Positions 1-64,000 of a DNA stretch of 64,000 nt are shown here, one piece after another. Both the position numbers and the translations under genes were made by a program. The stretch is from Adineta vaga (lineage: Eukaryota > Animalia > Rotifera). The stretch covers positions 9,486,001 to 9,550,000 of the forward strand of contig CP075493.1 of the NCBI GenBank assembly GCA_021613535.1, given 5' to 3'. The stretch's first letter is position 1, and every line of letters begins with the position of its first letter. The notes beneath the pieces are model-generated. The model ran no database searches, was not told the origin of the DNA, and was given only the letters and a program-made list of their open reading frames with translations.

Positions 1-858
1 CAATTGAAAATCAATTTCATGCTACATCTTCATATTAGTCTTACTATTATCATCCTTACTGACAAAGTATAATTATACTTCAATGAAATTGATACTATGT
101 ATAAAATGAAAAGGATGTTTTTATCTAGAACAAATTCCGGACATTTGAATTTCAACTGTCGTGATCATATGAGAAAAAAAAATTTCATTTCCGGATAATT
201 ATCTATTCATTTAAAGTAACACATTTTTTTATCATGGATGCTGAGAATGGTGTTAAAGTACTCAGGATACTAAGAAATTTGTTGTCTTTCCTCGAAATAA
301 AAAAAACAACAACTATATTTGTCATTTAATTTACCTTTAAGGTCAATATATGTGATAATCTTTCTAATTGAATTACCATTTTTGAGATAATTATGTCAAC
401 AATCTTTATTTTATAAATCGATTTGGTCGATGTTTGAAAATTATTATGAATACAAAATTTAACGACGTTAATCTCATGTAACCTATTTTATATACTTTAC
501 TGATTGCTTAACTCATATGATATGCGTCATTACTTGATCCATTCTCTTGTATTAAATAAAACTAATTGATAAGAAAACTCTTTTGTCCTGTTGCTGTCAG
601 TATTTTTATAATTCTATATCACTTATTGATCATGTAAAGAACTATTTATACAACATTAGACTTGAAATAGCACAGAAAACTTAAGAATTTCTAATCTAAC
701 AGATTTTTTTATTTTGTTTATATACCGTAAAAGAACATGTGAAATTATTATCAAAACAAATATAGAATACTTTTCTATGCTCAAAATCATTTCAAATGTG
801 AAGTTTATGCATGTTGATGAAAAATAAGTACAACATGTTCACACACTCATGTAGATAT

Positions 859-1622
859 TCAATGAGAAATAATAGTTGCAGAAGCTGATATTGATTGACC
901 ACTATAGAAAACATAGAATTCTATGATATATTTGGTATTACTTTTGATATTTAAGATTTGTGTGAGATATTCTTGAGAACCAACACCAGGATCTTGTGAT
1001 TCATAAGAATATGCACCAGAATTGAAAGTATGAGCAACTACTTTTCCATCTACAATCCATGGGTATCGTGGATCGCAAACTTTCCATTCTGAGCCAAGAT
1101 TTCCTGTTTCAAAACCACCATCATAAATCATTTCTTGATTATTGCCACCACATTCTTTCATAGATACATCATCGAGATACCATGAACCCCAAACTGTATT
1201 GAATTCAAATAGTAGCATGGCATTAGTAACACTAGTTGGTGAAGTATATTCGATGCTATATTTGTTAAACGTTGTCATAGTAACTTTATCATTGATTGAC
1301 CATAGAGTTGCAGTGGACGACGGTGATGTCAGACTGGTGGACAACTTTCTACTAAAGGAATTGTTTTACTCGTTGTAATTACTGGAAATGATGAAGTTCT
1401 AGTTCGAGCAGTTGAATCTCCAGATATAGTTTCTATTGTAGATTGTGAAATACATAATGATGACTTATCTTTTTTGGTAAAATATCCAATAGTGAATCCT
1501 ATACCAAGAGAAATAAGTGTCAAAACAATTATCAATACAATATGTTTTATTCGAGGGTTGGAACAATATTTGCTACATTGATTTTCTTCAGTATTATTAT
1601 AGTAAAAATTTCGTCGAGCCAT
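859..1622 (-). CDS. Type II membrane protein with Ser/Thr stalk and galactose-binding/CBM4-9-like domain; frame junction near 1335-1382 unresolved
   Basis: ORF 1329-1622 has a TM helix (IVLIIVLTLISLGIGFTIGYF) then an S/T stalk. ORF 859-1344 has WYLDDVSM and DGGFETGNLG..W motifs. A GT-AG intron 1623-1680 ends right before the ATG. Confidence 0.6.
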
Positions 1623-2517
1623 CTGGAAAATCGATTTCTACTAATTCATATAATTTACTAAATATATAGATATGTCTTACACCTAAAAATAATACGACAG
1701 TAATATAATTGAACTTGTAGTCTGAACACAGGATTGCCTGTTTTCATTTGATTATACTACCTATTTTTATATCTATTAACATGATGATAATGAAGTTCTT
1801 TTTCCGCCACTGACTCTCTTATCTCCATACGTTTGCGGCGAAAGTCATGTTCGGAATGATAGGTGATATCATCGAAAGTCAGGTTTTTTCGAGATATGAA
1901 TTCGTTAATATATTTCATTGTAAAAAAAATATCCGCGTTCTTTTTTCTTGAATTTTTGTCAAATACAAGTAGATGTTCTTTAATACCAATTTAGAATATA
2001 AGCACTCGCTATTCAATGACTAAATTTAGTTTGGACATTCTACTATTAGTCACGATCATCTCGGTGTAATAGACAGAGATGTTTCCACCAGACAATTATT
2101 GAATATACAGTCAAAGTTCCACTGTAAATGGAATCACTTTATTTCGAGAAAATATAACGAATGCTCGTTACTACGAAATTTGTTTTTATTTATTCGCATT
2201 CTTTTCAGAAAAAAGCCGTTAGTTAATTTTCTGTTTTTTTTTTCTTTTGAATAAAATTATTCAAATCGTTGTTAGTAAGAAGAAAAGGTGATAAAAGAAC
2301 ATTTATGCTTTCACCGTATATTGGAGAAGATTATCACAAAAGCGACGACGTATTATTATTGAAAGAATATATAAATCATACTTTGTAGAGAGAGAATTGC
2401 GTACAACGAACTAAACATTGTATTACAAAAAAATGAATAACATCGATACTATACAACATAAAATAAAGTAAATACTCGGTAGATTTACGCTTCTTCTTCA
2501 AATTGATAAAACTTTCG

Positions 2518-5500
2518 TTATTGGTTCGATACTATATGTTTTTGACTGACATAAACCTAATGAGAACAAATAATCAATTTTAAAAAGAATTTAAAAGATT
2601 CGATTAACATACATTATTGAGTGCAGCCAATAGCTGATCAATTTTATATGGAAAATGGTCAACTGGATTACGATAATCATTACGCATCTGTATATCTCGT
2701 TCTTCTATGATTTCAATTTGATTAGAGTGACCTAAGAGTAAATCGTTAGTGATTTCAACAAAATTTATTATTAATCTACCTATCCAACGTCTAAATTTCT
2801 TGATCATATATCCAATTATCTGTTCATCTTCTGTTTGATGTTTATGTAGATTATCACGTGCAAATCGAAAACTATCATTGATTATTGTGATAAACATACT
2901 TAAACAAACAAATACCATTAACAAGATAAATAAACTGAAACAAAATGGTCCAAGAAAGGATGATGCATCAACTAATTCATATGCATCAAATTTCATTAAT
3001 GTCATTTCAAATAACATTCGTGTTGTTTGGAATATACTTGAACAAGTAGATAATTTTGAAATGAATAAGAAATAGAATAAACAAATGAAGGATGTAAACA
3101 TAATGGAAAACATCATTGAAAATGAGAGAAGTTCCTTAGCAGCATGTCGAATTGTTGTAAGAAATAATAAAATTCGTCGATTAACTCGACAAAGACGAAC
3201 AAATTTTACTGTACCAAAGAAACAACAAAATCCCACTAAATATGTAAAAGTATCATTAATATAAACGGCTAATTGTAAATTAATATAAACATATCCATTC
3301 GTTTCTTGGAAAAGCTGTCCAATACGTTTTGATTCAATATATCTCCATATATAAATTCCAACACTTGTCCATGAACAAACAATGATGCCTATGTTAACAT
3401 ATGTCCAAAACTGAAAGAAATATTTCATTTTCATTTGTAAAACTGATCGAATCTCTTCAATCATCATATAGATAATAAAAATCATATAGAAAATGCTACA
3501 GATCAATTGAGTGATTGATGTAAATACTATTAAAAAAAAGAGAGAATGAATAATAATAGTAATGATAATGATAAAAAGATTAGATTAAAACTTACGTTGA
3601 AATGAAAGTGGTTCAAATCGAGATTGTGGATACAGACCACCCGTTGATAAAAACTCGGTCAGAAGAGTGATTGATGTAAATAATCCTACATTTGGATTGT
3701 ATAGAGTACACTGAATTATAATTGCTCTTGTTTGAGTATCAATCCATCCTAATTCATAAAGTTTTGAAAGATTACTCTGTAGATTAGATAGGCGTCCACG
3801 AAATTCATAAACATAACCACCAGAACTATAAGTTCGATGTTCACCAACATAACTATACGTATCTAATTCATCACCATTTCGATATGTGAAAGCACGAAGA
3901 ATTGTTGAATTGTATGTTTGCGTGATTGTCTGATTGTATGAAGCCCATCCTGGTTGAAAGGAATCTGTTTCTTCATTTCCAAAACTATAATCATCTTCAC
4001 ATTTCGAGACGACTTCTTGTTGTTTAGCAGGACATAGATATGATTTAATACGTAGTTGTCGCATTGTCACCCATCCAATCAATCGATTGGATTTATCATC
4101 AATAAATCCACTTAAATTTCGTGGTGCATCACCATTGTACCATTTTTGTGCTCGAATCTTTTTTACAAAATTATTTTCTAACCAATACCAATAACTGTTG
4201 ATTGTAGATATCTATATTATTCAAATATTTCAATCATTATAAATTCAAAGAAGAAACTTTTACCTTTGTATAATCTTCGTTGATATTTTCTGAATGTAAA
4301 AAGAACTTTCGTAAATGATGAACTTCATGAAATGCATTCGTATTGACATTAGAATAAATCACAACATAGAGAAGAGAGAGAAAACATGCATAAGTAAATA
4401 TTTCTCGAATGAATGACCACATTTTCAATTCTTGAAAACGTCGACGACGAATGAAATCGATTTCACCTTCAGTCAAACGATTGGGACGTCTTTGAGTTCG
4501 ATGAGAAAAAGGTGAATTATCCTAGATGAAATGAATTTATTTTCTTATCTTATCTTAGATATTAGAGTGAATAAAAAGAACAAACATTGATTGATTTCAA
4601 ATATTCTTCATCATCATCCAAACCAACATTTGCATCATCATCTAAATACTCAGCTGCTTCTTTATCATGATTAGATTTTCGAATAAAACAAGCAAAAAAT
4701 ATGGCTAATAATAAAATCTATGAAGAAAAGAAATGATACAAACTATGTTCTATGTTCAAAAATCATTTACTTTGATCGGTTCAATTAAAAGAATCGACGA
4801 AAAGAATCCACTTAATAATGATGTCAACCATTTTTGTGTTTTTAAATCACCAAATTCAATTCCACGAACAATAATCAAAAATATCGATATAACTGCCAAC
4901 AAAAATGACAAACCATATGCGATAAACAAAAACCACCATGGAAATGACAATTTCGATTTCTTCTTTTGCTCGATAGGAACAGTTGTATCACTGATTGAAA
5001 AGAAGGAATATATTTGTAATTTGAATAAATACTACGTACAGTGTCGTATGTTGTTTGATTTTATAAAGTGTTTGACGTAACGGTGAGATTCGTTGTTGAT
5101 GATTTCGTTGAGGTTGAATTCGTCGAAATAATTGTACAAGTAATAAACTTGGAACAAACACTAGAAGTTCAACAATAATACCGATACCAATCTAAACATT
5201 TCCTCATTTACATCGCTTCGTAATCAAAACAAAAAAAAACTATTAAATAAACCTGTTCTGGAGTGATATAGAGTGGACCTATTGATAGACTTGCACTATT
5301 ACTATTCTTTGCTTTTGCATCTTGGGCTTGATCATAATAAAGAATATTCAATAACATTGAAGTCAATAATAAGACAAAACAACAGGTACAACGTTGAACA
5401 CGTGTAAATTGATTGGATGGTGGACGAGAAAAGATTGAAAACCAAAGATGACCTTCCGACACACTATGATAAGCTTGTTTAGATAGAACATATGAGAATT

Positions 5501-8500
5501 CCTGTTGTTGAACTTCACCAGCAATTGGTAAGACACGTTCAATCTATGTTTCATCATATGAATACTAGTGAAACAAGAGAAGTACACCAACTTACTTGTC
5601 CATCACCTTTTTCTACGGCTAACCATCGTTGACAAATAAAATACGATTTCTCTAGTGTTTGTAAGTCACGAATAATGATGTATTTTAAAAACCATGAAGA
5701 CGATGATCCATCACCTTGGTTATCATGCCAAATACGAATGTAATTCAATCCTCCCAAAGATCTAAATATATGAATCAATATATTACTGAAAAAGAAAGTC
5801 AGCTCAATCTACTTTGGTACAGTCATGACAAATGCATCTATTCCGCCACGTTGAAAAATCTGTCGATGAGGATCAGTAAATGTTCGAACTGTGGTTTCAT
5901 CTTCATTACCGGCAATAATGAAATGTACTTTCGATTTTGTCCCAGAATCTTTTCTATGACCAGTAAATACAAGAATTTGATAGCAATATTGATCTTCCTT
6001 GTAATTATCTGTTAATGCTGTTACACCCAACTAGAATTGAATGTTAGAATATTAATCTCATGAAAATAGTACGTATTTTCTTACTTTTTGAATATCTTTT
6101 TTATCCTTGTATCGTGCATATAGAATTAAGAGAAGATAAAGAATTGAAATACATATAACAGTCAAATAAATTGTTTTATTTTTATTGAAATCAGCATTGG
6201 CAAAAACATAATTCCAATTGATTGGTGCTGGTAAAACAAGAAAACCACCTGCAAATGTTGTCAGATGTGTTGAAAAACATTCACTTTCATGATGATTTGT
6301 TCTTGATCCAACCTTGATTTTATCGATAGTAAATTTCAATGAACTTAAAATGTTCCATCTATAACTAACTTACTAGTAGCCCATACGATGACCATTGATT
6401 ACTTTGTTCATCGAAATAATAACAACCCGATGTGTAGATACGAAGTTCATAGTTCGATGTAAAATGAAATGCTTGATCGGATACTGGTGGAATATGACTA
6501 TTGATCATGGATTGATTTGTACAGTATTGAAACATTTCTGTTGAATTCAATTCACGCAATCCAAAGATCACAGTATGATGATTTTTAGTCTTTTCATTAT
6601 CAATGAAATATTTGTAAATATTGTCAATAGTTAAATCTAAAGTAAGCGAATTAACTATGAACTGATATCAATCTAAATATAGAAGATAAATTACTTGAAG
6701 GGCAAAAAACAGAGAAATCATCAATTTCACGAGTTGAACTATTCAAATGTGGTGATTGATCAAATCGATAAATGAATAGATAAGCAAGACTTTGATTCCA
6801 TGTTTTCATTTCAAAATGAATTGAAATTGTTAAATTATTTGATTGTTCAATGTTGATATGATGAAGATTGAAGAGAAAATGATGAGGAATATTGTAGAAT
6901 GCAGTAACATTCTGCACAGTCATCGATGAAATAATCATCTGCGGATCTCGTGGAATGACAAATCGATATGGATGGGTCAATGTTGTTGGTAAAGATATTT
7001 CATTACCATTATTATCAAGAATTGAAAGTGAAACTAATGTTGATAGATTTGTATTCGATTTCACTTGAGATTTATCTGCTGATGCTAATGGTTGTATTAT
7101 CGACTAGAAATATAAATATAGATGAAGATTTGAAAGGTTGAAAACTGAAGAAAAAAGTCACAGACTCGAAGTGAAATTGTTTGACTATATGGCAGATTTG
7201 TATTGAAAATAGAGGGTAAATTAATTTGTGCATTTCCAATTGGTTCAATTAACTTATTCGCAAGATATCCAATGAGAAATGTTTCGATTGACATGATTAC
7301 TGACGATGTATTCATTGTAATATTTTGACCAATATTCAAATGATGATTTAATGCAGTAGTTAACAATCTGGTAGTTTCTTTTGTTTGACTTCGTATTTTT
7401 TCAGCTGTTTGTTTTTGATAGTATAAATTTCGATTTTTCTGAATAGTTTCCCATGAAAAATCATTTCCATCCGCAAATAGATCTGTTTAAATACAAATGA
7501 TTAATTCATTGACAGAAAGAAGAAAAATGACTATTATCTTACTTGGATTAATCCATTCGGATTCCACATCTGTATCATAATCTTTAGGCAATGAATTGGC
7601 ACGAGAATAATCCAAATCAAGAATAGTTGTTCGTTCTTGCAATGGGCTATTAATCGCCTATATGATATCATTCATCATAATATATTATCTGTAATTAATT
7701 AATGTATCTATGAAAAAGAATCTTACCGTCAAAACATTCGAAGTACATTGTGCAATTTGTTTTGCTGCATTTCGTACGTTTTCATAAGAAATCTTTATGG
7801 ACATTGACGATAATGCTTGAGCTAATTGATAACATTTTTCTGATGCAATCATTGCTGATGTTCTTGTTAATTGATTTGTAGCTTCAGTTAATTGAACTAA
7901 TGCTGACGCTTGTAACTCAATACTATTCGATGTTGTTATAGCAAGATTCGGAAGGAATGTCATCAAATAATCACGAACATTTGCTTGTAAATTCACTTGT
8001 TTATTATATTCAGTCAATGCTGTAGTGTTCAATGTGTCGGAGATCTATAGAAGAGACTATGAACAAACAACGATAAATAATTAGTAAAATACAAACATTT
8101 GGTAATGTTTGAGTACCAAAGGAAGACACGGAAACACTCGATGGAGGTATACCATCTACAATGAGATTAAAGGATGAAACAGATGATTTAAATTGATGTT
8201 ATTTACTAGTAATAGCACTGTCTAATAATTGTGCGTTGATTTTATTGAATTGTTGAGAAAGTGAAATGAGAATTTGTCCAACAATATTTTGATTTCCACT
8301 TGATAGTAATTGAACAATGGGATTTGTTGGATTTCCTAATATACTCACTAAGTTGTCGATCATTGATGCATCTGTAGTGACAATAACAGACGTGATATTA
8401 ATCTCTGTAACACAATTCAATCTATCACGAACAATAACGTTGAGATGAAGTAAAGAAGTGTTATCATCACCACCACCACAAGGTAATCGTACATTAAAAC

Positions 8501-11500
8501 TAGATAATGAACTGAAACCAATAATAGTTGGTATCGATTGATCTTTTGTATAACCTAAAAGCAACCCAAAAACAAGACATGTGTTAGTATGAACTGTTTT
8601 GTCATACCATATAAGGCATAGTCTTGAATTTCATCTTCATCAAACCAATTCGAACATGAAACAGTGAATACCGTAGTTATTGTTCCATTCAAAGGACTGA
8701 TTGAACACGTTCCATTTCGAGGCGGTTGATTAACAATAAAATTCAAGGCACTTGAACTTGTTTTATTTGTAAATGTATAAATAACTTCAAAACGCCAATA
8801 AACAATCTGAGGATTATTGATAAATAATTTAGTGGTTGCTGTAAAATTACTTGTACTTGTTCCTAATAAGTTTAGTCATAGCATCGAAATAGGTTTTGAA
8901 GAAAAGAAAAGAATTGTTTCGTACCGAAAAACCAAATGTCTTTATATTGATTCATTTGTGTAAATAATGTCCATTGCATGTTTGCTAATGATCCATTTGT
9001 ACCTGTGTAAATACTCCAGGTAATATTCAATAATGCTGAACAATCCTCCAGACAAAGAGAAAAAAGTGCAACTTGTGTTGTTGGATTCACTAATTGAAAT
9101 TCCAAATTTGGAACACACATTGTTGATATTACGCAACTGAATAAATAGATTATAAACAACATCACTTGCAAGAAAAAAAACAAAGATTTACCCGATTACA
9201 ATCATTTGTGAGTGAGTGTCTTTAATACGAACAAGTAAATAACCAGTTGCTTGGGATGACGAATTTTTCAAATTCTCCATATAAACCATAAACTGATATG
9301 TTCGATTGGATAATAATGATCCACCAGAAATGATTAATGATGAATTTGGTGAGATATTTGATCCTCCATATACTAACGAGGTTGTATTACCTACGAAAAT
9401 AGTCAAAAAGTTTCAAAGAAAAGAAATACTATGCTCATTAACACCTGCTTGATTTGATATACAGGATGAATTGTGTGAATTTATTCGTGCTTCATCAATA
9501 GATAATAGACGACCGGAGCTATGTGGAAAATCGTATAGACCATAGATTCGACAATAATACACATAATTCCAATCCTGTTATATCAGAAGAAGATGATCAG
9601 CGAATTAATTTAAGTACAAATGTTATACTTACACTGGCATTGAATGTGTTTCCGTCAAGATCAATAGAGAATGTTCCTGGATCAAGTGTAAGATTTTGCT
9701 GTTGTCCATATGTAATCATTGATGTTCCGTAGGGAACAAGATTTGATACAATACCTGATGGTGTGATTTCGACATAAGTGGAAGAAGATGAAGATAAATT
9801 AGAGGACGCAACCATTGTCACTGTAAGTTTTAATTCAAAAGTACCTAAAGGTAATGTTTGTGCTGGAATATATAATTCACTGTATGTTGTAACAATTGTT
9901 GAATCAATTTGAATAGGAGATGAACATTGTATCAAAGTGCAATTGTGAATAGTCCATTTGATGATTGCTGAAAGCGAACTATCACAATTGAGTTGAATAT
10001 ACGAACTGATATAAAAATGTTGTTTGCGTCGATATCGCAATGGAGAGAATCGTGATGATGTAATCGAAATTAGTGTGACCGTAGGTGAGAAACAACCTGA
10101 CAAAAAATTAAAGCTATGAATTAAGAAGTAACCTATAGTCAGAATTTCACTTTGATTGACACTGTAAGTGGTTGGTGTGGATGATGTCATGGTGGTTGTT
10201 ACGATTGATGTTTGTTCTAGAAATTAATTCAAAATTTATTATTAACTGAAAATACTTATGAAAAATGAACCTTGATGAAGTTCTGTGGTTGTTTGATCTA
10301 ACGTTAAAAGAAGTCAATTTTGTATTGTTATTTCTTCGATAAAACTTACCGCATCCATTGGATATTAAAGAGAACTTTTGCAAACGGTTGTTACTTTCTT
10401 CAATAACAAATAAGTTGCCGTAACTGTCGAAACCAAGACTGTGTGGTCTGCCTAGTTGGTTCGCTGCTATCCCAGCTACTCTCGTACATCCAGCTATGCA
10501 CCGAAATCCTGTTGAATCCGAACCCAAAATACGATTGTTAAAGCAGTCCGTAAGAAATAAATAACCATCAAAATCTAGTATAACTTCTGTAGGACAATTG
10601 AGTGTTAAAGATCCATTGGAGCTATTTATTGATACAGTTATGCCATTTAACTGACCTCGATAGAAAACTTGAATTCTGTTGTTCCAACAATCTGCAACGT
10701 ATAATGTCAAGTTTTTGTCTACAAATATTCCTCGAGGGCCGTTTAGCATAGTAGCTGCAGATCCAGCTGGACCATTACCCGCCACAGTTTTTATCGTATC
10801 TGAAAGATTATTTAATGATTTTTTCACTACTTTGTTCGGACTATCCATTGAACAGTAAAGATCATCCTTAATATCAATGAAGAGACCAAAACAAATTCCA
10901 CTAACATTCATTACCATGACACTACTCGATGAATTAGATGTCCACTTATCTATTCGCTTATTGGATGCGCTGTTATCAACATAAAAATCCTTCTTCGATG
11001 ATATGAAGATACTATATGGATTATTTAAACCACCTGATACAGTTTTTATGGGTGAGCTCGTTCCTTCTAACCACACTTGAACGCGCTTATTGGATCTATC
11101 AGCAACGTAAACAGTATTGTTAAAATCAACAAATAAATCATGTGGTGAGATACCCACGGAATTACTATTTGCTACGGTTGTACCATTAGAATTCCATGTT
11201 GCAGACACACATAGTTTTGGTTGATTAAAAGATAATCCTGTAATTAAAGAAGAACCTTATATTAAAGTAAAACAATTCCATGAGAATTTTTCATGTCGCA
11301 AATATGAAATAAATGTGTGTGCATGTTCACCTACCGCAAGTATTTGTAGATAATAGAAATTTTTGAATACGATTATTATCCGTGTCAGCAACAAATAAGT
11401 TGCCATAACTATCAAAACTAAGACCATGTGGATATTTTAATTGATTAACCGTTGAGCCAGAAGTACCTGTACATCCGACTATACATCGAAATCCATTTGG

Positions 11501-12460
11501 TCCTGAACCAACAATACGATGATTGTTGAATTCTGCAATAAATAAATATCCATCACCATCAAGAATAACACCAATCGGTCGATCAAGTGCCATTGTGCCC
11601 GATGCGCCATTACCTGCTACTGTCGTCGCATTTAGTTGATTTAATTGAAAACGTTGAACTCTATGATTATAGCAATCGGCAACATACAAATCAAATGTTT
11701 TACTAACAAATATTCCACGAGGACCATCAAGCATATTTGATGCATTTCCAGAATATCCGACTCCGGCGACAACCGTTGTCGTATTTGCGTCATTACCGAT
11801 TGTTTTTTTAATGACTTGATGGCCTGGTTCCATTGAACAATAAAGACTACCATTAATATCTACGAAAAGACCATAGCATGTTCCATTAACATACATATCC
11901 ACAATACCATTTGTTGAATTTAACATCCATTTTTGTACTCGTCTATTAGTACTGCTATCATCCACATATATATCACCGGTGATTGATGGAAAGACACTGT
12001 ATGGATTAAAGAAGCCACCAGTAATATTTCTTACAGGTACGTTACTTCCTTCTAGCCATATTTGAACAGCGTGACGACTTGTTTCAGCTACATAAACGGA
12101 ATTGTTTTTGTCTACATAAATCCCACGAGGGAGTGAACCAATTGCTGTACTATCGGCAAAAGTTATCGCATTGGGATTCCATACAGCGCATGAAGAGAAT
12201 CTTGGTACGTTATAGGTTGAACCTATAATGTAGAAAAAAAACAAATTATTATTTTAAAGATGTGGATACGGACTCAACAATGGATTTATGTGAATATTTC
12301 TTTCTCTCACCTTTCTCTTCCACAAGTAGGATCAAACGAAAAATAGTAGTCGTTGAAATTTATATAGTGTAAAAATACGAAAAAACATCTGCTTACCTGA
12401 TATTCTGTTTATCAGCAATGTCATAATCAACCAATACCTTGAATAAACTACAATATTCAT
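2518..12460 (-). CDS. Polycystin-1-like (PKD1L/REJ-type) protein: signal peptide, two NHL beta-propellers, S/T stalk, REJ, GPS, PLAT, polycystin channel domain; multi-exon
   Basis: Exon 1 (12397-12460, MNIVVYSRYWLIMTLLINRIS) splices in phase 1 to NHL exons (LYVADCYNHRVQ, GNLFVADTDNNRIQKF). REJ-type NQPPRNGTCSISP; GPS CFSTHLTTFAGG; PLAT YQILVFTG..FQRGGIDAF, IRIWHDN, QRWLAVEKGDG; FTRVQRCTCC; LRQLRI-like, YSSGGY, WIDTQTRA, FITIINDSF. Last exon VYVSQKHIVSNQ* ends at 2518. Confidence 0.92.
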
Positions 12461-13328
12461 TCTCCGCTCGATATCCTCCGTGTATGGGTAGATATAATGG
12501 TCGTAAGAACTGAAATAAGTATAATAGTTTTTTCCCAGGAAAATTCTTGCTTGATGTATGTGATCTCTTCGAAGCACAGAATGATGTTAGTTTTTCTTCG
12601 GAGGCTTCTTTTAAAATGATGGACGATTAAGTAAATTTGACAAATTAAATCAAAGAAAAACAATCAACGGTAAAAGGAAAACGTTTTTCTTCCCAATATT
12701 CAATGATGTCACCTATTTCCACGTTATATTCTAATATATTGCTTAAGGACTAAAATAAAAATAGATACTATGCATTAAGATTTTCTATAGTATTTATATT
12801 TCCAAATTAAAATCTTAGTTGAAATTCTACAATGAAAAAGAAGATTTCATATGATCAAATCATCAGCAGTAAAGACGGAATATCGTTTCGAATATATGCT
12901 CTATATTATGGAAGTATTTTTCTGCTGTTGTACTTGAGAAGTAAGTAAATATTTCCTCAAGTGGAAAGTAGATTCTTTATATTTGTTTCTTCGGAGATCG
13001 TTCTTAAATAGATCGGTAACATTTGAAAAGCTAACACCTTTCGGTCAATTAAACAAACTAACGGGAAGAGTAATACAATACTTGTTTTTTATCGATCATA
13101 ATCAATGACTTTGTCAATCATAGGAAAGAAACTTTTAGAAAAGAAAGTAAGTTTATACATTCACTTGTGTTGTTCAGTGCAAGATTTGCCCTGTATAATC
13201 GACAATATTTCCATGAACAAGTGTTAATATATATTTATTTATAGAACTCTATTAATAAAACTTCAAACGAATAACTCTGTTAATATTATCTTTATTTACA
13301 ACGATAAAAAAACAATGTCGGATTTCAA

Positions 13329-15209
13329 TTAAAACCGTGCAATTGGTATAGATGAATATTTGAAAGAATTCGTTCGATGCAAATGTTGAGATTCATTTAG
13401 ATCTGATTGCATAGTTGTACTTCTTAACATATCAAGTACAGGTGTTTTTCTCAATCGAGAATCTAAAGTAATACCAATATTAATACGTGGACTTCGTCGT
13501 TGTTCATCAACTGTATTCAATAAATCACTATCATCAAATTCCCAATCAAATGTTGAATGTTGTCTGATTGTTCTATGAGTTGGTTGTTGTGGTTGTTGTT
13601 GTTGTGTAAGATTATTAGTTAATAATTGATCGGCTAATGGAACAGATTTTGGTCGCAATGTTCCTCCTGTCTTTATCTTCGATTGTTCAAATTGTGCTAT
13701 TAGATGTTTAACATTTTGTGAATGAATCGATGATTGATTTTTTAATAGAAATGTATTGAGATAACTAGTTGAAGATTGACTTGTTGAAGTTTCTGAATCT
13801 ACACGAGGTGAATCGACTTCATAAGAAACATCGTAATCATCATTATTGAATATCGATGATTGAAAATGTTGCGTTGATATAGGACGCGTTTGATTGAGTT
13901 TTTTAATACTATTCATTGATGAATAACATCGAGTAGTAAGATCTGTATTGAATATTCGTGGTTCACTTTCGTATAAAGACGGTTTCTGAGAAACATGTGA
14001 AAGTACTAAAAATAACAAATAGTTTTAATTGAATATCTATTAGTGAGTAAACAAGGTACGGTTTTCTGCTACGACAGCAATTATTCGATCTAATAGGGAC
14101 AAATTCTAACCTGTTCTTTGTTCTTGTTGTTGTTTTAATCGCGTATTAATTTCACTTTTAGTGGCTGATCGAACTGATATACTATTCGTTTTATAAGCAG
14201 AATTTTGATGAACTGTTCGTTTGATTTCATTCGATGATATTGAACTACACTGGCCTGAATCATTTGATGAATGACTTTGAACATCAATATCATTATTAAT
14301 TGGATTGATTTGAGACATATTTGACTTTAATAATTGTATTGAAGGATCACTACTGTCACCAAAACCACTGTCATTTGGATGAAGAAATGATTTGTTTAAT
14401 AATAAAGATTCTTTTGTATTAGATGATTTATGATGTAAACATAAATGAAGAAGATTTCCATCTGGATCATGAATATAATATTCAAATTTATTTATTGTAA
14501 ATAATTTTCTTGTATATTCGTGAAGAAAATGATTTAAATTATTTAATCGAAATTTTAAATAAGCACCTTGTGATATTGTATAAGATTCAATTGATGGTGA
14601 ATATTTAATAGAAAATTGATAGAGTATTTTTGGATGTGTGGATGATGATGACGACGAAGAAGAAGAAGATGGAAGATAGAATAGAGCAAAACCTGATTTA
14701 CTTGAATCAGGATGACGTTGAAATAAATGTTTATAAAATTTGATCATATTATCAAAATTTTTTGTAAAAATATTAAAACGAATAATAATTTGTCGATTAA
14801 AAGGAATATGTGAAATAGACCAGAGAGGTAATAAATGAGATAATTCATAATAATCTTGTCTTGCTAATATATGTCGATATTCATCAAGTAATTCAATTTT
14901 ATGATGAAAATTCCAAATATTAATCGATTTGAAAAATTCTTTTTTACTATGTTGTTTAAAAATGTCATCAGTAACGAAAATAACACAACTTAATGATTGA
15001 CATTGAATAGGATTTTTTGATCGTAATGTTGAACTTGTAAATGAACCAAAATAAGTACTTGGTTGAATCTGACGTTCGACAAAAAGAAAAGTTTGATCAG
15101 CTATAGAACATGAACGAAGTAAACTGGTGATAGCAGATGCAATCTCATCAGATTCATTACAACCAATTTTAAGAATAAGTTCACATGGAGATTGATGATC
15201 GTTGATCAT
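13329..15209 (-). CDS. FAM124: FAM124-like protein with long low-complexity C-terminus
   Basis: WNFHH, QDYYEL..LPLWSI, RFNIF...FDNMIKFY and DPDGNLL match recalled FAM124A/B motifs. The two ORFs join in phase 1 across 14006-14110. Confidence 0.75.
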
Positions 15210-16221
15210 CTAGAATGAAAAACAAATTCTTTACTAGCTCATCGTTTTATTTTCTATAGAATTTGATATAAGAACATAGTACTCATACGTCTGTATATAT
15301 GGACATAGAACTGATGCACTCGCAGACACGATCAAGTTTTGTTCATGATGCGTGATGCGATAATTGCAGACGGAGGGAATAGAGAATAAAAATGGGAGCT
15401 GTATGTTATAATGACGCGTCAGTAAATGGTAACACAAATGTTGCTTAGTCTCTTCTTGCTTGTTTATATTTGATCAGATTGAACAGTCATATCGATCTAA
15501 TTGTATGTAGGGAAAAAAAGATGCTACAAACTAGATTTTAACTGTCTCTCATATATGTATATAAATAAAATAACAAATTCTTTCTTTTTTTCTTCTTGTA
15601 TTTATTCAGTCTAGTACTCATAAATTGAAAAACGAATCTAAAATAAAAACAATCCTAGATTGAATTTCTTTGAATTCGTCAGAACTATGTTGTTTATCTA
15701 ACCTCAATTCTTTACATGAACGAATGATAAGTATAGCTTTGTCTCTATCACTTCTATTCGAAACATCACAAATTGATGTGATGAATCTTTAGAACAAATG
15801 ACAAGCAGATGATTCATGAATGAACAGGAGAAGGAGGAGGCGGAGGAGGAGAAAAAGATAAAGAAGGTCAATGATCATGTTCGTCATACTTATAATTATC
15901 AATGAACTCAAAAATTTTCCTATCTCGATCGATCGGAATATATCTATCATCTTAGTTAGATTGTATAAAATCGATCTTAACTAAAAGAAAATGACCTTCA
16001 TGTTTAATCAAGTCGTGTCTAGTTTACCAATCAGACATTTCGTTTCTTATGTTGCTTTAACTTACTTTACTGTGCTAAAGCACGCACATATTTAAAACAA
16101 GAACAATACCGTTTGTTCCTTTTCTATTACAGCTCAACTCATACTGGCACGGAACACTCGATTTTACTCAAGTGTACACGTATCGCTTCAAGAAACAAAG
16201 AGAAATGAAAGTGAAAGAGGT

Positions 16222-16242
16222 AGAGAGAGAGAGAGAGAGAGA
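16222..16242. repeat. (GA)n microsatellite; further GA tracts near 16849-16863 and 17061-17080
   Basis: Directly visible dinucleotide run. Confidence 0.85.
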
Positions 16243-17846
16243 AGGAAGAACGCAAACATCGCATCTGGTGGTCGTCATCCACATGATACCCTTCTTGTCA
16301 TTTTTACTCCAATTACTTTATCAAATAGCATCAAGACGACTGGTCAAGTATAACCATAAATGTAATCAAGACATATTTACACAATAGAAGAGATTTTAAC
16401 GACAAGGTTATTTGAACATATCAATTCAATTATTTTTATTTCAGCTTCAACATCAGATTGATTACACTATGTATTTAAATAGAAGTATTTAACATGTCTA
16501 AACGACATTTCTTTTTTTTTTCTTCATCGTTTTTTATTCATGAAGATTTATTGAACTGTATAATGTCCAACCTACCTTGATTGATTATTATTCATGCAAG
16601 TTGCTTGATTAGAAATCTATATTATTTACTGAACGATGCATCTCTTTTACAAGAGTAATATCCCATAACATTGTTGCATAAGTCTTCCAGTAAAAGGCAA
16701 ATGCGAATACACGTTTATGTCTGTTTGTTCCACCTGCCACTAATGCCTCTCCCTCCCTCTCGTTTTTGCTCTCATTTTTATGTAATACGTATATTCAAGA
16801 GAGTCGATCAGTCATCATCTCCATCATATGATGCATTTAACAGAAGAAAGAGAGAGAGAGAGAACATACTATTAACGCATAGTAACGACGTAAGTTTCTT
16901 TGTTCATAAAAACGAAAGAAAAAAAGGGTGTGGTAAAATACTTGAAAACTATAAATACAATTAAAATAATTGACACGATATCTAATAAACGTAGATTTCC
17001 ATTTAAATATATCGGAAAAGAAAACATTAAATCAAATATGTTCATTTCAGTATCACGAAAAGAGAGAGAGAGAGAAAGAGAAATCATCTTTGATCTTTCT
17101 ATTGTTATTGTTAATGTTTAGTTAAGGCTTCACAAATCGTTGAACATTATTCTATTGAATTTTGAATAACATACGATGAATCTCTTTTTCTTTTCCAATG
17201 ACACTTATAGACGAAAGAAGACCATATGTTTATTACATCATTCAATGTACAATAGAAAAAGTTAACTGACTTCAATCGAATCAATCATAAACAACTGTGC
17301 TTATCCTTCTTATCAGAAGAAAATGGAGAACACTTCTGATACTTGTAATTATTTGTCGAGAAGTTGGATCATTTCAAACATGAATACTTTCATAATCATG
17401 ACATTTTCAGAAGTTAAATTTATATTTTTATATTTGATCATATCATTTGTCAATTATTATGCTGCAGTTCCTTTTTTTTCTTCTTCTCTGACAAATTTAA
17501 AATATTTGATTCATATGAAGAAAAGGAACTCAAATGTTTAGAGTCAATATAATTATATGAAAATTTCTGGGGAAGGGGTTAAGATCATTATGAAAGTTGA
17601 TACTACTTGACTAATTTTTATTTATTTATATCAGATAAACATATATATATATATATATTAATCCTTATTCTAATAAAACATTAGTATTATCATCAAATAA
17701 TAAATCCTTCTGTTTAACAGAAAGAAAAACCTTGTGGAGAAATATTTGTATAGTATCAGAAGATTTACCATTTTTATGCATATATATATATATATATATG
17801 AAGAAAGTACCAAATAATCATTACGCTTTGATTTTGTCCATTGAAA

Positions 17847-20239
17847 ATGTTCAATACACGAATCAATTTAATTGTTCTAAGTATTTTTGCTTGTTTACTT
17901 GTACAAGTAACGAGTGATACGCAATCTCGTAAGAATTTTATCAAAATTAAACATTCAATTCGATCAATGATAGTTTTCTTTCTGTTTTTCTAGCTAATAT
18001 CGATGAAGATACGGGTTGTCCATTAAATGTCAATCATGTGTGTGATTTATGTGCTGCTGATCAAAATCGTTTAGGATGCTATTGTGAACTTGAGAGTGGA
18101 GATGAAATTGTTACTGCTAGCATTTTTACTCCATGTCCAGCTGGTGAGAATGTGAAGATAGATCTAATCAATATTCTTTTTTCTTTTGTTCCATAGACAT
18201 TGTCGATCCATGTAACAATAATTCATGTAAAAATGGTGCAGCATGTGTTCGTGATGGTTTAGCAAGTTATAAATGTAACTGTACGGCTGGTTTTGGTGGA
18301 CAACTTTGTAATGAAACATTACCAAGTATGAAAATTATTTCGGAATGAAAGAAACAAAATAAAATTTGATTATTGAATTGTTTAATAGAATGTGCAGATG
18401 CAAATATTCGATGTCCAAATGCTGAATGTATTGAAACAGCTAATACCAATATACCTGTTTATTGTCAATGTTATGATGGAACACGACGTGATCCACGAAC
18501 GAATGATACATGTCCATTGAGTTAGTTATTTTAAAATTCAATCAGTAGAGAAATATTTATATTTTCTTAATAGGTCCATGTTATGAGAGAGATAGTGAAG
18601 TATCTGTATGTAAAAATAATGGTACATGTCGAATTTTTAACAATGCACCTATCTGTGAATGTACTGGAGGTTTTGCTGGACAAAATTGTACAAAAGCACT
18701 ACGAAGTAGATCGAAATTTGTTTTCTTCATAAATGATATTTTGAATGAATTTCAATACGATTTTTTAGGACCACTTTGCGAACAATTTCCAAATGTTTGT
18801 GGAGAAGGTAGATGTCAACAATCAATAACACCACCGTTTTATACATGTAATTGCGGTAATCATCCAAATACATTCGGTAAAAATATCAGTGAATTAACAA
18901 AATGTGAAGAAAGTAAGAGAATATTTTATTCGAACAAATTTTGCTTGAAATCAATAGAATAGGTGGTTGTTATTCAACGAATCCCTGTCAAAATGGTGGA
19001 ACATGTAGTAATAAAGGCAAAGGAGCCTTTATTTGTCAATGTTCATCACGTTTTACTGGTCTTAAATGTGAAAAAAATTGTAAGATACGATTTCAAGAAA
19101 GAAAAAAAATCATTTATTGACAAAAGGATGTCCTTTTTTGTGTTTATTGCAGCCGCTTGTTTTAGTAATCCATGTTTAAATAGAGGAGTTTGTGAAGCAT
19201 TCAATGAAACAGCCTTCTTCTGTACTTGTCCACCATATTTCACTGGTCAAAGATGTGATGTACCTGTCCCTGGTAGGAGAAGATTTTCTTCTAACATTTA
19301 TTTCGCTAAAACTTGCAAGTTGCATTTAGATCCATGTCTTGGAAAGAATTGTGGTCCTTATGGAGTATGTCGTGATATTCGTGGTAGTGGTGTATGTGAA
19401 TGTAGTGATGGATTTCATCATGATAACTCGCCCTGTCAAAGTAAATATTCAATGAACTTTTCGGATGAAAGTTTTACTTAATAATTGTTTAATTAAGATC
19501 CATGTTTGAATAAAACTTGTGCTCCAGGTGTTTGTACACAAAAGAAAAATGCTACTTATCAAGCTATTTGTTCATGCCCTGTATATCGTAAAGGAGATTC
19601 ATGTGAATTACCAAATGGTATAGTTGTTAATCTGATGAAAAGATCAATTGATGTATATATAATACATTTCATTCAACTATTTAGATATATGTCGACAAAC
19701 TCCACCATGTGGTGGTGGTTATTGTAAACCAAATTATGCATCTGTTCGTGGTTATTCATGTGTTTGTGAAGGAGGCGTTGTTAAAACAGAACCATGTCCA
19801 TTTTCAAAAAGTGAATTTTATTTTCTATAGAACAACTAAAGATCAACGTGAACTTGTTCTTTTTTTTTTATTGATTTTCAGCTTGTGCAATTAAAGATTG
19901 TGGCATGCAAGGTGTTTGTGTAGAAACCGATGGTATTATTGTACCACCTAGTAATAGACCAATCTATTACGTTTGTTCTTGTAAGAACGGATACATCAGT
20001 TCCGGAAATTGTGATGGTAAGATTTCAAGAGAGTAGGGTATGAGAAAATAAATCGATTCAATCCTTTCTCTTTGATTAGATGTACTGGCCCACAAATGTT
20101 AACAGCCAACTCACGTTGTGGACCAGAAGGTGCAGCATATCCAAGTCGTAATCCAAATAATCCATTTGGCTGTTGGTGTAATAATGGTACACACATACCA
20201 GAAATTGAAGAAGATGGTCCAGCACAATATTGTGTTTAA
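17847..20239 (+). CDS. Secreted multi-EGF-repeat protein (about 10 EGF modules plus Cys-rich end modules)
   Basis: Signal peptide MFNTRINLIVLSIFACLLVQVTS. Successive small exons encode e.g. PCNNNSCKNGAAC..YKCNCTAGFGGQLC, NPCQNGGTC..CQCSSRFTGLKC, NPCLNRGVC..CTCPPYFTGQRC. Mostly phase-1 introns; no TM before the stop at 20239; AATAAA follows. Confidence 0.85.
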
Positions 20240-20458
20240 ATCAAGATTTTCTTCGAATACACTGACATAATAATGATCATTTTATTAACACATAATAAAT
20301 AAACTTCTGTAATTTTCGAAATTATTTCGAATATCTTGATTGACCGCAAAAGAGAATTATTCTGATAAAACAAAAATGTCTGTGAATTTATTTCGTTAAC
20401 AAAAAATGTAAAACAGAATCAAAACGGAATGTTCAATAACTATTCTTTTGATTGTCAA

Positions 20459-21953
20459 TTAAAAACGTGTGCGAATCCATTTATCAAGTTTACTATTAAA
20501 TAGCTTTTCTTTGAGACCTTTACGAAAATTTCGCGTACACCAGAATCCCATGATCATTGAAATAATATGAGCAAGAAGATTTGCTGATATACACACATAA
20601 AGTACATGAAGGATTGGTACTAAATCTACAGGAGGTTTTGCTGTCGTTGTACTTGACATTGTTGTTGCTGTTGTTGTTGAATAAGGAGATATGTCGATAG
20701 AATGTTCCACTGTCTATAATAATTCAGATTCCGATCAAGTTTTCAAAAAACATATAAAATCAAAACATACGGTATAAAGACTATAACCCAAAAAGCCCAG
20801 TTGATATAATGAAAGTACATAAAACACAAAAACTAATTTATAATTTTCTAAACGAACCTACATAAAAAAATAAAAGGCAATTTTAAAACATATCTTTGCA
20901 TATATCTTACCATACCAATACCCACACCTAGCCATAATAATGTCAATGGAATACCAATACTAAGAAAAGCAGTATCTAACTGTTTGTATCCCGTATAATT
21001 GTATAAATTAAGTATTAGTGATGAAATCTTCATGAATAATAGATTATTACAGTTATAAAACTTATGCAACGAAAACTTACCGAAAGCATTGTAGTAAGAC
21101 GCATGACACAATCAAATGTATTATAGATTCGTAATGGACGACGTTCTTCTGTGAATGCTCCGAAGAGGCTATAAAAAAGTTTGATATTATTATTTTCTTA
21201 CTAAAATCAAAGAAAATCAACCGTTTAGAAAATTCATCTCGTTGATAATCTTTAATTACAACGATTGTCAAAGGAATAAAGCAAATATTAAATACAATGG
21301 TAAATATCAATCGAGCCTAGAAGAAGAACGATCTAGTAGAATTTCTTATGAAAAATATACAAATATTTACTAGTCGAATTTCTGGTTGAGTATCACGTGT
21401 ATCTGAAGGTCGATTTCTCCTAGCAACATAATGTGCAATAACATAGATAGTTAAAATAACAGCACTGATAAAAAACGCGACAATATCACTAATACGTTGA
21501 TAAAAGATGCCAGTGATTAGAAATAGAAGAAGAAAAACTAAATAAAATCATATGGTATCATATGTGTTGTAAAGTAGTTTATTTTACCAGAATGAACAAG
21601 AATTAAAATACCATAGGCTACTTCTGGATCAATTAATGAACCACCTATGCTGATAAGACGAGCAATAGTTAAACCATCGGTAACCAATGCAGCAAGAATA
21701 CCAAGAGTAAGAAATGTATATTCATACCAACGAATATTTCTCAAACTACGATGCTGTAAAAATAAGAATAGAAAAATAAAAACAAAATTTACAATATTTT
21801 ATCTGTTACTGTTCCGAGAAAACCACTTTCATCAATTGCACTTTCAGCAGAAATCTTTAAACCACCTGAAAATATTGTTGTTCGTCCTGACTACAAATTC
21901 GAAAAAAAATCTATATTCAATCAGTTTTTTCGATTTTGTTACATTACATCCAT
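20459..21953 (-). CDS. Multipass (about 7-8 TM) membrane protein, possibly UPF0658-like
   Basis: Spliced model MD|SGRTTIFSGG...|HRSLRNIRWYEY... with many hydrophobic segments; ends ...MIMGFWCTRNFRKGLKEKLF. Confidence 0.7.
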
Positions 21954-22601
21954 GTATTCTCTTTGATTGTTGACGTTCTGTAGTATAAGACACTATCAAG
22001 ACTCAACTAGTTTATCTATTGACAAACAATAAAAATGAAAAAAAAAAGAGAGAAAGGTTTGCATTTCATTTTTTATCTCTACTGTAGGTCAAAAATCAAA
22101 TCGAATGATAAAGTGTGCATAAATAAGACCATGGAACAAACTGGTATATTCCAAAAGTAACGGAATAGAATCATACGTAAATAATGATCAGTCGTTGCAT
22201 GAAAAATCTATTCTTATCGTTGTAATATTAATTAACGTCAAAATAACAAATAACAGTTGTTTTCCAGATATTTTTTTTTAATTGACTGTAAAAAACGAGT
22301 AATCATACGTTGATTAATTTGCAGCATAACACTTCACATCTTTTTTACTCCATCAAACTGATAATTATTAAGGATTCATGCATCGTTGTCGCTCGTTATT
22401 TCAAATTGATATTTTTCAGCATAAGTTCAGTAGAGAAAAGAGTGCACTTGTATGAAAATATAAGTCAATTAGTTTGACATAACGTTTCCGAGAAGCAATT
22501 TTTTTCAAATATAATTATTTAGATGTACGTAAGTACATTCTCAAACAAGGATTTTACTTTTATTACAGATGAAAATACTAACAACAAAACAAGAGAAATA
22601 A

Positions 22602-23705
22602 TTAAAATTCTGTTTGTTGGACATTGCTTTTCGATAATAGAATAAGAGTTTTGTGTTTTGAGCTCAGTTTTGGTGTATAACAAGCAGCATATTTCTTATG
22701 ATCAAAACTTGTTGACGTAAGACTAGATCGATGACATCGACATTTACAAAGAGAATATAATGCATAACGAAAACGACGTCCACTTAAACAATAAATAAGA
22801 AAATTTGTACAAAAATTCAAATCTTTTAATAGTTCACAAAATGAACGAATGATTATATAGATTTCAAACGCTTTCTGCGTAAAACATAAATGAAATGGTA
22901 AACCCCATCTTGCAATAATATCTACAATTGTAAATGGAACAAAATCAATAATAAACATTACTGTAACAATTAATAACATAAGTGTTAATTGATTTTCATT
23001 GAATTTAATCCGACGTTTTTGATGAAACGAACTATTTTCTACTAAACCGTTTCGTCGAAGAAATGCTCGTTTTACTGTACATACAGTCAATAAATTACCA
23101 ATAATAACAATCGTTAATGGAATATAACAATAACAAAATTCCGTTATTGTCTTATTTATATTTCTGTACGAAGCCCAATTTACTTTTGGATGACAACGTT
23201 TCGTTTGTTTGATTGATTGATCAATAGGTATAATTAAAATTCGTGCAGAAAATAGAATTGCTAATGTTGCTATAATGCAAATTGTAATTCGAGCACGATA
23301 AGCAGAAACAAATTTCTTTCGATGAAATGGAAAAAGAACTACAGATGTACGTTCAATTGTTATAGCAACAATTGTCCATATAGATAAAAGTACAGTAGCT
23401 TCACCGCATGAAATTAATATCGTACAAAATGATGGATAGTAATATTTGGATGTTTTATTTTGATAGGAAAGAAATTTAAATAAAAGAACTAATGTATCCG
23501 AAATAGCTAAGGATTTAACATAGACAGAAAATGATGAACGATTCAAATGAGAATTCGTTAGAATAACAAGTAATGTTAAAGAATTGCCAGCAAATGCTAA
23601 TAATGGTAAGATATATATTGATATATGACTTGTTGCTTGTGCAAATTGATAGGCTGTAATATTTTCAAATATTATAACATTTGGTTCACATAAAAATTGA
23701 TTCAT
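22602..23705 (-). CDS. Rhodopsin-family GPCR, invertebrate peptide (FMRFamide/thyrotropin-releasing-hormone receptor-like) group
   Basis: 367 aa single coding exon; GN in TM1, LAISD in TM2, TIER, IP in TM5, NFLIYCLSGRRFR in TM7/helix 8. Confidence 0.9.
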   Translation of the reverse strand: MNQFLCEPNVIIFENITAYQFAQATSHISIYILPLLAFAGNSLTLLVILTNSHLNRSSFSVYVKSLAISDTLVLLFKFLSYQNKTSKYYYPSFCTILISCGEATVLLSIWTIVAITIERTSVVLFPFHRKKFVSAYRARITICIIATLAILFSARILIIPIDQSIKQTKRCHPKVNWASYRNINKTITEFCYCYIPLTIVIIGNLLTVCTVKRAFLRRNGLVENSSFHQKRRIKFNENQLTLMLLIVTVMFIIDFVPFTIVDIIARWGLPFHLCFTQKAFEIYIIIRSFCELLKDLNFCTNFLIYCLSGRRFRYALYSLCKCRCHRSSLTSTSFDHKKYAACYTPKLSSKHKTLILLSKSNVQQTEF

Positions 23706-26345
23706 CTAGAAGAAAGCAAAATTGTTGTTTAGATAGAAGAAAAAAGCATCTTTTACGATCTGTTCGATTATAAAATCTCAAGGATTCATTTAACAAATTC
23801 ATCACATGAAATAGAATACTCATAAGTACCTTTTTAACCACTCTATGTCATCATTGTATATGTTCTTTTTAAAATGCACGCAAATCGCTACTTATTGAAT
23901 GTGCAACAGAGAATATAGACAATGAAATAAAACTATCTTTACTATATTATTACAATGTAGATTGGGGCAACGAATTCTTGCAAATAATTTACCTATATAA
24001 TTAAAGAATTTTTTTTGCTTCGAGAAGTCGTACTATTGTATTCTGAAAATAAGAGGGAAAAGGTAGTAATCATCATACCATGCTTCTCATTCATTATTAT
24101 AATGAAATATTTAGATGACGTTGATATTTCGTGACAGAATCATTCAAAAATGTCAATTGAATAGTTCAAAGAATAGAAACCACACTAAATATATAGAATG
24201 AAAGAAAAAAAAATCATTACATTTATTTGAAAACTTTCTTGAAACTAATTTATATTTAAGAGTATTCAATCGAAGAAGTTGACTTTAGACTATCTAATGA
24301 ACAGAATAAAACAAGAAAGTTTCCATCTTGATGAGAACGATATTTTATGCTCAATCAGCCCACACAGAACGGAGAATGATCTAAATAAGAAAAGCTGAGT
24401 AATTGAAGACAACATTTGCCAATTATTTTCTGTAGCTGAATACTACAAAGGGAAAGAAAAAGGAAAAGGATTTTTTGTATTCATGAAAGCATGAACTCAA
24501 TATTCTGCGCAAAACTAGGTAGAAAACTTTTCTTTGTCCTCATGAAGCGTGATCAAAATGAGATTTTATTGATTCGTTAATATGTTGAGGAGGGAAGATC
24601 TCTGAAAATTCAAGTGCAAACCGAAATACTTGCCTGAATGAGAATGCAAATGAAACAATATATCGAGAACGGTTGAATGAATTGAGGTGAAATTTTGTTC
24701 AGACGTATATCTGAGTATCATCTACTTGTCATCAGAGTGTTGTCCTAATATTAAAAAATCTAGTTGCTTAATGATTTATTGACAATGAAAACTGATATTT
24801 GTATGAAAGAAAGCTAAATCAGTGCGTAGACGAACGTGCTTTGCCTTTTTTCTATCGTAAGTTTGTTTGTTAGTCCAGTTGACGAAGTTAATTTAGAAAT
24901 CATTTGAAGTGTCCTATACTTATGTTACATATGATTTCGCGTCCTTAATGAATTACATTGAACAAAATAATTTTTTTAAAATTTTAATACGTTTCTAAAT
25001 CAGTTATTCAAATCATTTTCGTTGGTAATAACGGTTCAGTGTACGGGGAAAATCAGAGATGGGCGTCAAAAATGATGTGACTATATACTGAAGCTGAAAT
25101 ATTTTAGGAATCAAATAGAAGAAATATGACCGAAATATTGATATCATCGTTATTAGCAACAATCATAACAGTCCATTAGGAAGTTGTCAACAACTTATGC
25201 AATGTTATTGTACATATGGTTTGTATAATTTCATTTATCATATTTCCTACAGAAAACAATGAAAATTGAATCATATTTGTTAGATAACAAATGAGAAAGT
25301 TATGGTACATTTGTCTATTATTAGAATTGTTTACTTCGAAGAAATATTTATTGGCTTAATTCGGGAATGTATTAGTTCTCGAAGTGCAAAGTAAAATCGA
25401 GATGAAAAATGAAAGAAAACTCTCTTTCGTCCAATCTATGTACTTTCACTAATCATCTAAACGTAATTCCAAGTTAAAATGATAAGATATTTTTCCTGGT
25501 AGGGAAATGAAATAGTATGTTTTTTTGTACTTTCATAACTTACGAGAAAATCTAATATTTCAGATGAAAACCTACACAGGATAAACTGTTATAATGTATC
25601 AGTTTCTTCGAATAGAAAAGAAACGCAGATTATCACGGTATATTGTTTGATACAATAGTTGATCTTAAATATTCGATGAAGTAAATAAAAGAAAAAAGAG
25701 TGAGAATCAGCTAATTAATTATAGATATTGAATATATTTATTTGGAGTAAAACGAGAACCTCTTATTAAATAACTTGAGATAGATTACTTTTGTGCTTGA
25801 CGGAAGAATTAATACAATAAACAATAATGAATAGCACTGCTACTTTCTTTAGTTTAAAGGAACATTCATATATAACCTTTCATGGCATGTTCAGTTCATA
25901 TAAGTGTTAATATCAAAGAAGAGAATTAAAATAAAAAATTCATGTATTCATATTTAATCAATAGAGAACGCAGAGTAAGTGAATAAATAATTCTCTTGCT
26001 ATTCTCTGGAGACTTTTACAACATTCATTCGTTGTCGCTCATACTAATCAATATAACTTGAATGAATTAACTAGATGTTCCACTTATACAATAGATATTT
26101 AACTGATTTGGATTATATAATCTTAAGATTTTAATTGGGTTCATACGTATCATGTTTTTGACTTCTTATCAAAAACAACTAAAATCATTTAATTGTTATC
26201 AGACATGAGTACATTCTAAAATAAAATGAAGAGGTCTCGAGTTTTCTTGACTGTACTCTTGAAAGGTTCTTAACTCTATTATGAAATTATTTATTATTAG
26301 GAAGTTTCAATTAAAAAAGGAAACATTCTCCTCTTTAGTTTCTTT

Positions 26346-27627
26346 TTATTGCTTTGAAATAAGAGTCATTTTCAACATTTGAGCACCATGTGATTCAATA
26401 TTAGAAGCAGTATAATTGCCTTGAAATTCTCCCAAATCTTTTTGTGCCCAAAGATCTCGAACTTTGACTTGACTGGTAGTTTTCCAACCGAGATCACTAA
26501 ATGATACTACAATTGTTCGAGAAACATCATTTCCTCGATTAAATGCAACAACAGCTTTCGATCCATCTGCTAATGGGCCAGCCCATACTTCAGTATCATT
26601 ATAAGGGTCAATATGAACTTTTTTTCCTTGAATACCAAGTGAATCTTGATTAACAGCAATAACTTCAGGATTCGTTAGAAGTTCTAAAGTTTCTTTAGAA
26701 ATATTTCGTACATCACAGCCAATAAGTAACGGAGCTTTTGATATTGACCAAAGACTCATGTGAGTACGATATTCATTAAATGTCATTCCACCATTACCAA
26801 TTTCTAACATATCTGGATCATTGAAACCTTTTATAATCAAATGAAAAGAAATATATCAATGGTAAACAAAAATTGAATGCTTACCATGTGGTGCTGCAAA
26901 ACTAGCAAATAAATTATTTATATCAATATTCAATAGCATTGATAACCATATATCAATAATATCTCCTGTTGTTCTCCAAGAATTAGCAACTGAACGAAAC
27001 CATAATGCAGGTAACATTTCACCCCATTCACATGCAGAATAAAATATCGGCCGACCAGTAAGATTTAATGCATCTCGCATACGTTCATAACGTTCTTTGA
27101 TTGTTTTGTTTGTTGGTCGAGAATTACAATTATCATATTTAAGATAATCAACTTTCCATTGTGCGTAAACATGTGCATCAATTTCTTCATAACCAAATGA
27201 ACCTGGTCGACCAGCACATGTATCATAACCAGCATCAGAATAGAGACCAAAAAGAAGACCACGAGAATGAACATAATCAGCTAATGATGCCATACCAGAT
27301 GGAAATGTACTTGGATCAGGTAAAATAAATTTCGTTTTTACATCACGTGATGATGCCCAACAATCATCGACGTTAACATAAGTATATCCAGCTTTAGCTA
27401 AACCAGTACTAACCAATGCATCAGCTGTTTGACGAATAATTGTTTCATTAATATGACAACCAAAATGATTCCAACTATTCCATCCTTAAGCACAAACAAA
27501 ATCACAATCACATGAATTTGTTTCTAATTATCATATACGAACCCATTTGTGGTGTTTTACCAAGTCCATTATCAAGGGAAGATATAGTCGAAAGGAAACT
27601 AAGAATGACAAAAGAAAAGAAAAACAT
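26346..27627 (-). CDS. Alpha-galactosidase, glycoside hydrolase family 27 (3 exons)
   Basis: Signal peptide, then [12 protein letters not shown]|[57 protein letters not shown]. Confidence 0.95.
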
Positions 27628-28056
27628 ATTTGTGTTTTTATCGAAGTGTAATTTCATGCTTATATACGAAAAAGAAAATATAGATGTTTATGTCTGTATA
27701 TGTGTGTGCTTGTGTGTAGTTATCTCAGATAAATTTTCTCTTTTGTTTCTATTCGATAACGCAACCTTACAAATTTTAGTTTTATCAACTTGAAAAAAAA
27801 CAATAACGCCTATTATTTGAATTTTTAATGTAAATAGATTGTTTGAATCCGTAGTAACATTCCGATGACATAGTCCAGTGGGTGGACATACGATGATCGG
27901 ATGAAAACAACGATGATAATTGGTTTATAGATGACAACGAGAGTGATGATGACATAAGGATTACTATTGACGAATATCGAGAGGACAAAAAGAAAAACGA
28001 AACAAGTTGATCATTTCTATCAATAAGGACATTTCAAGTGTATTGTATGTTCAAAT

Positions 28057-29879
28057 ATGTCTAAATTGTGTCTTCTACTATTGATTGCAAGTTTATGGTA
28101 TCCTACAATCATTGATGGAAAACGACGAGGTTGTTTGTTTTTATAGATAGATTCAAATGGATCGATTCATTTCTTTTTAGCAACATCTCAATCACAGCAT
28201 AATTTAGGTGATTTCTGTATGCCAGGAACATGTGCTAGTTTAAATTCAAATTGTAAACGCATTGGTGGAAATGCTTTTCGATGTGTTTGCAAAGAGCAAT
28301 ACATGGCAATAAATAAAACTCATTGTGGTTTGTACAAACTATTTTGTTTTTTGATGAATTCAAGAAGAACAACATTCCATCTGTTTGTTATAATAGTAAG
28401 AGTAATTAATGCATCGATTGATGCAGCGTGTGCATCATGTATCAAACGTAATGGAATCTGTTTGGATGAAAATGCGGATGATCGTATGGAGAAATGTTTT
28501 TGTCCAACAGATAATGATTTATGTAATGATCGACCAACAACTACAACAACATATCTCATACCGTTAACACAACCTTTGAGAAAAAAGTATTGATTGATAA
28601 ATCAATTTTTTTTTAATTTGAAAATAATAATAAAAAATATATTTGTTATAGTATAGCAGGTATGACACCATCGTTTTCAGGACGTATTTCGAAACAAGGT
28701 GATCTGTTACTTGGTTTATATGATGTAAATCAACAGCGATTAATTGATAATGGTGGTTCAGTTGTTATTGGTGATCGTTTATTTATTGAAATTAAATATC
28801 GAACTGGTTTGATAGATAATTTTCAAACGAAAGAATATCCTATTTTCCTTTTATTCTCTAGCTGATCAGATGCGTGATGGTCATCAAATCATAGCAGAAA
28901 ATTGTTCAATTGCTTCGAGTGTTTCCGATAATGAAATAAAATTAGAAAAAATTCAATTATTAACCAATCGTTGTCCATCAATCGATTCGCGTCTATCCAT
29001 ACGTTTTCAACGTATCGATCCATATCATATAAAAAGCACTATTTTTCAAATCAATAAATTTCAAACAACATCTATTGTTTATTTACGTTGTTCAGTAGCA
29101 ATTTGTTCTGGACAAATTGAAAAGTGTCTTGAAGTATCGATCATTATTCTTGATTAACATGTCTATTACGACATTTTTTTTCTTTTATTGTAGCGTTTAT
29201 GTCCAGAATCACGACGATCATTACAAAAAATGAATAATGCATCATCCATCAATTCAGCACCATTCGACTATGTCGATGAAGATAGTGCTAGTGTTGTGGC
29301 TTTAAAACGACGACAAGTTCGTCGAAATATGAATAATGATAATGATAATGATGATCAACAAAACAAAATATCAAGATTAATTACAGATTTAACGAAATCA
29401 TATGATTCGAATAATGATCATTTTGAAATTCGACAAGTACAACAACAATTTTCTATTGAAACACCATTACCTCAACCAGCAAATAAACATAAAACACCTT
29501 ACGGTAAACAATTCTTTTCGATATTTTTTCCTCTATATCTATCTATATAGAAACATTGTATGGTCGAACATCATTAGCAAGTCAAGGTGCTGTTGAACGA
29601 TCAACAGTTATTGTTGCTATATCAGTTATATTTATTATTGGTATATCCGTTTCCTTGTTTGTGATTTATCGTACATGTTATGTTGAATACGTTCAAAAAG
29701 TATATGGTTCAGCATCAATTGCCGGATTTGCTAATGGTCCTGAATCAGTTTATGGAGGATTACGAAGTACATCACAAGTGTGTCGTTACGATATGGGACG
29801 TCGATCTGAACAAAGATTTGATGAAAGTTTCTTTGTTAATAATGTTGAACCATTAGGAGCTTATCGAAGACAATATTAA
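28057..29879 (+). CDS. Type I membrane protein: signal peptide, two EGF-like modules, Thr-rich linker, ZP-C-like domain, furin sites, TM, cytoplasmic tail
   Basis: MSKLCLLLLIASLW; CMPGTC..C..FRCVC; LLLGLY..VVIGDRLFIEI; ENCSI..LLTNRCP..FQINKF..VYLRCSVAIC; KRRQVRR; TM VIVAISVIFIIGISVSLFVIY. Confidence 0.8.
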
Positions 29880-29978
29880 AATGTTAATCGAAGGAATGAA
29901 CTTGAGAATTCTAATAAAGTTACTGTTATTTAATATAACTTTATGAAATGTTATAATACAAGCATTGATTTGTATTTA

Positions 29979-31157
29979 TTATTTCTTTGTTATAAATTCG
30001 TTTTGTTTTCTTTCGATTAAACGTATATCATATGCTTCTTCACCCTTCAATTATATGTATAGATTAAAATTGTTTAAGAATGAAATCAATTTACTTTGTT
30101 AGTTGATCGTATTTGGAATTGAATCTGTTGACCTTGTTCTAATTCTTGAAGATCATCTTGTAAAGAACGTGCATAAATGAAAACATTCTTTCCATTTGAA
30201 GTTCGACGTACAAAACCAAAGCCACTTTGCACCTTTTAGCATGTAAAACTTCCATCATTATTAGGTTCATTGATTTGTTCGACTTACATTCCATTGATTA
30301 ACAATTCCTGTTTCAAACTTATCTTCTTCGTTCATTGTCTGAAACGTACTTCTTTGATCTTCTATAAACATTGAGTTGTATGAAAACATAATCAAATGAT
30401 TAGAACTGATTGTTCGTACTCTTGTCATCTATTGAATTTGTATTTTTGATAATAGAAATATTTCTTGCTTCGATACCACGATCACTTATAGCTTCGAGAA
30501 AATCAACTTCCATACCTTCATGAACCAATTCTAAATCAGTTGGACGCATCCATCGACTATGCATGAAAATATCTGCTCCATCACTTTTTCTAGTAATGAA
30601 ACCATAGCCACGATTTTTTCTATGAATAAGAAAAGATATAATTGATGAGAATTCAACTTGTCTTGTCATATACACAAATTTTCGAATCACACCAATAGAA
30701 CGATCTTTTGTGAGAACTTTCAAATCTTTCACTGATTGGTCATTCGTGTTAACGATTTGACTTTTGACAATGACATCCTATATAGAGGAAAACGAGATAA
30801 ATGTAATAATAAAAACAGTTATAATTCTATAGAACTTACTCGTGCTTCAGGTCCTTTTTTTCCATCGGAAATGTGAAATTCTACTCGTTGTCCTTCCTAA
30901 AATAATGTTTAATGAAAAAAGGATGAGACTCATCTTCTCACCTCTAATGTTTTGAAACCAGTACCAAGAATTGATTGGAAATGTACAAATACATCTGTTC
31001 CATTACTATCACGTTTAATAAAACCAAAACCTTTATCTTTTGAGAATCGTTTAACAATTCCTGTATCTTTGGTGTTATTCACATCGTCTACGACTGATAA
31101 TAATCTTTTAAATTGTAAACGAACAAGATTCGGTCGTCTAAATAAAGACAAAAACAT
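29979..31157 (-). CDS. Protein with three tandem cold-shock domains and an N-terminal mitochondrial-type presequence
   Basis: CSD1 [33 protein letters not shown]|[15 protein letters not shown]; CSD2 [27 protein letters not shown]; CSD3 (missed by the ORF track) TGIVNQWN|[21 protein letters not shown]..|[10 protein letters not shown]. Splice phases are consistent. Confidence 0.88.
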
Positions 31158-31349
31158 CTGAAAAAGAACGAGGAATTCGAAACTATACGTCAGATTCATC
31201 TAATATATCATGAAATTCTTTTATAGGATAAGATTCGTTTACAGTGATTGTTTTTGTAGAGAATAGTATTGAAAAAAGAATTCTAAGATCACATCGATAT
31301 CAACGTTTCTTTATTTGTAATATAAAAATGTATTTGAAAGACTGTACTA

Positions 31350-32258
31350 CTATCGATTGAAAACATAAGATATGACAATAGATATTAAACTAGCTGAAAC
31401 AAACAAAACACCAGTATGATAAGTTATTTTCGACTGAAGACGTTCTTCACTTTGCTCATTTAATAATAAAATATCTTCATAAGCATCTTTTGATGATGAT
31501 GATGAACTTGTTAATTCTCTTTTCAATTCATTAATTGATACTTCTTGTTTAACAATCAAATCTTCATATAGTTTTTGTGATGCACTTGTTATATCACGAA
31601 ATTCTTTCATACGATAACGATTTGATAATGTTGCACCTATATAATAATAAACGAAATGAGATTGAACATATAGATATATACATATGAAAAGTCAGCAATA
31701 TTTACCAATCATTCCAGTTAGAGCACCAACTACTGAACCAATAATTGACCAATATTTCGTTCTTTCAACACGCATTTTTTCTTTCTCTTGACTTTCACGT
31801 AATGCTAATTGTAATGATGAAAAGAATCGTCGTTCAATCTCATCTTGTCTTTGTAATTCTAATTGAGTTGATTTTTCTTTCTTTACCAAATCATGTTCGC
31901 TTTTGAATAGTTCAAAATAGGCATCGTCACTTCGTGATAATTTTTCCATGTCGAATCGAATACGTGCTAATTCATTTTGAAGTTTCATTAGTTCATCGGA
32001 ATATGAACGACGTTCGATTTGAGTTTGTAAGAATTTACGTTCGGCCTACATAGAAAAAAAAAGAATAGATGTAGAGATCGTTGAAATATAAATATCTTAC
32101 AAATGAAGTTACATTACATCATTGACTGCACTTTGAGCTTGTTTGACTTCTTTGAGACCGACAAAATCTTCATAAACATCCAACCAACGATAGAGACGTG
32201 ATGACTGTTTTTCAGTTGTTAGTTTTGAAAAACGACGGAGAGTTATTCGTGCTAACAT
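31350..32258 (-). CDS. CCDC51: CCDC51 / mitochondrial potassium channel MITOK
   Basis: Presequence MLARITLRRFSK; YEDFVGLKEVKQAQ; RESQEKEKMRVERTKYWSIIGSVVGAL; second C-terminal TM. Confidence 0.88.
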
Positions 32259-33074
32259 TGATAATGATGGATGATATAAATAAAATAAAATAATAAATAA
32301 AAGTTAGAGGGAATGAATCATTTTACATCATCGAAGAACCAATCACATACATAACACTAATTCTATCATAGAGCTGATAGGTGGTGTTTTAGTTGAAACC
32401 TGTCCAAATTTCGTGAATTACAAACTCTTGAAAAATCCTGAATTTAATACTCAATTAAAATATGACTGAACTACATCAAGATTATTATACATCCAAGGAA
32501 TTCGAGTTTCTAAAATATGAAAATGAGTGGTGATGGTGTCTATATAGTTGTCGGTTTGAAGAAAGGTTTGAAAAATTGATTTAAAATTGAAATGAATACA
32601 CTTTTGAAAACTGTAAAATGTTGGGATCAAATGTTTCTGATGATTGCACAATCAGATTTTTCTCAATAATTTTCGTTTGTAAAAGGAAAAGGTTGTCGAT
32701 ACGATTGATAACGAAAATATCGAAATATTAGTTTTCTCATCAAATATAAACAGTAAAATTAGAGTCCATGAATATAGATTCTTGTCATTAAATAATTCTT
32801 CATGTTATACATATGAAAGTTGACATATGATAAGATGTTAATAAATTTTAAATTTCAAGAGTAAAGACTGTTATCAGCTTCACTATAAAAAGTGACGTAC
32901 GCTTGGACACAGAATATTTCAACCAATGAAGTATGTATAATGAACATTTCACGTGAATACTGTTTTATTTTGTTCATTACTAATGGAGATACTGATTGGC
33001 AGCTTATCCGAAGTCTTCAGAGTAGAATCTCATAATAGATAATAGACTAACAGCACTTTATACCTTTCCTTTTT

Positions 33075-33082
33075 TATATAAA
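33075..33082 (+). promoter_or_regulatory. Candidate TATA box for the two-ORF unit
   Basis: TATATAAA upstream of a pyrimidine-rich 3' splice site (TTTTGCAG ~33293) and ORF 33372; AT-rich background weakens the evidence. Confidence 0.3.
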
Positions 33083-33371
33083 CGCAGAAAAACAACTGAA
33101 GAGTTTGTTTTCGTTTCACATAATTAATTCAATTTATGGAAAAAATGGCAGTATTTTACATTTTTGTTTCGACATCCAAATATTGACTTTTATTCTTCTT
33201 TAAAATTCTATTGTAATCAGACATTTTCTTTCTCCGTTTTTTCCTCTCTTCGTCTTATTTTCATTCTACATTATACATACACTTCTTTTGCAGTCGGTGA
33301 AACGCAAGAAGAACAAACAAACTTCATTTTAAAGTGTAAGCATCAAAATACAAAAAAATCACAAATAAACG

Positions 33372-33590
33372 ATGTCGTTAAGTCGTCAATTTCTTGTGCC
33401 AACCAATTATGATATTACAAAACAAGTTTATCCAACTGAAGAAGTCGTTCGTAAACGACAATATTATATGGATGAAGTTAAATCAATCAAAAATTATCAT
33501 CAAACCTTGAATAACAAAGTTGCCGATGAAATCAATTTTGCACCTGATTGCTATGCCGACAAATTACGACGTCGAGCTAAACTTCGTTGA
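33372..33590 (+). CDS. Small 72-aa protein of unknown function (possible uORF or first cistron)
   Basis: ATG in good context (AACGATG); coding-like codon and amino-acid composition unlike the surrounding AT-rich spurious ORFs. Confidence 0.55.
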   Translation: MSLSRQFLVPTNYDITKQVYPTEEVVRKRQYYMDEVKSIKNYHQTLNNKVADEINFAPDCYADKLRRRAKLR

Positions 33591-33756
33591 AAGAACTCTT
33601 CGTCTCTAGGAAGACGATTTTCTTTTTCTCTTTTGTTCTCACCTCTTTTTCTTTCTCCCTGACGTGTGTTTTTATCTATTTGTCTGCTTTACAAAAGAAA
33701 AAAGAAAGGACTGAGTAACACATACACGCACATACATCTATTCATTTGTTCTTGTC

Positions 33757-34080
33757 ATGTCGCATAATCCGAATCCTAATGCTGATACATCAGGTTTCAG
33801 TTATCCTAGTGCAGCCGGTATACCTACAAATATTGATCGAATACCTGTAGATATTATACCTACATCGACTTCTTCAATCACTGAATCCTCATCATCTGTA
33901 CCGGTAACAAGTACAAATTCAACATCGAATAGTCGAATAGGACCAGCTATTGACCTTCATCATGGCAAATTATATGATGAACATGGTGGAGCTGGAACAA
34001 GAGCAGATGATCGTAAAGGTGAAATTGTCAAAAATGACGGGCATACAGCAACACCGGTCGCTGTACATGAGGACATCTAA
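33757..34080 (+). CDS. Small 107-aa hydrophilic, likely disordered protein
   Basis: Intronless ORF rich in S/T/P/G/D/H with coding-like composition; AATAAA at 34125-34130. Confidence 0.65.
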   Translation: MSHNPNPNADTSGFSYPSAAGIPTNIDRIPVDIIPTSTSSITESSSSVPVTSTNSTSNSRIGPAIDLHHGKLYDEHGGAGTRADDRKGEIVKNDGHTATPVAVHEDI

Positions 34081-34297
34081 GTGTTTCATCTTCCAAAATG
34101 TATTTTTATTCAAGCAAATTATTCAATAAAATATTAGTCGTATTGCTGTAATCATCAATGTACTTGTTAATATCTAAATTGTCTTCCGTAGGTTTTCAAT
34201 GTCATTTAATTATATAAACAATTATTAAGAACAAATAATATCTAAATATAAATAAATTTTTATCATGAATCTAACAGCTAAACATCAAAAACAATGA

Positions 34298-36429
34298 TTA
34301 ATGATCTCGATCGTCCGGTGATCGATAAGGTAAATTAAGATATTGAAAAATTGACTCTTCTGTTGGTGTTATTAATGCTTGTCCAGTATTAATTTTTGCA
34401 ACACCCTACATAAATCAAAATAATTAGATATTGCATGCTAATGAATAATTTTCTTTTCCTACTTTGCGTACAACACCATGATAGAGTCCATGTTGAGAAA
34501 GTGACATATTCAAACGACGAGCTAAACGACGCATCGATCGATTAAACATTGCTGATCCCGTAAAATAAAGTAAAGAACAAGCCCATTCATTGGCTGGTAT
34601 AAATATCAGATCAATACGACGATGCTAAGGAACGAAATAAAGATATGATTTTGAATCTATGATAAAAACAATGTTTCGTCTTTACTAATGATTGTGGTTC
34701 CGGTAAACGGCATACACCAAAATAAGTCAATTGTTGTTCGGAAGTAGTTCCTGTTGATGATGATGATGTTTCAGAATGATTGATTAAGTCATGAGTGAGA
34801 AATCCTGAAAGAAAACAAAAAGCATTCTAAATCGATGCTTACTAAAATCTAGTTTTCTACCGATTTGTTTCAATTTTTCAATTAATGGTGCAAGTACAGT
34901 TTCGTGAATATGCCTTTTACCATCTTTAAATGTCATTAATATATCTATATCACCACAAGTAGATTTCAATCGACGATAACTTCCACATGTTTCCATCATT
35001 AGACCAGGTACAACTTCATCAGCTGTTTGTTTCACCTGAACAACAAAAGAAAAATGAGTATGCTTTTCAGTCGAATATTTACAATGTTTAAATCTAATCT
35101 CGATATTTAGAAAAACTATTAGAGATTGATATGATGAAAGACAACTAAACAAGATATTTTATTGCATATTTATATACTTACAATTGTTGCAATGCGAGTA
35201 ACTTCTTCTCGAGGAATACGCGCATTAAAATCATTATAATATTTCAAACCAATTTGTTGTGTACGAGTAAGACGTGCTCGTGTACGTAGATCATCAAGTG
35301 TACGAAAACCTTGTGCAAACCATTGTTTCGTTGTTTCAGTACCGGCACCCCATACACCAGCAAATAATGCCACTAAAGATGACAGATTTCTTCAATTGAA
35401 TATCCTTTCTATCTCTTAACTTACATGACGAAACATCATCACGTGATTGAAATGCTGATAATTTGACTAATCCATTTGTACGAATGATTTCCCAGATTTT
35501 ATCGGCTAAAGATTGTTTGACATAAGGCAATGATTTTACTTCCTAAGAAAGTAAAATAAATATTGATCGAATATGAACGAAGAATTTATAGTACTTCATA
35601 AGTACGAATGGGATGTGTACAACGTTTCAGTGCTTCAATTGCTTTTTGATAGGCAATACTACGACCTTTATCATTAGTTATTAAATACAATTTAGACATT
35701 TCCTAGAAGAATCAAGTTTGTTGAATGAAAATTGACCAAAAAGATATTCTTTTTACTCGTAATTTTTCGATAACTTTTTCATTTGGATTACCAATAATCG
35801 GAGTTAATGATGATGCTTCTGAACACAACCATATACCAGTCTAAATGGTTTCTCATATTTAAACAAAACCAAAAAAATATTTGCATACCGTTCGTGGTAG
35901 TTCACCTGGTTGAATTGGTTGAATATCAATATGATGCTAAAAGAGAAAGATTCAAGAAATTTTGAAATTTTACTTCAATATTAACTACTTTTTTGGAACT
36001 AGATTCATCATCTGTATCAGATGCTGATGATGAAATCGAAAGTTCTCGTTTGTAAGATATTCGTTCTATTATGGTTTCATTTTTTATTATAGCTTGTGAT
36101 GTTTCTATTGTTGATGATTCGGAACGCGTAGGAATAGCAGCTTGAAGTATATAAGATTCATGGGATAAAAGTTTGTTTTGTTTAATTGAATCACTTAACC
36201 ATTGCGTTCGAATAAAAACTGGTGATAATATGGATGAATTTTTTAATGCTTTATTTGCTGATACAAAATCTAGTTCGTCATCGATTAAAATAAATGAATT
36301 TTGAGTAGTATGATCAACAACGGTGAGACCAAATTTGATACAAGCTTTATTAAAGATTTCTAAACGACGTTTACCAACTCGTAATAATGATACAATTGTT
36401 GGACAAGAAGAAGTATCACCATCAGTCAT
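34298..36429 (-). CDS. POLL: DNA polymerase lambda (X family) with BRCT, Ser-rich linker, 8-kDa domain and nucleotidyltransferase core
   Basis: [12 protein letters not shown]; [18 protein letters not shown]; [17 protein letters not shown]; [14 protein letters not shown]; HRRIDL; [15 protein letters not shown]; [11 protein letters not shown]. Confidence 0.92.
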
Positions 36430-36796
36430 TAATGTAGAACAAGACTACTCATGTCATGTACAAGAAAATTTGTAATTAACTATCACACATAGATATTATT
36501 GGTCACTGACCAATGTCCAGTGATGTCGCTCATGTACTGATCAATATATATATATATAGATTCATCATTTACTCGGTTATCCAACATATAATTCTTGTTT
36601 ATCATAATTTATGACACAAAAAATATGAAGCGTATTTACAAGAGCCAACAACAATAAACCTGAAAGGTTTATATTTGAAAAATATCCAATATACAAACAA
36701 AAAAAACAATGAATGTTCTTCAATACAAAAGTTTGAAGATCAATATCGGAATATGTTCACTGGTTTTGGTTTATTCACTTAATGCCAGGAAATTAT

Positions 36797-39240
36797 TTAT
36801 AAATGTATAAGTAAATCATTTTCATAGAATTGTAATAAAAATATTTGGGCTGAATATTTGTTAAATAGATCTTCACCGAGTTCATCAATCATTTCTTGCT
36901 AGAAAAATATCAATTGGATTTTAACATGACATATATTTGTGTATCTCTACTTACTGTCATTTGTGCTTCACTAACATTTTCGACGATTTTTAAGACACGT
37001 CTTAATTTTGTCGGACTAATTTCTTGAAGACATTGTCTAGAAGAAGAAAATGAATTGAATTACAGAAGTCCAATGAAAATTTGTGATAAGTTTTACTGTC
37101 GAATTTGATTACAAAGTTGATGGAGGTGGTGAGTTTCCTGTAATGGACTAGCAATTGTTCGATCACCTAATGACCATGCTCTATTGTTATCAATAGCACC
37201 AGGAGCATTCAAGGATGGCAATTGTAATGTGGCTGTTAGCATAAAAACAAGATCACTAGCATCTTTTTCTCTAGAATTTGTAACATTTAGATAGATAAAA
37301 TTCTATATTTTATATTTTCTTACCCTTCTTTTTTCTTTTCAAGTTCTTCAGTGGAATTATCTTGTGATTTGATTTGTTGTAAATCATAATCTGTTGTTAC
37401 GATTGTCTGAGATGGTGAATCTGTAGGTGTAGCACATTCGATCGATGATGAACGTAATTTACTTTCTCGACGACGTTGACGTGCACTAGAAATTGGTCCC
37501 TGATTTAGATCATATGATTTTGTTACTCTTGGTTGAGATGATGGACGAGACGAAATACTGTTTGATTCAACAGAACTTGTCCTTGGTTGTTTATATGACG
37601 GCGGTGAGATTTGCTAAAACGAATAGTAAAAAATGTCATTTCAATATCAAAAACTATAACGAAAGATATGTATACATACTATGAGTGGGTCGGGAATATG
37701 ATCTTGTGATGGTTGGATCGGTAGTACATCTTGTTCATCAGATACTGATGATTGTTGATGTAGTTTTAAATGATTATTCAATTGTTGATTACGTCGTAGA
37801 CGTTGTAATGTATCATTGTGACGTACTTTTGATATGAAATCGAGATTTTTTTCTTGTTCATCTGTTGATACTTGACGTCCTTGTAGACGACGAGCTCGTG
37901 ACTGACTTATGGCTGGATCTTTCGATAGAATTGGTTCAGCAAGTGGTCGAGAGTATGAGGATGGTAATACTGGATGATAAGTTGGAAGAACCGATGGATT
38001 ATTATTTTGATTTGAAAGACGAGATTTCGATGGCGAAGAATTAACAGCAGTGACTGGACGTGATGAAACATTGACAATAGATTGTGCATTAGAATTAGCT
38101 TGAATTTTACATCTGAACAATGAATATATGTATACTGATGGTTATTAGTTCTATTTCCATACATACTTTGTTTTTGTCTTTTCCAACAATCTAAGAATAT
38201 GTTGTTTAATATACGAATTCTGTAGAAGGACTTTTGCTGTTGGACGTTCATCTGGACTTTTCTTAAGTAATGATACAATAATATCTCTCAACGGTTGACT
38301 ATATCGTTGCGATATCTGTGGTGTCTAAATTTAACAACAAAACATTTTTTTATAAGAAAACAAATCTTCAAATACAAATCAAACCTCATTAGAAATAATT
38401 TTACTTATAAGAGCTGGCATATCTTTAGCATTAAATGGATGTTCATATGTAATCATTTCATAAACACAACATCCTAATGACCATATATCCGTCTGAAAAA
38501 ATATATGTTGAATGATACATTTAATTCTTCTTCAATCATTACAAACCTTTTGTCCATAGGGTTTATTTAACAATATTTCTGGACTCATATAATAGGGTGT
38601 ACCAATTACGGTTGTTGCGAGATCTCTTGCTGAATCAAGTACTCGTGCAATACCTAAATCACCAACTTTGACAATATCATTTTTTGTTAGAAATACATTT
38701 TGAGTTTTTAAATCTCGATGAAGAATGTTTCTTTCATGTATATACTAAAAGAAAGAAGATATACTTGTGATTATGAAAAGTATTATTTACTTGTAAAGCT
38801 AAACATATTTGTATAAACCATTCAATAATTTGATTTTCTGTTAACGCTTCTCTTTTAGATTTTTTTTCTTTTAATTTCGTATATAAATCTCCACCCTCAC
38901 AAAACGCCATAACAATATTAAGAAAACCATCTTTTGAACGAAAAGATTCTGTATAAGCAACAATATTTGGATGCTTTAATGTTGATAACAATTTAGCTTC
39001 ACGTTCAGCTACTTCAATATCATTTTGTGTGGAATCATTCGATGCTTGACGAAGATCTAATCGTTTTAAAACTTGTTGTCTTGACTGAGATTTACTTGCC
39101 GATGGAGTTTTTGGTAAAACGAGCCAAACTTCACCATAACTACCTTTGCCAATCTTTTTTATAAATTCATATTTATCATTAACATTGATTTCGTTGATTT
39201 GTAATGCAAAATTATTAGATAAGTTTGATATAGTTGACAT
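36797..39240 (-). CDS. NEK4: NIMA-related Ser/Thr kinase, NEK4-like
   Basis: [65 protein letters not shown]; long low-complexity C-terminal region with SARQRRR. Confidence 0.85.
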
Positions 39241-40066
39241 TGTGTGTGATCAATTTCAATAAAACAAAAAATAATAAAACGTATCGTTTTTAAAAATTGT
39301 ATAATTTGTACGCACATATCTAGTCGGAGCGCGGAGGTGTTGATAGAAATCATTGATCTGCGAGAATTCTCTATGTTGTTATAGTTACTGACTCAGAATG
39401 ATTCATAAGAATCAATCGTCAAAATGTTATGACGGAAGACAAATAAATATTTACGATGCTTCGATACCATTTGAGTACTGATCACCTTAACTATTTTCAA
39501 TTATTTGATGAAATATCTCGGAAGAATATAAATAGATGTCGGACGTTACTTAACTGTTCTTGTTAGTTGTAAGAAGAAGAAGAAGAAGAAAACTATTGAA
39601 GGACGTTAGACGATGTCATATATACTAATACTAATGTATCTGAATACGGAAATAGTTCATGTAGAGTTTCTTAAGTGTAACTAGTTCGTTCGTGTGAGTG
39701 AATCATGATTTAGTATTATTATTACGTCAGAAGGAAATGATTTCGTATGATTTTTCTTTCGTTCTCGTAAAAAAGGGCCATTTCTCAATGAAATCATAGA
39801 ATTAATTTATATAAACTATGAGATAAAATACGCAATCAAAGAAATTGATAGAATTCTGGCTGATTTCACATAATCAGATACGTTAGTTATGATAAGAATA
39901 ACTTAACCTGTAAATAACTTCATGCGTTTGATTAGCGTTCTATTAAATAGTATAGAAACGAACAAAGAGAGAAAGCATAGAGTTTTTTAGATCACTATAT
40001 TATCGACTGTTTTCTCTTGATATTCTTTACAAGACTAATCGTGTGTATGGGCAGAACGTGGAACAA

Positions 40067-40138
40067 GCGTTGGTGGTGTAACGGTTAGCATGGTTGCCTT
40101 CCAAGCAGCCGACCCGGGTTCGACTCCCGGCCAACGCA
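40067..40138 (+). tRNA. tRNA-Gly (anticodon TCC)
   Basis: GCGTTGG/CCAACGC acceptor stem, D arm, GTTGC-CT-TCC-AA-GCAGC anticodon arm, CCGGG-TTCGACT-CCCGG T arm; a downstream T-run fits a Pol III terminator. Confidence 0.97.
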
Positions 40139-40377
40139 CGTTTCTCTTTTTGCTTTTATCCATGTACAGTAACTACGAGATTATTTCCAATGAGACATAA
40201 TAGATACGTATACTCCATAAATCTGACTATTTTACGACATACACTTAACTATTAGATCATATGGGAATTATTTTTCACGCAATGACGTTAACAGTTACAC
40301 TTTAGTATGGCTAATCGAGTCGTAAATATTTATTGTTTGATTTTTGTATACAAAAAGAGAAAAGAAAAGAACCAAGT

Positions 40378-41848
40378 TTATCGTGCTTGAAGTTCATTTT
40401 TCCAAGTAGCCGTGCTATTTTGATATTGAGCAGTACGTTGAAGTGATTGCCATTGTTGTTTCGATTGTTGTAAAGCCATCTATAGAAAACAAAAATCATC
40501 AAAACAATTCAATCTATAATTCAAATCACTTACTGCAGCAATTTCAACTTTTCTTTCCCAAACTTCACAATCACGTTCGAGATTATAAAGTAATGCTTTT
40601 TTCTTAACATAATCTAAAACTTCAGGTACACGATAGTTTTCTGTTTGTTCGGCAAGATGACCATGAATTTTTGCTACACGTCCATGTTCTTCACTCGCAC
40701 TAACCATATCAAGTTCTGAATGTTCACGTAAATTGATTTGTTTCTGAATACGTTGTTCAGTCTCTGCTAATTCTTTATTTTGTCTATGTAAATCATCTTT
40801 AAGTCGATTGAGTGATTGTGTTGCTTTCCCAACTTGTTGTTTTAATACAATAAGATCATGATTTTTCTCATCAATTCTTTCTAAATATTGTTTATTTTCA
40901 ATCTGTAATTGATTAAAATCAACTTCATGTAATGTTTCTCCCATTTCTTCTTTTTGTCTCAATTGATTATCTAATCGAACAATTTGTCTTTTGAAACCCA
41001 TGGATCGATCACGTAATTTATTCGTTAAAGATTCACGATTTTTTATACGTTCATTAAAATAACGTTCGATTTTTTCACCGATAACTTTTTTTGTACGTTT
41101 ATCAGTACCTTGTTCTTTTGTTCTAGTGAATTCTTCAATTGCTCCATAAAAATCACTCATTTCAACATCTGTCCATTCCAGATCGGACTATATAGAGAGA
41201 AATGTGGAAAAATAAAATGAAATTTATCAAACATACTTCAAGTTGATGAATAGTTTTTTCATTTCTTGTTTCTTGCCGATTACGATCGGCTTTCATTTGT
41301 TCATATTCCGCTAGGACAATTTCATTTTTTTGTTCCAACGATAATTGAATACGAAAATCACCTTGTGTACTTCGTGATTTTGATCGTTTACGTGATAAAC
41401 GATCACTTCGAGTATTTCCACCTGCAGTTGTCAAATCTAGTGATGAACCGGCTGGTGTTGTTGCTTGTGATGTGCCAACTGTTGTTGATGCAACGATTGG
41501 TTCAGCTTTTTTTCTCTCTAGATTTTGTTCGAAAAGACTATTTTCAAATCGTAATTGAATAATTTCACGTCTAAGCGATAGAATAAAGATAATCTATAGA
41601 CATGTAATTTATATTATCAATGAGCAATAGCAAGAGAGCTGAATGAGCACTTACATTGAAATCTTATCTCGCCTAACTTTTTTTAACTAATCATAATAAA
41701 TTGAATTGAAAAAATACGTTCATTTAAAGTATATTTACTCGATTTTTTCTAAACGTTGCTGAAGTTCAATATCATCAGCTTCATCCATTGTACCAACACC
41801 ATGATGATCCGAAGAAGATCCACTAAAACTTGATCTTGCTTCAGCCAT
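40378..41848 (-). CDS. CCDC113: Cilia-associated coiled-coil protein CCDC113 (CFAP263)
   Basis: LSLEQKNEIV, KVIGEKIERYF, QLRQKEEMGETLHEVDFNQLQIEN, YRVPEVLDYV, WERKVEIA. Confidence 0.85.
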
Positions 41849-44438
41849 ACTAAATTGGTTTTTTTCTGTAGTTTAAATCAGTTAAGTAGAAAATATACAA
41901 CACATAACGACTCTATTTGCCATTCACACATATGTGTTACTATCGGTGATAGCCTCTTTACAAAAAAGAAAGCATTCAACAATTACTTTGTTGAGTACAG
42001 AAAAGATGTCGTTACCTGAAAAGTAACAAGTTTATTATTATATAAGAAGAAAAAATTGATAAGAAAAATGTGTTGACAGATTGAACGTTCATCTAGATGT
42101 TGCGTTATCACTCATATTGTCTGTTCTATCATTTTGAATTATAGTTCTATGGATGAGAGAATACCTTGGAGGATTATTTCTAATCTTCATATTGAATTAG
42201 AGCATGTTTTTCTTCCAAATAGCTCGATGAATTATAGATCAAACAAAATCACTTGATAGACTTCATTTTTTCTTTTGCTTTTGGCATCATTTTTCTTTGT
42301 TAGAAAGATACATTGATGAAAGTTTACATGTTGAACAAAACAAAAACAACTGAAAATTTGATTTTCTAAAGATAATTATTCATTTGGAATGAAGCAATGT
42401 CTCATTTTCAAGTATGTAATGAATAACAAAAGGTCGACTGACGCCCTTCGTATGTCTCATTGTGTCGAATGTTTGTCCATCTAACTTCCGTTTGTTCATC
42501 CGTTTATCATCGTCATTGTTCATTTGCATGTGAGTGTGATTTTGTTTATCTTATAATAGCAGAATGATTATCTTTTTCTCTTGTTGTTTTCTTAACAACT
42601 TATACATGACGATGACGCCAAACTTAACTTAGATAGAAAGCACTTGAAAAAATAAATGGAAATTTTCTTATTGTTGCTGTTGTTGTTGTTGTTCTTATTC
42701 CATGGTGATATTTTCTAATCATATGCTGATTGAATAGTAACACTTAATGAAAGAATATTGTATGCTTAAGTTATTAGACTAACATCGAAGTATTTTTGAA
42801 AGAGATGAAAGTAACTCATATTTCAACACTTCGTCTTCAAATAGGAGAGAAATGGATTAGTCGTTTGTCGATAATAATGATTAGAGAACAAGAAGGAAGG
42901 AAAAAGTAGCTGACAAATTGTGTATGATGTAATTGGAAAAAATGTGAGAATTGTAAAAGAAGAGAACTAAATAAAACATCGAGAATATAATCATCATTTA
43001 CAGATAGTTGTGATTTCATAGTTGGAAATTAGAAATAAATATGACATATGTTATTCATTTCCGATATTCTCAATGAATAATATGTAAGTTAATTTTCGAA
43101 TGTATTCATTTTTTGTTTTAGATATATCTATCGTCATATATAGGTAAGTATGCGAGATCTTTTTTTTTGACATGCATCTGTTCATTTCATTAACTCTACT
43201 GTAGTACATTGATAATAAAATAATCTTTGTCTTCCTTTCGTCAATGATTATGAACTGTCAATAATTGCCGACTACTCATTTATGTTTGATGACGCTGATA
43301 AGTACGCTTGAAGTGCATGAATGTGTGAGAGACAGAGATTTAAAAATTCATTTCTTTTTCTAAGTAGCTCATCTTCATATTTATTAGATGATCGCCGCAG
43401 TATGGGAAATTGTTTCAACTCCTAGCAACATTATTGAACTCGTTGATTGGCATCTTCTTTCTCTCTGCAGCTTGATTATAGCTACTGTATTCGCTTCCTT
43501 TCTCTCTCTCTCTCGTTTGCTCGCTGTTCATAACGCGTCGTTCACTTGTTCTTCTTTTCTTTCACTCTTCGACATTCATCGAAATGCGTTCGTTGATCAT
43601 TATCATTAACACAATATAGGTTGATACAGGTATACTGAATAAACTGATTTCACACGTCGGAGCTGATCTGACAAGTAGACAATTACTAAAAAAACCGTGA
43701 ATACGACGAAAGTTAAGTATGTCCATTTCCTTTTTCTTTTCATTACAACGATGAAATCAATTTGAACAGCTGATGATAAAATTCTTCGTCTTCTTCTTGC
43801 ATATAAATATATACATATGCAATAGATAATTTCTCTCTCATATTTCATCGTTTGTTTATGTGTAATTTTGACATTTGAAATAAGTTTGTTAGAGTAAATT
43901 GAAACGAGACAACGTATGCCTTCTATATTCAATTGAAGTAAACTATTACATCAGACGTTTATTTAGTCCATATCAACAGATATTCAAATTAATATAACGA
44001 TGCTCTTTTACTTTTCCCTCATACATTTACGTAGAAGTTGAAATGAGTACTGAATTCGTTGATTGAAAATTAGAAATATAATGGATAGAAATGCTTATCG
44101 ATCCGCTTAACTTTTTGTTATTTGAAAATCTTTTACAATAAATGAAGAAGAAAAAACTTTTGATGCTATATCTTTCCCTACCGATGATTATACATAGAGA
44201 AAAAGACAATTATCTATGTTGATATAGAATAGTCAGATATTATAAGCAGACATAAGATTATAATCTTTCCACTCATTACATATACACTGTCATGTAAGAT
44301 AGTTGATAAGAGATTCTACGGATATCTTTCTCCATAAAGATAGAAAAAAATAGATCATTTTTTGATCAATTTTGTATGTGAATACTTATTTGAATAGTTT
44401 GCTTACATTTCATTTCATTTCAGATTTGAAATTCATAA

Positions 44439-46392
44439 ATGAAGCCTCTAGTATTTGTATTATTATTTGTCTCATTCAACAATATCATTGCTCGAGGTAT
44501 GTAAAATAAGATATACATATACGCTATATGGATTCATTAGTTGACATAAATACTATGAAATTTGATTCGTCATGTCAATAGCTGCAGCAAAATATGATCT
44601 TGAATTGAACATATTATTTGACTTAAGGTTTACTTTTATTCATATAGGTCCACCTAGACTATTAACAGAAACACCAGATTTAATCACAATTGATGTAAAT
44701 GAAAATGAATCAGTTGAATTACATTGTCCAGTGACACCTTCATCTGATTTGTCTGTTCAATGGTCAAAAAATAATGAAGAATTAGATCCAATGTGGTCAA
44801 CATCAAATTTATTGATTCGACGATTTTTATTAAAAATTCATCGAGCACATTTAACTGATGCTGGTCTATATAAATGTAATGTTGTTAATGGATTCGGTAA
44901 TGTTCAAGCTCAATTTCGTGTCGATATCAAAGGTCAGTATATCAATCATGATTTCGTTGATTTTAATTACAAAAACAAAATTCCTTCTTTAGCTAACGGA
45001 ACGGTAATCAATCATGAATCACAGCAACAACAAATTTCGATTCCATGGGATGTTGATACAATGAATGGAGGTAAATATTAAAAAAAAGGACTTGAATTCC
45101 TTCTTAATTCAAATGTTTTATATAGAAGCACCAGAATTTCTTTCTCGAACTGAGAAAAATCTAAGTGAACCAACAAAAGTTATTCAACCTGAAAGTACAA
45201 CAGCTCAATTGAAATGTTTGGTATCTGGTAAACCCACACCAGAAATACGTTGGAAGAAAAATGGAAAAATACTTTCCGAAGATGAATATGGTATTACACA
45301 GTAAGTTTAATTCTAATATTTAGTTCAAATTCTTATCTCTTTCAATTTTTCTAGAAGTCAGATATTAAATATTAAAGATTTGCGTCAATCAGATACAGGA
45401 AACTATACTTGTGAAGTCTTCAATTCATTTGGTAGAATTAATGCTACATACATGCTTGTAGTGAAGGTATAACATATGCAATTCTTTATCTTTGATACGA
45501 ATTTATCTTGTTTTTTTCTTTTATTTTAGAAAAACTACAATTTTTTGGTAATGATCCAGAAAATACGAGTGTAGAACTTGGTCAAACAAGAATTCTTAAT
45601 TGTCGAGTTCAAACAAATGATCCTACGACGAAAATCCAATGGTTACGAAAGATCAATGGTCAACAATTATTTCGACCGGATGCTATTGTTTTTGGTTCGG
45701 AACAATATGAAAGTATTCAACAAACTCAAGAACAACAATATTCAAATAATATTCTTTCAAAACCATTGATTTTTTCTCCAGTAATTATGCAACATCATGG
45801 AGAATATATTTGTTTGATTCAAAATGATAAAGCAACAAACTATAAGAAAGCTTTTCTTACTATATTCGATCCTCGTAAAAGTAAGTTCAATTAAGAGACA
45901 AGATCTATATAGATGTGAAAATTTGTCTAAGAACAGTGTCATATCTTATAATGAGAACAACTGTATCGAAGAAGATATAGATTCTACTGACAAAATAATA
46001 TGTTTCTTTTTCTTTTTCTTTCAGGTCTTATAACATCAACACATACGAACAATGTCTTACTCTATGTAATTATCATTCCTCTCTTTAGTCTTGCCTTGAT
46101 TTTACTCATCATTTTTTGTCTTCGTCATACTCATCATCGAAAACATCTTCCTCAACATCATACACATTGTACAGATAGTTTAAAATCTTCAATTAAACCA
46201 CGACAATCATTGATCCAATCAAATGGTGTGATAGTTTCATCTCGTACAAGTAACGATTATTTAGCTGATAGTATCGATTCAATACCAGTTTCAAGACAAT
46301 ACCAACAACAACGATACGGGCCAAGTACAGCATCGGATTTAGCATCGTTAACAAGTTCGAATCTATATTATACACGTGTCCAAGCACTGTAA
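44439..46392 (+). CDS. FGFRL1: FGFR-like 1 / nou-darake-like: three Ig domains, TM, short tail without kinase
   Basis: Signal peptide ending ARG|PP; Ig1 C..W.K..DAGLYKC..NGFG; Ig2 LKC.VSGKPTPEIRWKKNG..DTGNYTC; Ig3 LNCRV..IQWLR..GEYICL; TM; His-rich juxtamembrane segment; ends VQAL*. Confidence 0.75.
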
Positions 46393-46803
46393 ACCATCAA
46401 TTGAACTATATCAGATACAGTGATATAATAACAATTTTCGTTTTGTTTTCTGATATTAATAATGTGTCACATGTTTTTCTTCTTGTTTTTTGTATTATAA
46501 GACTTCTTCTTCGTGTTTAATTGACGAATATTATGTATTTATATGCTATACTTAGAATACTTTATTCATGCATACTCATTCTTTAAAGACCAAATTGAAT
46601 ATACATAAGATACAAAAAAATGACATGTCTTTTCTAAATTAGAGAATAATAAACGGATGAAGTTGAATCTCAAATCCGAGACAGTTTAATCAAATCCTTG
46701 ATTATATATTTTCAAATGAAGACAACAAATTTCTCTCACACACAACATCTATGTTTTCTTATATAGGAATAATAAGTAATAAATATTGATTTGCTGAAGC
46801 ACC

Positions 46804-47943
46804 TTAACCTTCGTTAAAAACCGTCGAATCTCTTTCAAATGCACTTATACTATTTGCAGCAGACACATTCAATGCGATAATTTTATCATCAAGTAATTTT
46901 GGTCTTTTTGGAATTATCAATTCACTTTGACCTTGTGCTAGAAGTGTTCGCCATTGATAGAATGTATAAATATTCACATGAACAATAAGTCCAACAAGAA
47001 ATTTCGAGCAAGCATAGAGAAGATGACGAGTTAAATCGACACGTTGACGTTCCGATATAACGAAATGAATAGGTAATATAATGACGAATATGATGATATA
47101 AATTGATAAAATAAAGCCAAATATAATGAATATGATAATATGACGTTCATATTTGAAAAGATTCAACCACCAGGAAAATTTACGTAATTTTTGTTGATAC
47201 CAATGACAGAAAACAATAGTTTTAGTCACGAAAAATACAATGGCTTGATGCCAAGCAAATATATTGGTAACTGTATCGATAATATTGATCAATTTAAAAA
47301 CATATTGAATACACATCACATCATTATGTTCATAATTCATATAGGTAATCGTTTGATTTTGACAGTATTGAATGAGAGTGATATTAAAACTTGAATTTGA
47401 AACATTTCTATTGAGATTTTTGAGCCAACAAACCACCTGATCTGGTCGATTATAATAGGTTGTTAAAAATGTTTGACATGTTTCAAAATAAACATCACGT
47501 GTTAAAATTTTGTAGACTAATACTGTTAGTAGCAATTCAATTTGAAAAGGTACAAGTAAAAGATAATTAGCATCATATTTTTTTCCGAAACTAGAATTTG
47601 ATGAAACGTTTGTAGATTTTTTTGATGAATGAGAATTTGGTTCCAAATTTAGTGTAGATCGATTTACCATAGAAATTTGTTCATCATGTTGATGTTTTTG
47701 TATTTCAAGATGTTGTATAATGTTACGAATAATTCGATCTAATGCACCTTTAGCAAAAAAATTAGCTTGTTTGCCAAGGTAATGATTGAGTCGAGGATGT
47801 TGATTCGAAAGATAAACAAGATGTGCATTGAAAATAGTGAAAAAAATTAGCATAAAATTCGGCAATAGGAATAATATTAGGACTGAACTTAAATTTAACG
47901 ATATGCCATCATCATTGAGAATACTCATGTTAGTGACTTTCAT
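46804..47943 (-). CDS. Intronless ~5-TM membrane protein of unknown family
   Basis: 379-aa ORF with hydrophobic helices and a 4-Cys loop rich in N-x-S/T sequons. Confidence 0.75.
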   Translation of the reverse strand: MKVTNMSILNDDGISLNLSSVLILFLLPNFMLIFFTIFNAHLVYLSNQHPRLNHYLGKQANFFAKGALDRIIRNIIQHLEIQKHQHDEQISMVNRSTLNLEPNSHSSKKSTNVSSNSSFGKKYDANYLLLVPFQIELLLTVLVYKILTRDVYFETCQTFLTTYYNRPDQVVCWLKNLNRNVSNSSFNITLIQYCQNQTITYMNYEHNDVMCIQYVFKLINIIDTVTNIFAWHQAIVFFVTKTIVFCHWYQQKLRKFSWWLNLFKYERHIIIFIIFGFILSIYIIIFVIILPIHFVISERQRVDLTRHLLYACSKFLVGLIVHVNIYTFYQWRTLLAQGQSELIIPKRPKLLDDKIIALNVSAANSISAFERDSTVFNEG

Positions 47944-48868
47944 AAAAAAGACTAAATAATCTGATGCGTATTAAACGATAAAAGCTATTTCTCTATAGTA
48001 TTTTTATATTTCGTATCAGAAAATTCAATTAGAGATATTGAAGTTATTGAATTTCGAAATATTATATCAAGTAAAATGATGTGATGAAGAACAATGCTGG
48101 ATAATATCTTATAAATAAAAAAATAAAAGAGATGTTTCGACGATCTGAAGTAAAAATCAATAAAAACATGTCAAACTAATGTCTGTACAATATTCATGAT
48201 CGCACAATAATGAAAGAACTCATTGTAAATTAAAAACAAAAACATGCTAAGAGAATGCCAACTTGTAATGATTCCATCTATTTGTAAAAGATGAAATATG
48301 AATTTCCTTTTTCTACTTTATTGCTAATACTTCCAATTTTCCTATTATCAGTCCACAAAGAATATTCCAGATATGTGGTGAAACGAAGTTGTTAAAGATT
48401 TAATACAAATATAAAATCACACGCGTTGTCCCTGGATTCATGTACAAAGAGATAATAAAACATTTTCCTAAGTTAGTTTCAATAATTCTCAAATGTGACA
48501 TTTATCACACACATGACAATTTTAGTATTCATCAGCTTTTTCCTAGATTAGATAATAAAAGTAAACAGACATAATCTTATTTACGTGTTATTCTACTAAA
48601 TCATATGATTCATACACATGAACAACACTTCAAATTATTTCTAGAAATAAAATTTCTCCAAGAACTATATATTTTACTTATTTATATGAACACTTGTTTT
48701 TGTCAAATTTAACGAGAACAATTACTTTTTGACAGAAAATCAAATGCTTGATCTGACCAGTTGTTTATTGATAATGAACAGATACGCTTTTACGTAAAAC
48801 AAAATTCTATTTTAAGAAATTATTATTTTTGAATACTAAAATTACTACATGAAAATACAAACGAATAA

Positions 48869-51127
48869 TTATGTAGTTATTGATTTTGAAACGATATTTT
48901 CAGGGTTCGAATCATTTCGATGTCTATTCGACGAGTAACTAGCAAAAGAAAAGATTTCATAAATACCAAAAAGATCAGTCCGTAGTTACTTACAGTGGTA
49001 AATCCATATTTTCAACATCACGAACTGTTTGTGGTAGCGGTCTATTTAACGTTTCAGGAAAGATTAATGCAACGATTCCTGCGATAAGAGAAAGAATACC
49101 AAATAATACAATAGGAAAATTAATCCATATACGAGTCTAAATGATAAATAGAAGACTATTATTTATTGATATCAATGAGAAATAGTTACGAGATAATCAT
49201 TTGAAAATGTTCCGAGTATAGCACCAAGACGACCTGTCATAGAACAAATACCTAAACCAGTTGTTCGAACACTTGTTGGAAATAATTCAGTTGAATACAA
49301 ATAAATAATACCAAATGAAGCAGATGCAAAAAATTTCAATGAAATATTAATTAGGAACATAATTGTACGTAATACTAAATAATAAAGATGAAAAGATTTT
49401 CGATTAGTATGAAAAAAGATTTCGTTGACTAACTTGTTGTTTTCTCAGATAGAAAAGATTGAACGGGTATAACAAGTAAAGCTAATAAACCAAATATAGT
49501 CGCAAATGCACAATAAGGAAACTTTCGTCCTAATCGATCAAGAATAATATGAATGAATACATAAGCTAACATTTCCACAAATGCACTAAGTGCAAATGAT
49601 AAATATGGATCAAATTGCCAAGAACCTAGTACAAAAAAAAAACTTTCAATATATTTCACTGACAAATTAAAAATAAGATATTTCTTACCTGTATTTTGAG
49701 ATACACCATAATAAACAAGGTTTTGTACCAACCTATGAGCATAAATATTCTGAAAATTCATGAAAAAAAATTGAAGACAAACCATTGAAAAAATAGATTG
49801 ATTGTAGTAATTCGAATAATTTTTGTTTGAAATAAACTTGTTATTCCTGTCGGAATTGTTTTATCAGCCATATTCTACAAAATAACTAGATAAAAAAAGT
49901 TGTAAAAAGAAAATATTTTTCTCACTTGTTTTTGTGTATCTTTCAATTGTTCATAAGCATCAGAATCGAAATCTTTTTTATTTACTGTAGCAATGTGACG
50001 TAAAATTTGTTCAGCTTCATCATAACGACCTTTGCTAATTAACCATCGTGGACTTTCTGGTAGAATACTTCAAACAAAACAAGATTATTCTAGATAAACA
50101 AAATTAATTTTTCTAAAATATTCACTTACAAATAAAAGAAACAGAAAGGAATCGTAAATAATGTTATGATAAATGTTAAAGATCGCCATGTACGAAAAAA
50201 ATAAGCCATAAATACAAGAAAAAATTCTCCAGAAGTAAAGAAATAATCCATTATCATGCTAACCATCAAACGTTTGTCTGGATTAACTAAAAGTGATTAT
50301 TGTTTTGAAAAAAAATATAGTTCGTTTATAGAAATTCAACTGAAACTCTTACCCATTTCTGAACCAAGTACAAAACCTGATTCAGATATTCCTCGTGTTG
50401 AACAAGCAAGAAGAAAACGAGCAATAATAAATGTAATATAAGATGGCCATATACCAAATCTTATTTGAGGACCAAAAGTACAAAGAAAACCAGATATCAT
50501 CATTAGAATAAAACTAACACTCATGACTGATCGACGACCATATCTATAGGCAAATTCTAAATAAGAATAACACACGAGCATTATTTATACCTGTCAGCCA
50601 TTGTACCAAAGAAAATGGCACCACACATAAAACCAACAAAGTAAATCATTTGAACAGTTGATCGATAACCCACACGATTACAAACCATTGACCACTAAAA
50701 TAATCTTATACTTAATTCATATGTACTTAAGAAATCTAACCTCTTCAACTAATGTTCGTTTGTATACACTACGATCAAAAATATATTTATCACATGTTTC
50801 AAGGTCGTTAATAACTGAATGGTTATTATTTGGTTTGACTTTTCTATAACAACGTTGACATTCTTTGAGAGCTAATAAGTTCTGATGAATTGCACATTCA
50901 TTTTCTGTTGGTTGATAGAATTTTTTGAAGAATTCATTTGACTCATCATTGTATGTATCATCTGTTTTAGTTGGATGATGACAACGAAAATTAGGTGTAG
51001 CAGCTGTAAATGACCACGTATAAACCATAATAGGAGGTATCATATATGTTATACAAATAAAAACAAATTTTACTCTTTGATAATGTCCCCATCCGTTGAT
51101 AGTCGCTAAAAATGTATCAAAATTCAT
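48869..51127 (-). CDS. SLC22-like organic cation/carnitine transporter (MFS)
   Basis: Large Cys-containing first loop, TLVEE|WS(M)VC, AD|RYGRR, LPESPRWL, DRLGRK, ELFPTSVR, FPETLNRPLP. Confidence 0.92.
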
Positions 51128-52490
51128 CTAGAATCTTATATCAAATGTATAGAATTTGTATACAAAAAAAGAAAACAAATGAATATCAGTACAATTCTGA
51201 TATCGTCAGAAAAGTTAAGTAACATTGGATAGTTTACTCGTACCATAGTAAGACAAGGATACACTAGAATGTACTATTTACTGATATATCGTTGCTAACA
51301 TTGCCAGACAGATGTTTGTTTGATTAACAAATATTGCTACAGGGATAAGGTCAAAACAACAAGAACGTTTTGTTCTGACGCTACATTTTCCATTGCTATA
51401 TCTATTTCTTCCATACACTGCGTGATCGATAATGATATGTGTTCCTCTCTCTGATATTCTCTTTTTTTCCTTTCTGCCGTTATTTTCTACAAACAGATGA
51501 TTGTACTTTTCTTATCTACTACTTTTGTCGTCTGCGTATCGATCATATGTCGGTACAATGTTTTCCTTTTAATCAACAAATTTTCTTTTTGTAATGAAAA
51601 ATTATATTACTGTTTGAGAAAGAAATAGAAGTATTCAATTAAATTCTTCTCTCTCCTTGTAATATGAACGTCGTCTATTTTCTGTAATCTTAATAATTAC
51701 AATCATCAACACTTGGTAAAATATAAATTGTCGAAAAAATACGAATATTCCATCGATGTAATATTTTCAGCTCTTTATGACGCCCACCAAAGACACTACA
51801 ACACAGAAGATTTCTACAATACACCGAGCTAACGAGAACAATCAGACTTCTATTCAATAATCAAGTCAGAGATGCACGGAGCATAAAAAGAGTTAGATTC
51901 TCACTCTGATGCCGGTGTTTTCTATTCTCGTCTATTGAGTAGAGTGAAAATCAATTATACTTATTTATACTAATGACAACACATCATATGTATATGAATG
52001 TTTCATCAATAGATTTTCGGTAGAGTCAGCTTATTAAGCATGTCGATAGATTAATTGTTACTGTTTTTATAAATTAAAAAAGTAAGATATTTGATACAAC
52101 ACGGAAATATTCATGTATTGGAACGAATTTTTGAAACATATTATGAATAAAAAATTAAAAGCTGATGATGGTATCGCATTTTTGTTCTGTTATTTGTTTT
52201 TTTTTGTTGATGTAACGTTTGAAGAATAAAAACATACGCTATTGGCAACATTAAATTTCGAGTGAAGCGATGGATAAAAGAAAAAGTGCTAGTAAAACAG
52301 CTTTGATTCTACGGCTAGAATGAGAAATAAGAACGCATCACGACGTAAAAAGTACAATGTTTTAAAGCTAAGATCAAAATTCGAAGTACCTTAATAAAAA
52401 TATGAAGGATTTCGTTTTATTTATTGCAATTATGTTCTATTTTCGGTTGTTTATTTATACTTTCTCTTGTTATGTTAGTGATAGAGTAGT

Positions 52491-53399
52491 TTATTTTTCT
52501 GTCAACGAACGTTGATGATTGAGAAAGAATTGAGTCCAAAGATATTCTTCCATATCTTTATAATAACTATGTCCTCTATTAGCCATTATATTGATGGTTA
52601 CTGAGCAATGAGCCAATTCAAATAAATCCTTCGCTTTAAGGCAACTCTCTTTATAAGCATCATCCACACCTGTAAGAATATAAATTGGTAATGGTGCAGT
52701 AAGATCTTTAGGTTGTAACATTTTTTCTTCATTGTAACGACCACCAAAACCACCGCAATGATTACAAAGAGCTGCAAATATGGTTCCACCATAATGTACA
52801 GCTACATTTGAACTAAACAAAGCACCATTTGAATAACCCATAAAATAAATTCGATCTGTATTTAATACGTTACTGTACGTAGTTTTCATATAGTTTATTA
52901 TGAAATCAAGATACTCGATATCATTCTTTGGATTTTCTATTTCCCAATACAAATCTCCAAAAGTAAGACGACCATATTGATCACGTAAAGGTCCATTCTC
53001 GTAAAAAGTACCTTGTCCTTGACCAAAAACGACAAGAAAGTTATATTGAGCAGCTAGTTTCAACCAATTAGTTCTAACGAGTGCACAATACCAAGCCGAT
53101 GAATCCAAACCATGATAAAAAATCAATAAAGGCATAGATTTGTCTTCACGCTGATGTATAAATGGTTCGTGAATGACGAAGAAACGTTCTTTGCTACTAT
53201 CTACTTGAAACGTTCGACCAAACTCACTGTGATATTCTTTGTTTTCTTGTTGACTTATATGCCACGCCCATCTTGCTTTATTAATTTGTTCATCATTACA
53301 ATCATCTCTTAACAACCGATAGTTACTCTTCAATTCATTGTCATTCGACAGATTTACTGATGTAAATTCTATTGGAGTGAAATAATCTAACCAATCCAT
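52491..53399 (-). CDS. Alpha/beta-hydrolase esterase, PHB-depolymerase/LpqC/feruloyl-esterase-C-like; intronless
   Basis: PLLIFYHG, FLVVFGQG, DIEYL, DRIYFMGYSNGA nucleophile elbow, GVDD acid, GHSY histidine. Confidence 0.85.
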   Translation of the reverse strand: MDWLDYFTPIEFTSVNLSNDNELKSNYRLLRDDCNDEQINKARWAWHISQQENKEYHSEFGRTFQVDSSKERFFVIHEPFIHQREDKSMPLLIFYHGLDSSAWYCALVRTNWLKLAAQYNFLVVFGQGQGTFYENGPLRDQYGRLTFGDLYWEIENPKNDIEYLDFIINYMKTTYSNVLNTDRIYFMGYSNGALFSSNVAVHYGGTIFAALCNHCGGFGGRYNEEKMLQPKDLTAPLPIYILTGVDDAYKESCLKAKDLFELAHCSVTINIMANRGHSYYKDMEEYLWTQFFLNHQRSLTEK

Positions 53400-53546
53400 T
53401 TTTAGTTTTTCATCTTTTTCATTTTTTTTTATAGTTTAGACATTGCGTAATTTCACATATTGTTACTAAACTTATGAAACAAAATGACATCACTGTTCGA
53501 TTCAATTCAATTCATTACACCTATTTTTTTCCATTCTTTTCGTTTT

Positions 53547-54112
53547 TTATTGACAAATAATCAAAAGAAGAATATTTATTATTAATAAACAAGGGTATAT
53601 AACAAGACATTTCGCATTATTATACCAAAAATTGCCACCAGTTGCATACCATCCTTGACTACCTGGTGTATAACGATTCGAAGGTCGTTGGTAATTATTA
53701 TTTATATTCGCACTTTGCCAGCCATTATTAGTGTTAGGTAAATAATTTTGTGCTTGATTCGAATTGATAAAGTATCTCGAATTGGGATCGTAACTTATTT
53801 GTGCAATCCCACTTCCACCATTTACACTATTACCACTCGATAAAAAAGTGCCATAATTCGGATCAGATCCAGCTCCTAGACATAAAATACGAACATAGTG
53901 ATTTGAACAAAAAAAAAACTAAAAGGATTTTCACCATAATATGCTGTGCCTGGAATAGAACCACTTGGAGCATTTAACCAAGCATTGTGACGTTGATTGT
54001 AAGATCTAGGATTAGCTGAAAGATTTATTTGACGACGATGACGTTGAATAGATACAGCAATAGATGTACCGAAAGAGAGTATAATGAAAAATAGTAGAGT
54101 TAAATTATACAT
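53547..54112 (-). CDS. Small secreted, probably GPI-anchored Asn/Gly/Tyr/Trp-rich protein (2 exons)
   Basis: Signal peptide MYNLTLLFFIILSFGTSIA, RHRR site, phase-1 intron ~53876-53935, C-terminus WYNNAKCLVIYPCLLIINILLLIICQ*. Confidence 0.75.
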
Positions 54113-54527
54113 TAGATTTGTATGCGAATATATATATATATCGGTCAAGATGGTAGACAGGTCACTTTTGTTTCTGTAGTAGTCCTAGTATTGAATGAGA
54201 AATAAAAAGAATATAACTACTGTTCTTCTTCATTCATTCATTCTTTCTTCCATTTTATACCTTCTTGAAACTCACAGAAAAGAAAAAGAAAAAGAAAAAG
54301 AAAACTATAGTTATAATATTGCCGTCGTCTTGTTCTTATGCTTGAAAGGTTACGACCGTTCTAATGACTATTATAGAGAAATGACGTAGTATATGGCAAT
54401 ATTAAAAGAAAAATCTGAAGTACATATAAATGATTGTTTCATATGACGGCATTTTAGTGATTTATTTAGATTTGAATTTGTAAAAAAATAAATTCACGAC
54501 AAGAATAAAAACAAAACAAGATTTTTA

Positions 54528-57500
54528 TCAGATTCGATTGAGCTCAATCATTTTTTGAACTTTTCTTATGAGTATTCGTTGCGATCCTAATGTAATCGAT
54601 TTAGTTCCTTTACACATTTTCAATTGATCATCACGTAATGCTGTTGAACATTCTTTTGTATGAAATATATGCATCAAACTATCATCAATTGTGCGAAAGA
54701 CAGTTAGACTTGCTGATTGAACTAATTTATCATAAATTTCTACATCTTCTTTACCCCAACCACTAATTTCGACATTCCAACTACCAATTTGTCCTAAATC
54801 AGCTTTATAAATTCCCAACATACCAAAACCATATTGACGCCAATAACCGATATCATCTTGAATATGAAATGAAGTAAAATTCGATTGAATTTTTGATTTT
54901 TCCCAATAATTTGGATCGTATTGACTGAAAATAATTGGAAAATAAACTTGTTTATTGAAAATAGTATGATGACGTATACGTGGAAATAGAGTGCGTGTAA
55001 AAACCATATCCAAATCAATAAAAAACAATAGATCTGTATCATTGAATCGTGACGCACCAAAAGATCGTGCAAAACCTCGTGTAAAATTACCATTTCCAAC
55101 TTCAATTAAATGTATACGTGGTACTTGATATCGTTTTAAATATTTCTTAACATAATCAGCAATGAGCGACATTCGTTCACCACTATCTTCTGCTGTTTCC
55201 ATTAGAATTATGTAAAGATGTACATTGAGAAGATCCGATTCATTTGAACGCATAACAACATGATCAAAATTTGTTAATAATCGTTTCAGTGTTGGAAGTC
55301 GACCACTCACCGGTACAATCATGTTAATAGGTATTGATGACGAAAGCACATTTTTATGCGTTGAATCAATTCCAAAATTAGATAATATTGCACTTGAATA
55401 TGATGAAGAAATTTCACGAAAATAAAGCGGACGAAATCTTTGCACAACATAAACACGTTTTCGTACGGGAACCTAAAACATATTCAATGTGACTTGCACT
55501 TTGAAAATTTATCTCTGAACTTACCGACATTTTTCTTCCGAGATATTTTCGATAAATAAGAAATAGATCAAGAATATAATTCATACCATATTTTGGTTCA
55601 TATTTATAATATCCATATAGAGTTTTTCTATATTCTAAAAATCGACCCATATTTCGAGAAATCTTATTTACTTCTTCCATATAGGTTCGAACGACTTCAT
55701 CAAAACATTGTTTATATGCTGGTTCAATTGATCGGACAGGTAATTCGTTATTTGCTGCATATTGACTAGCAGTAAATAAAGTATAAATACCTGGTGGAAT
55801 TTTTTCTTTATCAACTATTTTCGAATGATTAGCTAGATTAGACTTCAATATCGATCGAATGGATTCAGGTAAAGGATGAAATGATCGACTGAAATATTCA
55901 TGTAAAACAGTTCGTAATTGACGATCTAAAGAAAGAATAATTTCGAAGACAAAAAATTGAAAAGAATTCATATCATACCGAGAGTTGATGGTTGATGATT
56001 ATTGAGATTGAATAATTCATGTGTTTTATTATACAATGCCATCATCTGTTCAACAATATATTGATCGGAATTACTTAACATTTGATAGAATTGTATTTTA
56101 TTCTTTGGATTCATTTTCGGTTTTTGACTTTTCATTTGATTTTCTATACTTAAAATCTTATCATAAATATCCATTTGATGACGTAATAACATTTTTCGTT
56201 GTTCAAGTTCAATAATTCGTCGTTGTAATGCAAAATTATGTACACGTGTAAATACGCGTATATCTTTTATCGAATGAAGACTAACAGCACGTAATATATC
56301 TGTTGAAACTAAATTTCGTACTCTATAACCATCGGTTTTATTCGGATGATTATAGAGAACATGTTGCATTTCATATGACCATGTACATGATGTATTCGCA
56401 TATTTATGTACACATCGGCCAAGTTCAACATCTTCATGATATGTATAAAAATTTTTTAAACAATTTTTTATATATGGTGTAAAACGAGCTAAAGTTTCAC
56501 GTGATAAAATAATACCTGGTCCACCCATACAGAAATTTTCATTTTCACCTAAAGCTAATTTACCATATTCTTCTTTTGTTCCCATACCAGGTTGACCAAT
56601 GTAATATGGTTTACCTGTATAATAAAAACATGAATAAATATTTTCTGAAAGAAAAACTAAACGATTCTTACTTACGATTATCAATTGAACGGAGTAATTT
56701 TTCTAAATTATCCGTTCGAATATAAACATCATCATCAACACGCATAAACCATTCGAATTTATTCAAGTAATGATCATAAATATATTTCATCATGAGAAAA
56801 GATTTCTTTTGTGGAGGATATGTATCTGTTACGGATGGTAAACTAACAAGATTAATACTTGAATCATTCGTTACTGAACCTTCACTCGAGAAAAATATTA
56901 CTTCTCCAGGTACTTTTTTAGCCCATGTACGCATTACAGTTGGTGCACGTGTAGTTAGAAAATCTTTACTTGTCATAACAGCTATGAGAATTAATTGTTT
57001 ATTTTCGGATACACGTGGTAAATTAATTGGTGCGATTAATAATGTATTCGTTCGATTGGTATTTGAATTTTGTAGAAGATCAATTTCATCAGTTATACAT
57101 CGTTTAATATTACAAACAAAAACAAGACCAACTTGATAACCAATAACAACAGATAGAAGTAAAAGCATTAACGATAACCACCAGGTTGGACCACGAATAT
57201 TGCTAACAATACGATTATTAACCAGTGATGGATGATTTTGACGAATTGTCTTTTTCGATGTCGGGTGAATATTGATCGAATCCTTCGAAGAGAAAAAAAA
57301 AGGCGAAATGACAAATTTCTATTTATAAAAAAATTCATTCAAATTTTCGAAAGAAAAAAGCAATAAACTTACATTAGATGTATTCGATAATAAATCTAAC
57401 TCGATTATTTTACTTTTCTTATTAGTAGAATAGATATAGTTTGAATTATAACCCGATAATCTTTGATGAAAATGTCGATTGTATCCAAGAGAATTTTCGA

Positions 57501-57528
57501 TAGATTGAAAAGTTTTTAAAAAAGCCAT
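54528..57528 (-). CDS. CHSY1: Chondroitin sulfate synthase 1-like
   Basis: TM anchor; YPPQKKSF, WFMRVDDDVYI, FCMGGPG, HEDVELGRC, TCTWSYEM-like, YILDL, FFIDLD, VYFPIIFSQY, GWGKEDV. Confidence 0.93.
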
Positions 57529-60347
57529 AGGAAATTTGTTTCGTATCGAGGTAGAAGTACTAGTAGCCGAAAATAAATGACGATCGTCGATGATAAGAAC
57601 ATGTCATATACAAACGAAACGTTTTTCTTTTTTTTCTAATCTGAATAGATTAAAAAAAATGAAATATTTTCATAGATAATCGTTGTCGATAGGTGGTCAT
57701 ATTCATTGAATATAAAAGTACTCAGTATGATAGCTTGCTCGAATTATTTACATACGAACAACAGCCGAGGAAAAAAACCCCTGTGATAATATTCAGCTTA
57801 ATCAATAGTAGAAAGAAAGGAATGAGAAAAACTGTATTTCTTAATGTAACAGTTTGCTTTTTTGGCATCCTCACATATGCGCAAACGAATGTAAAATTCT
57901 GTCCAGGTAGGAACATTTAACAGAAACGTAAATGTTCGATGACGATTCTTTAACTAGATACTTTTTGTACGCTTGTAATTCTGAAATTAGAATTGAAATT
58001 TTCCCATTCAATGATATGATTAATTAAAAAAATTGTTTTGCTATTCGAAATTTATGCTTTAAAACTGATAGAAACAACAAAAATAAAGTTGCAAAAACGA
58101 AAAAAGGTAAGATTAGACAGAGAAAAAATAAACCGTTTCTCGATAGCCAAATATGTGCATAAATTACGAAGACTTTCAAGTCTCGTAATATTAGCAAACA
58201 AAAAGCTCAAAAGTAAACTAAAATTCTTTATTAAGCATTCATATTTTTTTCATTTTATTCCGTAATGTAATTATGAAATCTGAGTATAATTAAAATTTCA
58301 GTTCTTTTTTTGTCTACGAACAATCAATAAACTATGTCAACGAACGTTGATCATATCGATTTCTTTCAAATTTGTCTAATCAAATATTTTCAATCTCGTC
58401 ATATCAATATGAAACATACTGTATAATAAAACTACGATGGATCCAAGACAATAGTTATGAAATTTTACTAACCTGTTTAGTTGAATTCTGAATGGATGTG
58501 ATGATTACATTGTTAAATTTTGTTGTTTTGGGTACAATTTTGGCCATATCACCATCAACAAGGCATTATACTTTGGTCCGAAAAAAGAAAGAAATTGAAA
58601 ATAATTACAAAGATCAATTGTCTATGTATATGCGTATACAAATAGGAGAAAAAGATAGATATCTATCATAATCTATTCTCATTCTTCTCCGACACAAAAG
58701 CGATAACCTAAACAAATCTTTTTACATATATATATATCCGGATAATAATAAATATCAGTCGATCATATCGAGAAATAATTACTTTTGTTTATCATTAAGC
58801 ATGTTAGAACATTGTTCTATCAAAGATATTCATAGTTTTCTTTGGTGATTATATCAGTAAAGCTTTACGTTTTTTCTTCTTCTTTATTCTATGTTAATAT
58901 TGTTCTTAAATTATTTTTCTTTTTGCAAACGAATCTTATTGACTTTGGTTGACTGCTATATACATTCGTTTAAATAATATTTCTTTTCTAAATCCTTATA
59001 ATCATACAGTTTGTATGAGAGAGAGACATAGAGTTGGTTACTATTTTCTCACTTCTCTCGAGAAACTGACGAAACATTTGACTTTTTTTCTCTTAATGAG
59101 AAAAGAAGAAACCTGAAAATAACGACGATGACAACGAATATTTATAGATTAATTTTACTTTTTGATCTAAATGTGATTTATTCAAGTAATATTTTATTAC
59201 TTGTGAATTTAAGGTTATATGTATCCAATCTTTTCAGTTTGTGCAAAACATCTCGTTAGAAGTATATTCGATAGAAATATTAAAATTAGAATAGATTTAT
59301 CTAGTGTTGAAAACTATTTTATAGGGTTAAGAATCTTTTCATTACGTAGATTACAAAGATCTCGATATGTGTAAGAAAAAATTACTCACCTATCAGAATT
59401 ATTGCCTGATAATGATGACATTTAGTAACTGAATCTGCACTAATCTAATATACAGAAGAAGAAGAGGAAAGAACAAATACAAGATTTTGCTTCAAAACGA
59501 AATGTGTTTTTCATGTTTTTTAAAGTATCATAAACTTGCGTGAAGATTATGTGTAAAAAATATACATAAATATGTACTAAGCACGATAAAGAAGAAAAAA
59601 AAACTTCAATTAAAACTATATGATATTGAAAGACTGTCATATTCTAGCAGCATTTTGATTTCGATGTCAGATAAAGAAAGTATTAACAAAGATCTCGATA
59701 TTTACAAGACATACTTCTGTTTCGACAGTTGAATATTATAAGATCAGATGTTTTATGATGATCGAAGTCAACGAATTTGCATGATATTAATGGAGATGTA
59801 TAATATTAGGGAGAATACTGTCTTCATGTTTCGATTAAAGAAAAATAAAGTAGAATAAATCTGTCGTCTCAAATATCGTTGGCATTGTTTTTTTTTCTAC
59901 TTATATTTCCTCATAGGTGAGCTAACATTGAGAAGTAAGTAGTGAATTTCTTTTGTTTTATTCGATCAACTTCATAATAAAGTCAGCTTTTTTATTAATC
60001 AATAAAAATGAAAATTTTTCTTCGCTGTTGTGTCAATAAAATCTGAGCTATTTTTTTTTGCTTTTTCTATCGATTTATTTTACTAAAACAAACTGAAGGA
60101 CGCGAAAAAAAATGTACGTAAAAAATGTAACTTTACTACACTTAACGACATAGACACACACACACACACACTTAAGAAATAAAAACAAAGAGATTAAGAT
60201 TATGATAATAGGAAATACATAGAAATAAAACAATCTCACTGCTTAGAAATTATGTTAATGAACTTTTTTTTTCTATACATATGCTGTTTGATAAATTATC
60301 ACGAAGAGGAATCAGACAGATATACTACTGTCGTTTCTATCAACGAG

Positions 60348-63339
60348 TTATAAATGACTAATTTGTGATTTACGAAGTGATAGAATTGTTGATGTATTTC
60401 GTTGTGGTGTTTGAGGCGCTAGAGCAGGACGAGGAATACTCGATTTACGTGGTGGAACAGGCTACCGATTTATGATTAGTCGTTGTTGGCATAACTTTAC
60501 TTTTATTTAATGAAGTATATGGCATTGATGAATTTGTTGATTTGGTTTGTTTAGATATCTGTAAATTTGAAGTTGAAGGTGGAGAAAGTGCAGATTTCGT
60601 CGATGATGAAGATTGTGGTTGGGTATATGTACGAAATGATACCATAGGTTTCTTTAATATTGGTGATTGTTTGGAACGATTATAAGTCGTATTGGTCATG
60701 ACAATTGGTTTAGATTTTATGGTACTTGGTACTTTATTAGATTTATTAAAATTCGCTAGAAATGTCGATGATGGTGGTGAAAAATCTGTATCATCTAAGC
60801 CAATCGATTCAGATTTAGAGGTGATTGATAATGAACTAGTGCTTCGATGTTCTACAGAAAGAAATCAATGATCGATTATTATTAGAAGAACAGTTACCTT
60901 CGCGTTTAGTTGGTATAATGAAACTTTTACTCATAGGTTGTTGTTGTTGGTGTCGTTGATAATTGATTGCATCGATTGTTCTATATGAAAGATTGCCATA
61001 TGCTTTGATCTGTTTTCTTGGTAGTGGTGTTGAAGCAGTGATAGTTGGTGATTTGATTTGATTGACTTTTTTATTGAAAGGTTCAACTGAATCTAAACAT
61101 TGTATATTGGTCGGTTTTAATTTTGGTGGTGCTGGTATTAATGTTGCTCGTCGAACAGGTTCTTTGATTTGTGATGGTGATTGAATTGAAGAAGAATTTT
61201 GTGGAGAAGATTCATTGAGAACACGTTCAAGTCGTTGACGTAATTCATCCATGTAACTAGCTGATTTAATTGGAGATTTTCCATTATGTTTCTCTTCTTC
61301 TAAGTCGTCATCATCATCATCATCATCATCCTCGTCGCCGTCATCGTCATTGTCATTATTTCCTAAACCACATAGGGAAATTTTATGTCTACCTATCTGA
61401 CAAGAAAAACATTATTTACCTGATGTAGTCGAATGAAGTGCATAGTAATGATTGTGAAGTATGTGTGTTCGATTTTCGTGAATAGTTACATCACTATTAT
61501 GTTGTTGTTCAATTGGTATTTCTGATGGAGTAAGACAAATCGTAGCGAAACGACCTTGAAAGATAAATTTTATAAATATAATTGATAATGAATGTTACAT
61601 TCTTTTGGGAATAAGTTTATCAATCTCAGACATCGACGATTTTACAAGGTAAACTCGACATCAAAATATGTCTATTGTATGTTCATCGTTATTCTTCTTA
61701 CCTGTTAGACGATATGCACTCATTGCTTGTTCCATAAATGAATAATTCACTTTCAATTGTTGTCCAAACTAAATAATAAGATTTGTGTTACCTATGTTAC
61801 TTAGAAAGCACAATAGTTATACTTTAGCTATACGAATATTCATAATCCATCGATCGAATTCATTTTTTGTATCTACACACATGTATTTTATATATTTCGA
61901 ACTCTTCTTTTGAATTAATGGATGCTACAAATGAAGATTCATTCGTTAGTAATTATATGAAAAAGGATTAAATGTTAAATAACCTTCAATGCAAAACAAA
62001 AGTCACTAGGTGATTTGAATTTTTTTTTCCATTCTAATCCAAAAAATAATTCAACGTTTTCAAATTTAGCCAAACAAACAAGATCCTTCTAAAATTTTGA
62101 ATCAAAATAACGACAAAGAAAAAGAAAAGAGATTTACTTACTTTGCTTTTGCCTTTTGGTACAAAATAAAGACCTGATGAACGAAGTACACAGAAATGTT
62201 TTTTCCATGATTTACGGGATTTTTCTTTCAAATAAATATTTCCTTCGATATCAGGTGCATGAAATAAATCGTCAATAGATGATATTGTATGAAAGAAATT
62301 ATATTTTTCAAAACGTTTAGTAAAACTTAATCGATTTGATGATATTGTTGGCCACATAAGAATAGCTTCTGTTAATATATGATGATCTTCAAAAATACGT
62401 TCTAAAACATTCAGATAGGTTAAAATATCTTTCAATAGAATAGTTTAAAATACCCATATGAAGATCAGGTAAAACTTCGATAAGAACATAATTAATATCA
62501 GGTTCACGATGATTTTTATGAATAAGTAAAAGAAGAACATCACGTATTAACATTAAATCATCAATAAATATACTTTTTGTTGAACCATCATCATTGTATG
62601 TTCGAATAAGAATTTTTGATGAATGTTCAGAATGAGATAATACTGAGTCATTCGAATCAAGAATCATTTTTGGTGTTTCTTTTAATGAATCATTCAATGG
62701 TATCATTGAACGATAGATCATCTATATGAAAACAAAATTCAAATTCACTTTCTAATGAATATATATAATGATTCATACTGTTTCATCAGGATTTGATACG
62801 ACAACTTTTTCAGTTGATCCACTATCACTAAATGCTGAATCACAATCATCTGTATTGTTAGTTGTACATTTTGATGTAAATCCTGCATTTGAATGATGAA
62901 TATTGGATGTACTATATAGAGGATACGATTCAGTACCAATCTCATCACCAAGTCCACTTGAACAAGCACTTGAATCTGAAGATCGTTGCTGTTGTTGAAC
63001 TGCTTGAGACTCTAGTTGTGTCATCGCACAATCATTAATTGTTAATGTTAAACTAGCTAAAGCAGCTTCAAGTTGATCTTCAAGTGTACGAAGTTCATGA
63101 ACACAACCATTCGTAGAAAAAGATGAAGGAGATTTGATTGATGTTGATGGATAATAATTCATATTGAATTTTGTATTTGATAATTGTTTTTGTTCGGTTT
63201 CATCAAATTCAACTTGAATATCTCGTAATTCATTGAGAATCGCATCAAGTTCAGGTGAATCGTCTTCGTCTATCAGATAAAGAGAAAATGAAAATGAATC
63301 AATCTTGTCTATTCTTTTAACCTTCACATACTTACTCAT
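60348..63339 (-). CDS. MRL-family adaptor (RIAM/lamellipodin/MIG-10/Pico-like) with RA and PH domains
   Basis: ELDAILNEL helix, [11 protein letters not shown] ([20 protein letters not shown]|ERIFEDH), PH ([41 protein letters not shown]), Pro-rich tail. 3' end inferred. Confidence 0.85.
61304..61357 (-). repeat. (GAT)n-rich coding repeat giving a poly-Asp tract in the MRL protein
   Basis: tcatcatcat... run on the + strand inside the predicted exon. Confidence 0.7.
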
Positions 63340-64000
63340 GGAAAAAATTGCTTACTCGTTAGGATTGTTCGTTTGCTCCTCCGGAACAATATTTAGTATG
63401 TAATAATGATCTTTCTTTCTCTTCTTCCTCGTTTATATAGAGATATGTATGTATTTTCTGATTGACGATTAAGATAGACAAAAGAAAAAGCAAATGACGT
63501 GTGTGTTCACACATCTAACTCAAACGGAAACAGTTGTATTCTCTTTCCTTTTCCTAACAGAACATCGAGTGCAATACTGGCATAGTTATGTAAGATAAAC
63601 AGACTACTACTATTGTATCAGCACCGTTCGTCAAACGAGATGATGATGATGATGACGACAAAACTTTGAAATAATACTTTCTATCAGACAAGAGAAGATT
63701 GTCAATTGAATGGCACGCATGCAAGCATGGATCTATTCGACGTCATCATCTTGATCATTTACATTTTTTATTCAAGCTTAAGTTTCTATGATATGTTAGT
63801 TGGCAAACGGAAATTAATGAATTATATATTGGTAGAATACCCTTTTTTTTCCTAACAGCATGACTGACCTTCCAAGGACATATTTTATAACAATGGCAGC
63901 AATAGATTAAGATGAACAATAATAATGATGTAATCATTAGTTTTAGATTTCATTTAATTATACTAGACAAGAATACACTCTCGTCAGTAGTCAAATCATC

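What the first reader, a model, noticed from the sequence alone, without database searches (positions are those of the whole stretch)
29979..31157. Triple bacterial-type cold-shock-domain protein with a mitochondrial-type presequence
Seen: three tandem CSDs (the third needs manual splicing), no Y-box tail or CCHC knuckles, and an Arg/Leu/Phe-rich N-terminus with no acidic residues ([21 protein letters not shown]). Knowledge: CSD1 ([31 protein letters not shown]) resembles bacterial CspA (VFVHFSAI..GFKTL.EGQ.V.F) more than animal YBX or Lin28. A mitochondrial CSD protein is known in trypanosomes (RBP16); I know of no such animal family. Inference: a horizontally acquired Csp was triplicated, gained introns and was retargeted as a mitochondrial RNA chaperone, possibly for cold or desiccation stress.
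Basis: partly seen in the sequence, partly recalled or inferred. Interest (0 to 1): 0.8.

Follow-up and report, generated by a model that had tools for sequence, protein, structure and literature searches.

The report
Bdelloid rotifer triple cold-shock-domain gene
This is a real seven-exon rotifer gene for a protein with three bacterial-type cold-shock RNA-binding domains behind an N-terminus that looks like a mitochondrial import signal; the family was found only in bdelloid rotifers and probably came from bacteria, but neither the import nor the transfer is proven.

Summary
On the minus strand, 31157..29979, lies a seven-exon gene with six GT-AG introns of 45-62 nt. It equals exon by exon the public Adineta vaga protein I4U23_003055 (284 aa). 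The protein has three Pfam CSD domains, no cysteine and no RGG or Y-box tail.

CSD1 is 57-70% identical to single-domain bacterial Csps at near-full coverage. Against solved structures it scores about 71 bits, versus 37 for YB-1, 30 for Lin28 and 27 for UNR.

Relatives with this architecture turned up only in bdelloids (Adineta, Rotaria, Didymodactylos) and rotifer-like environmental contigs. They form two paralog groups. All 39 rotifer domains form one clan (98/92) beside a bacterial Csp, apart from the genome's own YBX. An AU test cannot reject a rotifer+YBX grouping (p 0.32), so transfer is likely but not shown.

The N-terminus is basic, free of acidic residues and ends in a conserved (R/K)-x-(L/M)-S motif in 16 of 19 relatives. 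Every group-A copy has a splice acceptor directly before the ATG. A paralog's mRNA carries the bdelloid spliced leader.

The gene always sits just downstream of a CCDC51/MITOK-like gene. Mitochondrial import is predicted only, and a stress role is untested. The third domain seems to have arisen separately in the two groups. No RNA reads could be obtained.

The parts
29979..31157 (-). Whole coding region, seven exons, 284 aa. Equals the public A. vaga protein I4U23_003055 (P0158).
31095..31157 (-). Residues 1-21, [21 protein letters not shown]. Presequence-like: 5 basic and 0 acidic residues, ending in R-L-L|S, an R-3-type MPP cleavage motif.
   Evidence: The same pattern occurs in 16 of 19 relatives.
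31158..31175 (-). Pyrimidine tract plus CAG (ttcctcgttctttttcag) directly abutting the ATG. Putative SL trans-splice acceptor.
   Evidence: Every group-A copy examined ends in 'cag' directly before the ATG.
31197..31199 (-). Upstream in-frame ATG. It lies before the acceptor, so it is probably in the outron and not used.
   Evidence: Orthologs start at MF....
30769..31070 (-). CSD1 (residues 30-94), split by introns I1 and I2. RNP1 KGFGFI and RNP2 VFVHF are intact.
   Evidence: 71 bits to bacterial Csps
30451..30702 (-). CSD2 (residues 117-182), split by I3. RGYGFI and IFMHS motifs. A fast-evolving domain.
30018..30314 (-). CSD3 (residues 209-272), split by I5 and I6. SGFGFV and VFIYA motifs.
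30897..30941 (-). Intron 1 (45 nt, GTGAGA..TTTTAG). Its position after 'TLE' recurs in three of the four group-A relatives' exon-1 read-through ORFs ('TLEV' in P0016, P0035, P0056; P0066 reads 'TLQV').
30778..30839 (-). Intron 2 (62 nt, GTAAGT..ATATAG), phase 0 after EAR|DV. Same position and phase as in the chromosome-4 paralog (EAK|DV).
30620..30673 (-). Intron 3 (54 nt)
30362..30419 (-). Intron 4 (58 nt)
30233..30287 (-). Intron 5 (55 nt)
30045..30094 (-). Intron 6 (50 nt)
31350..32258 (-). Upstream same-strand neighbour, CCDC51/MITOK/She9-Mdm33-like (name is a lead only). Conserved partner of the CSD gene.

Best explanation
This is a genuine nuclear gene of a bdelloid rotifer. The genome fits Adineta vaga: 100.8 Mb in 6 contigs, with a public A. 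vaga protein identical to the exons.

Its product has three parts:
- a roughly 21-residue basic N-terminal segment with the features of a mitochondrial presequence;
- three CspA-like cold-shock OB-fold domains;
- flexible linkers joining them.

The gene belongs to a family found here only in bdelloids. Group A is this gene on chromosome 1; group B is a paralog on chromosome 4.

Most likely history:
- A bacterial csp gene was acquired before the bdelloid radiation.
- The domain was multiplied inside the rotifer lineage.
- The gene gained introns and a targeting N-terminus.
- Its mRNA is matured by spliced-leader trans-splicing at an acceptor that touches the ATG.

Most likely function: after import and cleavage at R-L-L|S, the three CSDs bind single-stranded mitochondrial RNA (possibly DNA) and act as a multivalent RNA chaperone or stabiliser.

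Shown: gene structure, the three CSDs, bacterial-type similarity, bdelloid distribution among what was searched, a conserved N-terminal pattern, and conserved synteny.

Inferred: horizontal origin (about 0.65), mitochondrial import (about 0.6), chaperone role (about 0.5), stress link (about 0.15).
For: Structure and domains.

Same as the public A. vaga protein.

Not contamination: six spliceosomal introns, GC equal to the window (0.30), a 100-Mb six-contig assembly, and the same gene order in Adineta, Rotaria and five environmental lineages.

Bacterial type:
- CSD1 is 57-70% identical to Csps of Pseudomonas, Nocardia, Bacillaceae, Ignavibacteria and others.
- PDB scores are 65-71 bits for bacterial Csps, against 37 for YB-1/YBX2, 30 for Lin28, 27 for UNR and 20 for CARHSP1.

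Distribution: the best full-length relatives are all Adineta, Rotaria or Didymodactylos, or unnamed rotifer-like contigs. Actinobacterial 4xCSD proteins come next.

Tree:
- All 39 rotifer domains form one clan (98/92).
- Their sister is an Ignavibacteria Csp (98/83).
- The YBX-like clan is separate (100/99).
- The actinobacterial multi-CSD domains lie outside the rotifer clan (their own clan 95* in the quick tree; not a single clan in the careful tree).

N-terminus:
- The first acidic residue falls at position 14-55 in 19 relatives.
- An (R/K)x(L/M)S motif sits at the boundary in 16 of 19.
- Hydrophobic moment is 0.59-0.90 against 0.47+/-0.13 in controls.
- AlphaFold2 leaves this segment disordered.

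Start codon:
- Every group-A copy has an acceptor ending in 'cag' directly before the ATG.
- Group-B environmental mRNAs begin with CTTACCAAGAG, 20 nt before their ATG. This is the 3' end of the SL exon, present as 54 SL-gene copies in this genome.
- Bdelloids trans-splice more than 50% of their mRNAs (PMC1925144).

Neighbour: a CCDC51/mitochondrial-K-channel-like gene lies 20-550 nt upstream on the same strand in all lineages checked.
Against:
- No localisation predictor or experiment was available; the presequence call rests on simple sequence statistics.
- The AU test does not reject a tree joining the rotifer clan to the YBX-like clan (p 0.32). With 68 alignment columns, resolving power is low.
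- Non-bdelloid animals and other eukaryotes were sampled only through ranked database hits, not by direct genome searches.
- The A. vaga copy has degenerate RNP2 motifs in CSD2 (IFMHS) and CSD3 (VFIYA), where orthologs have FVHS and FVHA.
- One relative (P0016) has an acidic residue at position 14 and lacks the motif.
Confidence: 0.5

Rival explanations
1. Vertical descent. The family is an old eukaryotic or animal CSD lineage, for example a sister of Y-box CSDs. It kept a bacterial-like short loop and was lost or missed in other animals, so there was no horizontal transfer.
For: The AU test cannot reject rotifer+YBX-like as one clan (p 0.32). CSDs are short and conserved. The gene has introns, host-like GC and old conserved synteny.
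Against: CSD1 scores about twice as high against bacterial Csps as against any animal CSD and is 57-70% identical to them. In the free tree the clan sits beside a bacterial Csp, inside the bacterial polytomy. No non-bdelloid animal protein appeared among the 120 best full-length hits in 5.8 billion proteins.
Confidence: 0.2
2. Not mitochondrial. The basic N-terminus is only a disordered RNA-binding or other sorting extension, and the protein works in the cytosol or nucleus like UNR or Y-box proteins.
For: Localisation was not tested. Basic disordered tails are common in RNA-binding proteins. AlphaFold2 gives no helix for residues 1-27.
Against: Composition rather than sequence is conserved across both paralog groups. 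There is a sharp switch to acidic/polar residues right after a conserved (R/K)x(L/M)S motif. This pattern is typical of cleaved presequences (own knowledge of MPP R-3 sites). The constant partner gene is CCDC51-like, a mitochondrial inner-membrane protein (lead only).
Confidence: 0.3
3. Fusion protein. The CSD exons are cis-spliced to the upstream CCDC51-like gene, as annotated in Adineta steineri (P0003). That would remove the presequence.
For: P0003 is such a model. In the window an in-frame join is formally possible, from donor G|GT at 31411 to the AG at 31095-94 (read).
Against: The upstream gene has its own stop codon in every lineage. The A. vaga and four Rotaria annotations start at MF.... 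The hypothetical intron would be 318 nt against the usual 45-62 nt, with a weak donor. An acceptor abuts the ATG in all copies.
Confidence: 0.07
4. Bacterial contamination or an assembly artefact.
For: The domain sequence is bacterial-like.
Against: Six GT-AG introns, GC of 30% like the rest of the window, flanking animal genes (CCDC51-like and ZP-domain), and the same locus in several rotifer genomes.
Confidence: 0.01

Closest known systems
Bacterial CspA/CspB cold-shock proteins (PF00313, single domain, about 67-70 aa)
   Same: Domain sequence: 57-70% identity for CSD1. RNP1/RNP2 motifs, a short beta3-beta4 loop and the five-strand OB barrel.
   Different: Three domains in one chain, an N-terminal targeting-like extension, six introns, and a eukaryotic nuclear gene with an SL-type acceptor.
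Actinobacterial multi-CSD proteins (about 310 aa, four CSDs; Humibacillus, Cellulomonas, Terrabacter)
   Same: Tandem bacterial-type CSDs joined by linkers. They are the best non-rotifer full-length hits.
   Different: Their domains lie outside the rotifer clan (their own clan in the quick tree), so the repeat architecture arose independently. They have no presequence.
UNR/CSDE1 (animal multi-CSD protein)
   Same: Several CSDs act as a beads-on-a-string RNA binder.
   Different: UNR has five canonical plus non-canonical CSDs in about 800 aa and is cytoplasmic. Similarity is weak: 27 bits to CSD1, and at most 24 bits to CSD3. The genome has its own UNR-like genes elsewhere.
Y-box proteins and Lin28
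   Same: They carry a CSD with RNP motifs.
   Different: YBX has a longer loop and a long charged tail; Lin28 has two CCHC knuckles. This protein has neither and no cysteine. A. vaga's own YBX forms a separate clan (100/99).
RBP16 of Trypanosoma brucei and the mitochondrial CSD proteins of Diplonema
   Same: Nuclear-encoded CSD proteins that work on RNA inside mitochondria. RBP16 as a mitochondrial CSD protein is my own knowledge; the seven CSD proteins of the Diplonema mitoproteome come from PMC12699882.
   Different: They have a single CSD, and RBP16 adds an RGG domain. They are Euglenozoa, not animals. No specific sequence relationship was tested, and import of the rotifer protein is only predicted.

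Membership tests
Cold-shock domain (Pfam PF00313) | Score above the Pfam gathering cut-off (27 bits) | tested here: met
   173.7 bits in 3 stretches. Single exons score 51, 39 and 36 bits.
Cold-shock domain (Pfam PF00313) | Five-stranded beta-barrel (OB fold) | tested here: met
   The AlphaFold2 model has three sets of five strands at pLDDT about 90. This is a prediction only.
Cold-shock domain (Pfam PF00313) | RNP1 (K/R-G-F/Y-G-F-I/V) and RNP2 (V-F-V-H-F) nucleic-acid-binding motifs | tested here: met
   CSD1 has KGFGFI and VFVHF. CSD2 has RGYGFI and IFMHS. CSD3 has SGFGFV and VFIYA. RNP2 is partly degenerate in domains 2 and 3.
Bacterial CspA-type proteins | Higher similarity to bacterial Csps than to eukaryotic CSD classes; short beta3-beta4 loop | tested here: met
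   71 versus 37 (YBX), 30 (Lin28) and 27 (UNR) bits. 57-70% identity.
Bacterial CspA-type proteins | Single-domain protein of about 70 aa encoded by an intronless bacterial gene | tested here: not met
   284 aa, three domains, six introns, in a rotifer chromosome.
Y-box proteins | CSD followed by a long C-terminal tail of alternating basic/acidic or RG-rich blocks | tested here: not met
   Only 12 residues follow CSD3, and there is no RGG.
Lin28 | CSD plus two CCHC zinc knuckles | tested here: not met
   No cysteine in the protein. Pfam reports no zf-CCHC.
UNR/CSDE1 | Five or more CSDs with CSDE1-type domains | tested here: not met
   Three CSDs. PF23456 (CSDE1) scores 19 bits, below its 27-bit cut-off.
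Proteins with a cleavable mitochondrial presequence | N-terminal 15-60 residues that are net positive, lack acidic residues and can form an amphipathic helix | tested here: met
   Residues 1-21 have 5 K/R and 0 D/E, with maximum hydrophobic moment 0.72 against 0.47+/-0.13 in controls. The statistics are simple, not a trained predictor.
Proteins with a cleavable mitochondrial presequence | MPP cleavage motif (R-2 or R-3) at the end of the basic segment | tested here: met
   R18-L-L|S21, and the same (R/K)x(L/M)S motif in 16 of 19 relatives. The motif definition is from my own knowledge.
Proteins with a cleavable mitochondrial presequence | Actual import into mitochondria and processing | not testable with these tools
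   Needs a localisation or proteomics experiment.
Horizontally acquired bdelloid genes | Best hits outside Metazoa much stronger than best metazoan hits (alien-index logic) | tested here: met
   On the PDB set, ln(2.3e-8/3.3e-19) is about 25 for CSD1 alone. For the full-length A. steineri ortholog used as query, the best non-rotifer hits are actinobacterial at about 1e-46. A same-database metazoan E-value was not obtained.
Horizontally acquired bdelloid genes | Phylogeny nests the gene within a non-metazoan clade with support that excludes animal homologs | tested here: inconclusive
   The free tree gives a bacterial sister (98/83). The AU test does not reject rotifer+YBX-like (p 0.32).
Horizontally acquired bdelloid genes | Physically integrated in the host genome (introns, host neighbours) | tested here: met

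The most novel reading that the evidence does not exclude
A bacterial cold-shock gene captured by the bdelloid ancestor was rebuilt into a multi-domain RNA chaperone of the mitochondrial matrix. It has been kept for the whole bdelloid radiation as the downstream gene of an operon-like pair, resolved by spliced-leader trans-splicing, with the mitochondrial inner-membrane gene CCDC51/MITOK. That would make it both the first dedicated mitochondrial CSD protein of an animal and a case of a foreign gene wired into organelle gene expression.
Probability: 0.3. Interest if true: 0.7.

Novelty: new variant of a known kind. Interest (0 to 1): 0.55.

Why it matters
Bdelloid rotifers are the classic case of massive gene capture by an animal, but few captured genes have a worked-out cellular role. 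If this family is imported into mitochondria, it would show a bacterial RNA chaperone being re-aimed at the organelle. No dedicated CSD protein of that kind is known to me in animals; mitochondrial CSD proteins are known in trypanosomes and diplonemids.

The tight, conserved pairing with a CCDC51-like gene, and the acceptor that touches the start codon, also give a concrete locus at which to ask whether bdelloids have SL-resolved operons.

If the protein proves to be cytosolic, it is simply one more lineage-specific RNA-binding protein of foreign origin.

Tried and rejected
No reads were laid, and I did not try another route.
- The look-up of encoding contigs found no record for P0158 itself.
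- The metagenome scan gave only genomic group-A contigs, no spliced group-A transcript. Its other hits were ordinary bacterial Csps.
- Taxonomy of the unnamed multi-CSD representatives could not be obtained. They were left out of the careful trees.
- The A. vaga UNR-like exon fragments were dropped from the final tree. Their 3.4-unit branch was pulled into the group-B domain-3 clade with support 68/8, an artefact.
- Donor lineage: the sister is one Ignavibacteria MAG Csp, but the bacterial part of the tree is a polytomy. No donor is claimed.
- Import of a ready-made actinobacterial four-CSD gene was rejected, because those domains lie outside the rotifer clan and in the quick tree form their own clan.
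- Signal peptide or transmembrane reading of the N-terminus was rejected. The hydrophobic run is only six residues before RR.
- Literature: searches for cold-shock domain with bdelloid or Adineta found nothing on this family.
The spliced protein used was database entry P0158, returned.

Full report
**What is there.** The window is AT-rich (GC about 0.30 throughout). It belongs to an assembly of 100.8 Mb in six contigs.

On the minus strand between 31157 and 29979 I read a gene of seven exons and six GT-AG introns of 45-62 nt. A word search with the Adineta steineri ortholog returned 'hypothetical protein I4U23_003055 [Adineta vaga]', P0158, 284 aa. Each exon of the window translates to a consecutive piece of P0158. 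The exons sum to 855 nt, which is 284 codons plus the stop.

All work on the spliced protein used P0158.

**The domains.** Pfam CSD matches three separate exons at 1e-13, 6e-10 and 8e-9. It matches the whole protein at 6.7e-52 in three stretches. The domains lie at residues 30-94, 117-182 and 209-272.

AlphaFold2 with 12 family members gives three five-stranded barrels at pLDDT about 90. The N-terminus (1-27) and the linkers are disordered, and pTM is 0.33, so the protein is beads on a string. It has no cysteine and no RGG. That excludes Lin28-type knuckles and a Y-box or RBP16-type tail.

**What kind of CSD.**
- Against solved structures, complete CSD1 scores 65-71 bits with bacterial CspA, CspB, CspC and CspE.
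- It scores about 44-46 bits with two other CSD entries (2mqh, 8tg0) whose source organisms the output does not name.
- It scores 37 with YB-1/YBX2, 30 with Lin28B, 27 with Drosophila UNR, 23 with CSDE1 and 20 with CARHSP1.
- In 5.8 billion proteins, the closest near-full-length single-domain proteins are bacterial Csps of many phyla at 57-70% identity. Hits at 75-93% identity over 60-76% of the query are probably rotifer exon-1 fragments (those sharing ids's loci are).
- CSD2 and CSD3 are more diverged, but their best matches are also bacterial.

**Relatives.**
- A profile-free scan of 1.84 billion representatives and the word search found architecture-level relatives only in bdelloids: Adineta steineri, A. 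vaga, four Rotaria species and Didymodactylos carnosus. The remaining hits are unnamed metagenome or Logan contigs that look like rotifer DNA or mRNA.
- The next best full-length hits are actinobacterial proteins of about 310 aa with four CSDs.
- The family has two groups. Group A is this gene. Group B is a 349-aa paralog on chromosome 4 at 7.516 Mb, with long Ser/Gly/Phe-rich linkers.
- The genome also carries ordinary YBX and UNR-like genes. Separately it has two tandem single-CSD genes on chromosome 2 that are very bacterial-like.

**Tree.** I cut all domains with an HMM built from 90 single-domain Csps.
- In the careful IQ-TREE run (79 rows, 68 columns), all 39 rotifer-family domains form one clan (98/92).
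- Their sister is an Ignavibacteria Csp (98/83), inside an unresolved bacterial polytomy.
- The YBX-like clan is separate (100/99).
- The actinobacterial multi-CSD domains lie outside the rotifer clan. In the quick tree they form their own clan (95*); in the careful tree they fall into three sets within the polytomy.
- So the repeat architecture was not imported ready-made from that source.
- Within the rotifer clan, domain 3 of group A groups with domain 2 of group B and of P0007 (97/83). Group-B domain 3 is their sister (98/97). Group-A domain 2 is a long separate branch.
- Didymodactylos has two CSDs. Two environmental lineages, syntenic with group A, stop after two.
- The number of domains has therefore changed more than once, and 'one triplication' is too simple.
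- Limit: an AU test does not reject holding the rotifer and YBX-like clans together (p 0.32). The tree alone does not prove a bacterial origin.

**Introns.**
- The phase-0 intron right after CSD1 (EAR|DV) is shared with the group-B paralog (EAK|DV). The other positions differ between the two genes.
- Intron 1 after 'TLE' recurs in three of the four group-A relatives seen as read-through ORFs.
- This fits an intron-poor ancestor that gained introns over time, but it does not prove one.

**The N-terminus and the start codon.**
- The refutation test 'an upstream coding exon removes the presequence' was addressed indirectly.
- In the window, and in all group-A genomic copies examined (L037-L041, L043, L059-L063), a pyrimidine tract ending in CAG touches the ATG.
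- The upstream gene ends with its own stop codon 20-550 nt before that ATG.
- Two environmental mRNA contigs of a group-B ortholog start with CTTACCAAGAG, 20 nt before their ATG.
- That string, followed by GT, occurs 54 times in this genome in divergent pairs. It is preceded by TTATTACAA, as expected for SL RNA genes.
- Bdelloids put a 23-nt spliced leader on more than half of their mRNAs (PMC1925144).
- The in-frame ATG at 31199 lies upstream of the acceptor, so it is probably not used. Annotated orthologs all begin MF....
- One A. steineri model (P0003) fuses the two genes. I take this for an annotation artefact. An in-frame cis-splice is formally possible in the window, but it would need a weak donor and a 318-nt intron.

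**Is it a presequence?**
- In 19 family members, the stretch before CSD1 has 4-10 basic residues.
- The first acidic residue falls at position 14-55.
- The peak hydrophobic moment is 0.59-0.90, against 0.47+/-0.13 for internal control segments.
- In 16 of 19, an (R/K)-x-(L/M)-S motif sits exactly where the basic part gives way to an acidic or polar linker (alignment).
- That matches the R-3 cleavage pattern of the mitochondrial processing peptidase (my own knowledge).
- The sequence itself is poorly conserved between groups A and B, while these properties are conserved. This is how presequences behave.
- No trained predictor or experiment was available, so import stays a prediction at about 0.6.

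**Neighbourhood.**
- The constant upstream partner (window about 32258..31350) resembles CCDC51, the 'mitochondrial potassium channel', and She9/Mdm33. This rests on language-model features (0.90, a lead only).
- The order CCDC51-like -> CSD gene <- ZP-domain gene holds in Adineta, Rotaria and the environmental contigs.
- The tiny spacers and the acceptor at the ATG suggest an operon-like pair. That is circumstantial support for a shared mitochondrial role.

**Mechanism proposed.**
- The protein is made in the cytosol and imported through the presequence pathway.
- It is cut after L20.
- In the matrix it uses three CSDs on flexible linkers to hold single-stranded mitochondrial RNA and prevent or melt secondary structure.
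- This is what bacterial Csps do, and what RBP16 does for trypanosome mitochondrial RNAs.
- Steps shown: domains, motifs and architecture. Steps inferred: import, substrate and activity.
- A link to cold or desiccation has no support here.

**Novelty.** Searches of the paper library found nothing on this family. Databases call it 'hypothetical' or 'CSD domain-containing'. CSD proteins, multi-CSD proteins, mitochondrial CSD proteins of Euglenozoa and bdelloid gene capture are all known. The combination found here is a new variant.

Noticed in passing
window 31350-32258 (minus) with 31158-31349 spacer; also L037, L039-L041, L043, L059, L060, L061-L063: A CCDC51/MITOK/Mdm33-like gene lies directly upstream of the CSD gene on the same strand in every lineage checked. 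The distance from its stop to the CSD gene's ATG is only 20-45 nt in several lineages, and an acceptor touches the ATG. This looks like an SL-resolved operon pair.
   Followed up: partly
G000 C2:15537971-15538159 and C2:15540574-15540765 (L003, L004, L008, L009): Two tandem single-CSD genes score 99 and 108 bits to PF00313. They form their own pair (98/96) among bacterial Csps, apart from the triple-CSD clan. Each is preceded by an ORF with a hydrophobic, signal-peptide-like start (MGQMYALSFIVLIMALIVLAE...). This may be a separate acquisition.
   Followed up: partly
P0003 (Adineta steineri CAF0791491.1 / A0A814WSJ7): This public model fuses the CCDC51-like gene to the CSD gene and drops the presequence. 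It is probably a gene-prediction artefact caused by the tiny intergenic spacer.
   Followed up: partly
G000, e.g. C1:1639465-1639645 (L031, L032): Spliced-leader RNA genes: 54 copies of CTTACCAAGAG|GT, mostly in divergent pairs about 168 nt apart, with clusters on contigs 2 and 5.
   Followed up: partly
window 29230-29879 (plus): The end of a convergent gene whose product has a C-terminal membrane anchor. In the syntenic loci the gene at this place carries a Zona_pellucida domain.
   Followed up: no
L060 (ENA contig of 2.0 Mb): A syntenic ortholog lies in a genome stretch with 51% GC, far above the 27-33% of the other rotifer loci. The source organism is unknown.
   Followed up: no
L027 positions 775-785: This environmental mRNA contig of a family member (P0007) has a run of A that breaks the frame between CSD2 and CSD3. 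It is probably a sequencing or assembly error, so that protein also has three CSDs.
   Followed up: partly
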